This document shows positions 1 through 64,000 of a stretch of 64,000 nt of DNA, in pieces (the stretch's first letter is position 1; each line of letters opens with the position of its first letter). This DNA comes from Aulosira sp. ZfuVER01 (GTDB taxonomy: Bacteria > Cyanobacteriota > Cyanobacteriia > Cyanobacteriales > Nostocaceae), in assembly GCA_034530615.2 (NCBI GenBank), contig JAVRCV020000073.1:96001-160000 (forward strand). The letters run 5' to 3'. Position numbers and translations under genes: made by a program. The notes under the pieces are model-generated. The model was not told the origin of the DNA, searched no databases, and saw only the letters and a program-made list of their open reading frames with translations.

Positions 1-292
1 ATAACTGTTGAGCTATTTGCAGTTGAGTAGAGGTTAAGTTCCCTGTAGGTTGAAATTGCTTCACTACACATTGACGCATTCCGGGAATCCGGCGATCGCG
101 TGCTAAAAATGCTGCGCCAAACCCTCCCCTACCTAAAAGCTTAATTGGTACATATCGACCATCAAGCATTAAAGGCATTCCACAGGTAGTACAGTATTTT
201 TGCTGGGCTGTTTTCAGCGTCGTGTGATCATCTAAATCCGCAAAATAGTTTTGTGGACGCGGACAGCGTGGACGAGTGCAGTAGACTTCCAT
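1..292 (-). CDS. Ser/Thr protein kinase with N-terminal 4-Cys prefix (5' part only, runs off the window)
   Basis: Not in the ORF track. My translation from ATG at 292 gives MEVYCTRPRCPRPQNYF...YCTTCGMPLMLDGRYVPIKLLGRGGFGAAFLARDRRIPGMRQCVVKQFQP, with a 4-Cys prefix, Gly-rich loop GRGGFG and VVK lysine. Confidence 0.9.
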   Translation of the reverse strand, partial: MEVYCTRPRCPRPQNYFADLDDHTTLKTAQQKYCTTCGMPLMLDGRYVPIKLLGRGGFGAAFLARDRRIPGMRQCVVKQFQPTGNLTSTQLQIAQQL

Positions 293-303
293 TTTAGTTA
301 TTC

Positions 304-345
304 GTCAATAGTCCATAGTCAGTAGTCCATAGTCAGTAGTCCATC
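304..345. repeat. STRR-type heptamer tandem repeat
   Basis: (ATAGTCC/ATAGTCA/GTAGTCC)n. Confidence 0.75.
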
Positions 346-539
346 GTACAGTGAGGGCGTAAATAAATAACCCCTGTCCTGCAATTTTGGCGTTAGCTGT
401 TCTCTTAGACGCACAGAATCCGGCTGACAACAAGCAAGAGTAGAGTAAGCCGCCTTGCATCTGCAATACTAAGCAAAAGCTCAGAGTAAACCTCTGATTA
501 CATTTGACTACCGCATAGCAGTAATAGTCTTTTTAACCC

Positions 540-580
540 ATGACTCATGACTCATGACTAATGACTAATAACTAATGACA
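540..580. repeat. STRR-type heptamer tandem repeat
   Basis: ATGACTC ATGACTC ATGACTA ATGACTA ATAACTA ATGACA. Confidence 0.8.
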
Positions 581-584
581 GAGG

Positions 585-1598
585 TTAGCCTTCGTCAGTT
601 GAAACGGGCGACACTGCATCCAATGTATTTATCATTAAGTTTTTTTGCGATAGTTGTAACACATTGTGGTTCCATCCAGGGGTAGCAAATTGAGGCAAAA
701 TTTCTTGACTAAAAGCTTCTGCTGCCTTGGATCGATAACGATTCGGATTAAAAATCAGCCACAGTGTGCGTTTAACAACAACGCCTTCAATAGGAGCACA
801 GTGCAACACGCCCATTTGTAACTCTTTTGCAATGGCGGAAGTAGAAACAAAAGCTGCCCCTAAACCTGATTGCACGGCATTTTTAATTGCTTCTATGGAA
901 TTCAATTCCATTTCGACTTTAAAACGCCGTGTATCAATTTCACAGCGTGCTAGCACTTGGTCAATGACTTTGCGGATAGTCGATTGGGAATCTAAAGTAA
1001 TGAATTGTAATTTATAAAGGTCTTCTTTTTGGATAGTTCCAAGTTTGGAAAAGGGATGGAAGATCGGTAAAATCAGCACCAGCTCATCTTCAGCGTAGGG
1101 AAGAATTTCTAATGATTCTGCCAATTCACCGGGAATTTCGCCGCCGATGATGGCTAAATCCACCTGTCCGTTAGCGACACTCCAAGCTGTCCGGCGAGTT
1201 GAGTGGACGTGTAATTGCACCGCCACATCGGGATATTTTTGCCTAAACATACCGATCATTTTGGGCAACAAATAAGTGCCGGTGGTTTGAGAAGCGCCGA
1301 CAATCAAAGTGCCACCTTGGAGATTTTGTAAATCCTCAATAGCTCGGCAGGTTTCTTGACACAGACTGAGGATTTTCTCCCCATAACTCAGAAGTAGATG
1401 CCCAGCTTCAGTTAATTGTGCACGGCGTCCTCCACGGTCAAATAAAGGGACATCGAGCTGCCGTTCTAAGTTTTGCACTTGCAAGCTGACGGCAGGTTGG
1501 GAGACATAAAGACTATCAGCGGCGCGTTTGAAGCTCCCTTCTACGGCGATCGCTTTGAGAATACGTAACTGATCTAAAGTGAAAGGAAGGTCAGACAT
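585..1598 (-). CDS. rbcR: LysR-family regulator, Ycf30/RbcR type
   Basis: [46 protein letters not shown] typical of Ycf30. Confidence 0.88.
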
Positions 1599-1790
1599 AG
1601 GCTAAACCCACAAACAAGAAAGGAGCGGCTTTGGCAAGAAATCAGCATTTCAATGGCATCTTAAACTTGGAAGTTTGAGTCGGAAAAGACAGTAGCACAA
1701 CATCATTGACTAAAGTCCCTGTGTAAATACTTTGTGGTATTGGTTGTACTGAACTAAGTTTCCTTTAATTTACTTCACTTACGTATAAGT

Positions 1791-2507
1791 ATGATGCTGA
1801 TTTCTTGGTTAACCCCCAGTCATTTTGTCATATTGGGGCTACAGTTAGTTTTTGCGATCGCTCACAGTGGGGGAGCTGCCTTACGGCCTTGGGCAGAAAA
1901 ATACATTGGGCCAAGGCTTTATCGGATTTTATTTGCCTTAGTCAGCTTGCCCTTAGCTGTAATATTAATTATTTACTTTTTTAATCACCGTTATGATGGC
2001 TTGCAACTTTGGCAGGTGAAAGATGTACCTGGAGTGCAGATTTTAGTTTGGGTGCTGTCAGCGATTTCCTTTTTGTTTTTGTATCCTGCTACCTTCAATC
2101 TACTAGAAATTGCCGCTATTCAAAAGCCTCAGGTTCATCTTTACGAGACGGGAATTATTCGCATCACTCGTCATCCCCAAATGGTAGGACAAATAATTTG
2201 GTGTATTGCCCATACTCTTTGGCTAGGTACTACCTTTACGCTGATTACCTCAATTGGGTTAGTGTTGCATCATTTATTTGGGGTGTGGCACGGGGATCGC
2301 CGCCTGAGCCTACGCTATGGCGAAGCCTTTGAAAGTGTTAAACAGCGGACTTCAATTATTCCCTTTCGCGCAATTATCGCAGGTCGTCAATGTCTTAAAT
2401 GGTCAGAATTTCTGCGTCCTGCCTATTTAGGAGTTGCCATTTTTGTAGCTTTACTTTGGTGGTCGCACCCCCTGTTATTATCAGCAACTAGTAAGTTAAC
2501 ATGGTAG
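1791..2507 (+). CDS. NnrU-family membrane protein, probable 15-cis-zeta-carotene isomerase (Z-ISO)
   Basis: FAIAHSGGA and GIIRITRHPQMVG motifs; multiple TM helices. Confidence 0.8.
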   Translation: MMLISWLTPSHFVILGLQLVFAIAHSGGAALRPWAEKYIGPRLYRILFALVSLPLAVILIIYFFNHRYDGLQLWQVKDVPGVQILVWVLSAISFLFLYPATFNLLEIAAIQKPQVHLYETGIIRITRHPQMVGQIIWCIAHTLWLGTTFTLITSIGLVLHHLFGVWHGDRRLSLRYGEAFESVKQRTSIIPFRAIIAGRQCLKWSEFLRPAYLGVAIFVALLWWSHPLLLSATSKLTW

Positions 2508-2909
2508 CTTTAGGCGATCCCCAATATCATAAGATACTACTCAAATTGATGAAAATGACAACTTATCAATTGCTACCAAATCAATGTACGATAAATTCAA
2601 ATAGCTGTCAGTGGGGGTGTATGTAGTCAGTTTGAGATTTTATATTGGTAGTTGCTGGTAAATCAGTTTTCCTGGGAAATGAATAGCAGATTCAGCCTAA
2701 ATACCCAGGCAACAGTGGCTACCAAGAGTTGAACATCCAAAAAAGCCAGCGCGACATTCATGGTGGCTTTTTGGTCAGCGCCGCAATCAACGCAATCAAT
2801 TTTGTCTAACTATCTGTGCCCTGAGAGCGTCTATCGGCAGTAACTGGCTTGCCAACACTACCTGCTGATAGTTAGTTTGATATCAAAACCCTATAATTCT
2901 AGAGGCGTC

Positions 2910-3296
2910 ATGGTGTTGTCGGTTAGTGAGCGGACATTTACTCAAGAAGTTTTAGAATCTCCTATTCCAGTTTTAGTGAATTTTGAAGCACCTTGGTGTG
3001 GCTTGTGCCGCATTATCCACCCCCTGTTGTTGCAATTTCAAGCCCAATGCGGGGAGCAAATTAAATTAGTCGGGGTTAATGCTGACCAAAATTTCAAGCT
3101 GTCTAATACTTATCGACTAAAATCACTGCCAACTTTACTTTTAATTGAAAATGGCACCATCCAACATCGTCTTGAGGGTTTTCGTGGCAGAGACGATTTA
3201 CGTCTAGCTTTAGAAGAGATTAAAGCTAGCTACAGTCAGCGCTCTCAAACCTACAATAGCCCAAAAGCATTAGATTTAGGATGTCGCAAGGCATAA
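2910..3296 (+). CDS. trxC: Cyanobacterial atypical thioredoxin TrxC
   Basis: WCGLC active site; ATG at 2910 preferred over the track start at 2877. Confidence 0.85.
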   Translation: MVLSVSERTFTQEVLESPIPVLVNFEAPWCGLCRIIHPLLLQFQAQCGEQIKLVGVNADQNFKLSNTYRLKSLPTLLLIENGTIQHRLEGFRGRDDLRLALEEIKASYSQRSQTYNSPKALDLGCRKA

Positions 3297-3394
3297 AAAA
3301 GTCAAAAGTAAATACTTAAAATAGAGGATATTCACTCTTGACAATCGGTGATTAATTACCACCTTGGTAAAGCAAATATAAAACCAACCTTAAC

Positions 3395-3428
3395 GCCCCA
3401 CCCAATGACCTCCGGGTGGGGTATTTTA
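3395..3428 (+). terminator. Probable intrinsic terminator
   Basis: GCCCCACCC...GGGTGGGGT followed by a T-run. Confidence 0.55.
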
Positions 3429-3706
3429 TGCTAAAGGGTGTGTGTCACAATTATTAACAGTTCGACCTAGACAGTTGCCTGATGACGCACAGTTGACCGC
3501 AACGGAGATTGCTTTAAAGTTATGATGCGAAGATCGCAGTCGTCTTGGCCCTGAAAAATGCCACTTGCTACCCTGAGGGTTGTCGAAGAGAGTACAATTC
3601 TGGCGATCGCAGACAGTGTCTACAAACTTTTCTCTCCGTCCCAGTCTACTCAAGACCGTCGGCAGCGCTGTCCTAACTTAGTCAAGAATCATAAAAGTAA
3701 GCGTCA

Positions 3707-5809
3707 GTGATGGAAGTAATCTATCAATATGCCTGGCTGATTCCTGTATTGCCTCTTTTCGGGGCAATGCTGGTCGGTCTAGGATTAATTTCGATAAATC
3801 AGGTGACAAACCGCCTACGACAGCTGAACGCTGTAGTAATTATCTCCCTAATGGGAGCAGCGATGGGGCTGTCGTTTGCCTTGCTGTGGAGCCAAATTCA
3901 AGGACATCCAACTTATATCCGTACCCTAGAATGGGCAGCAGCAGGCAATTTTCACCTGAGTATGGGCTACACAATTGACCACTTAACAGCCTTGATGCTG
4001 GTAATTGTGACCACAGTAGCTTTCTTAGTCATGGTTTACACCGATGGCTACATGGCTCACGACCCCGGCTACGTCAGGTTTTACGCCTATCTCAGTTTGT
4101 TTGGCTCCTCAATGTTGGGTCTGGTAGTCAGCTCCAACCTAGTGCAGGTTTATATATTCTGGGAACTGGTGGGAATGTGTTCCTACTTGCTGGTCGGCTT
4201 TTGGTACGATCGCAAGTCAGCAGCAGATGCAGCCCAAAAAGCATTTGTCACCAACCGAGTGGGAGACTTCGGTTTATTACTCGGCATTTTGGGGCTATTC
4301 TGGGCGACAGGAAGCTTTGATTTTGGCGTCATGGGCGATCGCCTCGCTCAACTAGTACAATCGGGTTCTGTCAGCAATTTTCTGGCTGTCCTGTTGGCGA
4401 TTTTAGTCTTCCTCGGCCCGGTGGCAAAATCAGCCCAATTTCCTCTGCATGTGTGGCTACCAGATGCGATGGAAGGCCCCACCCCCATTTCTGCCTTGAT
4501 CCACGCCGCAACAATGGTGGCAGCTGGGGTGTTCCTGATTGCCCGGATGTACCCGGTTTTTGAACACGTCCCAGCAGCCATGAACGTAATTGCCTTTACG
4601 GGGGCATTTACAGCGTTTTTGGGGGCAACAATTGCTATTACCCAAAATGACATCAAAAAAGGTTTAGCTTACTCCACCATTTCCCAGTTGGGTTACATGG
4701 TGATGGCAATGGGAGTAGGTTCCTACAGTGCGGGATTGTTCCACCTCATGACCCACGCCTATTTCAAGGCAATGCTGTTCTTGGGTTCCGGTTCGGTGAT
4801 TCACGGTATGGAAGGAGTCGTTGGTCATGACCCCGTATTAGCCCAGGATATGCGGTTGATGGGGGGATTGCGCAAATATATGCCAATCACCGGGATTACC
4901 TTCTTGATTGGTTGCTTGGCAATTTCTGGTGTCCCACCCTTTGCCGGATTCTGGTCAAAAGATGAAATTTTGGGGAAAGCTTTTGAGGCTAATCCATTTC
5001 TCTGGATGATTGGCTGGCTAACGGCCGGAATTACCGCTTTCTATATGTTCAGAATGTATTTCATGACATTTGAAGGCAAATTCCGGGGTAAGGATGAAAA
5101 AATCAAAGACAAGCTCAAGAAAGCAGCGACCATTATCCTGGAATTAGAGTCAGCAGAACCAGCCCCGACTTTTGGCCCCGGGGCTATGAAAAAAGGCGAA
5201 TTGGCTGCTACTAGCGGACATCATGGTTCCCACGACTCCCACGGGCATCACAGCGATACTCCCCACGAGTCACCGTGGACGATGACCCTACCATTGGCAC
5301 TTTTAGCCGTGCCTTCCATTTTGATTGGTTTGGTAGGCACACCCTACGCCAACTACTTTGAGGAATTCATCTTCCCACCCTCAGAAACCCTAGCTGAAGT
5401 TGTAGAAAAAGCCGCCGAGTTCAACCCGACGGAATTTTACGTTATGGCGGGGGCTTCCGTAGGCATTTCTTTGATTGGGATTACCTTGGCTTCCTTGATG
5501 TATTTGCGCGGTAAAATCGACCCAGCTGCGATCGCGGAAAAAATCAAACCGCTTTATCAGCTGTCTCTCAACAAATGGTACTTTGATGACATTTACCATC
5601 GTGTCTTCGTCATGGGCTTGCGTCGCCTAGCTAGACAAGTCATGGAAGTTGATTTCCGGGTTGTCGATGGTGCTGTTAACCTCACAGGCTTTTTCACCCT
5701 TGTGAGTGGCGAAGGGCTGAAATACCTAGAAAACGGTCGCGCTCAATTCTATGCCTTGATTATCTTTGGGGCAGTTTTGGGCTTGGTGATTGTCTTTGGT
5801 ATTACCTAA
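3707..5809 (+). CDS. ndhF: NDH-1 subunit 5 (NdhF1)
   Basis: KSAQFPLHVWLPDAMEGPTPISALIHAATMVAAG, THAYFKAMLFL, His-rich loop. Confidence 0.97.
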   Translation: MMEVIYQYAWLIPVLPLFGAMLVGLGLISINQVTNRLRQLNAVVIISLMGAAMGLSFALLWSQIQGHPTYIRTLEWAAAGNFHLSMGYTIDHLTALMLVIVTTVAFLVMVYTDGYMAHDPGYVRFYAYLSLFGSSMLGLVVSSNLVQVYIFWELVGMCSYLLVGFWYDRKSAADAAQKAFVTNRVGDFGLLLGILGLFWATGSFDFGVMGDRLAQLVQSGSVSNFLAVLLAILVFLGPVAKSAQFPLHVWLPDAMEGPTPISALIHAATMVAAGVFLIARMYPVFEHVPAAMNVIAFTGAFTAFLGATIAITQNDIKKGLAYSTISQLGYMVMAMGVGSYSAGLFHLMTHAYFKAMLFLGSGSVIHGMEGVVGHDPVLAQDMRLMGGLRKYMPITGITFLIGCLAISGVPPFAGFWSKDEILGKAFEANPFLWMIGWLTAGITAFYMFRMYFMTFEGKFRGKDEKIKDKLKKAATIILELESAEPAPTFGPGAMKKGELAATSGHHGSHDSHGHHSDTPHESPWTMTLPLALLAVPSILIGLVGTPYANYFEEFIFPPSETLAEVVEKAAEFNPTEFYVMAGASVGISLIGITLASLMYLRGKIDPAAIAEKIKPLYQLSLNKWYFDDIYHRVFVMGLRRLARQVMEVDFRVVDGAVNLTGFFTLVSGEGLKYLENGRAQFYALIIFGAVLGLVIVFGIT

Positions 5810-6072
5810 GTTCAGTTCTGAGTCCTGAGTTTTGAGTAGTAAGAGAATTTGGAGTCAATACTCCTGTTGTGAGCAATCACTTCTGATAGCTCAGTGTTTA
5901 GCGAACAGTCAAATAATATCTTTGATTGAGATGAAGGCAGGCTGATACATTTACCTACCTTCATCTTTCTTCATTTTTGTTAAATCAACCTAATAAGGGA
6001 GGCCAAATCCCAAAAAAGCTGCTACTTAATAGCTAGTGACTTTTTGCCAAAAATGATTTTGATTGCAGGCGA

Positions 6073-7653
6073 ATGGCGATGAATACAGCTAACTTCCCGT
6101 GGCTGACGACGATTATCTTGTTACCGATAGTCGCGTCGCTACTGATTCCTATCATCCCAGATAAAGACGGCAAAACAGTGCGCTGGTATGCCTTGGTTGT
6201 GGGATTGATTGATTTTGCACTGATTGTTTACGCTTTTTATACTGGGTATGATTTCTCCAATCCCGATTTGCAGTTGGTGGAGAGTTACCCTTGGGTTCCG
6301 CAATTGGATTTGAAATGGTCAGTAGGGGCGGATGGCTTATCTATGCCCCTAATTATTTTGACTGGATTCATTACCACCCTGGCGGCCTTAGCAGCTTGGC
6401 CTGTGACACTCAAACCCAGGCTATTTTACTTTTTGCTCTTGGCGATGTATGGCGGTCAAATTGCCGTGTTCGCCGTCCAGGATATGCTGTTGTTTTTCCT
6501 AGTGTGGGAACTGGAATTGATTCCGGTTTACCTGTTGCTGGCGATTTGGGGCGGTAAAAAGCGGCAATATGCAGCGACCAAGTTTATTTTGTACACCGCA
6601 GGCGGTTCGCTGTTTATTTTGTTAGGCGCTTTGACAATGGCCTTTTATGGCGATACAGTCACCTTTGATATGCGATCGCTCGGACTCAAAGACTACGCCC
6701 TAAATTTCCAACTTTTACTTTATGGTGGCTTCCTGATTGCCTACGCCGTCAAGTTGCCCATCATTCCCTTGCACACTTGGCTACCAGATGCCCACGGTGA
6801 AGCTACAGCCCCCGTACACATGTTATTGGCTGGTATTCTGCTGAAAATGGGCGGTTACGCCTTAATTCGGATGAATGCTCAAATGTTACCCGATGCCCAT
6901 GCTTATTTTGCACCAGTGTTGGTGATTTTGGGGGTAGTAAATATCATCTACGCTGCCTTAACATCCTTTGCCCAGCGTAACCTGAAGCGGAAAATTGCCT
7001 ACTCCTCAATTTCGCACATGGGCTTTGTCACCATTGGTATTGCCTCCTTTACAGATTTGGGATTAAGTGGGGCAGTATTGCAAATGGTTTCCCACGGGTT
7101 GATTGGGGCAAGTTTATTCTTCCTGGTTGGTGCAACTTATGACCGGACACACACCCTGATGTTGGATGAAATGGGTGGTGTCGGTAAGAGAATGCAGAAA
7201 ATTTTTGCTATGTTTACCGCCTGTTCAATGGCTTCTTTAGCTTTGCCAGGAATGAGTGGTTTTGTAGCAGAATTAATGGTGTTTGTAGGCTTTGCTACCA
7301 GCGATGCATATAGCTCCACATTTAAAGTCATCGTGGTATTTTTGATGGCAGTTGGGGTAATTTTAACTCCAATTTATTTGCTATCAATGTTACGGGAAAT
7401 TTTCTACGGTCAAGAGAACGAAGAATTAGTTTCTCACCAAGCGCTGATAGATGCAGAACCCCGTGAGGTATTTATCATCGCCTGTTTGTTAGTGCCAATT
7501 ATTGGTATTGGTTTCTATCCCAAGCTGCTAACTCAGATGTATGACTCTACAACAGTACAGTTAACAGCACGATTGCGTGATTCAGTGCCAACATTAGCAC
7601 AGCAGAAAGAAGTACCAAAGGTTTCTTTAGTTGCGCCGGATATTGGCAATTAG
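6073..7653 (+). CDS. ndhD: NDH-1 subunit 4 (NdhD1)
   Basis: [35 protein letters not shown]. Confidence 0.97.
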
Positions 7654-7690
7654 GTGAAGATTGATAGTTGATATTACTATTGATTAGAGG

Positions 7691-7714
7691 GCGGGTATAA
7701 AACCCGCTTTTTTT
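7691..7714 (+). terminator. Intrinsic terminator after ndhD
   Basis: GCGGGT-ataaa-ACCCGC followed by a T-run. Confidence 0.75.
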
Positions 7715-7959
7715 GTTTGAATTTCCAGAATTTTACCAACATCACCGATAAAAAGTTGACTCAATAGTTTATATACTGAATTGGCTGTATGACATTTGAC
7801 CATATTTTTATAAAATTAGATATTGCTGCTATCTAGCTTAATTTTATCTAAAACCTCAGTATTACTTGAGTATCAAAAACAGAACTGCGGACTATATTCA
7901 TATCTCACTTCAATTCCTTTCCTATAATCTATCTAGAGTCAGCATTTGGCATACTGCTC

Positions 7960-8670
7960 ATGTTAAACTACAACCCGTTGCACTGTTTGCCATCTTCCGA
8001 AGAGCTACCTAACTCTGATGACACCCCTGTGGATAATCAACTACAACATCTCATCCCTGCTTTGCTCGAAAGTACACTAGCTCTGATTTGGTCAGAGCAT
8101 TGGAATTGGTTCTTTGGTGTGAATATGGGTATTTATTATGATGCCAATGAGCCAGCTCTTGTCCCTGATGGCTTTCTCAGTTTGGGAGTGAAGCGCTTCG
8201 TTGATGAATACTTACGCTTGAGTTATGTGCTATGGGAAGAAAACGAGTTACCAATTTTGTTACTAGAAGTTATTTCTCAAATACATCGGGGAGAATACAG
8301 TAGTAAAAAAGAATTGTATGCCAAAAAGCTAGGGATTTTATACTATGTTATCTACAATCCTCTCCGCCGCAAAAAGCCGCATTTGGAAGTATATCGCCTT
8401 GTCGATGGTGAATATTTACTCATGTCGGGCAGTCCTGTTTGGCTACCAGAAATTGGGTTAGGAATTGGGCGAGAACGGGGAATTTATCAAGGTATTGCCC
8501 GGGAGTGGTTGTACTGGTACGACGAAGAAGGGCAAAGGTTGCTCACGCCAGAAGAACGCATTCAGGAAGTGGAAGAACGAGTTAATTTTGAAGAACAGCG
8601 ACGAGTGGCTGCGGAAAACCGGGCGCGAATATTGGAAGAAAGGTTAAAGGATTTGGGTGTAGAGCCTTAG
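7960..8670 (+). CDS. Uma2 (DUF820) PD-(D/E)XK-fold endonuclease
   Basis: SDDTPVDN, VPDGF, LEVIS, LGILYY, C-terminal LTPEE coiled coil. Confidence 0.88.
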   Translation: MLNYNPLHCLPSSEELPNSDDTPVDNQLQHLIPALLESTLALIWSEHWNWFFGVNMGIYYDANEPALVPDGFLSLGVKRFVDEYLRLSYVLWEENELPILLLEVISQIHRGEYSSKKELYAKKLGILYYVIYNPLRRKKPHLEVYRLVDGEYLLMSGSPVWLPEIGLGIGRERGIYQGIAREWLYWYDEEGQRLLTPEERIQEVEERVNFEEQRRVAAENRARILEERLKDLGVEP

Positions 8671-8796
8671 CTGCATTCATGTTAATTTGCCTGATGGTTA
8701 GGGAATTATATTTGTAAAGGAAATAATCACTTGGCGGCACAATGAATTAGAAATTGTTGCTGAATTAATCTATTTACAAAAACCATCATCAAGAAT

Positions 8797-9492
8797 ATGA
8801 AAGTTAAATTAGGGTTCGGCTCTATCCCCAAACCTCAATATGTATTTGTCAGCAGAGAAAATGATTACTGTTGGTATATGCTCACTGAAGATAAAAAACA
8901 TATTCCAATTTATGAAAAAGCTTTGACTGGAGTAGTTACAGGGATAGAAGTTAATAAAAAGATTGAAACATCTTTTGGAGAAACTGAAAAAACTGATTTA
9001 TATGTTTTTGCAGACAAACCTTATATTGTCCGTTCGGGAAGCGACTCTTATTTTTCTAAAAGTTTATTGTTATCTTTAGATGCTCTTACTTCTGAACAAC
9101 TGCATCATCCACTGACAATCGCTGTTAGCCCTGGAGATAGAACAGTAGTATTTTGTAATATTTACGATCCTGTAACTTATCGCTCTGTAGGTGTAAGTTG
9201 GGATGGACATCGAGAAATTAACTGGCAATCTTTAGGGCAAAAAGTTAGTTTAAAAATTAATGGAAATATTAATTCAAAGCAAGAACAAATACAATCATCT
9301 AGCAATACGCCTCAATCTGAACTTCATGCAGTTTTAATAGCGCAAACAGATACATATTTAGCACAATTAAATTGGTCTCCAGAGCAAGGAAGAGAGTATT
9401 TACAGCAGAAATATGGTAGGCGATCGCGTCATCATCTCTCTGATACAGAATTGCTGGATTTTCTTGATTTTCTCAAACTACAACTAACCTAA
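8797..9492 (+). CDS. Hypothetical protein with small C-terminal helical domain
   Basis: 231-aa ORF ending LNWSPEQGREYLQQKYGRRSRHHLSDTELLDFL. Confidence 0.75.
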   Translation: MKVKLGFGSIPKPQYVFVSRENDYCWYMLTEDKKHIPIYEKALTGVVTGIEVNKKIETSFGETEKTDLYVFADKPYIVRSGSDSYFSKSLLLSLDALTSEQLHHPLTIAVSPGDRTVVFCNIYDPVTYRSVGVSWDGHREINWQSLGQKVSLKINGNINSKQEQIQSSSNTPQSELHAVLIAQTDTYLAQLNWSPEQGREYLQQKYGRRSRHHLSDTELLDFLDFLKLQLT

Positions 9493-9520
9493 ACAATAGC
9501 TTTCAGTTCCATAGATTGTC

Positions 9521-9548
9521 GTAAACGGCGGGGTTTCCCCGCCCCTAC
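9521..9548. repeat. REP-like palindrome ending in CTAC
   Basis: GGCGGGG-ttt-CCCCGCC-CCTAC. Confidence 0.6.
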
Positions 9549-9782
9549 AAATGTCTTTTACCTTATTTTCCAAATTCTGCGATCGCTCTTTTTTAGCTTA
9601 TCTGATGATGTGTAGGCGATCGCTCATCATCGACTTGCATTTCAGATAATCTCAAATTTCTGCGTACTGAATGTTGATTAGCTGCTTACTGAGGGAAATA
9701 TAAGTATAGGTTTATGCTTAATTTTCGTCTTTAACCCGTAGAGGCATATTAACCAAATAATAATCATAGTCAGGAGTATTTC

Positions 9783-10754
9783 ATGATTCCACTTATCTTG
9801 GGTGCTGTTGCTATAGCTAGCGCTGTTCTTGGTGTTGGTGCAGGCGCAGTAGGAGTTGCTGAGATGAATGAGGCACAAGAAATTGGTAACCGCGCCCAAA
9901 AGCGTCATGAGGATGCTGTCAGACATTTAAAAGCAGATTGGGAAGCAACTAACGAACTGGCAGGAGAGTATGGTGAATTCCAGCTTGATGTAATGATGCG
10001 TACAATTGGTCGCTTTGTTGATTTTATTGAACGAAACATTGGTAAAGCAAAACAAAGTGAGAAGGAGTTTTTGGAGGGTTTGGATGGAATTTCAGTTCAG
10101 CAGATTAAAGAATATAAAACTGCTGCTATCGAAGCTGAACAGTTTTTTCAAGGTGGTGCTAAGGCGATTGGCGCAGCAACAGCAGGATACGGTGGTGCAA
10201 TGGGTTTTGCTACATCTGTAGGAGTAGCAAGTACTGGAACACTTATCGGAGGACTAAGTGGTGCAGCAGCCTGGAATGCAACTCTAGCATGGCTGGGCGG
10301 TGGTTCATTAGCTGTTGGTGGCGGCGGTATGGCGCTTGGTTCTCTTGTGCTAGGAGGTATTACTGTTGGTCCTGCTGTCCTAATTGGAGGTTTTGTGATT
10401 GCTGGTGAAGGCGAGAAAGCATTAACAAAAGCGCGAGAGTACGACGCTGAAGTCAACATTGCAATTACCAAAATTGAATCAGCTAAAGACTTTATACAAC
10501 AGGTGAAACGACGGATTACCGAATTAATGGATTTAGTTAAATCTCTCAACGACGTTGCTGTTATCGGCCTGAACGAACTTGACTCCTTGGCATCATTCGA
10601 TAAAAACAGGAATGCTAGTCAATTTCAACAAGTTGCACTTCTGGTGAAGGCACTAGCAGAAATCATGAAAACTCCAGTATTGGATGGTGAAGGAAAGTTG
10701 AATCCAATTACTGCAAATATCTATGCCAAGTATCATAAGCTGGGAGTGAATTAA
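9783..10754 (+). CDS. Hypothetical coiled-coil protein with Gly/Ala-rich hydrophobic segment
   Basis: AGGAG RBS; hydrophobic N-terminus; long GxxxG-rich central region between helical arms. Confidence 0.85.
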   Translation: MIPLILGAVAIASAVLGVGAGAVGVAEMNEAQEIGNRAQKRHEDAVRHLKADWEATNELAGEYGEFQLDVMMRTIGRFVDFIERNIGKAKQSEKEFLEGLDGISVQQIKEYKTAAIEAEQFFQGGAKAIGAATAGYGGAMGFATSVGVASTGTLIGGLSGAAAWNATLAWLGGGSLAVGGGGMALGSLVLGGITVGPAVLIGGFVIAGEGEKALTKAREYDAEVNIAITKIESAKDFIQQVKRRITELMDLVKSLNDVAVIGLNELDSLASFDKNRNASQFQQVALLVKALAEIMKTPVLDGEGKLNPITANIYAKYHKLGVN

Positions 10755-10756
10755 AA

Positions 10757-11164
10757 ATGTCAGTAAATAAAGTCGCCAAAGTAGGCATTAAAGAAGTTAT
10801 CAATCCTGCGGAATGCTTACAGCAAATGGTTTCAGCTTACACCGATTACCTAAAAACTGCGGAACAAGAACAGACAAAGAGACGAGAGATTGATGCTTGG
10901 GAAAAAGCAACAATTACCAAAATTAACGCCCAGAGAGACTTGCTAATGGCATATCTGGATCGCTCTTTTGATGAACGTGCAGAAAACTTTCGTGCTTTGT
11001 TTGCTGTGGTTGATAGTGCGATCGCATCTGGAAATAATGAACAACTAGCGCTTACCTTAAATTCAATTACAGAAATAGCTAAATCAAGCCCATTCAAAAA
11101 CCTTGCCAACTTAGCTGCTGTCCGCGCTGCTCTTAACGAGCCAAACCACGAGTGGACATTTTGA
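10757..11164 (+). CDS. Hypothetical helical protein, partner of the upstream gene
   Basis: Starts 2 nt after the upstream stop; 135 aa, mainly helical. Confidence 0.8.
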   Translation: MSVNKVAKVGIKEVINPAECLQQMVSAYTDYLKTAEQEQTKRREIDAWEKATITKINAQRDLLMAYLDRSFDERAENFRALFAVVDSAIASGNNEQLALTLNSITEIAKSSPFKNLANLAAVRAALNEPNHEWTF

Positions 11165-11233
11165 TTTTATAGCAGAGCGATCGCCTTCCTAAAACTCTAA
11201 AAGCCTGTATAAGCAGGCTTCTTTTTGTAGATA

Positions 11234-11512
11234 TCAAAAATCTTCATCATCAACAAAAAACTCGGCATCTTCATCTAATCGAGAATTACCCCGCCCAGAA
11301 TCAGCAATACCCCACAAAGGTTGCAGCACTGCTATACCAATTAATCCGATACAAACACAAAAAGCCAGCACTAAACCTACTGGTATTTGAATCGATTGTA
11401 ATGATAAGAATTTTAACCGTACTAGTGTGGCGTTTTGGACTGAGAGAAGCGCGATCGCCATTACCCAAACAGCGATAACTACAGATATCAAAAAATTAGC
11501 AATACTTTTCAT
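11234..11512 (-). CDS. LapA/DUF1049-type small membrane protein
   Basis: TM-QN...V.L.FL...P-TM pattern. Confidence 0.7.
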   Translation of the reverse strand: MKSIANFLISVVIAVWVMAIALLSVQNATLVRLKFLSLQSIQIPVGLVLAFCVCIGLIGIAVLQPLWGIADSGRGNSRLDEDAEFFVDDEDF

Positions 11513-11533
11513 AAAAAATCAAACTATAAACAA

Positions 11534-11630
11534 ACACAGATGAACACCGATAAATATCAGCGTTCATCTGCACGGCAGTTGCTCCAACGGGGGGAACACC
11601 CGCAAAGCACTGCCTCGTTTATCGGCGGTT
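11534..11630. repeat. CACAGAT-decamer hairpin repeat with a nested structured mini-element (11573-11616)
   Basis: CACAGATGAACAC...GTTCATCTGC[ACGGCAGTTGCTC...GCACTGCCTC]GTTTATCGGCGGTT; uninterrupted relatives at 57311 and 62045. Confidence 0.7.
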
Positions 11631-11637
11631 TAAACTC

Positions 11638-13065
11638 TTACTCTAGTTTAGCGATCGCACTTTCCATTTCTTGAGCGATTGTAACCAGTTTTTCCGGTGA
11701 GTTGGTTTCTAGATAAACGCGCACCAGGGGTTCTGTACCAGAGGGACGCAGTAGAATCCAGCTACCTTCTTCTAAGTAAAGTTTAATCCCATCTTTGCGA
11801 CCGACTTCTTTGACTTTAATTCCCGCTACTTCTGTAGGTGGATTTTTGGTAAAGGAGTCGATGACGGCGGTTTTATGGGCTTCGGTGAGGTGTAAGTCAA
11901 GACGATTATTGTAAAGCGGACCGTCAGCTTCGGCGATCGCTTCTTTGACTAGTTGACTCAGAGGCTTACCTTCATAGGCGATCGCTTCTGCTACTAGCAT
12001 ATCGGCTAAAACGCCATCTTTTTCGGGAATATGCCCGATCACGCTTAAACCACCAGATTCTTCCCCACCAATTAATACGGTGGTTTCTCGCATTTTTGCA
12101 CCAATGTATTTAAAGCCAACTGCTGTTTCATAAATTGGCAGCCCATATTTAGCCGCAAAATTATCTAAAAGGTGGGTTGTGGCTACAGTGCGGACAATCG
12201 CACCGCTTTTGCCTTTATTTTTGATTAAATGACGTGCTAGCAATAGCAGCACAGTGTTAGGGGTGAGGACATTGCCTTGTTCATCAACAATACCAAAGCG
12301 ATCGCTATCGCCATCTGTTGCTAAACCTAAATCTGCTTGATCGGCGCGTACTGCTTCGACTAACTCAACGAGTTGTTCACCTTTGGGTTCTGGCATCCCG
12401 CCGCCAAACAGCACATCCCGCCAAGTGTGGAAACTTTCTAATTGCACACCGCTTTGTTGCAAAACTTCATCTAAATAACCACGGGAAGTAGAATACAAAG
12501 CGTCGTATTTTACCTTCAACTGGGCACTTTTGATTTTTTCTACATCAATTAGGGTGTAGAGAAATTGCAGATAATCGGGTTTGGGATCGAAAATAGAAAT
12601 AGAACCCGATGGGCTACCACTTGGTGGCTCATCCGATGCACTTTCGATATTTGCCACAATAGTATCAGTAATCTCTGGAGTGGCAGGCCCAGCATAGTCA
12701 GGGATATATTTAATCCCACAGTATGGTGCAGGATTATGACTTGCCGTAAACATCAACGCCCCTGCTGAATTTAGGTGGCGGGCGTTGTAGGCAATTACTG
12801 GTGTAGGGCAATCCCGATCGGTTACTTTTACCGTCCAACCCAAGTCAGCTAAGACTTGGGCGGCAGTTTGGGCAAACTGGTCAGCTAAAAATCGAGTATC
12901 GTAGGCTACAAGAACAGGCCTGTCTTTGCTATAGGCTGTTTCTAAGTAACTAGCGATCGCCCTTGTAACTTTCCTCACATTGGGGAAAGTAAAATCATCG
13001 GCGATAATCCCTCGCCATCCATCAGTACCGAATTGAATTTTGCTGGATTTGCTACTAGCGCTCAT
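11638..13065 (-). CDS. Phosphoglucomutase/phosphomannomutase
   Basis: FGTDGWRG, TASHNP, DGDSDR, GEESGG, RPSGTEP. Confidence 0.95.
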   Translation of the reverse strand: MSASSKSSKIQFGTDGWRGIIADDFTFPNVRKVTRAIASYLETAYSKDRPVLVAYDTRFLADQFAQTAAQVLADLGWTVKVTDRDCPTPVIAYNARHLNSAGALMFTASHNPAPYCGIKYIPDYAGPATPEITDTIVANIESASDEPPSGSPSGSISIFDPKPDYLQFLYTLIDVEKIKSAQLKVKYDALYSTSRGYLDEVLQQSGVQLESFHTWRDVLFGGGMPEPKGEQLVELVEAVRADQADLGLATDGDSDRFGIVDEQGNVLTPNTVLLLLARHLIKNKGKSGAIVRTVATTHLLDNFAAKYGLPIYETAVGFKYIGAKMRETTVLIGGEESGGLSVIGHIPEKDGVLADMLVAEAIAYEGKPLSQLVKEAIAEADGPLYNNRLDLHLTEAHKTAVIDSFTKNPPTEVAGIKVKEVGRKDGIKLYLEEGSWILLRPSGTEPLVRVYLETNSPEKLVTIAQEMESAIAKLE

Positions 13066-13169
13066 TTTGCCACAGTCTCCCGTCCAACTTCACTACTATA
13101 GGAAGCTTCGCGCAAAGCGTGCGTAGCCGCAAGTATCTCCGCCGTTATTTTTCTCACTGCTCGTTAGCA

Positions 13170-14027
13170 ATGTCAATCCCCGACCGACCTTTTGCCAGTT
13201 ATCACCTTTGGTCTTTAGTTGCCCCAGCTACAGGGCAAGAACGTTGGCATTGCCAAATGAGACGGGGGTTTGTCAAAGCGCGTCAGCATGAACCACAAGT
13301 TAAGGCACTGTTAGCCACAGCTACTGCACCCCAAAGAATTGGGATACTCGCCCAAAAAGGCGTTTATGAATTTCATCATCATCGACATCTGTTAAAGCAA
13401 TCAGACGGTGTAGAAAAAGTTGCCCAGTTGCTCAAATTAAGCCATTCCTCTGAGGAAGTTCAACAGCGCGTGTTGCAAATTTTACAGAAATACCACAATG
13501 CTCCCTTGCTGTTGAATAAAAACATCCTGCAATTAACTCCAGGGGATGAAGGCTTTCCCAAACCAATTTTAATTGACCAGGATGATTATTGCTTCCGTTT
13601 ATATGCGGCTATGGACTGTGTATTTGTTGATAGCGATCGCACGTTGCATATTTTAGATTTTAAAACTGGTAAAGCTGCCTTTGACCAACGACAGGCATTA
13701 GTTTATCTGTTAGCTGCACGTTATCTTTACCCCGGACATGAAGCTGTTGCATCGTTCTATAATTTAGAACTTTGTAAAACATCCGAATTAATTCGGATCG
13801 ATCGTCGGGAATTAGCATCCTTAGAATTTGAGTTGGCTCATATAGCTAAGAAGCATCAGCGAGATTTACAAAAATATCATCAAGAAACTGAGGATTTCAG
13901 TAAGATATTCCCACCTAATCCTGGTTCTCACTGCCGCTTTTGCCCATTTCGCTCTATCTGCGATTTTGCTGATACGAAACAGCCTCAAGCTTTTGCCATG
14001 CCCATTTTAAGGGTGAATGGGGCATAG
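13170..14027 (+). CDS. PD-(D/E)XK nuclease, RecB/AddB/Cas4-like, with Fe-S cysteines
   Basis: MDCVF...ILDFKTG...Q..VY; C-terminal CRFCPFRSIC plus an N-terminal Cys; ATG at 13170 preferred. Confidence 0.8.
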   Translation: MSIPDRPFASYHLWSLVAPATGQERWHCQMRRGFVKARQHEPQVKALLATATAPQRIGILAQKGVYEFHHHRHLLKQSDGVEKVAQLLKLSHSSEEVQQRVLQILQKYHNAPLLLNKNILQLTPGDEGFPKPILIDQDDYCFRLYAAMDCVFVDSDRTLHILDFKTGKAAFDQRQALVYLLAARYLYPGHEAVASFYNLELCKTSELIRIDRRELASLEFELAHIAKKHQRDLQKYHQETEDFSKIFPPNPGSHCRFCPFRSICDFADTKQPQAFAMPILRVNGA

Positions 14028-14095
14028 GGCACTGGGCATTGGGGAAACGAGGAAGGGGGAGAAATCCTACCTGTTGACTGTTGACCCTTGACTCT

Positions 14096-15781
14096 TCAAA
14101 ACGGCGGTAATTCTTTAAGAATCGTAAACCGAATATGATTGATTGCTAGGTCGCCAATGGGGATATCTTCTTTGGTCAGACGTACTCCTTGACTAGAAAT
14201 GGTTTCAAAGGAAACGCCTTTGCCAATTTCGATGTGATACCAGCATAAGCCCATAAAAAACCGTGTGGGATAGGGGCCGGCATTTCCGACATCATCAGGG
14301 TTAGATTCCATTGGCAACCAGCCAATATTGGGTATGTAGAATTCTAGCCAAACATGGTTAAAGTCTGGTTGTAGGGGTACGCCTTGTAGTTCGCCATGAG
14401 GAGGACATTTATACCTACCTACTGTACGACAGGGAATCCCGTTCAAACGGCACAGAGCCAGCAAAACGCCCACATATTCGCCACAGGAACCAACACCTCG
14501 TTCTAAAACGATATCGGGAGTATCAATGTACGGTTTGATACCATAAGATAATTCATCGTAAACGTAATTGCGGATGTTGTACATTTTCCGCAGCAAATTG
14601 GTTTCCGAGCCTACTGCGTCCCTAGCAGAACGTCGGACAATACTGGTATCCATTGCTAAATCGTCGTCATCCACCAGGTAACGAGTTTCAAATTCTGGTG
14701 AAAGTTCGGGAAGATTTTCTACATCTTTGGGTGTAATACGATACTTAATACCGCGTACTTCCAAAATTGCTTTCCAGCCAAAGATATGGCGTTCGCCAGG
14801 GGTGAGAGTAGCAAATTTAAACACTGCTATCCGTTGCCCATCGATTACTTCTTCGGTAAAAGGTAACCCAATGGGTTCAACGTGTTTGACCTTTTGGCGT
14901 TCGGTTTCTGAGGGTAAGGCGATGCGCCACTCTAAATCTGTTAAATAGACTTCTTCTAAGGGTGCAATTTCCTCAGCGTAGGACATTTCGATGAGGTAGC
15001 CATTAGAGAGGGCGTAGCGTTTCTCTGGCTCGTAATGATAATGCAGAGGATGAATAAAAGTGCGATCGCGGTATGTTAGCTCATGATTGGGATCGGCATT
15101 CGGATTATCCCGAATATAAGGTTCTTCAGAGGCATAAGCGACATAAAGACTTTCTTTGGCTGTTTCCGCATCTTTGTGTACGGCTATGCCTGTAGGCGAG
15201 TCAAAAGGTGTGAGGACGCTGAATTGAATTTCTCCTGTAGCCCTATCCATCGAGTAGACGGTTTGTTCTGTGCGATCGCTCACCCACAGAATATCATTAC
15301 TCACAGCTAAATTTTCTACACCAACCCCAGGTGCATAAAACCTAGTAATTTCTCTGCGGCTCTCAGATTCAAAAACCAAGATATAGCCTAACTTTTGGCA
15401 ACTGACATAAACTGTTGATTCCCAAGCAGCAACACCGTCAGCCGGATAAGGCAATGTAACAAAATGCTCTAGACCTAAAGAATTCAGCTTGCAACGATAT
15501 ACACTGTTGCCACGAGTTACCCAAAGGGTATCTTCCCAGACTGCTAGACCTGTGACTTCAGTAAATTCTTTGACTTGGTGAGGATTAAGAATTTTGCTGT
15601 TGTCAGATATTGGGTCAATCTCTAGCAGATGTCCTTTAACAGTATCAATAGCGATGAGTGTATCTTTAATGAAAGCAATGCCACCTAATGCGGCAGCACT
15701 AAGCGGTCGAATTGTTCTTTGCCCAAACATCTGGCTAACGGTCATACTGGGAAGTGCAAAACTCATATTAAGCATATTCAT
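14096..15781 (-). CDS. Beta-propeller plus transglutaminase-like domain protein
   Basis: GSCGEY...LCRLNGIPCR, NHVWLEFY..GWLP. Confidence 0.85.
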   Translation of the reverse strand: MNMLNMSFALPSMTVSQMFGQRTIRPLSAAALGGIAFIKDTLIAIDTVKGHLLEIDPISDNSKILNPHQVKEFTEVTGLAVWEDTLWVTRGNSVYRCKLNSLGLEHFVTLPYPADGVAAWESTVYVSCQKLGYILVFESESRREITRFYAPGVGVENLAVSNDILWVSDRTEQTVYSMDRATGEIQFSVLTPFDSPTGIAVHKDAETAKESLYVAYASEEPYIRDNPNADPNHELTYRDRTFIHPLHYHYEPEKRYALSNGYLIEMSYAEEIAPLEEVYLTDLEWRIALPSETERQKVKHVEPIGLPFTEEVIDGQRIAVFKFATLTPGERHIFGWKAILEVRGIKYRITPKDVENLPELSPEFETRYLVDDDDLAMDTSIVRRSARDAVGSETNLLRKMYNIRNYVYDELSYGIKPYIDTPDIVLERGVGSCGEYVGVLLALCRLNGIPCRTVGRYKCPPHGELQGVPLQPDFNHVWLEFYIPNIGWLPMESNPDDVGNAGPYPTRFFMGLCWYHIEIGKGVSFETISSQGVRLTKEDIPIGDLAINHIRFTILKELPPF

Positions 15782-16057
15782 TTAACCGTTTAGCACGCCT
15801 AGAATAAATTGTGGTAGGTCCCATGTGACCAAGCTTCAGACTGGTGTTACTTACAATTATCAGTGCAATGTGTTCCAAAAAAACTCTGGCCTAGGAAATA
15901 ACACATACAAGTTCCAAGAGGAGCAAGTGACAAATGCCAGGAATCACATCTACACTAATACAATTTGGCGAGAGCCTTTATGTAACTTTAGTTGATGGTT
16001 TTCCGGCCATCACTAAATTATGATCGAATTCTGTAACCATTTCCTGTGACTTACACG

Positions 16058-18916
16058 ATGTCTGCTAATTCTCTGCCTGAAGGTGCCACCGTTTGGCATA
16101 GTTTAGAAGTTGATAAAGCGCTAGACCTGCTTGATAGTAATGCAGACAGTGGCTTAACACCTCAAGAAGTTGAACAACGGTTGCAAAAATACGGCCCCAA
16201 CGAACTCGAAGAACATGGTGGCCGTAGCGCTTGGGAGATTCTGCTCGATCAGTTCAAGAACATTATGTTGTTGATGCTGATTGCTGTTGCAATAATTTCT
16301 GGGGTTTTAGATCTCGTGGCTTGGCGAGGAGGCAATCTCAAGCCTGGCGAAGTGCCCTTCAAAGATACGATCGCGATTATGGCGATTGTGATCCTCAATG
16401 GCATCCTAGGCTATGTGCAAGAAAGCCGCGCGGAAAAAGCTCTTGCAGCCCTAAAAAAACTATCCTCTCCCTTAGTGCGAGTCATCCGCGATCGCAAACT
16501 GGTGGACGTAGCAGCCAAGGAATTAGTCCCAGGAGATGTGATGCTGCTAGAAGCTGGGGTGCAAATAGCCGCCGATGGGCGCTTAATTGAACAATCTAAT
16601 TTACAAATTCGCGAATCGGCCTTAACTGGTGAAGCCGAAGCCGTTAATAAACAAGCAACATTGCAATTACCCGAAGACACAGGGTTAGGCGATCGCTTGA
16701 ATGTTGTCTTTCAAGGAACAGAAGTTGTCCAAGGACGCGCCAAGGTTCTAGTCACCAATACCGGGATGGAAACGGAACTCGGCAAAATTGCGGCCATGTT
16801 GCAAGCGGTGGAAAGTGAACCAACTCCCTTACAACAGCGAATGACTCAACTAGGAAATGTCCTAGTTACCGGTTCTTTGATTTTGGTAGGCATTGTTGTT
16901 GTCGGTGGTATCATCCAGGCTAGAGGTTTTAGCACCTTACAAGAACTTTTAGAAATTTCCTTGAGTATGGCGGTGGCTGTAGTTCCTGAAGGTTTACCCG
17001 CCGTAATCACTGTGACCTTGGCATTGGGAACTCAGCGGATGGTACGCCGCAATGCCTTGATTCGCAAACTACCAGCGGTAGAAACCTTGGGTTCTGTAAC
17101 TACCATCTGTTCTGATAAAACTGGCACGCTGACTCAGAACAAAATGGTGGTGCAATCAGTTTACACAAATAATTCTAGTTTTCGTGTTACCGGAGAAGGT
17201 TACGCCCCCACAGGCGATTTTCAATTAAACGGGCAAAAAATTTCAGCAGATGAACGTCCCGAAATCGCTGCTTTACTAGTCGCCTGTGCTATTTGTAACG
17301 ATTCTGTGCTGCAAAAAGAAAAAGGGGAATGGGCGATTTTAGGCGACCCTACCGAAGGTGCATTACTCACTTTGGCAGGGAAAGCTAGTATTGAAAAAGA
17401 CCAGTGGAATAGTAAATTACCGAGAGTCTCAGAGTTTCCCTTTTCCTCAGAACGCAAGCGCATGAGTGTTATTTCTCAGGTTGAAGCAGTCGCCACAGGT
17501 GAATCTTCTTTAACCGGAATTGACCCAGCGATCGCCGGATTTTTGCAATCAGAAAATTACTTAATGTTTACCAAGGGTTCCCCAGAGTTAATTTTGGCGC
17601 GTTGTAGCCAAATTTATCTAGGTACGCACGCCGTTCCCTTAACTGAAGAACAACGCCAAAAAGTTCTCTCAGAAAATGACCAAATGGCAAGTAAGGGATT
17701 GCGAGTGCTGGGTTTTGCCTACAAACCGCTTGCAGAAATCCCGCCAGAAGGTTCAGATGAAATCTCAGAACAAGAATTGGTTTGGCTGGGACTAGTAGGA
17801 ATGCTAGATGCACCACGCCCAGAGGTAAGGGCTGCAGTCCAAGAATGTCGGGAAGCCGGGATTCGTCCAGTGATGATTACTGGCGATCACCAACTAACAG
17901 CAAGAGCGATCGCTACAGATCTAGGTATAGCCGAGGAAGGCGCTCGTGTCCTCACAGGTCAAGAATTACAGCGCATGAGTGATGAGGAACTAGAGCAAAA
18001 TGTTGACCTAGTAAGCATTTATGCTCGTGTTTCTCCAGAACACAAGTTGCGAATTGTCAAAGCACTGCAACGCCGGGGCAGATTTGTGGCCATGACAGGC
18101 GATGGTGTTAATGATGCCCCAGCCTTAAAACAAGCAGACATCGGTATTGCGATGGGCATCACAGGCACCGATGTGAGTAAAGAAGCTAGCGACATGGTAC
18201 TGCTAGATGACAACTTCGCTACCATTGTTGCCGCGACTAGGGAAGGTAGAGTTGTTTACACCAACATCCGCCGCTTTATCAAATACATCCTGGGCAGTAA
18301 CATTGGCGAAGTGCTAACAATCGCCGCAGCACCTTTAATTGGTTTAGGAGGCGTTCCCCTTACACCCTTGCAAATTCTTTGGATGAACTTGGTAACAGAC
18401 GGTTTACCAGCCCTAGCATTAGCTGTAGAACCCCCTGAGCCAGATGTAATGAAGCGTCCACCCTTCAGCCCCCGTGAGAGTATTTTTGCTAGGGGATTGG
18501 GTTCTTATATGATTCGCATTGGGATTATCTTTGCGATTATCTCAATTTCTTTAATGTGGTGGGCTTACAACTATACCCATGCAGCAGGATATCAAGGCGA
18601 TCGCGAATCTTGGAAGACAATGGTATTTACTACCTTGTGTATTGCCCAAATGGGTCATGCCATAGCTATTCGCTCAAATAATCGACTAACTATAGAGATG
18701 AATCCTTTCTCCAATATGTTTGTGTTGGGAGCTGTGGTAGTCACCACAATATTGCAACTCATGTTAGTTTACGTTCCACCCCTGCGAGAATTCTTTGGCA
18801 CTCACATACTAGATAAGACAGAATTGTGGGTTTGTATCGGCTTTAGTGCTTTGATGTTTGTTTGGGTGGAATTGGAGAAGATATTCTTCCGATTAGTTGG
18901 TAAAAAGGCTGTGTGA
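16058..18916 (+). CDS. P2-type cation (Ca2+-like) transporting ATPase
   Basis: [33 protein letters not shown]. Confidence 0.95.
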
Positions 18917-18941
18917 GGGTGATTGGAAAGATGCGGAGAAA

Positions 18942-19004
18942 GGGGGACGCGGAGAGTAATTTCCCCGCGTCCCCGCGTCCCTGTGTCTCCGCGTCCTCTT
19001 CCCC
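18942..19004. repeat. Octamer (CCGCGTCC-like) tandem/inverted repeat
   Basis: GGGGACGCGGAGA...TCCCCGCGTCCCCGCGTCCCTGTGTCTCCGCGTCC. Confidence 0.7.
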
Positions 19005-19023
19005 ATCTTGTAACTTCTCCACT

Positions 19024-20151
19024 ATGTATCTCAAATCCATTCACCTCCGACAGTTTCGCAATTACACAGACCAAAAAGTGGAGTTTACTGCTGCCAAAAC
19101 GATTTTGGTAGGTAACAATGCTCAGGGGAAGTCCAATTTGTTGGAGGCGGTGGAGTTGTTGGCGACATTGCGATCGCATCGGATGGCACGCGATCGCGAT
19201 TTAGTGCAAGAAGGGGAAGCGATCGCTCAAATTAATGCCTCCCTAGAGCGGCAAACTTGTGTTAGTGACCTGAGCTTAACTCTCCGCCGTAATGGTCGGC
19301 GTAGCGTTGCCCTGAATGGCGAGTCTGTGCGCCGTCAAATGGACTTTCTCGGCGTTTTGAATGCAGTGGAGTTTTCTAGTTTAGATTTAGACTTAGTGCG
19401 CGGTGGTCCAGAAGGTCGTCGCAGTTGGCTAGATACCCTATTAATTCAACTAGAACCTGTTTATGCTCATATTTTGCAGCAGTACAATCAGGTTTTGCGA
19501 CAGCGCAATGCTTTTTTGAAACAGACTCAAGATTCAGCACTCAGTACTCAGCACTCAGAACAATTGGCTGTGTGGGATGCGCAGTTAGCGACTACAGGAA
19601 CAAGAGTCATTAGAAGGCGCGAACGAGCTATCCAAAGACTGGCCCCTATTGCTACCAAGTGGCACTCTAGTATTAGTGGTAGTACGGAAAAGCTTCAGAT
19701 CGAGTATGCGCCTAGTGTTCCTTTGGGGGAAAACTATCCCCAAGAAGTGCAGCAAGCTTTTCTAGAGAAAATTCAGCAGCGTGCCATTGCTGAACTGCGC
19801 CAAGGCACTACGTTGGTTGGCCCTCATCGCGACGAAGTCGAATTAATTATTAACCAAACACCTGCACGTCAATACGGTTCTCAAGGTCAGCAGCGCACCT
19901 TAGTATTAGCTCTCAAATTAGCAGAATTACAACTCATTGAAGAAGTTGTGGGAGAGCCACCACTGCTATTGCTGGATGATGTTTTGGCAGAACTAGACCC
20001 CTACCGTCAAAATCAGTTACTTGATGCTATTCAAGACCGATTTCAAACTTTAATTACAACAACTCACCTCGGTTCTTTTGACTCACAGTGGTTGAATTCA
20101 TCTCAAATTCTGCTTGTCAAGGCAGGAGAGATTTCATTACCAAATTGTTGA
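19024..20151 (+). CDS. recF: DNA replication/repair protein RecF
   Basis: MYLKSIHLRQFRNY, GNNAQGKSNLLEA, GPHRD, GSQGQQR, LLLDD; true start at 19024. Confidence 0.97.
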   Translation: MYLKSIHLRQFRNYTDQKVEFTAAKTILVGNNAQGKSNLLEAVELLATLRSHRMARDRDLVQEGEAIAQINASLERQTCVSDLSLTLRRNGRRSVALNGESVRRQMDFLGVLNAVEFSSLDLDLVRGGPEGRRSWLDTLLIQLEPVYAHILQQYNQVLRQRNAFLKQTQDSALSTQHSEQLAVWDAQLATTGTRVIRRRERAIQRLAPIATKWHSSISGSTEKLQIEYAPSVPLGENYPQEVQQAFLEKIQQRAIAELRQGTTLVGPHRDEVELIINQTPARQYGSQGQQRTLVLALKLAELQLIEEVVGEPPLLLLDDVLAELDPYRQNQLLDAIQDRFQTLITTTHLGSFDSQWLNSSQILLVKAGEISLPNC

Positions 20152-20510
20152 GAAATTTAAAGAAAAATATTATTTTTTTAACAAAGTTTATTAATAATAA
20201 AAATTCTAATTTTCTAGTTGAATTTACTGAAATTACGTAGCAATATCTCACAGTAAGTTAGTTTTCGTTTATCATAAGTTCCAGCGAGTTTATGTGGATG
20301 GAACACCCAAAGTTACTATACATCAGCAGAAATACAGATACTATTCACCAAACAGTGAGAGCGCTTAAAATAAAGTTTTTTGTAGTGCAAATTTTTAATT
20401 ACGCCTCTCCTGAAGGATTTGCATTGAGTAGCAGTAATATTGCTTATCTCTTTACTAGAAAATATTGTCTACAACTCATAAACATTATAGATTTACAATA
20501 AATTTTATAT

Positions 20511-20924
20511 ATGCCTCCACAAAATCACACATTAAATAAAGATGAGATTGCTGCACTAGGTGCATCATTAAGAGGAATTGAGCAGAAGCTACTTAAACAA
20601 TCGCAGCAAACAGGTATAACTAGAATGTGGTTCCAAGGAGAAGAACCTTATTTTGATGTTTTCTTTGAATTAAAAAATGATGAAATCTTATGGTTTCAAT
20701 TTACTTTACGTGGTAAATCCCTTTCTTGGGATAGTAGAAAAGCGCGATTACAAACGGGCACTACTAATGAACTAAATTATAATGATGTCAGCTTTTATGC
20801 TGCTAGCAAAACAATTGAAAATGATATTCAAACTAATTGGGAATTTGTAAATTTAGTTAAATCAATTCTAGAAACTAGATCCACAGAACCTATTTTTTCT
20901 CAGGCGCTAAAATTATTTGATTAG
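20511..20924 (+). CDS. Hypothetical protein
   Basis: 137-aa ORF with protein-like composition (WFQGEEPYFD, WFQFTLRG). Confidence 0.75.
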   Translation: MPPQNHTLNKDEIAALGASLRGIEQKLLKQSQQTGITRMWFQGEEPYFDVFFELKNDEILWFQFTLRGKSLSWDSRKARLQTGTTNELNYNDVSFYAASKTIENDIQTNWEFVNLVKSILETRSTEPIFSQALKLFD

Positions 20925-20963
20925 CCTTTGGTTATTTATTAGTTGATAGCTACATTTATCAAG

Positions 20964-21091
20964 TATGACTTACGCAAAAGTCAGGGAATTACGTCATTAC
21001 GAGCGAAGCGACGTAATCGCCTGAAATTCTAGGATTGCTTCCCTACACTACGTTCTGGTCGCAATGACAAATTTAGCTTGAGTAAGTCCTG
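20964..21091. mobile_element. MITE-like element with (G)GACTTACGCA-type inverted ends and an internal palindrome
   Basis: TATGACTTACGCA...TGAGTAAGTCCTG; inner GTCATTACGA...TCGCAATGAC (20993-21068). Confidence 0.65.
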
Positions 21092-21105
21092 TAAATAACC
21101 AACGA

Positions 21106-21543
21106 CTAATTCCTTTTTTCAAATCTTTTGAAAACATTGAGAACTAAAAAAGTTAGTAAAGCGCCAATTAAACCTAATTTCCACAAGCCACACCCAGATG
21201 CAATTCCCAAAGCTGCGGAAACCCAAACAGCCGCAGCTGATGTGAGTCCGTGAACTTCAGGTCGCTGTGATTCTTGAGAAGATTCGCGTAAAATCTCTCC
21301 AGCACCAAGAAATCCTATACCAGCCGCAATACCTTGAATAACTCGGCTAAGAGCGTCAGCACTAGGTTTGAGTTCTACTGTATACAGAGGGATAACAGTA
21401 AAAAGAGCTGAACCTAGACTGACTAACATATGAGTTCTTAAACCAGCTGGTTTATGCCTCAGCTCTCTTTCTAAGCCGATAATTGCCCCACTTAGTAGCG
21501 CTGTACATAGCCTCAAGGTGATATCTAACAAATCATTGCTCAT
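21106..21543 (-). CDS. MgtC/SapB family membrane protein
   Basis: IGLERE..HKPAGLRTHMLV, GIGFLGAG, GLTSAA. Confidence 0.92.
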   Translation of the reverse strand: MSNDLLDITLRLCTALLSGAIIGLERELRHKPAGLRTHMLVSLGSALFTVIPLYTVELKPSADALSRVIQGIAAGIGFLGAGEILRESSQESQRPEVHGLTSAAAVWVSAALGIASGCGLWKLGLIGALLTFLVLNVFKRFEKRN

Positions 21544-21854
21544 TAAGCATCAAAGATAGCCAGTACAAAATAATACTTGCTTTAAGATAAATGATTCTCC
21601 ATCTTACTTTAGATAGTAATCTACTTATCAAAGGCTATGGCGACTGCTTTTATAATGAGCGATCGCGTTTTTGCCGAAGAAGGTATTCTGGTAAAGTACT
21701 TACTCCTACATACAGATGAGGACACTTGCATGGTGAAAGAGGGTGGAGTTTAAAGCACAGTCAGAGAAAAAAACAGGGATTTGCTCTGAAGTGTTACACC
21801 AAGTCACTAAGGTGGCTCTAGCAAATGAATGACAACTGAGAACAACAAAATTGA

Positions 21855-24257
21855 GTGGACAAACTCTACTGGCTTGACCAAATTAAACTCCAAGACCGCG
21901 CCAAAGTAGGTGACAAAGCATTTTACTTGAGCCGAATTATGCAGCGTGGCTACCCTGTAGTACCTGGCTTTGTCGTTGGGGCGGAAGTTTTGCAACAATT
22001 CTTAGAAACTCTTAATAGTTCAGAGTCATTAGTTGCCGATTTACCCCATTCTTCATTACATCTAGATGTCGCTAATTGGCGTCAACTTCAGCAGGTAGCT
22101 GGCCGCTTGCGTCAGGAAATTATTACTGCCACTGTACCACCGTCTTGGGTCAGCAACATTCTCACAGCAGCTAGAGAATTAGAAAGTGAGCATTTAATTT
22201 TGCGTCCAACGGTGATGGTTTCCAATACTACCCAGTCGGTAGGGAATATATCAGGGTTGTTGGAGTCAGTCTTTTGCCCTTGTAATCAAGAAGCGATCGC
22301 TATAGGATTAAAGCGCACTTGGAGTCAGTTATTTCGTGCGAGAAGTCTACTCTATTGGCAACGCTCAGGCACTAATCTACAACAAGTTAATTTAGCAGTT
22401 TTAGTACAGCCTATTCGCAATGCTATTGCTAGCGGCTTACTCAACGCCAATACCTCTGGATGGGAAATTGCAGCTACTTACGGATTGGGAGTAGCGATCG
22501 CTAATGGTGAAGTTTTACCGGATCTCTACTATATTCAACCAGAAACCGGAAAGTTAATCGAGCAAGAGCTAGGCAATAAAATCTTAGCTTACCGTCTTGA
22601 CAACATAGCTGCTAAAAATGACTTGCAACTGATGCCGCAGTCAGTATTGACATTAGATAATACTTGTCTAGTTGCCTATCTCCTCAACGAAAACCAACAA
22701 AAACAGTATGCTTTACCAGAAGATTACCTGCAACAAGTAATTGTTTTAGGTAATCAACTCCTCAGTGAATTAGGTAAAAATTTTTATATTGAATGGACGA
22801 TTTCACAGGAAACTCCCACGCCCAAACTCTACCTTACACAAGTTAGTAACCCCCAATCGGCAATTCCTAATCTCCAAATCATCAAAGGGCTAGGGGCAGC
22901 AAGAGGACGAGTCACAGCAACCGCATTCGTGATTGCCCATTCCCCAACGAAACCAGAACAGCTACCCCAAGGAGTGATTTTAGTTGCCCGGACGATCAAT
23001 CCTGATTGGTTGCCGTTCTTACAACAGATTGCAGGTATTATTACAGAACAAGGCGGCTTGACCAGCCATGCAGCAATCCTGGCTAGAGAATTGGGAATTC
23101 CCGCAGTAGTCAGCGCTACAGATGTCACTGCCCTAATTCAATCTGGTGAAAGACTACATGTAGATGGCGATCGCGGAGAAGTTTCTCGTGTTAGAGAAGA
23201 CATAGCCGCAGAAAGGACTCCACCAAGATGGGATTCAGCGAAAAATCTAGAACTCAATGATTCTCACTCCTCCATGCCCTCATTGCCTGCTCACTCCAAT
23301 TCGTGGGAACCCCTAACCCCAAGATCTTCTTTGTCTCCTCCCCAACCGCTAATAGCCACCCAACTGCTCTTGAACCTGAGTCAAAGCAGTTTAATTGAAC
23401 AAGTAAAAAATTTACCTGTAGATGGGGTAGGTTTATTGCGCTCGGAACTGATGATGCTCACCATACTGGAGGGACAACACCCCAATAGTTGGCTAGCAGA
23501 TGGGCGTCAGGCAGAATTGCTAGATCTCTGGACTGAGCAGATTATGCAATTTGCCTGTGGTTTTGCACCACGACCGATCTTATATCGCTCTTTGGATTGG
23601 CGATCGCATGAGTTGCCATCGTTTCCCCATCATCTCCAATCTTCATCACAGGCGGTCTTGGGCGAACGTGGCATTTTTAGTTATTTACTTAATCCCGCAG
23701 TTTTTGAGTTGGAATTGGCGGCTTTAGCGAGTGTACAGAAAGCTGGTTACAGCAATATCAACCTCTTATTACCCTTTGTTCGCAGTGTAGAAGAGTTTTC
23801 CCTTTGCCGTCAAAAAGTTGAGCAAGCCGGATTAACTCAGGTACCTCAGTTTCAACTATGGATTATGGCAGAAGTTCCAAGCGTGCTGTTTTTACTCCCA
23901 GAATATGTCAAAGCAGGGGTAGAAGGAATTTCCATTGGCACAAATGACCTCACCCAACTCCTTCTAGGAGTAGATCGAGACAAAGAACAGCTAGCAAGAA
24001 GATTTAACGAACTGCACCCCGCAGTTATGGGTGCGATCGCGCAACTAATCCAGATGTCCAAAGATGCCGAAATTCCTTGTGCAATCTGCGGACAAGCACC
24101 AGCGCTTTATCCAGAAATCATCGACAGATTAGTGCAATGGGGTATTACGGCAATTTCCGTAGAACCAGAAGCCATAGAGCGAACATATCAAGCGATCGCC
24201 CGTGCCGAACAACGCCTAATTTTAGAAGCCGCACGGCGTCAGTTGAAGGGCGAGTGA
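21855..24257 (+). CDS. PEP synthase-like protein with a divergent nucleotide-binding domain
   Basis: GGLTSHAAILARELGIPAV phospho-His domain; GVGLLRSE, SIGTNDLTQ, CGQ. Confidence 0.85.
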   Translation: MDKLYWLDQIKLQDRAKVGDKAFYLSRIMQRGYPVVPGFVVGAEVLQQFLETLNSSESLVADLPHSSLHLDVANWRQLQQVAGRLRQEIITATVPPSWVSNILTAARELESEHLILRPTVMVSNTTQSVGNISGLLESVFCPCNQEAIAIGLKRTWSQLFRARSLLYWQRSGTNLQQVNLAVLVQPIRNAIASGLLNANTSGWEIAATYGLGVAIANGEVLPDLYYIQPETGKLIEQELGNKILAYRLDNIAAKNDLQLMPQSVLTLDNTCLVAYLLNENQQKQYALPEDYLQQVIVLGNQLLSELGKNFYIEWTISQETPTPKLYLTQVSNPQSAIPNLQIIKGLGAARGRVTATAFVIAHSPTKPEQLPQGVILVARTINPDWLPFLQQIAGIITEQGGLTSHAAILARELGIPAVVSATDVTALIQSGERLHVDGDRGEVSRVREDIAAERTPPRWDSAKNLELNDSHSSMPSLPAHSNSWEPLTPRSSLSPPQPLIATQLLLNLSQSSLIEQVKNLPVDGVGLLRSELMMLTILEGQHPNSWLADGRQAELLDLWTEQIMQFACGFAPRPILYRSLDWRSHELPSFPHHLQSSSQAVLGERGIFSYLLNPAVFELELAALASVQKAGYSNINLLLPFVRSVEEFSLCRQKVEQAGLTQVPQFQLWIMAEVPSVLFLLPEYVKAGVEGISIGTNDLTQLLLGVDRDKEQLARRFNELHPAVMGAIAQLIQMSKDAEIPCAICGQAPALYPEIIDRLVQWGITAISVEPEAIERTYQAIARAEQRLILEAARRQLKGE

Positions 24258-24390
24258 GGGGGACAAGGGAGACAAGGAGGACAAGAAATTTTAGATTTTA
24301 GATTTTGGATTTTAGATTGAAATCTAATCCAAAATCGTAAATCCAAAATCCAAAATTGTTTCCAATGCCCAATGCCCAATGCCCCATTAC
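24258..24390. repeat. Cluster of short tandem repeats between convergent genes
   Basis: GGACAAGG-like x3; (ATTTTAG)n inverted against (ATCCAAA)n; (CCAATGC)3. Confidence 0.8.
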
Positions 24391-25212
24391 CTATTTAACA
24401 TATCCAGTTTCCCGTAAAAACTTACGTAATTCTGCGAAGAATTGAGAGTGATCGCTTTTTTTATAAGCCTGCTGTACTCGCTGCCAACCATCTTGTTCTT
24501 GACCCAGCATATATTTATCTGCTAAGTATGCTGAGAGAAATCCCTTACCATCATCACCTTGTTGGCGTGCTTGATTATAGGTTTGCCATAGCTCTGTGGC
24601 ATTATTAGCAATTAATTTGGGATAGCGACGGGTAACATCAACCATCTTGCCTTGACGATACTGCCAGATTTGTAGTGGATAGCCAGAAGCTGCATAGGAA
24701 CTAAAAGCATAAGCAAAGCGATCATCTCGACTATCAAACTCTGGTAATCCATCCTTGTCTAAATCTCGGAGTCGATAGCCACCATTACCCCATTCATGGC
24801 GAATCTTTTTGTACTGTTTTGATTTACTGTCGTAACGATAAATCAGTGAATAAGTACAGCAATGTGCGCCTCCTGTAAAGAAATCGGCAATTACTTCCGG
24901 TTCTTTATTACCGTCTAAATCTAGCACTGGTAACTTATTGTCTGGCGCTTCCAACAAATCTCCTATCGGTCGGTCATATTCACTGTCTTGGGGTAGCTTT
25001 TGATCTAAAACCCTTTGACCTGAGCGTGTAATTTGCAATCGTACATTTTTATACTGGTATTCCTGTGGTTTATCGTATGATATTTCCGCCTGCACATTGC
25101 CTGATTTACCAGTGATGGTTTCTGCTGTAGCTGTTTGGTTCAATACAACCGCAGTACTCACAAGAGCTAAACCGATTAAAGAATATTTGCACAAGCAACG
25201 AATGGAACTCAT
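24391..25212 (-). CDS. Exported hypothetical protein
   Basis: Signal peptide; DLDGNKEPE and DLDKDGLPE Ca-loop-like motifs; TGGAHCC. Confidence 0.8.
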   Translation of the reverse strand: MSSIRCLCKYSLIGLALVSTAVVLNQTATAETITGKSGNVQAEISYDKPQEYQYKNVRLQITRSGQRVLDQKLPQDSEYDRPIGDLLEAPDNKLPVLDLDGNKEPEVIADFFTGGAHCCTYSLIYRYDSKSKQYKKIRHEWGNGGYRLRDLDKDGLPEFDSRDDRFAYAFSSYAASGYPLQIWQYRQGKMVDVTRRYPKLIANNATELWQTYNQARQQGDDGKGFLSAYLADKYMLGQEQDGWQRVQQAYKKSDHSQFFAELRKFLRETGYVK

Positions 25213-25263
25213 GATTGGTGTTGTATATATTAAGACAGATTTTATACAACACCATTAGAATCT

Positions 25264-26436
25264 TCAATATCGGAAAATTGCTGCCACAGGTTTGCTGAAA
25301 GGTATTTGTTCTGGTGGAACGGCGTAGACAGTACCACCGTTTAATAAGGTATGACTAGCAACCAAGTCTAACAAATCCTCATCACCAGTTTCTTTTTCTT
25401 CGTGCAGATACACAGTTTCCGAACTTGGATCGAACAAACCCCATTGCTGCTGACCAACTGCAACTAACAATGAATCAATTCGCTGATAATAAGCTGCGGG
25501 GATAACTTGTTTGAGGTCGTTGCTGGCTTTACCAGTATCACCACCAAATAATTGTTGAAAACGCTCCAAAAATTCTTGTTGTGACTTTTGAAAATCAGCC
25601 TCAACAATCGGCCAAGCGCGATCGTGTAACTCTTGAGCGCTGAGAATTTCTGGATTCCCAGTGATACCTTCTGCCATCAAATGCTGGTAAGTATTTGCCT
25701 GTCTGTACAAAGGTAGGAGATACTCAACCCCAGCCAGCACTAAAGGTGCTGTTTCGTCTCGGAGTTTTTCATGCAATGCTTTGTCGATGATGGAAAAGAA
25801 TTGCCGGATTTCTTCTTGGTGCTGATCTCTATCGGGACTTCCCTGTCCGTGAAACTCACCTGGCTGGACAAAAGAATTAGCTGTTCCTCCTTTGCCAGTA
25901 GCGATGCGGAACTGACCTTCTTTGGCAGTTTCATCTTGATTGAGAGCTTCTTCCAGACTTTGAGGCAGATTTTCTACTTCAACTTTGTTAATGGTGTAGT
26001 GTGTTCCCTCAAAAAATCTCACATCCTGTTGGCTCAAAGCCAAAATGTAGAAACGACCATTACCATTTAAAATTGGCAACAGTGGCTTGATGTGAAATCT
26101 GTCTGTAACTACTACTAATTCTTGAAAATTGAGTGGCAGAGTATAGTAACGAAAAAAATCTTGAGAAATAAAAATTGCTATTCCTAGCTCTCCCATTTGC
26201 TCCCAAAATTCTTGGGTATCGAGAGCAATGGCTTTTTGCAACAATGCCGTTGCTTCTTGTGGTTCTAAACCTGCATCAATTAAGCGAGCTTCTGCTTCCT
26301 TAATTAAATTCTTAAACCGAATCGGGTCTTGTCGCACTTCTGGCCCAGCTGGGTGCGTTGGCATATAAATGGAAACACAATTTCCCTTTGGCTGTTCTAG
26401 CAGCGGCTTGATTTCTTCTCTAGAAATTATTTGCAT
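25264..26436 (-). CDS. Bacterial archaeo-eukaryotic release factor (baeRF3/7-like) protein
   Basis: CVSIYMPTH, DPIRFKNL, FHIKPL, FYILALSQ, PLVLAG, C-terminal AAIFRY. Confidence 0.8.
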   Translation of the reverse strand: MQIISREEIKPLLEQPKGNCVSIYMPTHPAGPEVRQDPIRFKNLIKEAEARLIDAGLEPQEATALLQKAIALDTQEFWEQMGELGIAIFISQDFFRYYTLPLNFQELVVVTDRFHIKPLLPILNGNGRFYILALSQQDVRFFEGTHYTINKVEVENLPQSLEEALNQDETAKEGQFRIATGKGGTANSFVQPGEFHGQGSPDRDQHQEEIRQFFSIIDKALHEKLRDETAPLVLAGVEYLLPLYRQANTYQHLMAEGITGNPEILSAQELHDRAWPIVEADFQKSQQEFLERFQQLFGGDTGKASNDLKQVIPAAYYQRIDSLLVAVGQQQWGLFDPSSETVYLHEEKETGDEDLLDLVASHTLLNGGTVYAVPPEQIPFSKPVAAIFRY

Positions 26437-26569
26437 AATGATATCCCTCCTAGCAACATGGACACATCACATCAAGTCTGATGAAATGTGTTCTAGATGC
26501 GGCATTTGAAGCCACAACCGTTTGACCTGGATTTATTTCACGTCAAGGAGGGGAAAGTTTCATCTTTCT

Positions 26570-26645
26570 CAGGACTTACGCAATTGGCATATATCTTCTG
26601 CTATTAGGGTCAAGATTCAAGGGTCAAAGGTCAAAGGTCAAAAGT
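26570..26645 (+). repeat. Partial CAGGACTTACGCA element running into (GGTCAAA)n
   Basis: Shares its left end and interior with 41339-41458. Confidence 0.6.
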
Positions 26646-26706
26646 TAATAGGCAATAGGCAATAGTCATTTTTTCTCCCTCATCCTCCTTATCCTCCTGC
26701 AACCTG

Positions 26707-27357
26707 CTACCCATTTTTAGTTTGTTGTGAATTGATGGGGATCTCTGTTTTTGGTTGCTGAACCCATCCTAAAGTCACTCGTTTCATAATCGCGTACAAA
26801 CCTATAAGGATGATAAAAGTGATCGCAATAATCACTAAAGGCTGTTTGCCAAGAAGTTCCTCTACACCTTTGGTTAGTACAGCATCTGGCTGTGTAATGA
26901 AATCCCAACTATTGAAACGCAAGAACCGTCCCCAATAAATACCCACAGCAGAGAGCGCATGAGTAATCAACTCAACCCATAAAATCCATTGACTCTTACC
27001 AATTCGGTGTAAATAGTAACCTAAATTAATTAAAGATATTACGTAAGCTTCAAATCCAGCAAAAATTACTAATAAATAAAGAGGAATTAACACCAAGGTA
27101 ATAATCCACACTGATTGAATTTTGCGGATATCATCTATTAGGTGAATGACATCGGTCAATAAATAAGGTGCATTCGGTAAAAAGGCATAAAACACTAAGA
27201 ATCCTAGCCACCAAACCCAAGATCTACCGCGCTTTTTCCGAAATAGCCAGATACTTAAGACCAAAGGTATAAAAGCTAGAAACAGATTCCAAGTCATCCA
27301 TCCCATATTGATTTGTAAGACTTGGACTAATTTGGTTATCAATAGTTCTGCCTTCAT
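26707..27357 (-). CDS. DUF1361 membrane protein
   Basis: WNLFLAFIP, FLPNAPYLLTD, GRFLRFNSWD. Confidence 0.9.
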   Translation of the reverse strand: MKAELLITKLVQVLQINMGWMTWNLFLAFIPLVLSIWLFRKKRGRSWVWWLGFLVFYAFLPNAPYLLTDVIHLIDDIRKIQSVWIITLVLIPLYLLVIFAGFEAYVISLINLGYYLHRIGKSQWILWVELITHALSAVGIYWGRFLRFNSWDFITQPDAVLTKGVEELLGKQPLVIIAITFIILIGLYAIMKRVTLGWVQQPKTEIPINSQQTKNG

Positions 27358-27690
27358 AGATGCTGACTCGCAATGGTGTAATTAATTTGGATTTACTATG
27401 TATTTGGTGTTAATTTCATTGATTGACCAAAAAAAGTCAAAATTCAGACTGCTATTTTGGTTAATCCTCAATAAAATCTATTTACTTAGACTCTATACAC
27501 TAAGCCACTAGTATAACTAGAAAATTATTAGAGGCAAATCTGTCACATTAAACAAGTGGATTTAGCTGCAATTATTACATAATCTTAAATAAAAATACGT
27601 AATTATAAATTTGGCGTTTTCATTATATAAATGAACTGTTCATCGAAAATAAATTTCTCTATTAAGTAACAATAAAGACTTGTTTATTTA

Positions 27691-27879
27691 TTATGAACTG
27701 CGTACATTATGAAGAATGAACATTTTCCCGATCGCCAGATCTGTATGGTCAACCCACCGCCTAGCTGAAAGCAAGCAGGTAATTTGCCAGATAGAGACTC
27801 CCGACAATAGTAATAGCAGGATAATCGGCAGAGCGATCGCGTCGATCAGTCTCCGCCTGAATGCAATGGTATAACTCGT
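27691..27879 (-). pseudogene. Remnant of the N-terminus of a probable CHASE3 sensor kinase
   Basis: Manual translation AFRRRLIDAIALPIILLLLLSGVSIWQITCLLSARRWVDHTD (TM followed by WVxHT); no start codon, early stop. Confidence 0.6.
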
Positions 27880-27880
27880 A

Positions 27881-28040
27881 AATCAAGTTTTTGATTCGCA
27901 AATTAAGTTTTTGATTCGCAAATTAAGTTTTTGACTTGCAAATCAAGTTTCTGACTCGCAAATCAAGTTTTTGACTCGCAAATTAAGTTTTTGACTCGCA
28001 AATTAAGTTTTTGATTCGCAAATTAAGTTTTTGATTCAGA
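27881..28040. repeat. 8 x 20-nt tandem repeat
   Basis: AAT(T/C)AAGTTTTTGA(T/C)TCGCA, no spacers. Confidence 0.95.
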
Positions 28041-28149
28041 AATTAGCTTCACAATTGATTAACTGGCTAATTACATCAAATTCCGTTATATCTAACGGTT
28101 TATATCCTAAAGCTTAATCTCATAGCTCTATCAGTTCATTAGCTTGCAT

Positions 28150-28629
28150 TTACTCAGGCTGACTACAATACTTATTAAGGTCATTCACTAACTTATCAGA
28201 ATCCTTACCAGCAGTTTTGGCTGCTGCTGTCAGTGCTGTGTCAATATCCGATCTAGCCTTTTGCAGTGTTTCCCTGCCAGATGCTGAGGCTTCAGCTGTC
28301 TTAGCTGAAGCAAGAGCCTTAGCTGCTTTGGCGATCGCTTGGCTAAGATTCTTGAATCCTTTGGCAAAACGGCTTTGGTATTCTTTTAACTTGGGATCTT
28401 GTAAGTTCAGTTCCTCTATGGATTTGGTGACAGCTTCCAAATCTTTGGACAGTTGCAAGCTTGTGATCACCTGCTGTCCTTTATTTTTATCAATTAGAGA
28501 ATTGCCGTCATTCACCGCCTGAATTAGTCGTTGACACTGAGAGGCTTTAGTCCCACTACAAGCATTAATCAGCAAAGCGATACTCAGGCTAACAGGAACA
28601 ATAACGTTATATTTACGCAAAACAAACAT
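28150..28629 (-). CDS. Helical lipoprotein
   Basis: Lipobox-like LINAC after a hydrophobic stretch. Confidence 0.75.
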   Translation of the reverse strand: MFVLRKYNVIVPVSLSIALLINACSGTKASQCQRLIQAVNDGNSLIDKNKGQQVITSLQLSKDLEAVTKSIEELNLQDPKLKEYQSRFAKGFKNLSQAIAKAAKALASAKTAEASASGRETLQKARSDIDTALTAAAKTAGKDSDKLVNDLNKYCSQPE

Positions 28630-28847
28630 GAACACCCACCAGCAGTAAAATCCCAACAATAGTATCTAATAATTCAGTAATTGTGTTATGAAGTAACGAA
28701 ATTAGATACATCTATCAAATTACTGCCCGATCTTGTAGCTCATGGGTGTGGAGTAGCAATCAATAATTCGCGTTTTGACCTTTTGCCAGCACCCAACTGA
28801 ACAGTAATCAGAAGCGGGATGGAATATCCCGCTTTATAATCGCTGGC

Positions 28848-29612
28848 TTACCAATCTACTGGCAAACCTAACTTATCTAAAGTATGCCCATCTTGTAAAA
28901 GTGGCTGAATCTCTCTGTCTATAGGAATGTGGCCATCAGCCAGTACCAAGGCACGTTGAGTAACTTTACCCAACCAATTTAGATCGTGGGAGGCAATTAA
29001 TATGACTTTCACTGGCAAATTTAATAACACTTGCGCTAAGTGTCGCCTCCATGCAGGGTCAAGACCGTTAGTAGGCTCATCTAAAATCAAAATCTCAGGC
29101 TCTAGGGCTAAAATTGCTGCCAGAGCAACCAAGCGTCTTTGTCCTCCAGAAAGTTGATGAGCAGAACGGTTGGCATAGGCTTCTAGTCCAAAATTAGCTA
29201 ACAACTGGTGTGCCCGATCAATTGCTATTGCTGGTGAGACACCATAATTACGGGGACCAAAAGTAACGTCTTCGAGAATAGTCGGCATGAATAACTGGTC
29301 GTTAGCATCTTGGAAAGCAAAGCCAATTTGACGACGGACTTGGGATAGAGTTTTATGTTCTACAGGAATGCCATTAATCGATATTTGACCGCTTTGTGGT
29401 TGTTTTAAGCCAATGATATTTTCTAGCAAGGTACTTTTGCCAGAACCAGTGGCTCCCATTAGCGCCACGCGATCGCCTGCATTTAATCTAAAAGAAATGT
29501 CGCGTAATACTGGCTCTTGGTTGGCATAGGCATATACTAGGTTCTGCACCTCAACTACAGCAGCATGAGGATGACGGATCGAAGATTGGGGATTGGAAGT
29601 TAAAGATTTCAA
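28848..29612 (-). CDS. cbiO: ECF transporter ATPase (CbiO/NikO)
   Basis: GATGSGKST, FQ..DQLF.PT, LSGGQ, LDEPT. Confidence 0.88.
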   Translation of the reverse strand: MKSLTSNPQSSIRHPHAAVVEVQNLVYAYANQEPVLRDISFRLNAGDRVALMGATGSGKSTLLENIIGLKQPQSGQISINGIPVEHKTLSQVRRQIGFAFQDANDQLFMPTILEDVTFGPRNYGVSPAIAIDRAHQLLANFGLEAYANRSAHQLSGGQRRLVALAAILALEPEILILDEPTNGLDPAWRRHLAQVLLNLPVKVILIASHDLNWLGKVTQRALVLADGHIPIDREIQPLLQDGHTLDKLGLPVDW

Positions 29613-29740
29613 GATTCACAACTCAAAAATCACAACTGCGCTTCTACTAAGTGTTACGCAAATTTATTTGTATTGGGATCGTCCTTTGTCATTAGTCATT
29701 GGTCATTGGTGTTAGCGAAGGACAAAGGACAATAAACTAA

Positions 29741-30397
29741 TTAGCTGAACTGGTAGGAGCTGATAGTTAAACAAGCAGCGATCGCACAAGCTGCTAACAG
29801 CGCAAAACGCTCTTTTGGTCTTAATGTCGAGTCTATCGGTAACTGTCCGTTGTAACCACGAGTTACCATTGCGGTGTAAACGCGCTCTGCCCGATCGAGA
29901 CTCCGGAGATACAAGGCTCCTATCATGGACGCACTGGCATAGCGTAGCCAGCCAGCAGAACCATTTAAACCACGTAATTGAGCGCTGCGCTGCATTCTTG
30001 TCACTTCTGACTGCAAAATTTCTAGGTACTGTCCGGCTAACAGCAAGTTTTCTTTTAACGGTAATGGTAGGGGTAAGCTTTTGAGAGCGATGCCAAAGCT
30101 ATGAGTCGGTAAGGTTAACAAAAAACTATTCATAGCAATTAGACAAATCAGAGAACGAACTAGCAAAAAACTGGCACGTTCCCATCCCAAGGGCAAAGCT
30201 AGCAGAGATAGGAAGATTAATTCAGTACCGAGTAATTTTCCTAGCTGAGGAATGCGTACACGTAACACCCAAGCCCACAAAAGTGCGATCGCGCCGTATA
30301 CAACCAAGTTGTTCCAAGCATGATGTTTTAACAAAGCTGCGCCGATAACAATAACTAGTGAGAGTTGCAGGCGTAGTGGTAGGGAAATTTTAAGCAT
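29741..30397 (-). CDS. cbiQ: ECF transporter T component (CbiQ/NikQ)
   Basis: RSLDRAERVYTAMVTRGY. Confidence 0.88.
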   Translation of the reverse strand: MLKISLPLRLQLSLVIVIGAALLKHHAWNNLVVYGAIALLWAWVLRVRIPQLGKLLGTELIFLSLLALPLGWERASFLLVRSLICLIAMNSFLLTLPTHSFGIALKSLPLPLPLKENLLLAGQYLEILQSEVTRMQRSAQLRGLNGSAGWLRYASASMIGALYLRSLDRAERVYTAMVTRGYNGQLPIDSTLRPKERFALLAACAIAACLTISSYQFS

Positions 30398-31313
30398 TAT
30401 TCGGTTTCACCACCTTAGCAATCCCAAAGGCAACAGCAAAGCAAACCGCAGCACCTACAAGCCCAGCGATACTAGTGCCAATTGTTCCCAAACCTTTAAT
30501 ACTGTAATCAGCTAAGGGCGTTGGGACAATAATCCGCACTTGTTTAGCTAAGTCAATAAATCCTAAGTTGGCGGCAACCCTTTCTAAGCCATCAGGCCAA
30601 GCTGAGGCAAAAAGTGAGAGTACACCCGCCACTAGAAAAATGCTGACAACGGGTACTAACCAACCACGAAATTGGTGTTGCTCCCCTGGTAATAAATCTG
30701 GTCTTTCCCTAGCGAGGTAAACTAACACGCCGCCAGTGATCAGCCCTTCACCAATGCCAATGAGAATATGAGTACCAGTCATTGCTGGTAAAACGATGGC
30801 TACTGGTGCTGTTCCCGAAAGTGCTAACTCAATGGCACAAGCTATGGCTGCTACTACTACACTCATACCAGCAGCAATACCCGCCGCTAGGGGTAAGCGT
30901 CCTCTCGATCCACCAAATAGCCGTTGCAATGTTTGAGTTAAGCCCCAGCCAACCCAAACACCAATAACTGCCATGTTGAAAATATTTGCTCCTAAAGCTG
31001 TGATCCCACCATCGGCAAACAGCACAGCTTGGATAATTAATACCGTAGCGATGCACAATGTCCCAGCCCAAGGACTACCTAAAACCACTGCTGCTAAGGT
31101 TCCTCCCAACAAGTGACCACTGGTGCCTCCTGCCACCGGAAAATTAATCATCTGAGCAGCAAAAATAAAAGCTGTAGTTAAGCCCAATACTGGAGCGCGG
31201 CGAATCCCAAAAGCTTCTTGCGATCGCCCAAATGCAACGAAGAGTGCTGCCGCACTCGCTAGACCTGTAGCCCCTGCCACCGATCCGGAAACAAATCCAT
31301 CAGGAATATGCAT
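30390..31313 (-). CDS. cbiM: ECF substrate component CbiM/NikM fused to a PDGLE (NikN-like) domain
   Basis: MHIPDGF N-terminus, GTSGHLLG, PDGLE. Confidence 0.88.
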   Translation of the reverse strand: MHIPDGFVSGSVAGATGLASAAALFVAFGRSQEAFGIRRAPVLGLTTAFIFAAQMINFPVAGGTSGHLLGGTLAAVVLGSPWAGTLCIATVLIIQAVLFADGGITALGANIFNMAVIGVWVGWGLTQTLQRLFGGSRGRLPLAAGIAAGMSVVVAAIACAIELALSGTAPVAIVLPAMTGTHILIGIGEGLITGGVLVYLARERPDLLPGEQHQFRGWLVPVVSIFLVAGVLSLFASAWPDGLERVAANLGFIDLAKQVRIIVPTPLADYSIKGLGTIGTSIAGLVGAAVCFAVAFGIAKVVKPNNA

Positions 31314-31893
31314 GATGTGCCCCGTGTGTCATGTTTTTATTCACACAAATTACTCAATGTAACTGCGGCATTAAATTAATAAAAAGCAGAAATTTAACTC
31401 TTTTTACAATGCCCTACTGGGGGATTTTATAGTGATACTTCCGGTAGATTGACAATAAAATATACGTTAAATAATATACTTATTTTTTAATATTTAAATT
31501 TTTGTTAATTTTATTTTTAGATTAAATACTAGACTCAGGAAATTTACGCTGTTACTAGATGCTATGAACGCTATTTCAGCTTTTTCTGAGTTGACAAATA
31601 TTAATATTTATCTATGTTTAGCAGGAAATTCATTTGATATTTATCTATTTAGCGAGCAGGTGAGCAAAAATAAATATCGCACTGTTGCCATCATTCCTCT
31701 AAGACAAAATAGTAATATTCAGCAGTGTTCAATCACTTCTTTGGAGTTTCTTACCACATTTACTGTTTGGTCAGTGATTAATATCACAATTTAAACTTTA
31801 CCAACCAAATATTTTTTAATCAAAAAATATTAAATATTATTTGTTGATTTACTAATACAATTAAAATGTCAACAAAAATAAACTGACAATAAT

Positions 31894-31985
31894 TAAGTAA
31901 GTCGGTGTTAAAAATTGTCATTATGACAAGGCAGGAGGCAGAGGAGCCACTGCGCGTCTACGGTTTATTTGCACTGTTCTACTTA
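31894..31985. mobile_element. Degenerate MITE-like element
   Basis: TAAGTAAGTCGGTG...GCACTGTTCTACTTA imperfect inverted ends. Confidence 0.45.
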
Positions 31986-32133
31986 AAAAAGAATCAAAAC
32001 TATTAGTAAAATAACTTACTTTCCAGTCAGTAAAAATAATTATATAAGTGAATAAGAGATAGAAAATTTTAGAGCGTTTTTCTAGTTTGTAACAGCCGAT
32101 TAACTTGATTGACGCCCTAAATTCAGCAGAGAA

Positions 32134-32197
32134 GAATTATTGACAATAATTCCTAATCCTTCTACTATACACAAGAGTAATTGCAAATAATTTGCAA
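32134..32197 (+). promoter_or_regulatory. Sigma70-type promoter with two palindromic operators
   Basis: TTGACA(32140)-17 nt-TACTAT(32163); GAATTATTG-A-CAATAATTC (32134-32152); TTGCAAAT-A-ATTTGCAA (32181-32197). Confidence 0.7.
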
Positions 32198-32231
32198 CTT
32201 TTCATTGTAGCGCTAACCGTTATTTAATGTC

Positions 32232-33227
32232 ATGCCCAACAACTTAGCTCTCGGAAAAGAAACCCTTTGGAGCCGTCGTCAACTGCTGAAGCTAGGTCTA
32301 TGTGGCGCTGGTGTGGCAGGAGTGGCAGCACTTTTACAGATGGCGAAATTCAAAAGTCATTCAATCGTCAAAGTGCCACCCCTGAAAATGGCAGCAGATG
32401 AAGGTGTGGCTCAACCGATGAAGATGCTAAGAAATTTCGATTATGGGACGCTGAAAAAAGAAAATGGACGTACTATCAGAGAATTTACTTTGACTGCGGG
32501 TACTTCTGTAATTCAGCTTAATAGCGCTGTCTCTTACAATATCTGGGATTTAAACGGTCACATACCAGGGCCGACACTCAGAGTAAAACAGGGCGAACGG
32601 GTACGGATACTATTTCTCAATAAGGCAGGACATTCTCACTCTTTACATTTTCACGGCATTCATTCATCAGATATGGATGGTATTCGCCCAGTCAGTAATG
32701 GTAGTGCCACAATCTATGAATTTGACGCTGAACCTTACGGCGTTCACTTGTATCACTGCCATATTGAACCCGTTACCCGTCATATTGCGAAGGGGCTATA
32801 CGGGATGTTTATCATCGATCCGCCAACTCCCCGTCCGCCCGCTGATGAGATTGTACTAGTGATGGCTGGGTATGACGTGAATGACGATAGCCACAATGAA
32901 TATTACGCTTTCAATGGACTGCCTCACCACTACATGGACAATCCCATCCGAATTTACAAGGATCAGTTAATTCGGCTGTATGTCCTAAATATTATTGAAT
33001 ACGATCCGGCAGTGACATTTCACCTTCATGCCAACTTCTTTGATGTTTATCGCACAGGGATGACTATGACTCCTAGCGAGAAGGCTGATGTCATTACGAT
33101 GGGTGTAGCAGAAAGGCACATCTTGGAATTTGCGTTTCGCTATCCAGGTAAGTATATGTTTCATCCCCATCAAGATGCGATCGCAGAACATGGTTGCATG
33201 GGTGTATTTGAAGTCATGAATGCATGA
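32232..33227 (+). CDS. Tat-exported two-domain multicopper oxidase
   Basis: SRRQLLK; HSHSLHFH; YHCH..H; FHLH; FHPH. Confidence 0.9.
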   Translation: MPNNLALGKETLWSRRQLLKLGLCGAGVAGVAALLQMAKFKSHSIVKVPPLKMAADEGVAQPMKMLRNFDYGTLKKENGRTIREFTLTAGTSVIQLNSAVSYNIWDLNGHIPGPTLRVKQGERVRILFLNKAGHSHSLHFHGIHSSDMDGIRPVSNGSATIYEFDAEPYGVHLYHCHIEPVTRHIAKGLYGMFIIDPPTPRPPADEIVLVMAGYDVNDDSHNEYYAFNGLPHHYMDNPIRIYKDQLIRLYVLNIIEYDPAVTFHLHANFFDVYRTGMTMTPSEKADVITMGVAERHILEFAFRYPGKYMFHPHQDAIAEHGCMGVFEVMNA

Positions 33228-33279
33228 TTTGTCTATTTGTGATGAGACTTTGAATTTTTAATTGCTTGGTAGTTTTGTT

Positions 33280-33903
33280 ATGGCGCTAGACTCACAAGTT
33301 GATTCCGTTTCCGGCCCTTTTCCTAGACAGTTTGATATCGCCAAGGTTGCTGTTTATGGATTAAGCATTTTGTCTGCGGGAATGTTTTTATTTTTACCCT
33401 TCATTAATCTATTGCATCCTAGTCCTTGGCAACGATGGCTAGGAACAATACATGGCTTTGGGGCATTACTCGCCACAGTAGTTACTGTGTATACCGGGCA
33501 TTTAGCCTTTCCCTTACTACGGGGAGTCGGTCAAATTTTGCCTCAGATGCGTACCTTAACATTTTGGTCAAGTGCGATCGCTTTTTTGGGGATAGCCACT
33601 GGTAACTTAGCATATATGCGCTACCGTGCAGGCGCAGAAGTTGGTGGTGCTAGAGCTTGGCTAAAAGAAAATTCGCCTTTAGCACATTATATTTTCATGG
33701 AATACCACGAATTTAGCGTACTTTTTACCTTGCCATTAGGAGTAGCTTGTACCTGGATTTTGTGGAAGTATGGTGACTCAATTTTAGAAAAGCAAAATCG
33801 TCCTCTGCTCACAGGTACTTGTGTGGCTTTAATGGCAATGATGTTTTTTGCTATGGGTGGATTGGTTAGTGGAATTGGTGTTGCTAAAATCCATGCTTTG
33901 TAA
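33280..33903 (+). CDS. Polytopic membrane protein
   Basis: About 5 TM helices, several His residues. Confidence 0.75.
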   Translation: MALDSQVDSVSGPFPRQFDIAKVAVYGLSILSAGMFLFLPFINLLHPSPWQRWLGTIHGFGALLATVVTVYTGHLAFPLLRGVGQILPQMRTLTFWSSAIAFLGIATGNLAYMRYRAGAEVGGARAWLKENSPLAHYIFMEYHEFSVLFTLPLGVACTWILWKYGDSILEKQNRPLLTGTCVALMAMMFFAMGGLVSGIGVAKIHAL

Positions 33904-33925
33904 TTAAACTTTCGAGCTTGCAGAA

Positions 33926-34405
33926 ATGTCTCAACAACTAAATCGCACATCTGAATTAGAACTAGTATCTGAACCTTTATATGTTCGCTTGTGGAAGGGA
34001 ATAAAGAGATTTCCTCAAGGATTAGCGGCAGGTTCAAAAAATCCGCCAAATGTTTCTGGACCCGGTGCAGCAGCTTTAATTAGCCCAGGAATTGGATGTT
34101 TTCTCATGATGGTTGCACATCATTTTTCAGATACATCCAAACACATAGAAAAAACAGTTTGGTTACTTGGAAGTTGGATACCAGGAAGCCATCTCAAGCA
34201 TAAATTTTGGGGAAATATTGGCAGTTATTCGGGAAAAGAAACAGTGCTGTTGCTGGGTTGGCTCATTAGTTGGGCTATTCTTTCTGTTCTCTGGAAGCAT
34301 AAAAAAATTACATCTAGAACAATATTCTTTTGGATGTTTAGCTTACTGATTGCAGCCACTACGATGATCTGGCATCCGTTATTTCCCTATTTACCCTTGA
34401 GCTAA
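33926..34405 (+). CDS. Membrane protein (about 3 TM)
   Basis: SGPGAAALI, GSYSGKET motifs; operon spacing. Confidence 0.75.
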   Translation: MSQQLNRTSELELVSEPLYVRLWKGIKRFPQGLAAGSKNPPNVSGPGAAALISPGIGCFLMMVAHHFSDTSKHIEKTVWLLGSWIPGSHLKHKFWGNIGSYSGKETVLLLGWLISWAILSVLWKHKKITSRTIFFWMFSLLIAATTMIWHPLFPYLPLS

Positions 34406-34430
34406 TCAAAAGTTAGGAAGAATTTAAGTT

Positions 34431-34625
34431 ATGGAAAGAGAAACAATCCGCCTTTCTAGCCAAGTGATGCACAAATATATTTGGATATTAGTAGGGATTT
34501 TTACTTTATTAGTCGCTACCTATCCTACAGCTATAATTCGGGTTAGCCAAAAGCCTAAGTTTCAAGGTTATCACGTCAAATCTTTGCAAATAGACGGCAA
34601 AATTAGCAGTGATTCTGTAAAGTAA
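34431..34625 (+). CDS. Small single-TM protein
   Basis: 64 aa, one hydrophobic helix, 25 nt after the previous gene. Confidence 0.5.
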   Translation: MERETIRLSSQVMHKYIWILVGIFTLLVATYPTAIIRVSQKPKFQGYHVKSLQIDGKISSDSVK

Positions 34626-34726
34626 AGACCCCATACAGTATCAATACAGATAGCCGCAATGGAGTCTAATTAGTTTTTCTTGTTGTTTCATGTTAACATT
34701 CCCAGACTCTTACCTGGGAATAAGAA

Positions 34727-36151
34727 TTAATTGAGCAATTTTTTAATATCACCGTAGGCGCGGTAGAAACCTCCACTAGCTGACTCGCGGATTTCTTCAA
34801 CAAGATAACGCTGTCCCTCTTGGCGAATATCTTTAGGAAACTGCACTTTCCAGTTGGCGTTATATCCTGGCGAAACAACTCTCATCCTCAGTTTATTTCC
34901 CTCCCGGAAACACTCAACAATTACTCCTTGGCTGGTGTCTGTTGTAGTTTCCACAACTGCGGAGGGTGCTGCGCCTTCTCCTGCTGGTGCCTTAATAATA
35001 GCTGCTTGGGGGATTGTGCCCACTTGGGCGGCTTGGATAGCAACGTCATTAGTATCTATACAAGCTAGAGAGCCATCGGTAGTGACAATATAGATGCGAT
35101 TCTCAAAAAATTGCATAGATAAAGCTGAACCGCAACCAGTTCCAAGTTTCCAGAGGCGTTCTCCTGATTTGTTAAAGCAGTAAATCGAAGAACTATTATC
35201 ACCAGCAAATACATACTTCCCATCTAAGGCTGTAGCACAAGAGTAGACAGCCGCATCGCATTTGTATACTGGGCCAGCCTCACCCTTCTTGCTAAAGCAG
35301 TAAATCTTTTGGTCGCTTGCACCCGCATAAACAGCTGATGCTTCTTGCCAACCAAATAGTACACCGCCGCCAGTTTTTTGATGCCAAAGCATCCGGCCTT
35401 CTTTGGTATCATACATAGTCACACCTTGACTATGACCGTGATAGATACCAACTTCGTCACAACGTACCATCCAGCCAGAATTACCTTGACTTAAACGAGT
35501 CCACTGTGACTCATCATCATGATCGATGGTAGTGACACCACCGTTTGCATCGGAAACTGCTAATAAACCGTTGTTAATATCAAGCCAGAAAATATCAACA
35601 TTTTCATCAATCTCGTAGGCAATACGTGGTAGTTTGCCTGTGAGGTCGTAGACGTTGCCGTTATCGCAGCCAGCATAAATCCAAATATCATCAGCAACTA
35701 AACATTTAACCCCATCGGGCAGCTTAAACCGATTGATAACTTGACCTTGGTGATTTAGCGCAAACACTTGACCATCTTGATTCCCCACCCAGCAGCGATC
35801 GCTATCAACAAAAATTCCAAAGGCAGCGGAATTAGAGTTGAATTTCCAAAGAATTGGAGCTTGTTTTGCTGTCGATATTGTACTTGTGACTGCGCGTCGG
35901 GTAACGGCACGCTTCTGACGCACGCCCATGACTGCGTGTTCGTAACCTTTTGCCAGTTTTTCTTTGATTTTCTTGTTCGCGTCTGCTTTAGCTTTGTCTG
36001 GGGTAGGGTAAGTTTTAGTTTGAGTTTGTCCTGCGTCACCAATGCGACCATAGCGGATGGTTACTTGCGTATCTTTGACGATGACTTCATAAAATTTATG
36101 AGAGCCGCCACTCGTTTCGGAAAGCTCTAGGTAGGTTTTTTCTTCAGTCAT
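34727..36151 (-). CDS. WGR domain plus beta-propeller protein
   Basis: GSHKFYEV...RYGRIG...KKIKEKLAKGY; repeated propeller blades. Confidence 0.85.
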   Translation of the reverse strand: MTEEKTYLELSETSGGSHKFYEVIVKDTQVTIRYGRIGDAGQTQTKTYPTPDKAKADANKKIKEKLAKGYEHAVMGVRQKRAVTRRAVTSTISTAKQAPILWKFNSNSAAFGIFVDSDRCWVGNQDGQVFALNHQGQVINRFKLPDGVKCLVADDIWIYAGCDNGNVYDLTGKLPRIAYEIDENVDIFWLDINNGLLAVSDANGGVTTIDHDDESQWTRLSQGNSGWMVRCDEVGIYHGHSQGVTMYDTKEGRMLWHQKTGGGVLFGWQEASAVYAGASDQKIYCFSKKGEAGPVYKCDAAVYSCATALDGKYVFAGDNSSSIYCFNKSGERLWKLGTGCGSALSMQFFENRIYIVTTDGSLACIDTNDVAIQAAQVGTIPQAAIIKAPAGEGAAPSAVVETTTDTSQGVIVECFREGNKLRMRVVSPGYNANWKVQFPKDIRQEGQRYLVEEIRESASGGFYRAYGDIKKLLN

Positions 36152-36283
36152 GAGAGTTTCTCGTTAAAACAAAATTAATATGTTTAAATTCTTACTTTGT
36201 TCTAACTGCTACTTCAATTAAATGTCGAACGATGAAGAGGACATTGGGACGTGGAGAACACCATAACTAAAAATATCGACAGC

Positions 36284-36318
36284 GAAACCCAACAAGGCCT
36301 GAGAAATGTTGGGTTTTG
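36284..36318. repeat. REP-like palindrome or bidirectional terminator
   Basis: AAACCCAACA...TGTTGGGTTT. Confidence 0.55.
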
Positions 36319-36327
36319 TTCCTCCCT

Positions 36328-37335
36328 TTAAATACTGTTCAACTTCCCCTCAGTTTCCTGACATCCAAACTTCGAGCTTTTACCCGAACACTCAAATAGA
36401 TGTAACCCTAGCTGCTGGGACAATTCTTCGCATACTTTAACCCCCCGCACGCTGTTACCACGTCTATCCAACGGTGGCGAAAAGACTGCAATTCCCATCT
36501 GATGCGGGACAACAGCCATAATTCCGCCACAAACGCCGCTTTTCGCAGGAATACCGATTTTGTATGCCCATTCACCAGCAAAGTTATACATCCCGCAAGT
36601 GTACATGACACTCAAAATGTCTTTAATGTAACTTTTCTTTACTGCTTGTTCCTGGGTAATTGGGTTGATACCTTTATTGGCTAAAGTTGCTGCCATGACT
36701 GCCAAGTCACGACAATTTACCATGACCGCACACTGCTGGAAGTATAGATCTAAGGACTCTTCAATATTCTGGTCAATCATGCCAAAGTTGAGCATGAGAT
36801 GTGCCATTGCGCGGTTGCGATGTCCTGTACTGCGTTCTGAAGTGAATACAGAAATATCAACGAATACATCATGACCGATGTATCGTTTAAACATATCTAG
36901 CATCCGATTGAGGCGTTCGGTAGCACCTGCACCTTTGATTAAACTAGTGGTAGCGATCGCCCCGGCATTTACCATTGGGTTTAATGGTCGATTTGATTGT
37001 TCATCAAGGATAATGGCGTTGAATGCATCTCCTGTCGGTTCTACGCCAACTCTGGTCAATACATAATCTCTTCCATGATCCTCAAGGGCCAGTCCGTATG
37101 CAAATACCTTGGAAATCGACTGTATGGTAAATAGTTGCTCAAAATCCCCAACTTCGTAAATCTGACCATCTACGGTAACAATGCAGATGCTAAACAAGTC
37201 GGGATTTACCTTTGCCAATTCTGGAATGTAGTTTGCTACTACACCTTCTTTGAGTGACTGGTACTTGTCATGCAAGTCCTTGAGAACATCTAGATAGGAC
37301 AATGGAACTGTTTCTAAATCTCCTTGGGTGGCCAT
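36328..37335 (-). CDS. glsA: Glutaminase
   Basis: [37 protein letters not shown]. Confidence 0.95.
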
Positions 37336-37474
37336 GAGGCTTACAGCTTGCTCTAAAAAATCATACTCGCTCAACTACTGTAAGCAGAAATGTGATTCTA
37401 TTTTCTCAATTGGCAAAATAATCTACACGTAGTTATCAATTTTGTGTTATTTATCTTGATGTATTTTCTTTACC

Positions 37475-37666
37475 TGTAAAAAATATTACATACTGTTACT
37501 TCACTGATTAGTCCATATTAATACGGTTAATTTAAGTAATTTATATAACTATTACTTAACTGATGTCGAGTTATGATTCCTATTTTAAATGTAGCAATCG
37601 TAACTTTATAAAGTTTTGTCAAGTTTATGTTATTTTTATAATTAAAAAGCTGTAACTCTTGTTACA
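37475..37666. promoter_or_regulatory. Two NtcA-like TGTA-N8-TACA boxes
   Basis: TGTAAAAAATATTACA (37475-37490) and TGTAACTCTTGTTACA (37651-37666). Confidence 0.4.
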
Positions 37667-38152
37667 GAATAATTAAAAAGAAAGATAAAGATTTAATCAA
37701 GTGAGTCTTTTTCAGTATTTATTCGCAATTTATAATTCATAAAGTTATTAATTTTTTGAATTTTATATAGTCAAATATTGGGCAATAAAAATTTACCAGC
37801 AGGGTAAATATTTGGGCATTTCTTTGCAGTTGACTGACTCAATTTCATACCCCGAAAATGTTAATTTTTCATAAGAAAAGTTTTACTTATCAAAAAAAAC
37901 GTTACACAGTTGAAATCCGCATTTGAGAAAGGTTTGAGCCTTGAAAACAGAATTAAAATTTGCTAAAGTTACCAAGACTTACGCTAAAACCCTGATCCCC
38001 AAGCTCAAAGGTTCGTGTTAGTCTGTTGCAGTTATGAACAAAAAAGTGAAAGCGGAACGAGTTCGAGTTGTAGGGGTACTCACTTTTCTCAGTGGTGCAA
38101 AATCCCACGAACCGTAAAACTTCTGTTCTACAGTCGCTTTAAAATCGGACGC

Positions 38153-39256
38153 ATGAATCAAAGACATTTGTGGACTATTGTCGCCCTGTTTCTGACTGTT
38201 TTAGGGATGCCCTCAGTCGGTCGCACTCAAACTAACAAGGGAACTGCGCTTGCTTCCCAACCATCGCCAGCAGGTGATGTTGTCAAAGTAGGAGAGTATC
38301 AATCCCCAGCAGGGAAGCCGACCTCTGATGTTGCGATCGCAGAAATTCATTCGCACAGCATTCAAGGTCGTCAGGCGGCAACCCTTTTTATCCGAAATAT
38401 TCCTGTTCTTACCTTTTTGAGTTCTTTACCATCAGCTAGTGCTGATAGTAAGGTCGGCGTAATTGGTAACTCTGGGGGCGTGCAAATGTACGCCCCTCTT
38501 GCTAGCAATGCAACCAAGGTGGCAAGCATTGGAAACATCTCGGATGTAAGTAACCAAATTACTGCGGCTCAAAATGACCCGGTACAAAAAGCTGGTGTAA
38601 TAGCAGCGAAAATCAACCAGCTGGTTCGGGACAATGTAGACGCCAGCCAGATTAGTGTGAGCTGGAAAGGAGGCGGCGAAGCGAAAGTTGCCAATCAAGA
38701 CCAAAATAAAGCTGCTTCCTCCCAGCAAAAAGGCGATCGCTATACGATCAAGCTAAATGGCGAAGAATTGGTGGAAATCAACGAAAATACCCGACTAGCA
38801 AATCCCACCAACGATCTGGCACAAGATGCGTTGCAAGCGACTAATCGGATGCGCAGACTTATCGGCAATGCAGCCCCCATCAAGGAGATTTCTAATTTAC
38901 CAGTTCGTTCCCCCTTATCGGTACCAAAGTTGCCACAACAAGTTGCCATTGGTCCAGTACGAATTACACTCCGTGGCATGGCTTCCTGGTATGGTTATGA
39001 TGGTTCTGGCAGCCGCACTGCCAGTGGCAAGAGATTTCATCCAGAAGGCATGACTGCCGCCCATCGTAGCTTACCCTTTGGCACAAGAGTTCGTGTAACT
39101 AACACCAACAATGGTCGTTCTGTAGTGGTGTCTATTACTGACCGAGGCCCGTACATTCGGGGTCGTATCCTTGACCTTTCTGCTGGAGCGGCTCGGATTT
39201 TAGGAATGATGGGCAGTGGCGTTGCGCCAGTGAGGATTGAAGTCTTAGGCAGATAA
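38153..39256 (+). CDS. rlpA: RlpA-family lytic transglycosylase
   Basis: GMASWYG, TAAHRSLPFGT, DRGP..GRILDLS; signal peptide from ATG at 38153. Confidence 0.9.
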   Translation: MNQRHLWTIVALFLTVLGMPSVGRTQTNKGTALASQPSPAGDVVKVGEYQSPAGKPTSDVAIAEIHSHSIQGRQAATLFIRNIPVLTFLSSLPSASADSKVGVIGNSGGVQMYAPLASNATKVASIGNISDVSNQITAAQNDPVQKAGVIAAKINQLVRDNVDASQISVSWKGGGEAKVANQDQNKAASSQQKGDRYTIKLNGEELVEINENTRLANPTNDLAQDALQATNRMRRLIGNAAPIKEISNLPVRSPLSVPKLPQQVAIGPVRITLRGMASWYGYDGSGSRTASGKRFHPEGMTAAHRSLPFGTRVRVTNTNNGRSVVVSITDRGPYIRGRILDLSAGAARILGMMGSGVAPVRIEVLGR

Positions 39257-39438
39257 AGACAATTTTCACTGCTGACAGTTGATATTCAAGCTTCAACTGT
39301 CTATTTCCTCCCCGCTTTCAAATCCCTACGCTCTAGTTTTCATTCGCTATCACTTAAATTCCCCTAGTTAAACATTTCTTCCCCCTATTTCAGATATAAA
39401 CTAACGGGGGAGGGATCAAGAAAAACTAGGGGTATTTT

Positions 39439-41055
39439 GTGCGCCTGCTCACAACAGTCGCAGCTTTAAGCTGCTATTTAACTAAACGCCGCTCGGAAAA
39501 CAAGTGTGCGGTTCTAGAAGATGTGGTACTAGATGAGATGACTAGCTGGGATCAAACCGCTGTCGGTTTAGTACCGACAATGGGAGGGTTACATGAAGGT
39601 CATTTAAGCTTGATTCAACGAGCTAGGCAAGAAAATTCTACGGTGATTGTCACTATTTTCGTCAATCCCCTGCAATTTTCGCCAAATGAAGATTTTCAAC
39701 GCTACCCCCGGACTTTAGAGCTAGATATGCAACTGTGCGAACAAGCTGGGGTAGACCTAATTTTTGCGCCCACTCCGGAAGAAATGGGAGTTCCGCAGAA
39801 GAGTATACAAGAAGCGAAGGTTACACAAGTAATCCCTCCATCTGCTATGATAACAGGCTTGTGTGGTGGGTCTCGGCAAGGACATTTCCAAGGTGTGGCC
39901 ACGATTGTGACCAAGCTTTTCAACTTGGTACAGCCTGACCGAGCCTACTTCGGGCAAAAGGATGGTCAGCAACTAGCAATTATTAAACGCTTGGTGGCTG
40001 ATTTGAATTTTCCCGTAGAAATTGTTGCTTGTCCAACGGTGCGGGAAACCTCTGGTCTGGCCTTAAGTTCTCGCAATCAATATTTGACTGCAACGGAAAA
40101 AGAACAGGCTGCGGTGTTGTATCGCGGCTTGCAGCAAGCTGAAGCTATTTTCAAGTCAGGAGTTCGCGACAGCAAAGAGCTGATCGCAGCAGTGCAGCAA
40201 GAAGTAGCAATGGTCAGTAATGTCTTAGTGGAATATATTGAATTGGTTGAGCCGACTACATTAATGTCTTTAGTAAAAGTTCAGGAGGAAGGAATGCTCG
40301 CGATCGCAGCTCGTCTTGGTTCTACACGTTTGATTGACAATATTCTCTTGTGCGATCGCCTACCAATCATCGCCATTGATGGCCCAGCTGGTGCTGGAAA
40401 ATCGACAGTGGCTCGTCTAGTAGCGAATAAGCTAGGTCTAGTGTATTTAGACACCGGATCTATGTATCGTGCTGTTACTTGGCTGGTGCTGCAACAGGGT
40501 ATTGCCATTGACGATGAGTGTGCGATCGCTGAATTAGCCAACTCTTGCGAAATTCAACTCACTCCCGGACAGGATTTACAATCTCCCGTGCAGGTTTGGA
40601 TTAATAATACTAATGTGACTCAAGAAATTAGGACTATTGAAGTCACATCTAACGTATCGGCGATCGCAGCCCAAAGCGCTGTACGTAAAGCCTTGGTAAA
40701 ACAACAGCAAAGCTGGGGTAAAAGAGGTGGTTTAGTAGCTGAAGGCAGAGACATTGGCACTCATGTATTCCCCGATGCTGAAGTAAAAATCTTCTTAACT
40801 GCCTCTGTTAGCGAACGTGCCCGCCGCCGACAGCAAGACTTTAAAAAACAAAATCAGCCTGAAGTTAGTCTAGAGCAGCTGGAACGGGATATTGCCGAAC
40901 GCGACTGGAAAGATAGCACGCGCAAAGTTTCACCCTTACAAAAAGCAGCAGATGCGATTGAAATTCAAACCGATGGTCTCAACGTATCTGAAGTCACAGA
41001 AAAAATCGTTAGCTATTGCCAACAGCAGTTACAAGAGCTGTTATCTCAATGGTAA
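39439..41055 (+). CDS. panC/cmk: Bifunctional pantoate-beta-alanine ligase/cytidylate kinase
   Basis: PTMGGLHEGH, FGQKD, LSSRN; IDGPAGAGKST, EGRDIG. Confidence 0.96.
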   Translation: MRLLTTVAALSCYLTKRRSENKCAVLEDVVLDEMTSWDQTAVGLVPTMGGLHEGHLSLIQRARQENSTVIVTIFVNPLQFSPNEDFQRYPRTLELDMQLCEQAGVDLIFAPTPEEMGVPQKSIQEAKVTQVIPPSAMITGLCGGSRQGHFQGVATIVTKLFNLVQPDRAYFGQKDGQQLAIIKRLVADLNFPVEIVACPTVRETSGLALSSRNQYLTATEKEQAAVLYRGLQQAEAIFKSGVRDSKELIAAVQQEVAMVSNVLVEYIELVEPTTLMSLVKVQEEGMLAIAARLGSTRLIDNILLCDRLPIIAIDGPAGAGKSTVARLVANKLGLVYLDTGSMYRAVTWLVLQQGIAIDDECAIAELANSCEIQLTPGQDLQSPVQVWINNTNVTQEIRTIEVTSNVSAIAAQSAVRKALVKQQQSWGKRGGLVAEGRDIGTHVFPDAEVKIFLTASVSERARRRQQDFKKQNQPEVSLEQLERDIAERDWKDSTRKVSPLQKAADAIEIQTDGLNVSEVTEKIVSYCQQQLQELLSQW

Positions 41056-41338
41056 TAACTGTACTTTGCTGTTAATTGCTGACTTGATGTACACAGGTGA
41101 GTGATCTAGCACCCACTCACCATTGTGAAAATCTAGAAATCAAAAGACTTTACTGAAGATAAATTTGCAGTTGATTATATTTAAGTTTAAAGTGGCTGCT
41201 GCGCGTATTTAATTATTTATTCATTTTGCAATTAATTCATCTAGCTAAAGACAGATTTTAAATAATTTAATTACTCCTACCTGGGTTAGAAGTTTTGTAG
41301 CTCAGAATTTTAGCTAAATAGGTAGTGAGAAATAAAAT

Positions 41339-41458
41339 CAGGGCTTACGCAACTGGTACATATATCTTGCGTTATGAGACTCAAGATTCAAGAGTCAAAA
41401 ATTGGATTGACTCTAGGCAACCTCTGCGAAAAAAAATCTGACACTTGCGTGATTCCTA
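41339..41458. mobile_element. MITE-like element, CAGG(A/G)CTTACGCA family
   Basis: CAGGGCTTACGCAA...TTGCGTGATTCCTA. Confidence 0.55.
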
Positions 41459-41950
41459 AAAATTTAAAAAATGCTTAAAAAATTCATTATCCATACTTTC
41501 TGTTATCCCTTCCTGTTAAGAAGAGGTTAAAAGCTAGACCCCCACAAGCATAGGCGAAGCCCTAGCCCTTCCGCATAGCGTCTCGCAGAGAAGGCATCGC
41601 CCACAACCAGGGCATGAAAATTTTTTTCTCGGTTCCCTGTTCCCCATTTTCAAGTTAGAACACAGAGATGCTACAAATTAAGAGGTTTTTGAATTAGGCG
41701 AAAACTTGCCAAGATGATTTCCTGACCTAGCAAAATTTTCTCGAATAATTTTGGAATTCCCCATACGGCTACTAGGGATTTAACTAATTCAAAAAGTCCA
41801 GTGTTTTAATCTTCACTTTGGTAGTAAAATGTCTATGTTAAGTTTTATATTCCTCTATTAAGGATATAAAACTTTTCAAATAAAACCTGTAATTTCCTAA
41901 GCTTCTGAATAGCTTTAAACTGGAAAACGGTAAAGAGAGGATTTCACACA

Positions 41951-42553
41951 ATGGCATTTCAACAGCCCCCCCTACCCTACGACTTTAATGCTTTAGAGCC
42001 GTATGGCATGAAAGGTGAGACTTTCGAGTATCACTATGGCAAGCATCACAAAGCTTATGTAGACAACCTTAACAAGCTCACCGACGGTACAGAACTTGCT
42101 GATAAGTCACTGGAAGAAGTGATTAAAGCTTCTTTTAAAGATGCCTCTAAAGTTGGAATCTTTAACAATGCTGCTCAAGTCTGGAACCACACCTTTTTCT
42201 GGAACTCGCTGAAGCCAGCAGGTGGTGGTCAACCTTCAGGCGCACTCGCCGATAAAATCGATAAAGATTTTGGTAGCTTCGATAAATTTAAAGAAGAGTT
42301 CTCTAACGCCGCCGCAACTCAGTTTGGCAGTGGATGGGCTTGGCTGATTGATGATGGTGGTACTTTGAAAGTAATCAAGACACCGAATGCAGAGAACCCT
42401 CTAGCTCATGGACAAAAGGCACTGTTAACCCTAGATGTTTGGGAACACGCCTACTACATCGATTACAGAAATGCCCGTCCTGCATTTATCAAGAACTTCC
42501 TCGATCAGTTAGTTAACTGGGACTTTGCTGCTGAAAATTTAGCCAAAGCCTAA
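41951..42553 (+). CDS. sodB: Fe superoxide dismutase
   Basis: HYGKHH, FNNAAQVWNHTFFW, DVWEHAYY. Confidence 0.96.
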   Translation: MAFQQPPLPYDFNALEPYGMKGETFEYHYGKHHKAYVDNLNKLTDGTELADKSLEEVIKASFKDASKVGIFNNAAQVWNHTFFWNSLKPAGGGQPSGALADKIDKDFGSFDKFKEEFSNAAATQFGSGWAWLIDDGGTLKVIKTPNAENPLAHGQKALLTLDVWEHAYYIDYRNARPAFIKNFLDQLVNWDFAAENLAKA

Positions 42554-42612
42554 CTGGCTGAAAAAGTAGCTAGTAAAGCCGGAAAAAATTAGTTGGGTTT
42601 ATTAATCTCGCC

Positions 42613-42645
42613 AGCAGTCACGCATCTCGCATCGTGGCTGCTTTT
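42613..42645 (+). terminator. Probable intrinsic terminator
   Basis: AGCAGTCACG...CGTGGCTGCT followed by TTT. Confidence 0.55.
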
Positions 42646-42751
42646 GATTTGTTGGATAGATTAACAACACAGTAGTTTCATTGAGGAAAAGTGGCCACTT
42701 ATGGCTGTCTCATGTATCTTAAAAAGTAATGGCATTGAAAATATAAATCTT

Positions 42752-42958
42752 ATGAATAGCAAACAACTAGCTCAATACATGGAAGCAACCGATAGCATCT
42801 CGAAACCTTGGCTATTAGTACAACTGCGCCTTAAGAAACTCCAAGAACGTCAAGCCACGCTTACAGAAAATGAATATGACACCGAATTACAAGATATTCA
42901 CCAAGATTTGATGAATTTGGGAGAATGGTGGCGCGGCATTGAAGATGAGGTGTTTTGA
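42752..42958 (+). CDS. Small hypothetical protein
   Basis: KPWLLVQLRL...LGEWWRGIEDEVF. Confidence 0.75.
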   Translation: MNSKQLAQYMEATDSISKPWLLVQLRLKKLQERQATLTENEYDTELQDIHQDLMNLGEWWRGIEDEVF

Positions 42959-43150
42959 TTGCTGAATAGTGCGTACTCTTGAGGGATGAGGGTGCACTCT
43001 GTTTTAGCGACTTGCTTTGGCGATCGCATTTAGTTGTTTCATCTCGGCAGATCCTCCCTAGCTTACCTTTTTTAGGCTGGCCAGGGAGGATCGATTGTAA
43101 TTAGGCAAAGATGTAGAGGAGACGCGGTGAATTAGGGACGCTGGGACGCG

Positions 43151-43253
43151 GTGAACCACTTGCGGTGGTGAGGCAGTGCGGTCTTGGGGGTCTCTCCCAT
43201 GAGCAACTGCCGAAAGGGTTTCCCAGCATAAGCAAAGTGGTGAACCCGAAGGG
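43151..43253 (+). mobile_element. Two nested structured mini-elements (SDR/NIS-like)
   Basis: Outer CCACTTGC...GCAAAGTGGTGAACCCGAAGGG; inner GGCAGTGC...GAGCAACTGCC. Confidence 0.65.
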
Positions 43254-43339
43254 ATAATCACAAATGACCAATGACATTGGTTTACGCCGATTTGATATTT
43301 TAATAAAATAATCTCATCAAAAGACTCGCAGAAATATAA

Positions 43340-44971
43340 ATGGACTGGATTACCTTACTGCGATCGCTACAGTCTGATTTTATTAAGAGGTTAACAAGTG
43401 GTTGTCTGCTTCATTGTGAAACAGAAGGTCAATATAGTGAACTAACTATAATCTCTGGAGAAAGATTAAAAGCACTACGAGACTTTTGCTGGCAGATGGC
43501 TGAAAAATATAAACGTACTTCGACAGTCCGTGACGTTTTTATTAGTAACTTAAAAGGCAAACTCGGTGAAGAAGTTGTTAAAGAACGTCTAGCTAATTTT
43601 ATTACAGAAGTAGATTATGAAAAACGCTTTGGTGGTGACGGTAAAATTGATTTTACTCTGACTTCTGACCCATCAATTGGCGTTGAGGTAAAATCCCGTC
43701 ACGGCACTTTTGATAAAGTTAGATGGTCTGTGAGTTCAGCAGAAGTTGAGAAAAATGCAGTCGTAATATGTGTTCTCATCCAAGAAGAGGTGCATGAAGC
43801 TCAAAGCGAATATCACCTGTTATTGGCTGGTTTTTTGCCAACACAAATGATTAAGCTCAAAACAGGGAGAATTTCATTTGGTATCAATCAATTGCTGTAT
43901 GGTGGTGGTTTGTGGTGTTATTTAGAACAGTTACAAGCTGCTAAACCTAGTCAAAAAGAATCGGCAATTTATAATTATAATTATCAGCAAGTTATACCAA
44001 CCAATCAAAATAACGATCGCCTAACTAAGCTATTAGCATATCCAGAAAAAGAAGATGTTTTCTTGGAATATGAGCCGGATTTAAATCAGTTTTATGTAAA
44101 TCTGGGCGATAAATCTTTCGAGCAAGGCGAGTCTGATACAGCAATTATCAACTATAACCAAGCCTTGCAACTTAATCCGCAGAATGCCGAAGTTTATTAC
44201 AAACGCGGTATGGTGCGCTATCACCTAGGAGATTACGAAGGTGCGATCGCAGATTATACTCAGGTTATCCAGGTTAATCTGAATCACACAAAAGCTTATA
44301 ACCAGCGTGGTTTAGCTCGTTATCAGCTAGGAGATTATCAAGCAGCGATTGACGATTATACTCAAGCCCTCAGAATCAATCCCCATGTTGCTGTTACTTA
44401 TAGAAACCGTGCTGATGCTCGTTCGCATCTAGGAGATCATCAAGGAGCAATTGAAGACTACACTCAGGCAATCAAAATTAATCCTCATTATGCCATTACT
44501 TACAAAAACAGTAGTATTTCTCGTTATCTTCTATTAGAACAGCAAAAATTTACTCAAGCAATTAAGATCGATCCTCATGATGCCGTCGCTTACTATAACC
44601 GTGGTAAAGCGCGTGCTGACTTAGGCGATTATGAAGGTACAATTGCCGATTATACTCAAGCCATTAAAATTAATCCTAATTATGTCGATGCTTATTATAG
44701 CCGTGGTAACGCTAATTTTGATTTAGGAAATTATCAAGGTGCAATTATAGATTACAGTCAGGCAATTAAGATTAACACTAATTATGTAGATGCTTATTAT
44801 AACCGTGGTCATGCTCGTTTTGGATTAGGCGATAAGCAAGGCGCACTTGAGGATTTTCAGAAAGCAGCAGATCTTTATTGGAAAGAAGGCAAAATAGCAG
44901 AACACAACGATGCACGAGAAAGAATCTTAGATTTAGAAATTGAAGAATCTTTAGATATTTTAAATTTCTAA
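43340..44971 (+). CDS. TPR protein with an N-terminal nuclease-like domain
   Basis: GKLGE...GKIDF...VEVKSR followed by multiple A.AYYNRG..TPR units. Confidence 0.85.
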   Translation: MDWITLLRSLQSDFIKRLTSGCLLHCETEGQYSELTIISGERLKALRDFCWQMAEKYKRTSTVRDVFISNLKGKLGEEVVKERLANFITEVDYEKRFGGDGKIDFTLTSDPSIGVEVKSRHGTFDKVRWSVSSAEVEKNAVVICVLIQEEVHEAQSEYHLLLAGFLPTQMIKLKTGRISFGINQLLYGGGLWCYLEQLQAAKPSQKESAIYNYNYQQVIPTNQNNDRLTKLLAYPEKEDVFLEYEPDLNQFYVNLGDKSFEQGESDTAIINYNQALQLNPQNAEVYYKRGMVRYHLGDYEGAIADYTQVIQVNLNHTKAYNQRGLARYQLGDYQAAIDDYTQALRINPHVAVTYRNRADARSHLGDHQGAIEDYTQAIKINPHYAITYKNSSISRYLLLEQQKFTQAIKIDPHDAVAYYNRGKARADLGDYEGTIADYTQAIKINPNYVDAYYSRGNANFDLGNYQGAIIDYSQAIKINTNYVDAYYNRGHARFGLGDKQGALEDFQKAADLYWKEGKIAEHNDARERILDLEIEESLDILNF

Positions 44972-45347
44972 CTTGAAAATGGGCGATTTGGCATTGATTG
45001 TCATGTCTTGGACGAGGGATTGCCCTTTAAGGAACTGTCTTGAAAAGACTTGATATCTTACTGTCTTAGTTGTAAAAATCTGAAACTACAGAGACACTAA
45101 GACAAAAAGAGGCTAGTAACATCATGAATACAAAATTCAAAATCAATACAGCGTAAACCTTTCCTTGATTTGGGATGCATGGTTTATTTACGCCGACTTG
45201 TACTAGAAATTTGGAAATTTAACTAGACGCTTAATAACAACACACAATCAAAAAATGTAACCAAAATTTAGCTTATTGAAATTTTCTTTTAAACTTTATG
45301 ATATTTTAATTTTTTAAACGTCTAAGTAATCTAATCAGCTCAATTTA

Positions 45348-46106
45348 ATGATTTATAACCACCAATTGCCAAAAAAATTGGCATTTTTGTCTCTATCAGT
45401 GATACTGGGGGCTGATTTAGCGATCGCAGAAATAGCTCCTTCAGCGGTTGCCCAAACTACTGCTATACAGTCATCTGTTGGTAATACTGTGACATTTACT
45501 TGTAATGACAGTGAGGCAACAATCAAAGCGAAAAATGGCCCCAAAGTTACTATTGGGTCAACAACAATCTACATAGGTTATCAGCAGGTATCATCTAATA
45601 ACAAAGATCCTCGCATCGTCCGTTTTGATAATGGTGTCAAGAGATGGTGTCGTACTGATTATGAAACGACTGGCGATGATGGTTCAGGCTATGGCTTGCT
45701 TTGGGATGGAAGAAGTGTTTTATATGGTGTTTTCTCCTCCACCGGAACCCAACCAGGAAATAATTTTGGGCGCTTTGCTATTGGTCGTTGGCTAACTAGT
45801 TATGGCAGTGGTGGCGGCCCCAAAGTAGCCATTATCGCTCGGATTGATCCAAATAATGGTAGCGTTAACTATGCCACATTTCTGACTGCCAAAAGACCAA
45901 GTGATGGGAAAACTAATTCTTTAGTAGTCAACAAACTATTATGGAATGGCTTGAATTTAACTGTACAGGCTAAATCTTGGTGGACTCCCCGTCGCACTAA
46001 TACAAGTGCAATGAATTGTTCTGGTTCATCACCTTATCAATACACAGCTGTATTCACTGGCGATTTAACAAAGATGAACTCGGCTTCAGCAGCTACTTGT
46101 AGTTAA
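45348..46106 (+). CDS. Exported hypothetical protein
   Basis: Signal peptide ending AVA-Q; beta-rich. Confidence 0.75.
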   Translation: MIYNHQLPKKLAFLSLSVILGADLAIAEIAPSAVAQTTAIQSSVGNTVTFTCNDSEATIKAKNGPKVTIGSTTIYIGYQQVSSNNKDPRIVRFDNGVKRWCRTDYETTGDDGSGYGLLWDGRSVLYGVFSSTGTQPGNNFGRFAIGRWLTSYGSGGGPKVAIIARIDPNNGSVNYATFLTAKRPSDGKTNSLVVNKLLWNGLNLTVQAKSWWTPRRTNTSAMNCSGSSPYQYTAVFTGDLTKMNSASAATCS

Positions 46107-46383
46107 TTAGGATTAGGGACTGTTATAGCCTGCGATCGCTTTTTGCTTTTCCGCAGGTTAGGCAATCCATCGTTATTTGGCTGGTAATCCTGGTACTCTA
46201 GACAAGCACTGAAGATAAAGTCAGAAAAAATCGCGACACAAGCAACTACACTCTGTTAGAATGCAGAATTGCGGCATTCGCTTTCAGTCTTAGCGCTTAC
46301 TGCGCATATAGCCCTTCAAACCATCCGTCCGCCTAAGACTGATGCCGCCACTGGCGACAGGCCGATGTTATCTCTGGAGTTTT

Positions 46384-47733
46384 ATGTCTTTTTCTACTCT
46401 CGGCTTGTCCAATGAAATTGTCCGTGCTGTTACCGAGCGAGGATACACTAAACCTACGCAAATCCAGATGCAGGCGATTCCTGCGGTATTGTCAGGTGGG
46501 GATTTGCTAGCTGGTGCCCAAACTGGTACTGGAAAGACTGCTAGCTTCACCCTGCCACTTCTGTATAAGTTGTCCTCCGAAAAGAGCATTAAAGGCACAT
46601 CTGATAATGGATGTCCACCGATCCGGGCGCTGATTCTCACCCCGACACGTGAACTCGCCGCACAAGTGGAGGAAAGCGTGGTTTCCTATGGCAAATACCT
46701 AAAACTGAACTCAATGGTAATATACGGTGGGGTCAGCTTTAGTCAGCAAAAACGGCGTTTGCACAGTCGTGTGGATATTTTAGTTGCTACCCCAGGACGG
46801 CTGCTAGACCACGTGCAGCAGGGCACTGTCAACCTGTCACAGATTGAGGTGTTAGTACTGGATGAAGCAGATCGGATGTTAGACATGGGCTTTATCCGTG
46901 ATATCCGCCGCATTCTGTCGTTGCTGCCCAAACAGAGACAGAATTTGCTCTTCTTCGCCACTTTCTCTGACAAAATCAAGGAACTTGCCACCGGGCTGCT
47001 GAATCGCCCGACGACAATTGAGGTAGCACGCCGCAACGTTACCGCTGATAAAGTAACTCAGAAAGTCTACAAAGTAGACCGCGATCGGAAGCGCCAATTA
47101 CTTGCTCACCTGATACGGCAAAACAATTGGGAACAAGTTCTGGTGTTTACCCGCACCAAGTATGGTGCAGACCGTCTAGTTAAGCAGTTAGGCGAGGAGC
47201 GTATTCAAGCACTGGCCATCCACGGTAACAAGAGCCAATCGGCGCGTACCGACGCTCTGGCAAAGTTCAAGAATGGTAGCTTAAGGGTACTGGTAGCAAC
47301 CGACATTGCCGCTCGCGGTCTCGACATCAGCGAACTGCCCCATGTGGTCAACTTCGATCTGCCCTTTGTACCAGAGGATTATGTTCATCGTATTGGTCGC
47401 ACTGGCCGCGCTGGTGCCTCAGGGGAAGCAGTATCACTGGTTTGTGTCGATGATTATCCGTTGTTGGCAGCTATCGAAAGACTGATTGAACAACGCTTGC
47501 CTTTTGAAGTAGTTACTAGTTTGGGAGCTAATCGCCACATCAAGCTGGAAACAATCCCCAATGGACGCAAACATAAACCCAGAAATGAAAGCGATCGGCA
47601 GACATCTCGCTCTACTGCTAAACCGTTACCAGAAACAAAGGCAAAAAAATCGGCAACGCCAACCGTAACTGGTGGCAAAAAGTCTGGTAGTCGTACCTCC
47701 GCATCACGCCGTTGGGCTAAACGCGATCGCTAA
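46384..47733 (+). CDS. crhC: RhlE-type DEAD-box RNA helicase (CrhC-like)
   Basis: [18 protein letters not shown], motif III FAT in place of [11 protein letters not shown]. Confidence 0.88.
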
Positions 47734-47836
47734 TCTATCAGGGTTAGCAATACTAAACGCCAAATGACAAACAGCATAATTTGATACTAAAATTTTAGTA
47801 TCAATTAAGTATTTACCTGTAAATAGGTTTTTGAAG

Positions 47837-48406
47837 ATGATTTTAAATTTAAAACATCTCAGTGCTGTGTGTGTCGCACTTTTGCTAGCTAGCGCTAGCA
47901 GCTTCCCTAATTCAGCTATAGCATCTGCAAACAATCAATCTCAGAAGATTGCACAAAGCCAAGCTCAAACAAGTAAGTCTCAAGTAAATCCGGTTTTTAA
48001 GGCGATTCTACCCAAATTAAAGCAAAAAACTCAAATCAGGATTTTATTACCTAAGTTTATTCCTGAGTCGGATGGAGAAAACCCAATTTATGCAATTGTA
48101 GAAAACGCTACGCTGAAAAAATACGAAATCTTACTGGGTTTTAGTCCCGATTGTACTGGTGGAACTGCTTGCCGTTTAGGTATTGTGACTGCTGAAGCTG
48201 TAACACGTAAAACACCTCGTTTGACTGGGAAAGCTATCTCGTTAGCCAAGGGTATGACTGGCTATTTTGTGGATTTTAGTTGTGGTGCTAATTGCTCAGA
48301 TGCTACCTTGACTTGGCGGCAACAGGGTGTGCAATATACTGTTGGGTTGAAAGCAGGCGATCGCTCTTCGTTGGTAAAAATGGCTAATTCTGCGATCAAT
48401 CCCTAG
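47837..48406 (+). CDS. Exported hypothetical protein with Cys pairs
   Basis: Signal peptide; CTGGTAC, CGANC. Confidence 0.8.
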   Translation: MILNLKHLSAVCVALLLASASSFPNSAIASANNQSQKIAQSQAQTSKSQVNPVFKAILPKLKQKTQIRILLPKFIPESDGENPIYAIVENATLKKYEILLGFSPDCTGGTACRLGIVTAEAVTRKTPRLTGKAISLAKGMTGYFVDFSCGANCSDATLTWRQQGVQYTVGLKAGDRSSLVKMANSAINP

Positions 48407-48523
48407 AACGTCGATTCAGTTGTGCAGTTGGTTGTTGGTGTAGGTTTTAATGTAGGAGATAGGTTTGATTATCCTCTCTGTACCTAGCAATGAATATTAA
48501 AGCGATGTAGAAGGCAAAAAATT

Positions 48524-49207
48524 ATGATTCAAGCCTTACGTAAGCTAGTAACATTTGATGATTTTATCGCTTGGTATCCAGAAAACTCCCTACAACGCTA
48601 TGAACTGCATGACGGAGTAATTGTTGAGATGTCCCCACCTACTGGCGATCATGAAGAAATTATCGGTTTTTTAGCGCTAGAAATATCTGTTGAAATCAGG
48701 CGACTAAAACTGCCTTATTTTATTCCCAAAACAGCATTCATCAAACCATTGGAAGGTGACTCAGCTTACTCACCAGATGTGTTGATATTAAATCAGCCTA
48801 ATTTAGTGAATGAGCCTCGATGGAAAAAAGAATCGACTGTCAGCCAAGCTGAATCAATTCCTTTAGCAATTGAAGTGGTGAGTCAGTGCGTTGCGCGGGT
48901 TCCCCGCGTTAAAGCAACTGACGAACCCGTAAGGGTTAGTACCAACTGGAGAGATGATTATTTAAAAAAAGCGGCTGACTATGAAGCAGTAGGTATTCCC
49001 GAATACTGGATTGTCGATTATGCAGCTTTAGGTGGTAGGCGGTTTATTGGCAATCCCAAACAACCCACTATCTCGATTTACTCGTTAGTTGAGGGGGAAT
49101 ACCAAGTTCGGCAGTTCCTTCAAGGAGAACGCCTCATCTCACAAGTTTTCCCGGAATTAAATTTGGCTGCTGAACAAATTTTTCAAGTTGGAAGTGTGCC
49201 AAGTTAG
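48524..49207 (+). CDS. Uma2 (DUF820) endonuclease with a 19-aa in-frame insertion
   Basis: YELHDG, YSPDV, IEVVS, STNWRDDY, GIPEYWIVD. Confidence 0.9.
   Translation: MIQALRKLVTFDDFIAWYPENSLQRYELHDGVIVEMSPPTGDHEEIIGFLALEISVEIRRLKLPYFIPKTAFIKPLEGDSAYSPDVLILNQPNLVNEPRWKKESTVSQAESIPLAIEVVSQCVARVPRVKATDEPVRVSTNWRDDYLKKAADYEAVGIPEYWIVDYAALGGRRFIGNPKQPTISIYSLVEGEYQVRQFLQGERLISQVFPELNLAAEQIFQVGSVPS
48878..48934 (+). mobile_element. 57-nt structured mini-element inserted in frame
   Basis: GTGAGTCAGTGC...GCAACTGACGAACCCGTAAGG; same family as 43151-43253. Confidence 0.75.
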
Positions 49208-49241
49208 AACATCGATTCAGTAATCATGATTGTTACGGTAA

Positions 49242-49704
49242 GGACAAGGGGACAAGGGGACAAGGGGACAAGGAGATGAAAAAAGAATCCATCAAGACTC
49301 ATGAAGATTTAGAGGTTTATCAACAGGCGTTCTCCGCAGCGATGGAAATCTTTGAAATCTCGAAGACATTTCCAGTAGAGGAACGATATTCCTTAACTGA
49401 CCAAATTCGTCGATCATCTCGCTCAGTATGCGCTAATTTAGCGGAAGCTTGGCGCAAACGAAGATATAAAGCAGCCTTTGTTGCTAAACTTAATGATTGT
49501 GAAGCAGAAGCCGCAGAAACTCAAGTCTGGCTGAAGTTTGCTGTGAAATGCAACTACTTAGATATAGAACAAGGGCGAGAATTGTATGGACTTTATAATC
49601 GAGTTCTCGGACAATTGGTGAGCATGATTAACAACCCTTCTGTTTGGATCATTCGGCAATAAAGGATACTCTCCTTGTCCCCTTGTCCCCTTTTCCCCTT
49701 GTCC
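49242..49704. repeat. Inverted (GGACAAGG)4AG arrays enclosing one gene
   Basis: 49242-49275 vs 49671-49704, 33/34 complementary. Confidence 0.92.
49276..49662 (+). CDS. Four-helix-bundle protein (23S rRNA IVP / TIGR02436-like)
   Basis: DLEVYQ, FP.EERYSLTDQIRRSSRSVCANLAEAW, EAAETQVW. Confidence 0.92.
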   Translation: MKKESIKTHEDLEVYQQAFSAAMEIFEISKTFPVEERYSLTDQIRRSSRSVCANLAEAWRKRRYKAAFVAKLNDCEAEAAETQVWLKFAVKCNYLDIEQGRELYGLYNRVLGQLVSMINNPSVWIIRQ

Positions 49705-49713
49705 CCCAATTGA

Positions 49714-49743
49714 AAACCCCTCTTCGCGTGCGAGGAGGGGTTT
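49714..49743. terminator. Bidirectional terminator
   Basis: AAACCCCTCTTCGC-gt-GCGAGGAGGGGTTT. Confidence 0.7.
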
Positions 49744-49757
49744 AACTTTGAATATTC

Positions 49758-50741
49758 TTAATATCCTTCTTCTTCGTATTCTGGCTGTTTTTCTTTAACT
49801 TTCTTGGGAATATTCACGGGCTTTGGTGCATCGTCCCAAGCATCGCCATCTACATCGTCATAATTGTCGTACTCGTCAACGTATGGCTTTTTGTAGGGTT
49901 GGGCTTCATACTTTAGAGGCTGTTGATAACTGTCTTTATCTGTCGCCTCACTCCAGTTGTCTTCTTCGTCGTCTTCTTCGTATTGAATCGATTCGTACTG
50001 TCGCGCTTGCATTACCTGGCGCTGGGGTCTTTCTTCTTCCACATAGTCTTCATCCCATTCTTCCCGGGCTACGGGTTCGGGGGTGCGAACTTTTGGCTTG
50101 GGTGGTTGCAATGGTACACCGCTTGGTAGTTGGTTCGCAGGTGCTACAGTGCGAGGGGCACTATAGCCGTATTCTTCATCAGCATCGCGCTCCCACGGGG
50201 CTTTGCCAATACCTAAACGCTCTAGCAAGCCAACTGTCAATTGATTGGCGCGTTCTTCAGCTCCTTCAAATACAATCAATCTGCTGGGGCCTGTGCTGAC
50301 GATTTCTTCAATTGATAGTTCGTAAGTACTCAAGACTTGCTCAGGTATTTGTGGCAATCCCAAAGAAGCAATGACTATGGAATGAAGTTTGCCATTTTCA
50401 CCATTGAATTTGAAGCCCCGCACTCTACCTAGTACTTCGCCGGTTTCTGTAATTACTTCCCAGTTAATTAGGTTGCTTAATGCTTCTACTTCAATATCTT
50501 CAATTACGTCCTCGTTATCTACCAGGATGACATCACCAATCTGGCTGATACTGCTAAGGTACATATTGCGCGGTATACCAGAAATAGAGATCAGGCTGTC
50601 TCTCAAGCCAAGAGCCACAACCTCTCTTTGGTCAATATCCACCCAGACTTGACTGACGATGCCTACTCGCTTACCGTTATCGCGGGTAATCACCTGAGTA
50701 TTTAATATGTCGGAACGCCTAATTATCTGTTCAGAGGTCAT
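49758..50741 (-). CDS. Tandem PRC-barrel protein with an acidic tail
   Basis: ILNTQVITRDNGKRVG and LINWEVITETGEVLGRV; start at 50741. Confidence 0.85.
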   Translation of the reverse strand: MTSEQIIRRSDILNTQVITRDNGKRVGIVSQVWVDIDQREVVALGLRDSLISISGIPRNMYLSSISQIGDVILVDNEDVIEDIEVEALSNLINWEVITETGEVLGRVRGFKFNGENGKLHSIVIASLGLPQIPEQVLSTYELSIEEIVSTGPSRLIVFEGAEERANQLTVGLLERLGIGKAPWERDADEEYGYSAPRTVAPANQLPSGVPLQPPKPKVRTPEPVAREEWDEDYVEEERPQRQVMQARQYESIQYEEDDEEDNWSEATDKDSYQQPLKYEAQPYKKPYVDEYDNYDDVDGDAWDDAPKPVNIPKKVKEKQPEYEEEGY

Positions 50742-50799
50742 TCTATACCGAGTCCTGATCTCGAATCCGGTTAATCTATACACTATTATTAACAAAAAC

Positions 50800-53700
50800 T
50801 CAAGCAGATGTATGGTCGGTTTGCAATTTAATTCCCAAAACTTGGGTGTAAGCGCCCCGTGCTTGAGTAACGCCAATTGTGCGTTCGGCTGATTCTATCA
50901 TCGGTCGGCGCAAACTCACAACTATAAATTGTGCTTGTTTTGCCTGTTGTTTAATCATTCTAGCTAATCGCTCTACGTTTGCCCCATCCAAAAACATATC
51001 GACTTCGTCAAAAGCGTAGAAGGGTGAAGGGCGATAGCGTTGCAAGGAAAAGATAAAGCTTAAGGCTGTGAGAGATTTTTCACCACCGGACATGGAAGCT
51101 AATCTTTGCACCGGTTTTCCTTTGGGGTGTGCTACCAGATTGAGTCCACTGCTAAAGGGATCTTCGGGATCGTCTAGTTGTAGGTAGCCATCACCGTCGG
51201 AAAGGGTGGCGAAAATTGATTGGAAGTTTTCGTTTACTGCGTCGAAGGCTTCTTTAAAGGCGCGTTGACGCAATGTAGTAAAGTTTTCAATCCGCAAAAG
51301 TAATTCTGTGCGCTCTCCTTCTAATGTTTCTAGTTTTTGCGTCAGTTCTTGCAGGCGGTTTTGGGTGCGTTCATATTCTTCTAAGGCCAGCATATTTACT
51401 GGTTCCATTGCTTGCAAGCGTTTGGCAAGCGATCGCAATTCTTTCTGCAATTCTTCTAAGTCTACTTGATCGGGTACTTCTGGCAGAGGATCGGGCAATT
51501 CTGGCGCTAGGGTTTGCAGTTGCTCTTTGACGTTAACTAATTCCTCACGCCGTGCTACAAGAGTTTCTTGGAGTTTTTCCAGTTCCCATTCTAATTGTTG
51601 TTGACGCAGGAGATGCGATCGCAATTCTTGTTCGGTGCGATCGCGTTTTTGCTTTTCTTCCCCTAAATTCTGTTCCATCTGGCTCAACGTCGCCCGCATT
51701 TCGGCAATTTGGGTGCTGAGTGCTGAGTGCTGGGTACTGAGTGCAGTTAGTTGATTTTGCTGTGTTTCTTGCTCCTGCTGGTATTGAGCAATTCGTTCCT
51801 CGGCTTCTTGGATTTTTTCTTGTAAGCGCTGTTGCTGATTTTCGAGATTTTTTAATCTTTGTTCGGCTTCGCGTAAGGCTGTCTCTCTTTGTTGTAATTG
51901 TTGCTCTTGGTTTTTAATGGTTGCTTGGATTTGTTGCCATTCGCTGGGGGTTTGGGAGGCTTCTAACTCCGCTAAAGTTTGTCGCAATTGTTGCAACTGC
52001 GTTTCTTGTCCTGGTAATTCCCGATCTAGAATCTCCAAGCGAGATTGAGCAGTGGCGAATTTTTCGTTATTTTGCGCTAATTGCGATCGCGTTGTTTCTA
52101 ACTGCGCTGTCAAAGTTTTAATTTCTTTTTGCAACTGTTCTAATTGCAACTGCTGTTCGCGCCGCGCTTGACGTGCTTCTGTGACTTCTTGCGCCAAGGC
52201 TTTGGTTTTGATTGATAGCTTATTGATGGCTTCACCACAACGATCTAAAACTCGCTCAATTTCTCCTAAGCGATTTCTTAAAGCGGCGACTTCTTCCGGT
52301 TCGGCGGCTTCCACGTTCCCAAACCGCAACGATGAACGCTGGTTGTTGCTACCACCAGTCATCGCACCGCTAGTTTCTAATAATTCGCCGTCTAAGGTGA
52401 CAATGCGGTATAAACCTAAGTTTTTCCGCGCCTGTTCTAAGGTAGAAAATACGACGGTGTTACCAAATACATAGCTAAAAACATCTTTATAACGGCGATC
52501 GCACTCAACTAAATTTACAGCATAGTTGACGAAGCCACTGGCTAGACGCAGTGTGGCATCTTGGGTAAATCTGGGAGCGTTAATTTTATTTAAGGGTAAA
52601 AAAGTAGCTCTCCCGGCGCGTTTCTGCTTTAACAGTTCAATCCCAGCAGCCGCAACACCATCATCTTCCACCACAATATGTCCTAAACGCCCACCAGCAG
52701 CAATTTCCAAAGCTAGCTGAAAACGGGGTTCGACTCTGCCTAACTGTACCACTAAGCCACAAAGTCCCGGCATTCCTGATTGCATGATGACTTTGCTAGC
52801 TTGAGTTCCTTGGATTTCTTGTTGTGCTTGCGCTTGCGCTTCAAGTTTATCTAACTGTCGTTGTTTTTCCCGTTGTTCTTGTAAAAGCCGCTTTTGCGTA
52901 TCCTGTTGGATTTGCAGTTCTTGTTCTGTGGCTGCGAGATTTTGCGCTAAGTTTTGGATCGGTTCGCTAGAGGCGTTAAATTCTGTTTCTAGGCGACTAC
53001 AATCAGCTTGTTTTGTGGCTAATTCTGGTTCTAAAGTGGCAATTAGCTGGGTTTGCTCTTGAATTTGCTGCTGTAGTTGGCTATTACGCTCTGTTAACTG
53101 TGCTTGCTCAGTGCGTTGGGGTTCGAGAGTTTGCAGCAAAGTTTCGATTTGACGGTTTAACGCCGTTTGTTGCTGTACCCACGCTTCCGAAGCCGAAGCA
53201 ATTTCTGCTGCTGCTTGGCGAGAAACTTCTAAACCTTGTTGCGTCTCATCCCGCTGCTGCTGACAGTAGACGATTGATTGCTTTTCGACAACCTGAGTTT
53301 GCGCAATTTGTTCTAGGGAACGTTGGTGTTGTTGAATTTCTTGCTGGCTTTGCGCCTGACGTTTGGTAGTTTCTTGAGTGGCTGTTTCTAATTCGCTGCG
53401 TTGACGCTGGAGTTGTTTGTACTCAGCTTCTTGGGTAGCGAGGCTAGATTGTACCGCTAAAAGTTCCTCTTCCCCCAAAGCTTTCACATGAGCATTGAGT
53501 TGATCGAGTTCAACGGTGGTTTGCTCAATTGTAGTGTTGAGAGTTGTCAGTTCCGCCGAAAGTTCTTGTGATTTGCGATCGCCATTTTGAATTTGGTTAG
53601 CTAATTTTTCTTGCTGTGCTTGTAGAGAACGCCACGATAACACTGCTTCCCAAGATTGTTTGGCGAGATATTCGGCGCGGAGTTTTTGGTATTTTTCGGC

Positions 53701-54444
53701 TTTGGCTCGGTCTTGAGAAAGGCGATCGCGTTGTACAGTTAATTCTGTCTCAATAATCCGACAACTATCTTCTTTCTCTTTCACCTCATCTAAAGTATTC
53801 TTGGCTTGGTGAATTTTGCGATCGAACGCTGCTACTCCAGCCAATTCATCAATAATTTCTCGCCGTTCTCTAGCGTTCATGGAGATAATGCTGGTGACAT
53901 CCCCTTGAAGAACAACGTTATAGCCTTCGGGGTAAATCCGCAGTGTCTCTAATGCTTCATGTAACTCCGTGAGCGTGCAAGATGAGCCGTTGATATAGTA
54001 ATTCGATGTATAAGTTCCTTGGTGTGTCACTCGCAGCTTTCTGGTGACACTCCATTCTCCCGATTCGAGATTTGGGATGTGAGGTTTGGAATTTTCTTCC
54101 TCAACTACCTCTATTACTTCAATTTCCTCTAAGTTTTCTAGGTTTTGCGCCTTTGTATCGTTGTGTGAGACTGCATCAGTAATATCAAACGTCACCGTGA
54201 CACTAGCTTCCACAGTCGCACGACTTTTAGCTGTTTGAGTATTATTTACCAAATCTGGTAGGCGATCGGCACGCATTCCCTTAGAACTAGCGAGTCCGAG
54301 ACAAAACAGCAGCGCATCGAGAATATTCGATTTACCAGAACCATTTGGCCCAGATATAACAGTAAACCCCCCCAGCAAAGGAACTTGGGTAGTACCACCG
54401 AAAGACTTGAAGTTGGTAAGTTCGACGCGCTTGACATGAACCAT
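50800..54444 (-). CDS. smc: Chromosome segregation protein SMC
   Basis: GPNGSGKSN, hinge GRATFLPL, MSGGEKS, FDEVD. Confidence 0.97.
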   Translation of the reverse strand: MVHVKRVELTNFKSFGGTTQVPLLGGFTVISGPNGSGKSNILDALLFCLGLASSKGMRADRLPDLVNNTQTAKSRATVEASVTVTFDITDAVSHNDTKAQNLENLEEIEVIEVVEEENSKPHIPNLESGEWSVTRKLRVTHQGTYTSNYYINGSSCTLTELHEALETLRIYPEGYNVVLQGDVTSIISMNARERREIIDELAGVAAFDRKIHQAKNTLDEVKEKEDSCRIIETELTVQRDRLSQDRAKAEKYQKLRAEYLAKQSWEAVLSWRSLQAQQEKLANQIQNGDRKSQELSAELTTLNTTIEQTTVELDQLNAHVKALGEEELLAVQSSLATQEAEYKQLQRQRSELETATQETTKRQAQSQQEIQQHQRSLEQIAQTQVVEKQSIVYCQQQRDETQQGLEVSRQAAAEIASASEAWVQQQTALNRQIETLLQTLEPQRTEQAQLTERNSQLQQQIQEQTQLIATLEPELATKQADCSRLETEFNASSEPIQNLAQNLAATEQELQIQQDTQKRLLQEQREKQRQLDKLEAQAQAQQEIQGTQASKVIMQSGMPGLCGLVVQLGRVEPRFQLALEIAAGGRLGHIVVEDDGVAAAGIELLKQKRAGRATFLPLNKINAPRFTQDATLRLASGFVNYAVNLVECDRRYKDVFSYVFGNTVVFSTLEQARKNLGLYRIVTLDGELLETSGAMTGGSNNQRSSLRFGNVEAAEPEEVAALRNRLGEIERVLDRCGEAINKLSIKTKALAQEVTEARQARREQQLQLEQLQKEIKTLTAQLETTRSQLAQNNEKFATAQSRLEILDRELPGQETQLQQLRQTLAELEASQTPSEWQQIQATIKNQEQQLQQRETALREAEQRLKNLENQQQRLQEKIQEAEERIAQYQQEQETQQNQLTALSTQHSALSTQIAEMRATLSQMEQNLGEEKQKRDRTEQELRSHLLRQQQLEWELEKLQETLVARREELVNVKEQLQTLAPELPDPLPEVPDQVDLEELQKELRSLAKRLQAMEPVNMLALEEYERTQNRLQELTQKLETLEGERTELLLRIENFTTLRQRAFKEAFDAVNENFQSIFATLSDGDGYLQLDDPEDPFSSGLNLVAHPKGKPVQRLASMSGGEKSLTALSFIFSLQRYRPSPFYAFDEVDMFLDGANVERLARMIKQQAKQAQFIVVSLRRPMIESAERTIGVTQARGAYTQVLGIKLQTDHTSA

Positions 54445-54747
54445 AGGCGCTCTTTTGCTGGGCTAATGAAGTAAAAGTGTAGCAAGGAAATATAAATTGT
54501 CTACTAATTCAGCCAGAGAATTTCGGATTTATCCAACCACTCTTGGCGCAAACAACAAAGACAAGAGTAAGGGAAGTTTATCAGCACTGGTAAGTAATTG
54601 ATCGAGTTTTAATCTATCGTTAGGCATCGCTATTTCAGCGAGTTAGCCAAATACTCTACATTCTCCTGTAATGTCGATTTTGAACATTTGTACTAACTTG
54701 AATATTGCAGTCTTACTTATATCATGTTTGAGTAAGGCTGTGACGTG

Positions 54748-54816
54748 ACTACGCAAGTTACTGTCCTTACTACAGAAGTTGCTGTCCTTACTACAGGAGT
54801 TGCTGTCCTTACTACA
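54748..54816. repeat. About 3.3 x 21-nt tandem repeat
   Basis: ACTACAGAAGTTGCTGTCCTT consensus. Confidence 0.85.
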
Positions 54817-55019
54817 CGATGATTGTGAATTAGTCCGACTATTCGCCAGATGTCTCATTAATTCAAAGTTGGGAATATTGTTATTCAAGAATGATTTCAA
54901 ATTTTTATATGTTCTTAAACCAGTGGCTTCTGGCTGCAATCTGAGGTGTCAGCAGCGATCGCACGTATGTTGCTAAATTAACAAAGGAGAATCAAAATCA
55001 CAGCTAGGTGCAATCCACA

Positions 55020-57212
55020 ATGGTATCTATTTCTACACCGTTCTCAGATATTAATAACCATTGGGCACGCTTATTTATTCAAGCTTTATCAGCGCGTCGC
55101 ATTTTAAATGGATATCCTAACGGGACTTTTCGCCCAGATAACTCAGTAACTCGTGCGGAATTTGCTGCCATTATTGGGGCAGTCTTTACAGTACCTCCAA
55201 AGCGGCAATATGTCCCTTTTACCGATGTACCTGCTAAACACTGGGCTTTTAATGCTATTCAAAAAACTTATGAGACAGGATTTATTAGTGGATATCCCGA
55301 TCGCACTTTTCGTCCCGACAATAGAATTTCTCGGGGAGATGTTTTTGTTGCTATAGTCAACGGCTTGGATCTTGCTTCTAAGATCAAACCTGATTTGGTA
55401 AGTAGATTGTCGCAATTCTATCAAGATGCAAATGCGATCGCAGCCTATGCAAAAAATCAGGTATCTATTGCAACAAGTGCTGGGTTAGTGGTTAGCTATC
55501 CAAATATCAAATTACTGAACCCAAATATCGCAGCGACTCGTGCTGATGTAGCAGCTATAGTCTATCAAGCTTTAGTCTATTTGGGACAAGCAGACAAAAT
55601 TAACTCTGCCTACTTAGTCATCCCACCAACGCCAGCACCCAGCCCAACACCAAGCACCACACCAACGCCGACACCAACACCAACACCAACACCTATACCT
55701 ATTCCAGTCCCAACACCAACGCCAACGCCGACACCCATTCCCATACCAACGCCAACACCCACCCCAACACCCATTCCCATACCAACACCAACACCCACCC
55801 CAACACCCACTCCCATACCATCAAATACAATCAGAATAAATCATCAACGGGAGTTTCGCGGGGCGTGGGTAGCATCAGTCTGGAATAGTGATTGGCCTTC
55901 TAAGCCAGGACTACCTGTTGCACAGCAGAAATCTGAACTACTGGCAATTATCACCAAATTACAGCAGCTGAACTTTAATGCACTAATTTTGCAGGTGCGG
56001 CCAGAAGGGGATGCGTTGTATGCTTCATCGTTAGAACCTTGGAGTGCTTGGTTAACAGGAACTCAGGGTAAAGCGCCAGAACCATTTTATGACCCCTTAG
56101 AGTTTGCGATCGCAGAATGCCACAAGCGCAATATTGAACTTCATGCTTGGTTCAACCCTTATCGCGCTAAAACTTCAATTCAGCAAGGGTCAAATGTCAG
56201 TCCCCACATCGCAGTTACTAATCCCGATGTTGTTTATAAATGGGGTAATCAGCTGTGGATGGATCCAGGATTGAAAGTTGTGCAAGATCGGGCGTACAAC
56301 GTCATTCTTGATGTTGTACGCCGTTATGACATCGATGGCGTACACTTAGATGATTATTTTTATCCCTATCCCATATCAGGTCAAACTTTCCCTGATAACA
56401 AAACCTACGCAGCTTATAAAAACGCTGGCGGCGGACTCAGCTTGGGTGACTGGCGCAGAGAAAATGTCAATCTCATGGTGGTGCGTCTAGCTGAAGGGAT
56501 TAAAGCTGCAAAACCCTACGTTAAATTTGGCATTAGTCCCTTTGGTATTTATCGCCCCGGACAACCATCAGGAATTACCGGCTTAGATGCTTACGATGTA
56601 CTCTACGCCGACTCGAAAAAATGGCTAGAACAAGGTTGGATTGATTACATTGCTCCTCAACTTTACTGGCGTACCGACCAAACACAACAAAGTTATTCTG
56701 CCTTACTTAAGTGGTGGACACAGGTAAACACAAAACAAAAACACGTTTACGCTGGTAACAATTTAACAGAACCCAGCAACAAGAGCCGCGAGAGTGAAGA
56801 GATTGAAAAGCAGGTAATAATTAGTCGTAGCCAAGCCGGACTGTTGTCACTGGGGAACATCTTCTTTAATTTGGGTGTTTTGATGGACAATAGTCAGGGC
56901 ATTGCTGATAAATTCCAAAGTCTGCTTTATAACAAGCCTGCTCTACCTCCTATTTTGCCTTGGCATGATACAACACCACCAGCACCGCCTACAGCATTGC
57001 AATATGTTAACGGCAAACTCAATTGGCAACCTGGTGATAATCAACCAGTTCGTTCTTGGGCACTTTATCGGCAAACTGGGGATAATTGGGTAATTCAGCG
57101 AGTTTTATCTGCTGGAACAAACTTTGCTACTGTAGGGCCGGGAACTTATGCCGTCTCCGCAGTTAACAGGTTAGCGAATGAGAGTTTCGGAACAGTAATT
57201 ACAGTCAGTTAA
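55020..57212 (+). CDS. SLH domains, Pro/Thr linker and GHL10 (DUF187) glycoside hydrolase
   Basis: [17 protein letters not shown] repeats; [29 protein letters not shown]. Confidence 0.9.
55623..55820 (+). repeat. Coding (PT)n linker repeat
   Basis: CCAACA/CCAACG hexamers with larger PTPIPIP units. Confidence 0.9.
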
Positions 57213-57574
57213 TTGTAATTAATTACCGCAGTTTTCAGGCTGTTGCATTCTGTGCGATCGCTTCTTATACCAACATGCTTCTTGTATTAAGCCAATCCTT
57301 TGGATATCAAACCACAGATGAAGGCAGATAAACATAGATAATTATCGGCATTCATTTGTGGTTAGTTTTTGATTATTTTCAATTTTCCTAATAAATCTAA
57401 TCCCTCTTTTGTTACTTTCAGCAGAGAATAATCCCTAAGTCTTATTATTGGGTTATTTATCAACAAGCTAAGTTAAATGAGAAAATGATCATGCGATCGC
57501 TCAATTGATGATTTTGTCTAAGGTTCAGATTGGGTAGACTATTATTCTCTCCCCGTAGTGATAAAAGAGGGCTA

Positions 57575-57674
57575 ATACCAATTTGAAAAAAGAATGTTAC
57601 AGATGCTAGGGGCACAGCAATGCTGTGCGCTCTAGAATATATTGATGTGTCGCAAACATTATTTGAATTGGTAT
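57575..57674. mobile_element. MITE-like element with an inner REP-like hairpin
   Basis: ATACCAATT...AATTGGTAT ends; GCACAGCA-A-TGCTGTGC inside. Confidence 0.6.
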
Positions 57675-57751
57675 AAGTATCCTAATTAGTTACAGTTTAA
57701 ATAGGTTATAGCTTAACCCTTGACAGATCTTTGAGAATCGCTATCTCGATC

Positions 57752-58160
57752 ATGCCTTCTCCTTTCCCCGGAATAGACCCCTACTTAGAACACCCAGAAA
57801 TTAGTCTTAGGAAGTTCTACTCATCTGGTGGAAATTGATTTACTCCGGGTTTGGGAACCCATGCCAGTATTTGCCAACGGTAATCAAAATCACTACCGAA
57901 TTTTAGTCAGTCGCGGAGACTGCCGTCCCAGTGCCGATCTCTATGCTTTTAACCTACAGGATGCGATCCCGCCATTTCCCCTTCCTTTGCGGGCGGGCGA
58001 TCGCGAACCCATTATTGATTTACAGAAGTTGTTAAGTGACATATACGATCGCGCAGGTTACGATCTCAAACTCGATTATACTTCCGATCCCGTACCACCA
58101 CTATCAGCAACTGATGCAGCTTGGGCAAATGCTTTATTAATAGAGAAAGGCTGGCGCTGA
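57752..58160 (+). pseudogene. DUF4058-family gene with an internal deletion and frameshift
   Basis: MPSPFPGIDPYLEHPE joined out of frame to VLGSSTHLVEIDLLR...IPPFPLPL. Confidence 0.8.
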
Positions 58161-58380
58161 AACTCTTTACGTAGTACATGAAATTTTTCTTGCCAACTTA
58201 CTTACTCATTTGCAGCTTGTTGTAATAGGTTGAGATTAATGAAATCGCTTCCCTTCATAAAGACTTTGACGAGGGAAGCGTGCCAATATCTGTTGCAATT
58301 ACAGATACTACTTTTGATGGCAATTTGGTACACGACTGAGGTTATACGAAAACAGCAAGCTAGAGTTTTAGATATCAGGC

Positions 58381-59079
58381 TCAACGTTGAACAGTCTGTG
58401 CAGATTGATTAAATAATAACTCCCGTGCCTTTTCAATATCTAATGCCTGGTTTTTGAAAGCTTCTGCCTTTTCATAAGCGCGAATTGTTGCCGGACGTGC
58501 CTTAATCGTCTCAAACCAGCGCTTCAGATTGGGAAAATCTTCTAGGTTCTGGCTTTGAATTTCATAAGGCACAATCCAAGGATAAGCGGCAATATCAGCA
58601 ATGGAATAATCGCCAGCGACAAATTCTCTATCTGCCAATCGTTTATCTAACACTGCATACAAGCGTCCTGTTTCTTTGACATAGCGGTTAATGGCATAGT
58701 CAATTTTTTCTGGTGCGTATTGGCTAAAGTGGTGGTTTTGTCCAGCCATTGGCCCTAAACCTGCCATCTGCCAGAATAGCCATTGTAAAACTTCTACGCG
58801 TTGGTGTACATCTTGCGGAATCAACTTCCCAGTTTTTTCTGCTAAATACAACAGAATTGCACCAGACTCAAACACAGAAATCGGCGCACTACCATTTGTC
58901 GGTTCATTATCAACAATTGCAGGGATGCGATTGTTAGGTGAAATCTGAAGAAAATCTGGCTTGAATTGCTCGCCAGCACCAATATTTACCGGAATAATGT
59001 TGTAAGGAATTCCAACTTCTTCCAAGAACATTGTGATTTTATGACCGTTGGGAGTTGTCCAATAATAAAGGTCAATCAT
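58381..59079 (-). CDS. Glutathione S-transferase, YfcG-like
   Basis: TPNGHK, SPNNRIPAI, FESGAILLYLAEK. Confidence 0.92.
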   Translation of the reverse strand: MIDLYYWTTPNGHKITMFLEEVGIPYNIIPVNIGAGEQFKPDFLQISPNNRIPAIVDNEPTNGSAPISVFESGAILLYLAEKTGKLIPQDVHQRVEVLQWLFWQMAGLGPMAGQNHHFSQYAPEKIDYAINRYVKETGRLYAVLDKRLADREFVAGDYSIADIAAYPWIVPYEIQSQNLEDFPNLKRWFETIKARPATIRAYEKAEAFKNQALDIEKARELLFNQSAQTVQR

Positions 59080-59203
59080 GGTTATTTTTCCTGAATTTTA
59101 TGATTAAGTAAAAGGCAGAAGGCGGAAGGAAAAATTTAATTTTTGAGCAATTTGAATTATCTCTACCTAATCTGACGTATCTCGTGCTGCCGACTGATGT
59201 AGT

Positions 59204-59974
59204 TTATGAATCTGGTAATTTAGCAATTGCAGCCCAAACTCTATGGTGAACCTGCAAAATTGGTGTAGGATATTTCTCTTGCAGTAATGTTGCTAATTCC
59301 TGGTCAAATACTTCTACTTGTTCTGGGGTGATACTGGCTCCTACACCAGCGCTAGCACGTATCCGTCCGCGCCAATTCTCATGAGTGTAAGGTACAAAGA
59401 CATCATAGGAGAATGTTTGAATTTCCCGGAATCCTCCCTCAGCAATGTCTCTTAACCACTGGGGATGTAAACCACTACCGCCGCCCATTTTCCATTGGGG
59501 ATTGTGAGCTTCTATCAGTTTTTCTGTAGCTTCAACTACATTACCTTTTAAAGGTATCCAATCAAAATGAGCGATCGCAATATAACCATCAGCTCTTAAA
59601 ATCCGCTTGACTTCCTGCACAGCGCGGGGACGGTCAAACCAATGCCAGCATTGTCCAGTAGTCACCACATCAACGCTAGCATCTGGTAAACCAGTATTTT
59701 CCGCAGTTGCTATGCGATACTCTACCTGAACCTGGGCAGCTTGGTCTAATTGCTTTGCTTGTTCTACAAGTGATACTGATGGGTCTATGCCAATCACCTT
59801 CGCGCCTCTAGTAGCAAAGCCTCGTGCTAAGGTTCCTGTTCCTGTACCGAGGTCAACAATGTTTTGCTCTGGTAAACCAATACCGTATTTAGATAGTCTG
59901 TCAAATAAGGAACTGGGAAAACCAGCGCGGTGTTTGGCGTAATCAGTGGCAGTTATACCGAAATCTATTTTCAT
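59204..59974 (-). CDS. Class I SAM-dependent methyltransferase
   Basis: VDLGTGTG, GQCWHWFD. Confidence 0.9.
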   Translation of the reverse strand: MKIDFGITATDYAKHRAGFPSSLFDRLSKYGIGLPEQNIVDLGTGTGTLARGFATRGAKVIGIDPSVSLVEQAKQLDQAAQVQVEYRIATAENTGLPDASVDVVTTGQCWHWFDRPRAVQEVKRILRADGYIAIAHFDWIPLKGNVVEATEKLIEAHNPQWKMGGGSGLHPQWLRDIAEGGFREIQTFSYDVFVPYTHENWRGRIRASAGVGASITPEQVEVFDQELATLLQEKYPTPILQVHHRVWAAIAKLPDS

Positions 59975-60008
59975 ATTTAGTAGCTCGGTAAAAATCTGGG
60001 AAACTTGA

Positions 60009-60698
60009 TTAAAAACGCTCGACCCAAGGACGCAATTCTACTTCCCAAGTCCAAGCGCTGCGGGGTTGATTTAAGATGTTGAGGTAAGTTTGGGCGATCG
60101 CATCCGGATCGAGGGTACTATCAGGATTATCTGCTGGATCTTGGCGTTCTGTGGAACGGATGGCTCCATCAATTACAAAATGCGCCACATGGATATTCTT
60201 CGGTGCTAGTTCCCTGGCAATGCTTTGAGCTAAACCCCGTAATGCAAATTTGCCCATCGCAAAAGGTGCAGATTGTGCATAACCTTTAACGCTGGCTGAG
60301 GCTCCAGTAAAAAAGATAGCACCGCCCCCCTGCTGTAACATCCTTCTAGCGGCAGCTTGGCCAACTAAAAAGCCTCCGTAAGCAGTGATGTCTAAAGTTG
60401 TTGCAACTTCGTGAGGATCTAAATCAATTAAAGATCCGCGAACTCGAAAACTAGGATTGTAAACAACAACTGTCGGGGCACTCAGTTTATTTTCAACATC
60501 GACAAATAACCGATCTACCTCCTCTGGTTTGGAAGCATCAGCAGCAAAGCTAACCGCTCCAATTTCACTACTCAGCTGAGTCAGTTTCTCAATGCGGCGA
60601 GCAGCTAAGGCTATGTTCAGCCCTTCTTTTGCAAATAAGCGAGCGATAGAAGCACTGAGTCCATTACCTGCTCCGACTATCAAAGCTGTTTCTGGCAT
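60009..60698 (-). CDS. Short-chain dehydrogenase/reductase (atypical)
   Basis: IVGAGNGLS; FAMGK in place of YxxxK. Confidence 0.88.
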   Translation of the reverse strand: MPETALIVGAGNGLSASIARLFAKEGLNIALAARRIEKLTQLSSEIGAVSFAADASKPEEVDRLFVDVENKLSAPTVVVYNPSFRVRGSLIDLDPHEVATTLDITAYGGFLVGQAAARRMLQQGGGAIFFTGASASVKGYAQSAPFAMGKFALRGLAQSIARELAPKNIHVAHFVIDGAIRSTERQDPADNPDSTLDPDAIAQTYLNILNQPRSAWTWEVELRPWVERF

Positions 60699-60721
60699 AG
60701 GTGCGATTTTCCTTTTGCTAA

Positions 60722-62020
60722 CTAAGGATTAATTGTGGCTGAAGATAGCTGTGAATTATTCTTAGTAGGACTTTGACCAATTCGCAGCACTAAGACTGCG
60801 GCTATTAAGCAAAGAACACCCGAAAAAATAAATGCTTGCAGATAACTACCCTGCCAGGTTCTTAGCGCTCCGGCTCCAAAGGCGGCTGTAGCTGCACCGA
60901 GTTGATGTCCTGCAACAATCCAGCCGAACATGACACCGACATTCTCTTTACCGAAGGCGTTGGCTACAAGGCGAACTGTGGGCGGTACTGTAGCAATCCA
61001 GTCGAGTCCGTAGAAGATTGCAAAGATTGAAAGTCCGTAGAATGAGAAGTGAAAACTGAAGGGAAGAAAAATTAAGGATATACCCCGCAGACCATAGTAC
61101 CAGCAAAGTAAGTAGCGATTGTTCCAGCGATCGGACAACCAACCGGAGATAGTTGTCCCGATAAAATCAAAGATTCCCATAATCGCCAGCAGTCCCGCAG
61201 CTTTAACTTCAGGGATACCATGATCGATACAAGCGGGAATTAGATGAGTACCAATGAGTCCGTTAGTGCTGGCACCACAGATAAAAAAACTACTAAATAA
61301 CAACCAAAAATCTCTGGATTTAAGTCCCTGCCAAAGTTTGGTGAGTGTTGAAGTGATGGAATTGACTTTTGGCGGTATGACTTCTACAGTTTCGCTATAA
61401 TCGCCAAAAGGTCGTAAGCCAACTTCCGCAGGGCGATCGCGCATGAATAAAGCGATCGCGGGAGTAACTAAAAGTGCAATACCAGCTAGAGCTAAAGTAG
61501 CTGTTCGCCATCCAAACCTTTCCACAACCGACGCTAACATCGGCAGAAATACCAATTGTCCGGTAGCTGTGCTGGCCGTCAGAATTCCCAGAACCAAACC
61601 CCGCCGTTCCACAAACCAACGATTGACAACAACCGCACCTAATACTAAGGCGATGACTCCGCTACCACTACCGACAATGATTCCCCAAAGCAAGACTAAC
61701 TGCCAGGAAGCTGACATGAAAGTTGTTAAGCCAACACCAAGAGCGATAAAAGCCAGGGCGAATACCATTGTCCGGCGAATACCCATGCGCTCCATAACCG
61801 CAGCCGCAAACGGGCCAATTAGTCCATAGAGGACTAAGTTGAGGGAAATTGCCAAGGATATAGTAGCTCTACTCCAGCCAAACTCCTGCTCCAAGGGTAC
61901 GATCAAAACTCCAGGTGCAGACCGAATTCCGGCTGCTACTAATAACGCTAAGAATGTTAAACCTGCGACAAGCCAGCCATAGTGAAGCGAACGACGTGCT
62001 AAAAACGAGGCTAGGGACAT
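60722..62020 (-). CDS. MFS transporter
   Basis: About 12 TM helices; EFGWSR, GWLSDR motifs. Confidence 0.9.
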   Translation of the reverse strand: MSLASFLARRSLHYGWLVAGLTFLALLVAAGIRSAPGVLIVPLEQEFGWSRATISLAISLNLVLYGLIGPFAAAVMERMGIRRTMVFALAFIALGVGLTTFMSASWQLVLLWGIIVGSGSGVIALVLGAVVVNRWFVERRGLVLGILTASTATGQLVFLPMLASVVERFGWRTATLALAGIALLVTPAIALFMRDRPAEVGLRPFGDYSETVEVIPPKVNSITSTLTKLWQGLKSRDFWLLFSSFFICGASTNGLIGTHLIPACIDHGIPEVKAAGLLAIMGIFDFIGTTISGWLSDRWNNRYLLCWYYGLRGISLIFLPFSFHFSFYGLSIFAIFYGLDWIATVPPTVRLVANAFGKENVGVMFGWIVAGHQLGAATAAFGAGALRTWQGSYLQAFIFSGVLCLIAAVLVLRIGQSPTKNNSQLSSATINP

Positions 62021-62104
62021 GGTTTTTAAGGGATTTGGGAAGGGAACAGATAAACACAGATAATTATCTGCGTTTATCTGCGGTTGAATTTCTACAATTC
62101 AGAA

Positions 62105-62770
62105 TTACCCCTGATATGGGTTGCCGATTGTATCTACAGAAACGTTAGCAGATAAAGGCAAGCGACCCGGATTGAGGCGTGGTTCTGCGGCATAGCCAAC
62201 GGGTACTAAAACTGCGATCGCTAAATCTGGATCGTCTGCTGCACCAATTACCGCCTTCACTTGATCCTCAATCCAACCATTCATAAAGCAGGTGGATAAA
62301 CCTAAACTTTCGGCTGCGAGTACTAAATGGGTAGCCGCAATGATTGCATCTTTGATCGCATATTCGCGTTGCTTGTCTCCTAAGCCAGCTTGAAATTGCG
62401 GTATGGCATTTTTAAAGTAGTTGATTGTACCTTCATTCCATGCACCAGTTTCCAGCGCCTTTTCATAAATTGGAGTCAAGTCTTCTTCTCCAGCCTTGGG
62501 ATTGGCAGCAAACACAAATGTTACAGGTGCTTGGATAATTTGTTGTTGATTCCAAGATGCTGCTGATAATGCCGCCTTTTGTGCTTCATCTTGCACAAGG
62601 ATAATTTGCCAGTCTTGGATATTAAAACTGCTGGGTGCGGCTACCGTTAACTCTACTAGTTGCTTGAGCAGTTCTGGGGCTATAGGGTCTGATTTAAAAG
62701 TTTTAATCGATCGGCGCTTGAGAATAGCACTGGGTACATCTAGAGCTTGTGTTTGTGTAATAACACTCAT
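62105..62770 (-). CDS. Nitroreductase family protein
   Basis: KRRSIK, APSSFNIQ, AESLGLSTC, GR.P. Confidence 0.9.
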   Translation of the reverse strand: MSVITQTQALDVPSAILKRRSIKTFKSDPIAPELLKQLVELTVAAPSSFNIQDWQIILVQDEAQKAALSAASWNQQQIIQAPVTFVFAANPKAGEEDLTPIYEKALETGAWNEGTINYFKNAIPQFQAGLGDKQREYAIKDAIIAATHLVLAAESLGLSTCFMNGWIEDQVKAVIGAADDPDLAIAVLVPVGYAAEPRLNPGRLPLSANVSVDTIGNPYQG

Positions 62771-62875
62771 GAGATTCTCCTGATTGTTGAAGTTCCTACG
62801 CTGTTATAGCGCTTTTTGTTGCCGGACTAAATGCTTTTTCGGTGTAAAAGGTTGCTTCCCATTACATCGCAGTCA

Positions 62876-63988
62876 TTATAAACTAACTACTTGTTCGCCA
62901 GTAGCCGACCAAAACGGATAGTCTGTATATCCGTGTTCGCCACCACCATAAAATGTTTCTGGATCTGGTTGATTCAACGGTGCATTTAAAGCAAAGCGTC
63001 GGGGTAAATCCGGATTTGCGATAAATAGAGTGCCAAAGGCGACTAAATCGGCTTCTTTGTTAGCTAAGACAGCATTGCCTTTGTCACGGGTATAACCGGC
63101 ACTGGCAATCAGCGTACCTGTATACTTTTCCCGTAAATAATTAGTTGGTACCGCTGTCCCACCATATTTGATATCTGCATCTGTGGAGTCAACGATATGC
63201 AGATAGGCTAAATTAAATTGGTTGAGTACTTGCGCGATGTAACCAAATGTCTCGAAGGGATTGGAGTCACGCATATCGTTAAATGTGCCGCTAGGAGAAA
63301 GGCGTACCCCTACCCGGTTAGCATCCCAGACGCTAGTGACTGCCTCTATTATCTCTAGTAAGAATCTGACGCGGTTCTCAATACTGCCCCCATACTCATC
63401 TGTACGTTGATTCGTACCATCCCGGAGGAATTGGTCAATTAAATAACCGTTAGCTGCGTGAATTTCTATGCCATCAAACCCAGCTGCTAGAGCATTTATT
63501 GCTGCTTGACGGTATTGTTCGACAATCTCTGGAATTTCTGAGGTTTCTAAAGCACGAGGAGTGACAAAAGGTTTAGACCCCTCGTAGGTGAATGCCTCAC
63601 CTTTAGGCGCGATCGCAGAAGGTGCTACAGGTAATGCCCCATCTGGTTGAAAGTCAGGGTGAGAAATCCTACCTACGTGCCACAGTTGTAGAAAAATTCT
63701 TCCTCCCTGCTGATGCACGGCATCGGTGACTAATTTCCAGCCCGCTACTTGTTCGGCTGAATAAATACCTGGTGTATTAGGATATCCCTGTCCTTGAGGT
63801 GAAATTTGAGTTGCTTCTGCAATAATCAGTCCAGCAGAAGCGCGTTGAGCGTAGTATGTAGCATTTAGTGAATGCGGTACGTTTCCCTTACCTGCTCTTT
63901 GTCTAGTTAAGGGAGCCATAACTATGCGGTTGGGCAGTTCTAAGTCACCCAATTGGTAGGGAGAAAACAAGTTAATACTATTATTCAT
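62876..63988 (-). CDS. Old yellow enzyme / alkene reductase (NemA-like)
   Basis: NRIVMAPLTR, QLWHVGR, HAANGYL, NPDLP, GYTDYP. Confidence 0.94.
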   Translation of the reverse strand: MNNSINLFSPYQLGDLELPNRIVMAPLTRQRAGKGNVPHSLNATYYAQRASAGLIIAEATQISPQGQGYPNTPGIYSAEQVAGWKLVTDAVHQQGGRIFLQLWHVGRISHPDFQPDGALPVAPSAIAPKGEAFTYEGSKPFVTPRALETSEIPEIVEQYRQAAINALAAGFDGIEIHAANGYLIDQFLRDGTNQRTDEYGGSIENRVRFLLEIIEAVTSVWDANRVGVRLSPSGTFNDMRDSNPFETFGYIAQVLNQFNLAYLHIVDSTDADIKYGGTAVPTNYLREKYTGTLIASAGYTRDKGNAVLANKEADLVAFGTLFIANPDLPRRFALNAPLNQPDPETFYGGGEHGYTDYPFWSATGEQVVSL

Positions 63989-64000
63989 TGGTCAGATCTC

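Follow-up and report, generated by a model that had tools for sequence, protein, structure and literature searches.

A PF05635 gene between inverted tandem-repeat arms in a cyanobacterial intergenic region, and its relation to dispersed STRR-type arrays

The intervening sequence (IVS) in the 23S rRNA of Coxiella burnetii has a 28-bp stem, tandem heptamers before the S23p gene and cleavage by RNase III, and its ORF is described in the accessible text of the same paper as decaying and not expressed (PMC4990558). Structures have been solved for members of PF05635, a large family that has no known function, and the available portions of two papers that mention it do so without repeats (PMC10053308 and PMC8700078). 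Avd, the accessory protein of diversity-generating retroelements, accommodates flipped RNA bases in the spaces between its five protomers, according to the accessible part of a preprint (bioRxiv 10.1101/2023.10.23.563531). For decades, STRR-type repeats have served as markers in typing, and neither an origin nor a partner is known for them. Heptamer units such as GGGGA(C/T)T and GGGAATC (PMC4692102) as well as TAACTGA (PMC4679880) have been reported, and a supplementary table of the former paper places a 4-unit GGGAATC array across the start of xcc0516, the gene of structure 2GSC, with no inverted partner listed in the accessible table. The accessible parts of these two papers contain neither a link to PF05635 nor a strand polarity across unit families.

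Here, we have analyzed a locus in a stretch of 64,000 nucleotides from Aulosira sp. ZfuVER01 (contig JAVRCV020000073.1, positions 96,001 to 160,000; hereafter the window), for which a preliminary description had proposed an IVS-like one-gene cassette outside rRNA. No description of an extra-rRNA cassette, of a link to STRRs or of their polarity was found in a search of the accessible literature, beyond whose reach lay subscription articles and the original STRR papers; the cassette outside rRNA and its STRR link are apparently unpublished.

The cassette in the window and its protein

The cassette lies between a Uma2 gene (PF05685; 48524..49207, + strand), which is upstream on the same strand, and a convergent PRC-barrel gene (49758..50876, - strand), which was used as the anchor for locating the orthologous site in relatives. 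The upstream arm (49242..49275, + strand) is (GGACAAGG)4AG, namely four GGACAAGG units and AG, and its last base directly precedes the ATG at 49276. The PF05635/TIGR02436 gene (49276..49662, + strand; 128 aa, 'WRKRRY' subfamily) ends in a TAA at 49662, and the right arm (49671-49704) begins 8 nt later. A repeat search delimits the inverted arms as 49242-49276 and 49670-49704 (35 nt, 97% complementary), the downstream arm (49670..49704, + strand) being a reverse-complement array of the CCTTGTCC type with one mismatch; 33 of 34 positions pair, or 34 of 35 when the A of the ATG is counted. The arm positions, spacing and 33/34 match given in the preliminary description are thereby confirmed, and its picture of one hairpin with the ORF as the loop agrees with the predicted RNA fold of 49200-49760, in which the arm stem closes round the whole ORF (-194.5 kcal/mol, z -8.4, none of 100 shuffles as good, with part of this contributed by a neighboring terminator-like hairpin). 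That hairpin (49714..49743, no strand assigned), located between the convergent genes, is kept in relatives that do not have the cassette and is a host feature outside it. Only 3 overlapping matches to (GGACAAGG)4 are present in the whole 8.03-Mb genome, and an Rfam scan of the window locus returned a single chance match (E 0.47).

The array is the source of two SD-like sequences, AAGGAG, which adjoins the ATG, and AAGGGG at 49262-49267, placed 8 nt 5' of the ATG as had been noted previously. The suggestion that the stem would occlude this ribosome-binding site holds in part: such occlusion is predicted for only 83 of the 141 armed loci, and the gene is under purifying selection, so the stem cannot fully silence it. 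Because no promoter-like site was found on the + strand between Uma2 and the window ATG, the Uma2 gene is the probable source of read-through transcription of the cassette. One contig from an RNA library (X3, record 18), which represents a relative's allele and is of a kind that cannot show RNA ends or levels, spans 49243-50900 without a joint and starts inside the repeat.

The neighboring Uma2 gene has features of its own. Together with its leader, it is bracketed by a near-perfect 17-nt direct repeat (48403-48419 and 49204-49220), and in one relative (G005) the cassette directly follows the first copy of this repeat and Uma2 is absent. In addition, Uma2 carries an in-frame palindromic insertion of ~50 nt (~48885-48940), where relatives are without it or different, and which we take to resemble a small dispersed repeat.

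The window ORF scores well above the family cut-offs (TIGR02436, 98 bits vs 24; PF05635, 106 bits vs 33.8) and below those of two Avd models (NF033474, 28 vs 80 bits; PF22296, 29 vs 40 bits), and the profile of the HUH tyrosine transposase Y1_Tnp gave no qualifying match in the cassette. The predicted structure, a four-helix bundle (pLDDT 93.9), has its best fold matches in Xcc0516 (2GSC) and BT_0352 (2RLD), both of which contain 5 chains, and matches Avd (4DWL) more weakly (TM 0.75); the earlier family assignment and the relation to Avd were thus both correct. The dN/dS values of 0.063-0.095 against the four nearest homologues indicate that the protein is made.

Inverted arms and gene sites in relatives

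Inverted flanks are enriched around PF05635 genes, as the preliminary description had anticipated. When the same scoring rule was applied, a flank score of at least 40 was observed in 57 of 111 PF05635 loci (8 partial matches left out) and in 8 of 1593 ORFs of 100-200 aa in the window genome, the latter comprising 3 PF05635, 3 GxxExxY-like, 1 DUF559 and 1 RAYT-like gene, of which the five outside PF05635 resemble nucleases or transposases. A larger panel of 218 loci (261 matches less 7 partial, 28 duplicate and 8 short-flank rows), which is cyanobacterial, drawn from the best matches listed and made up of loci that are not independent, contains 158 of 208 loci with a score of at least 30 and 50 of 208 below it (arms absent), together with a separate clade of 10 that has none. 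The window genome itself (G000) has six PF05635 loci, five of which show by eye inverted periodic flanks, each with its own unit. The arm length mode is 5 units, by a soft count that allows 2 mismatches per unit. Genomes have between 0 and 26 paralogues, many of them broken. The cassette phenomenon is real and general.

Several individual loci deserve mention. An armed paralogue (G000 C63:46090-46514) is broken by two short palindromic insertions, the first of which shifts the frame, and the downstream arm of another (G000 C25:213873-213904) appears to provide the start codon of the next gene. Among non-PF05635 loci, a DUF559 gene (G000 C3:70405-71014) and a Y1_Tnp RAYT-like gene just below the cut-off (G000 C22:72516-73184) are both enclosed by long inverted repeats. 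The upstream gene is on the same strand in 55 of 71 armed loci and in 230 of 375 controls; this excess, based on crude ORF calls, is only modest, and obligate co-transcription with the upstream gene was rejected.

The boundaries of the cassette are defined by its homologues. In seven non-orthologous ones, similarity to the 3.2-kb window region is confined to the part from arm to arm, beginning at 49242-49258 and ending at 49649-49707. At the orthologous site, located in 29 loci of relatives by means of the PRC-barrel gene, the cassette is present in one (G005); two others (G010 and G007) are empty, with the Uma2 stop almost directly joined to the terminator and with neither arm nor gene. No target duplication at the window site was seen in comparison with these empty relatives. 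Since the closest relatives at the PRC-barrel gene (G003 and G008) do not have the whole upstream block, gain and loss cannot be polarized at this site.

Two paralogue sites show further states. At the C25 site, a near-full-length gene is present in 13 of 14 relatives, some copies being broken. Seven of these have arms of TTTGTCA type, four of TCAAGAG/TCAAGGG type and two have TCAATAG-led arms, and the arms on the two sides switch type jointly. The C52 gene is present in one relative, and 8 of 9 other loci examined at this site are junctions without it; one of the eight retains the downstream arm only, and seven carry arrays of other, mismatched units. In one orthologous pair the PF05635 gene is inverted. 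Locus comparisons thus reveal that the cassette has been gained, lost, relocated, swapped and inverted as a unit. Given the arm-to-arm matches elsewhere, the empty sites in relatives and dN/dS values of 0.06-0.10, sequence comparison indicates that the window cassette is a discrete, expressed, relocating one. The proposal of a discrete IVS-like one-gene cassette outside rRNA is supported by these observations, including empty alleles at the window and C52 sites as well as arm-to-arm homology at unrelated sites.

Multiple copies were rejected as proof that cassettes move by themselves: seven copies in G033 (L067-L072, L057) lie inside a common 1896-bp ISL3-like element and three in G016 (L075-L077) inside a 1.4-1.6-kb element with an IS607-like gene, both labels resting on ORF reading, and the copies are passengers in these larger elements. 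An insertion sequence or MITE was likewise rejected, as there is no transposase and no visible target duplication and identical copies occur only inside the larger IS-like elements. A motif screen of 218 loci (flanks of 0.5-2.5 kb) for a partner reverse transcriptase or nuclease beside the gene yielded no RT-motif ORF and one GxxExxY-like ORF.

Each PF05635 subfamily carries a characteristic 7-9-base unit on both sides of the gene. In a sample of 9000 random pairs among the 158 armed loci, arms cross-paired in 97% of 143 pairs at protein identities of at least 90%, 45% of 1107 pairs at 80-90%, 25% of 774 pairs at 70-80%, 13% of 119 pairs at 60-70% and 0-4% below 60%. Consistently, 71 unit changes are required on the protein tree vs at least 113 in each of 200 shuffles, and units are retained even where synonymous sites have diverged or become saturated. 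In sequence terms, this tracking could be explained by linkage alone; the search for a residue-to-base code returned 1 independent pair, and none of the 72 top candidates (of 3912) reached 6 informative pairs.

Among 25 representatives of armed clusters, residues R46, S50, N54 and E57 show 96-100% conservation. In the IKIAQG clade (G000 C64:68470-68781 plus L255-L260, L270 and L274), of which 0 of 10 members are armed, these residues are changed (R46L, S50A, N54K and E57Q), which represents a single event and not independent replicates. The clade is syntenically fixed upstream of a conserved gene and is likely a domesticated form, judging from its sequences.

It is scarcely credible that the G-rich arrays are simply G-quadruplex or cruciform elements whose position round the gene is incidental. 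The left arm does contain three GGGG runs, and G-rich heptamer repeats favoring four units have been proposed as quadruplexes in the accessible text of PMC4692102; however, AT-rich units such as AAAATTC, TTTTAGA and TTTGTCA, which cannot form quadruplexes, flank other subfamilies with the same polarity.

Dispersed arrays and their polarity

The preliminary description had linked the cassette to orphan arrays elsewhere in the genome, and this link is upheld by shared units and shared polarity. Tandem repeats of 7-9 bases, intergenic and in a heterocystous-type cyanobacterial genome, as defined for STRRs, were found in the window genome; the unit definitions and names applied to them are those of Mazel et al. 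1990. Of 272 exact heptamer arrays with at least 3 units, 197 use one of 36 cassette unit classes (3% of possible heptamer classes), which were taken from both gene sides in other genomes. The corresponding numbers are 5 of 12 for 8-mer and 9 of 60 for 9-mer arrays, and the commonest 9-mer outside the cassette classes is the arm of the genome's own C52 cassette. Within the window, a module of four arrays (24257..24384, no strand assigned) consists of two upstream-type arrays followed by two downstream-type ones (9-mer GGGGGACAA, TTTTAGA, AATCCAA and CCAATGC); its first array, taken earlier for an octamer-like one at 24258-24285, is actually a 9-mer array of GGGGGACAA type at 24257-24285. Similarly, the octamers at 18942, which had been regarded as related to those of the cassette, are of a GACGC type that flanks a different paralogue, and form an orphan inverted pair without a gene (18930..19005, no strand assigned) similar to the one that flanks the paralogue on contig C4. 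A 20-bp unit is also present in 8.6 copies in an array at 27874-28045 of the window.

Across 61 genomes of the family, the PF05635 count correlates with the array count (rho 0.49 for TTDGKCA and 0.45 for GACAAG), and the 3 genomes that have no PF05635 contain 0-2 TTDGKCA matches and no GACAAG match. The median number of TTDGKCA matches is 213.5 where a C25-type protein is present vs 18 where it is absent. The window subfamily shows p=0.057 with GACAAG arrays, which the presence of a C25-type protein likewise tracks (p=0.018), both p-values being overstated by the kinship of the genomes; unit specificity across genomes is therefore weak. The exceptions are large: G000 has 65 TTGGGCA-class arrays, yet this arm occurs at 0 of its 6 PF05635 loci, G088 has 2667 TTDGKCA matches without any C25-type protein match at E<=1e-30, and G020 has 779 GACAAG matches without a match to the window protein.

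The orphan arrays follow a strict strand rule that constrains any mechanism. If U denotes the strand found upstream of the cassette gene and D its complement, neighboring orphan arrays up to 250 nt apart are arranged as U-D in 119 cases, U-U in 24, D-D in 22 and D-U in none; one mixed pattern was matched 78 times (overlaps counted) in U-D order, in 7 of 61 genomes, and never in D-U order. Among 424 arrays of classes with at least 4 cases and a panel orientation, 383 have a U strand that points away from the closest host gene end (145 of 157 for non-G-rich units). The PF05635 gene is the exception to this rule because it sits inside the module. Only 16 of 119 U-D orphan pairs have matching units, which is chance level (shuffled mean 18.8), and an inverted partner within 300 nt is found for 37 of 344 arrays vs 19 for a control unit. 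Orphans are thus polarized, mostly non-pairing chimeras, unlike cassette arms, and the view that they are empty hairpins was rejected for most of them. The orphan examples named in the preliminary description conform to this pattern.

These features allow two further explanations to be weighed. One is that the protein is a host regulator, a TRAP- or Hfq-like RNA-binding ring retained by the host: it would bind the dispersed arrays at gene ends, the arms would have a purely autoregulatory role, and the cassette would be moved passively by ordinary recombination and IS hitch-hiking. We regard this as rather unlikely. Purifying selection, arrays close to gene ends with a fixed strand, stable residence at the C25 site, passengers in IS elements and the short-flank screen in which a catalytic partner was not found all speak for it. 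It is harder to reconcile with arrays that switch unit freely among relatives at one orthologous site, with paralogue numbers of 0 to 26, many of them broken, and with a strand rule that is equal at starts and stops, which means that the sense strand differs between gene ends.

The other explanation, which appears quite improbable, considers the gene as passive cargo: another agent, either slippage plus recombination or a GxxExxY/PDDEXK_3-type nuclease, would spread polarized modules, and PF05635 would inherit its arms by linkage. GxxExxY-like genes (PDDEXK_3, PF13366) in inverted periodic arms adjoining the ATG were indeed observed at G000 C39:21804-22270 (assigned by profile scan), C7:116209-116584 and C80:16666-17041 (both by similarity), i.e., in 3 of 4 such genes in the window genome; arrays also persist without a cognate gene, and no residue-to-base code emerged. 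But the two arms flanking a PF05635 gene match each other, those of orphans pair at random, a gene swap changes both arms together, units outlast synonymous sites, and the armless clade has lost conserved residues, none of which fits simple cargo. The repeat unit flanking the C80 gene is similar to that of the armed PF05635 paralogue on C4. The GxxExxY-like genes make up a second family of the same design and may provide a catalytic partner for PF05635.

Proposed mechanism and relation to known systems

On balance, we lean slightly toward the reading that a pentameric PF05635 protein recognizes its cognate repeats and maintains or spreads them, in the way that RAYT acts on REPs. The window cassette is one copy of a discrete unit consisting of tandem-repeat arm, PF05635 gene and inverted arm, and we regard it as the intergenic form of the ORF-bearing 23S rRNA IVS. 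The protein would probably assemble into a pentameric ring like that of Avd and bind its cognate unit, as single-stranded RNA or DNA, through a conserved face comprising Q43/R46/S50/N54/E57/E81, at about one unit per protomer, since the arm mode is 5 units and Avd holds flipped bases between protomers. Our confidence is evenly divided on the next step, in which the cassette would be transcribed by read-through from a host gene and translated before the 3' arm is synthesized, after which the arms would close into a stem over the ribosome-binding site; stem and bound ring would then shut off translation, and the closed stem would be an RNase III substrate, by analogy with Coxiella. Equally balanced is our judgment that arm-bound protein may bring both arms together for recombination by host or trans-acting enzymes or for reverse transcription with a catalyst in trans, whereby cassettes and single arms would be copied to gene ends. 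Orphan arrays would then be arms left behind or seeded in this way, related to the cassette as REPs are to RAYT.

A bolder version, which we consider doubtful, is that PF05635 proteins are programmable pentameric repeat readers behind bacterial 7-9-base tandem repeats, with a separate unit for every subfamily, and that they write or exchange arms at a single end in each step. The two 3' ends left by an intergenic break could be extended separately with the upstream-type strand and rejoined, or arms could be exchanged singly; either one-end route would result in strict polarity with random arm pairing. If this were true, a single undescribed class of minimal mobile elements would give rise to both rRNA IVSs and STRRs.

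The locus supplies exact boundaries, empty and swapped alleles, an armless clade and strict polarity with random pairing in a heterocystous-type genome. It gives STRR-type repeats a candidate partner protein, and ties PF05635 and STRRs to rRNA intervening sequences. Matched and mismatched protein-repeat pairs, as well as the natural armless clade, allow direct tests of binding and mobility and, if the specificity is real, PF05635 offers small repeat-binding rings for RNA or ssDNA.

Among known systems, Avd (4DWL) shares the fold, and the accessible part of the preprint describes it as a pentamer with base-binding crevices between protomers (bioRxiv 10.1101/2023.10.23.563531); in contrast, the window ORF is below the Avd cut-offs, with no RT, template repeat or variable gene nearby. 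The heptamer repeats of heterocystous cyanobacteria and Xanthomonas, as far as the accessible papers describe them, have the same units, intergenic position and about four to five units. RAYT/REP systems (PMC3116915, accessible text) are likewise single-copy distinct genes flanked by a cognate repeat that is dispersed genome-wide, with the repeat class following the protein; they differ in that PF05635 has no known catalytic motif, its units are tandem rather than palindromic, and orphan doublets are mismatched rather than REPIN-like hairpins. The ORF-bearing 23S IVSs of Coxiella, and of Leptospira as cited in the accessible text of PMC4990558, share with the cassette the protein family, a length of ~430-460 nt, terminal inverted repeats, a 28-35-bp stem round the ORF, short tandem repeats of variable copy number just 5' of the start codon and a patchy distribution. 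Of the features that define such an IVS, a stem round an S23p-type ORF and sporadic presence with empty alleles are both found here, whereas location inside an rRNA gene is not: the window cassette is intergenic, between Uma2 and PRC-barrel genes, is built on an octamer unit, is under purifying selection and uses units common to hundreds of dispersed arrays.
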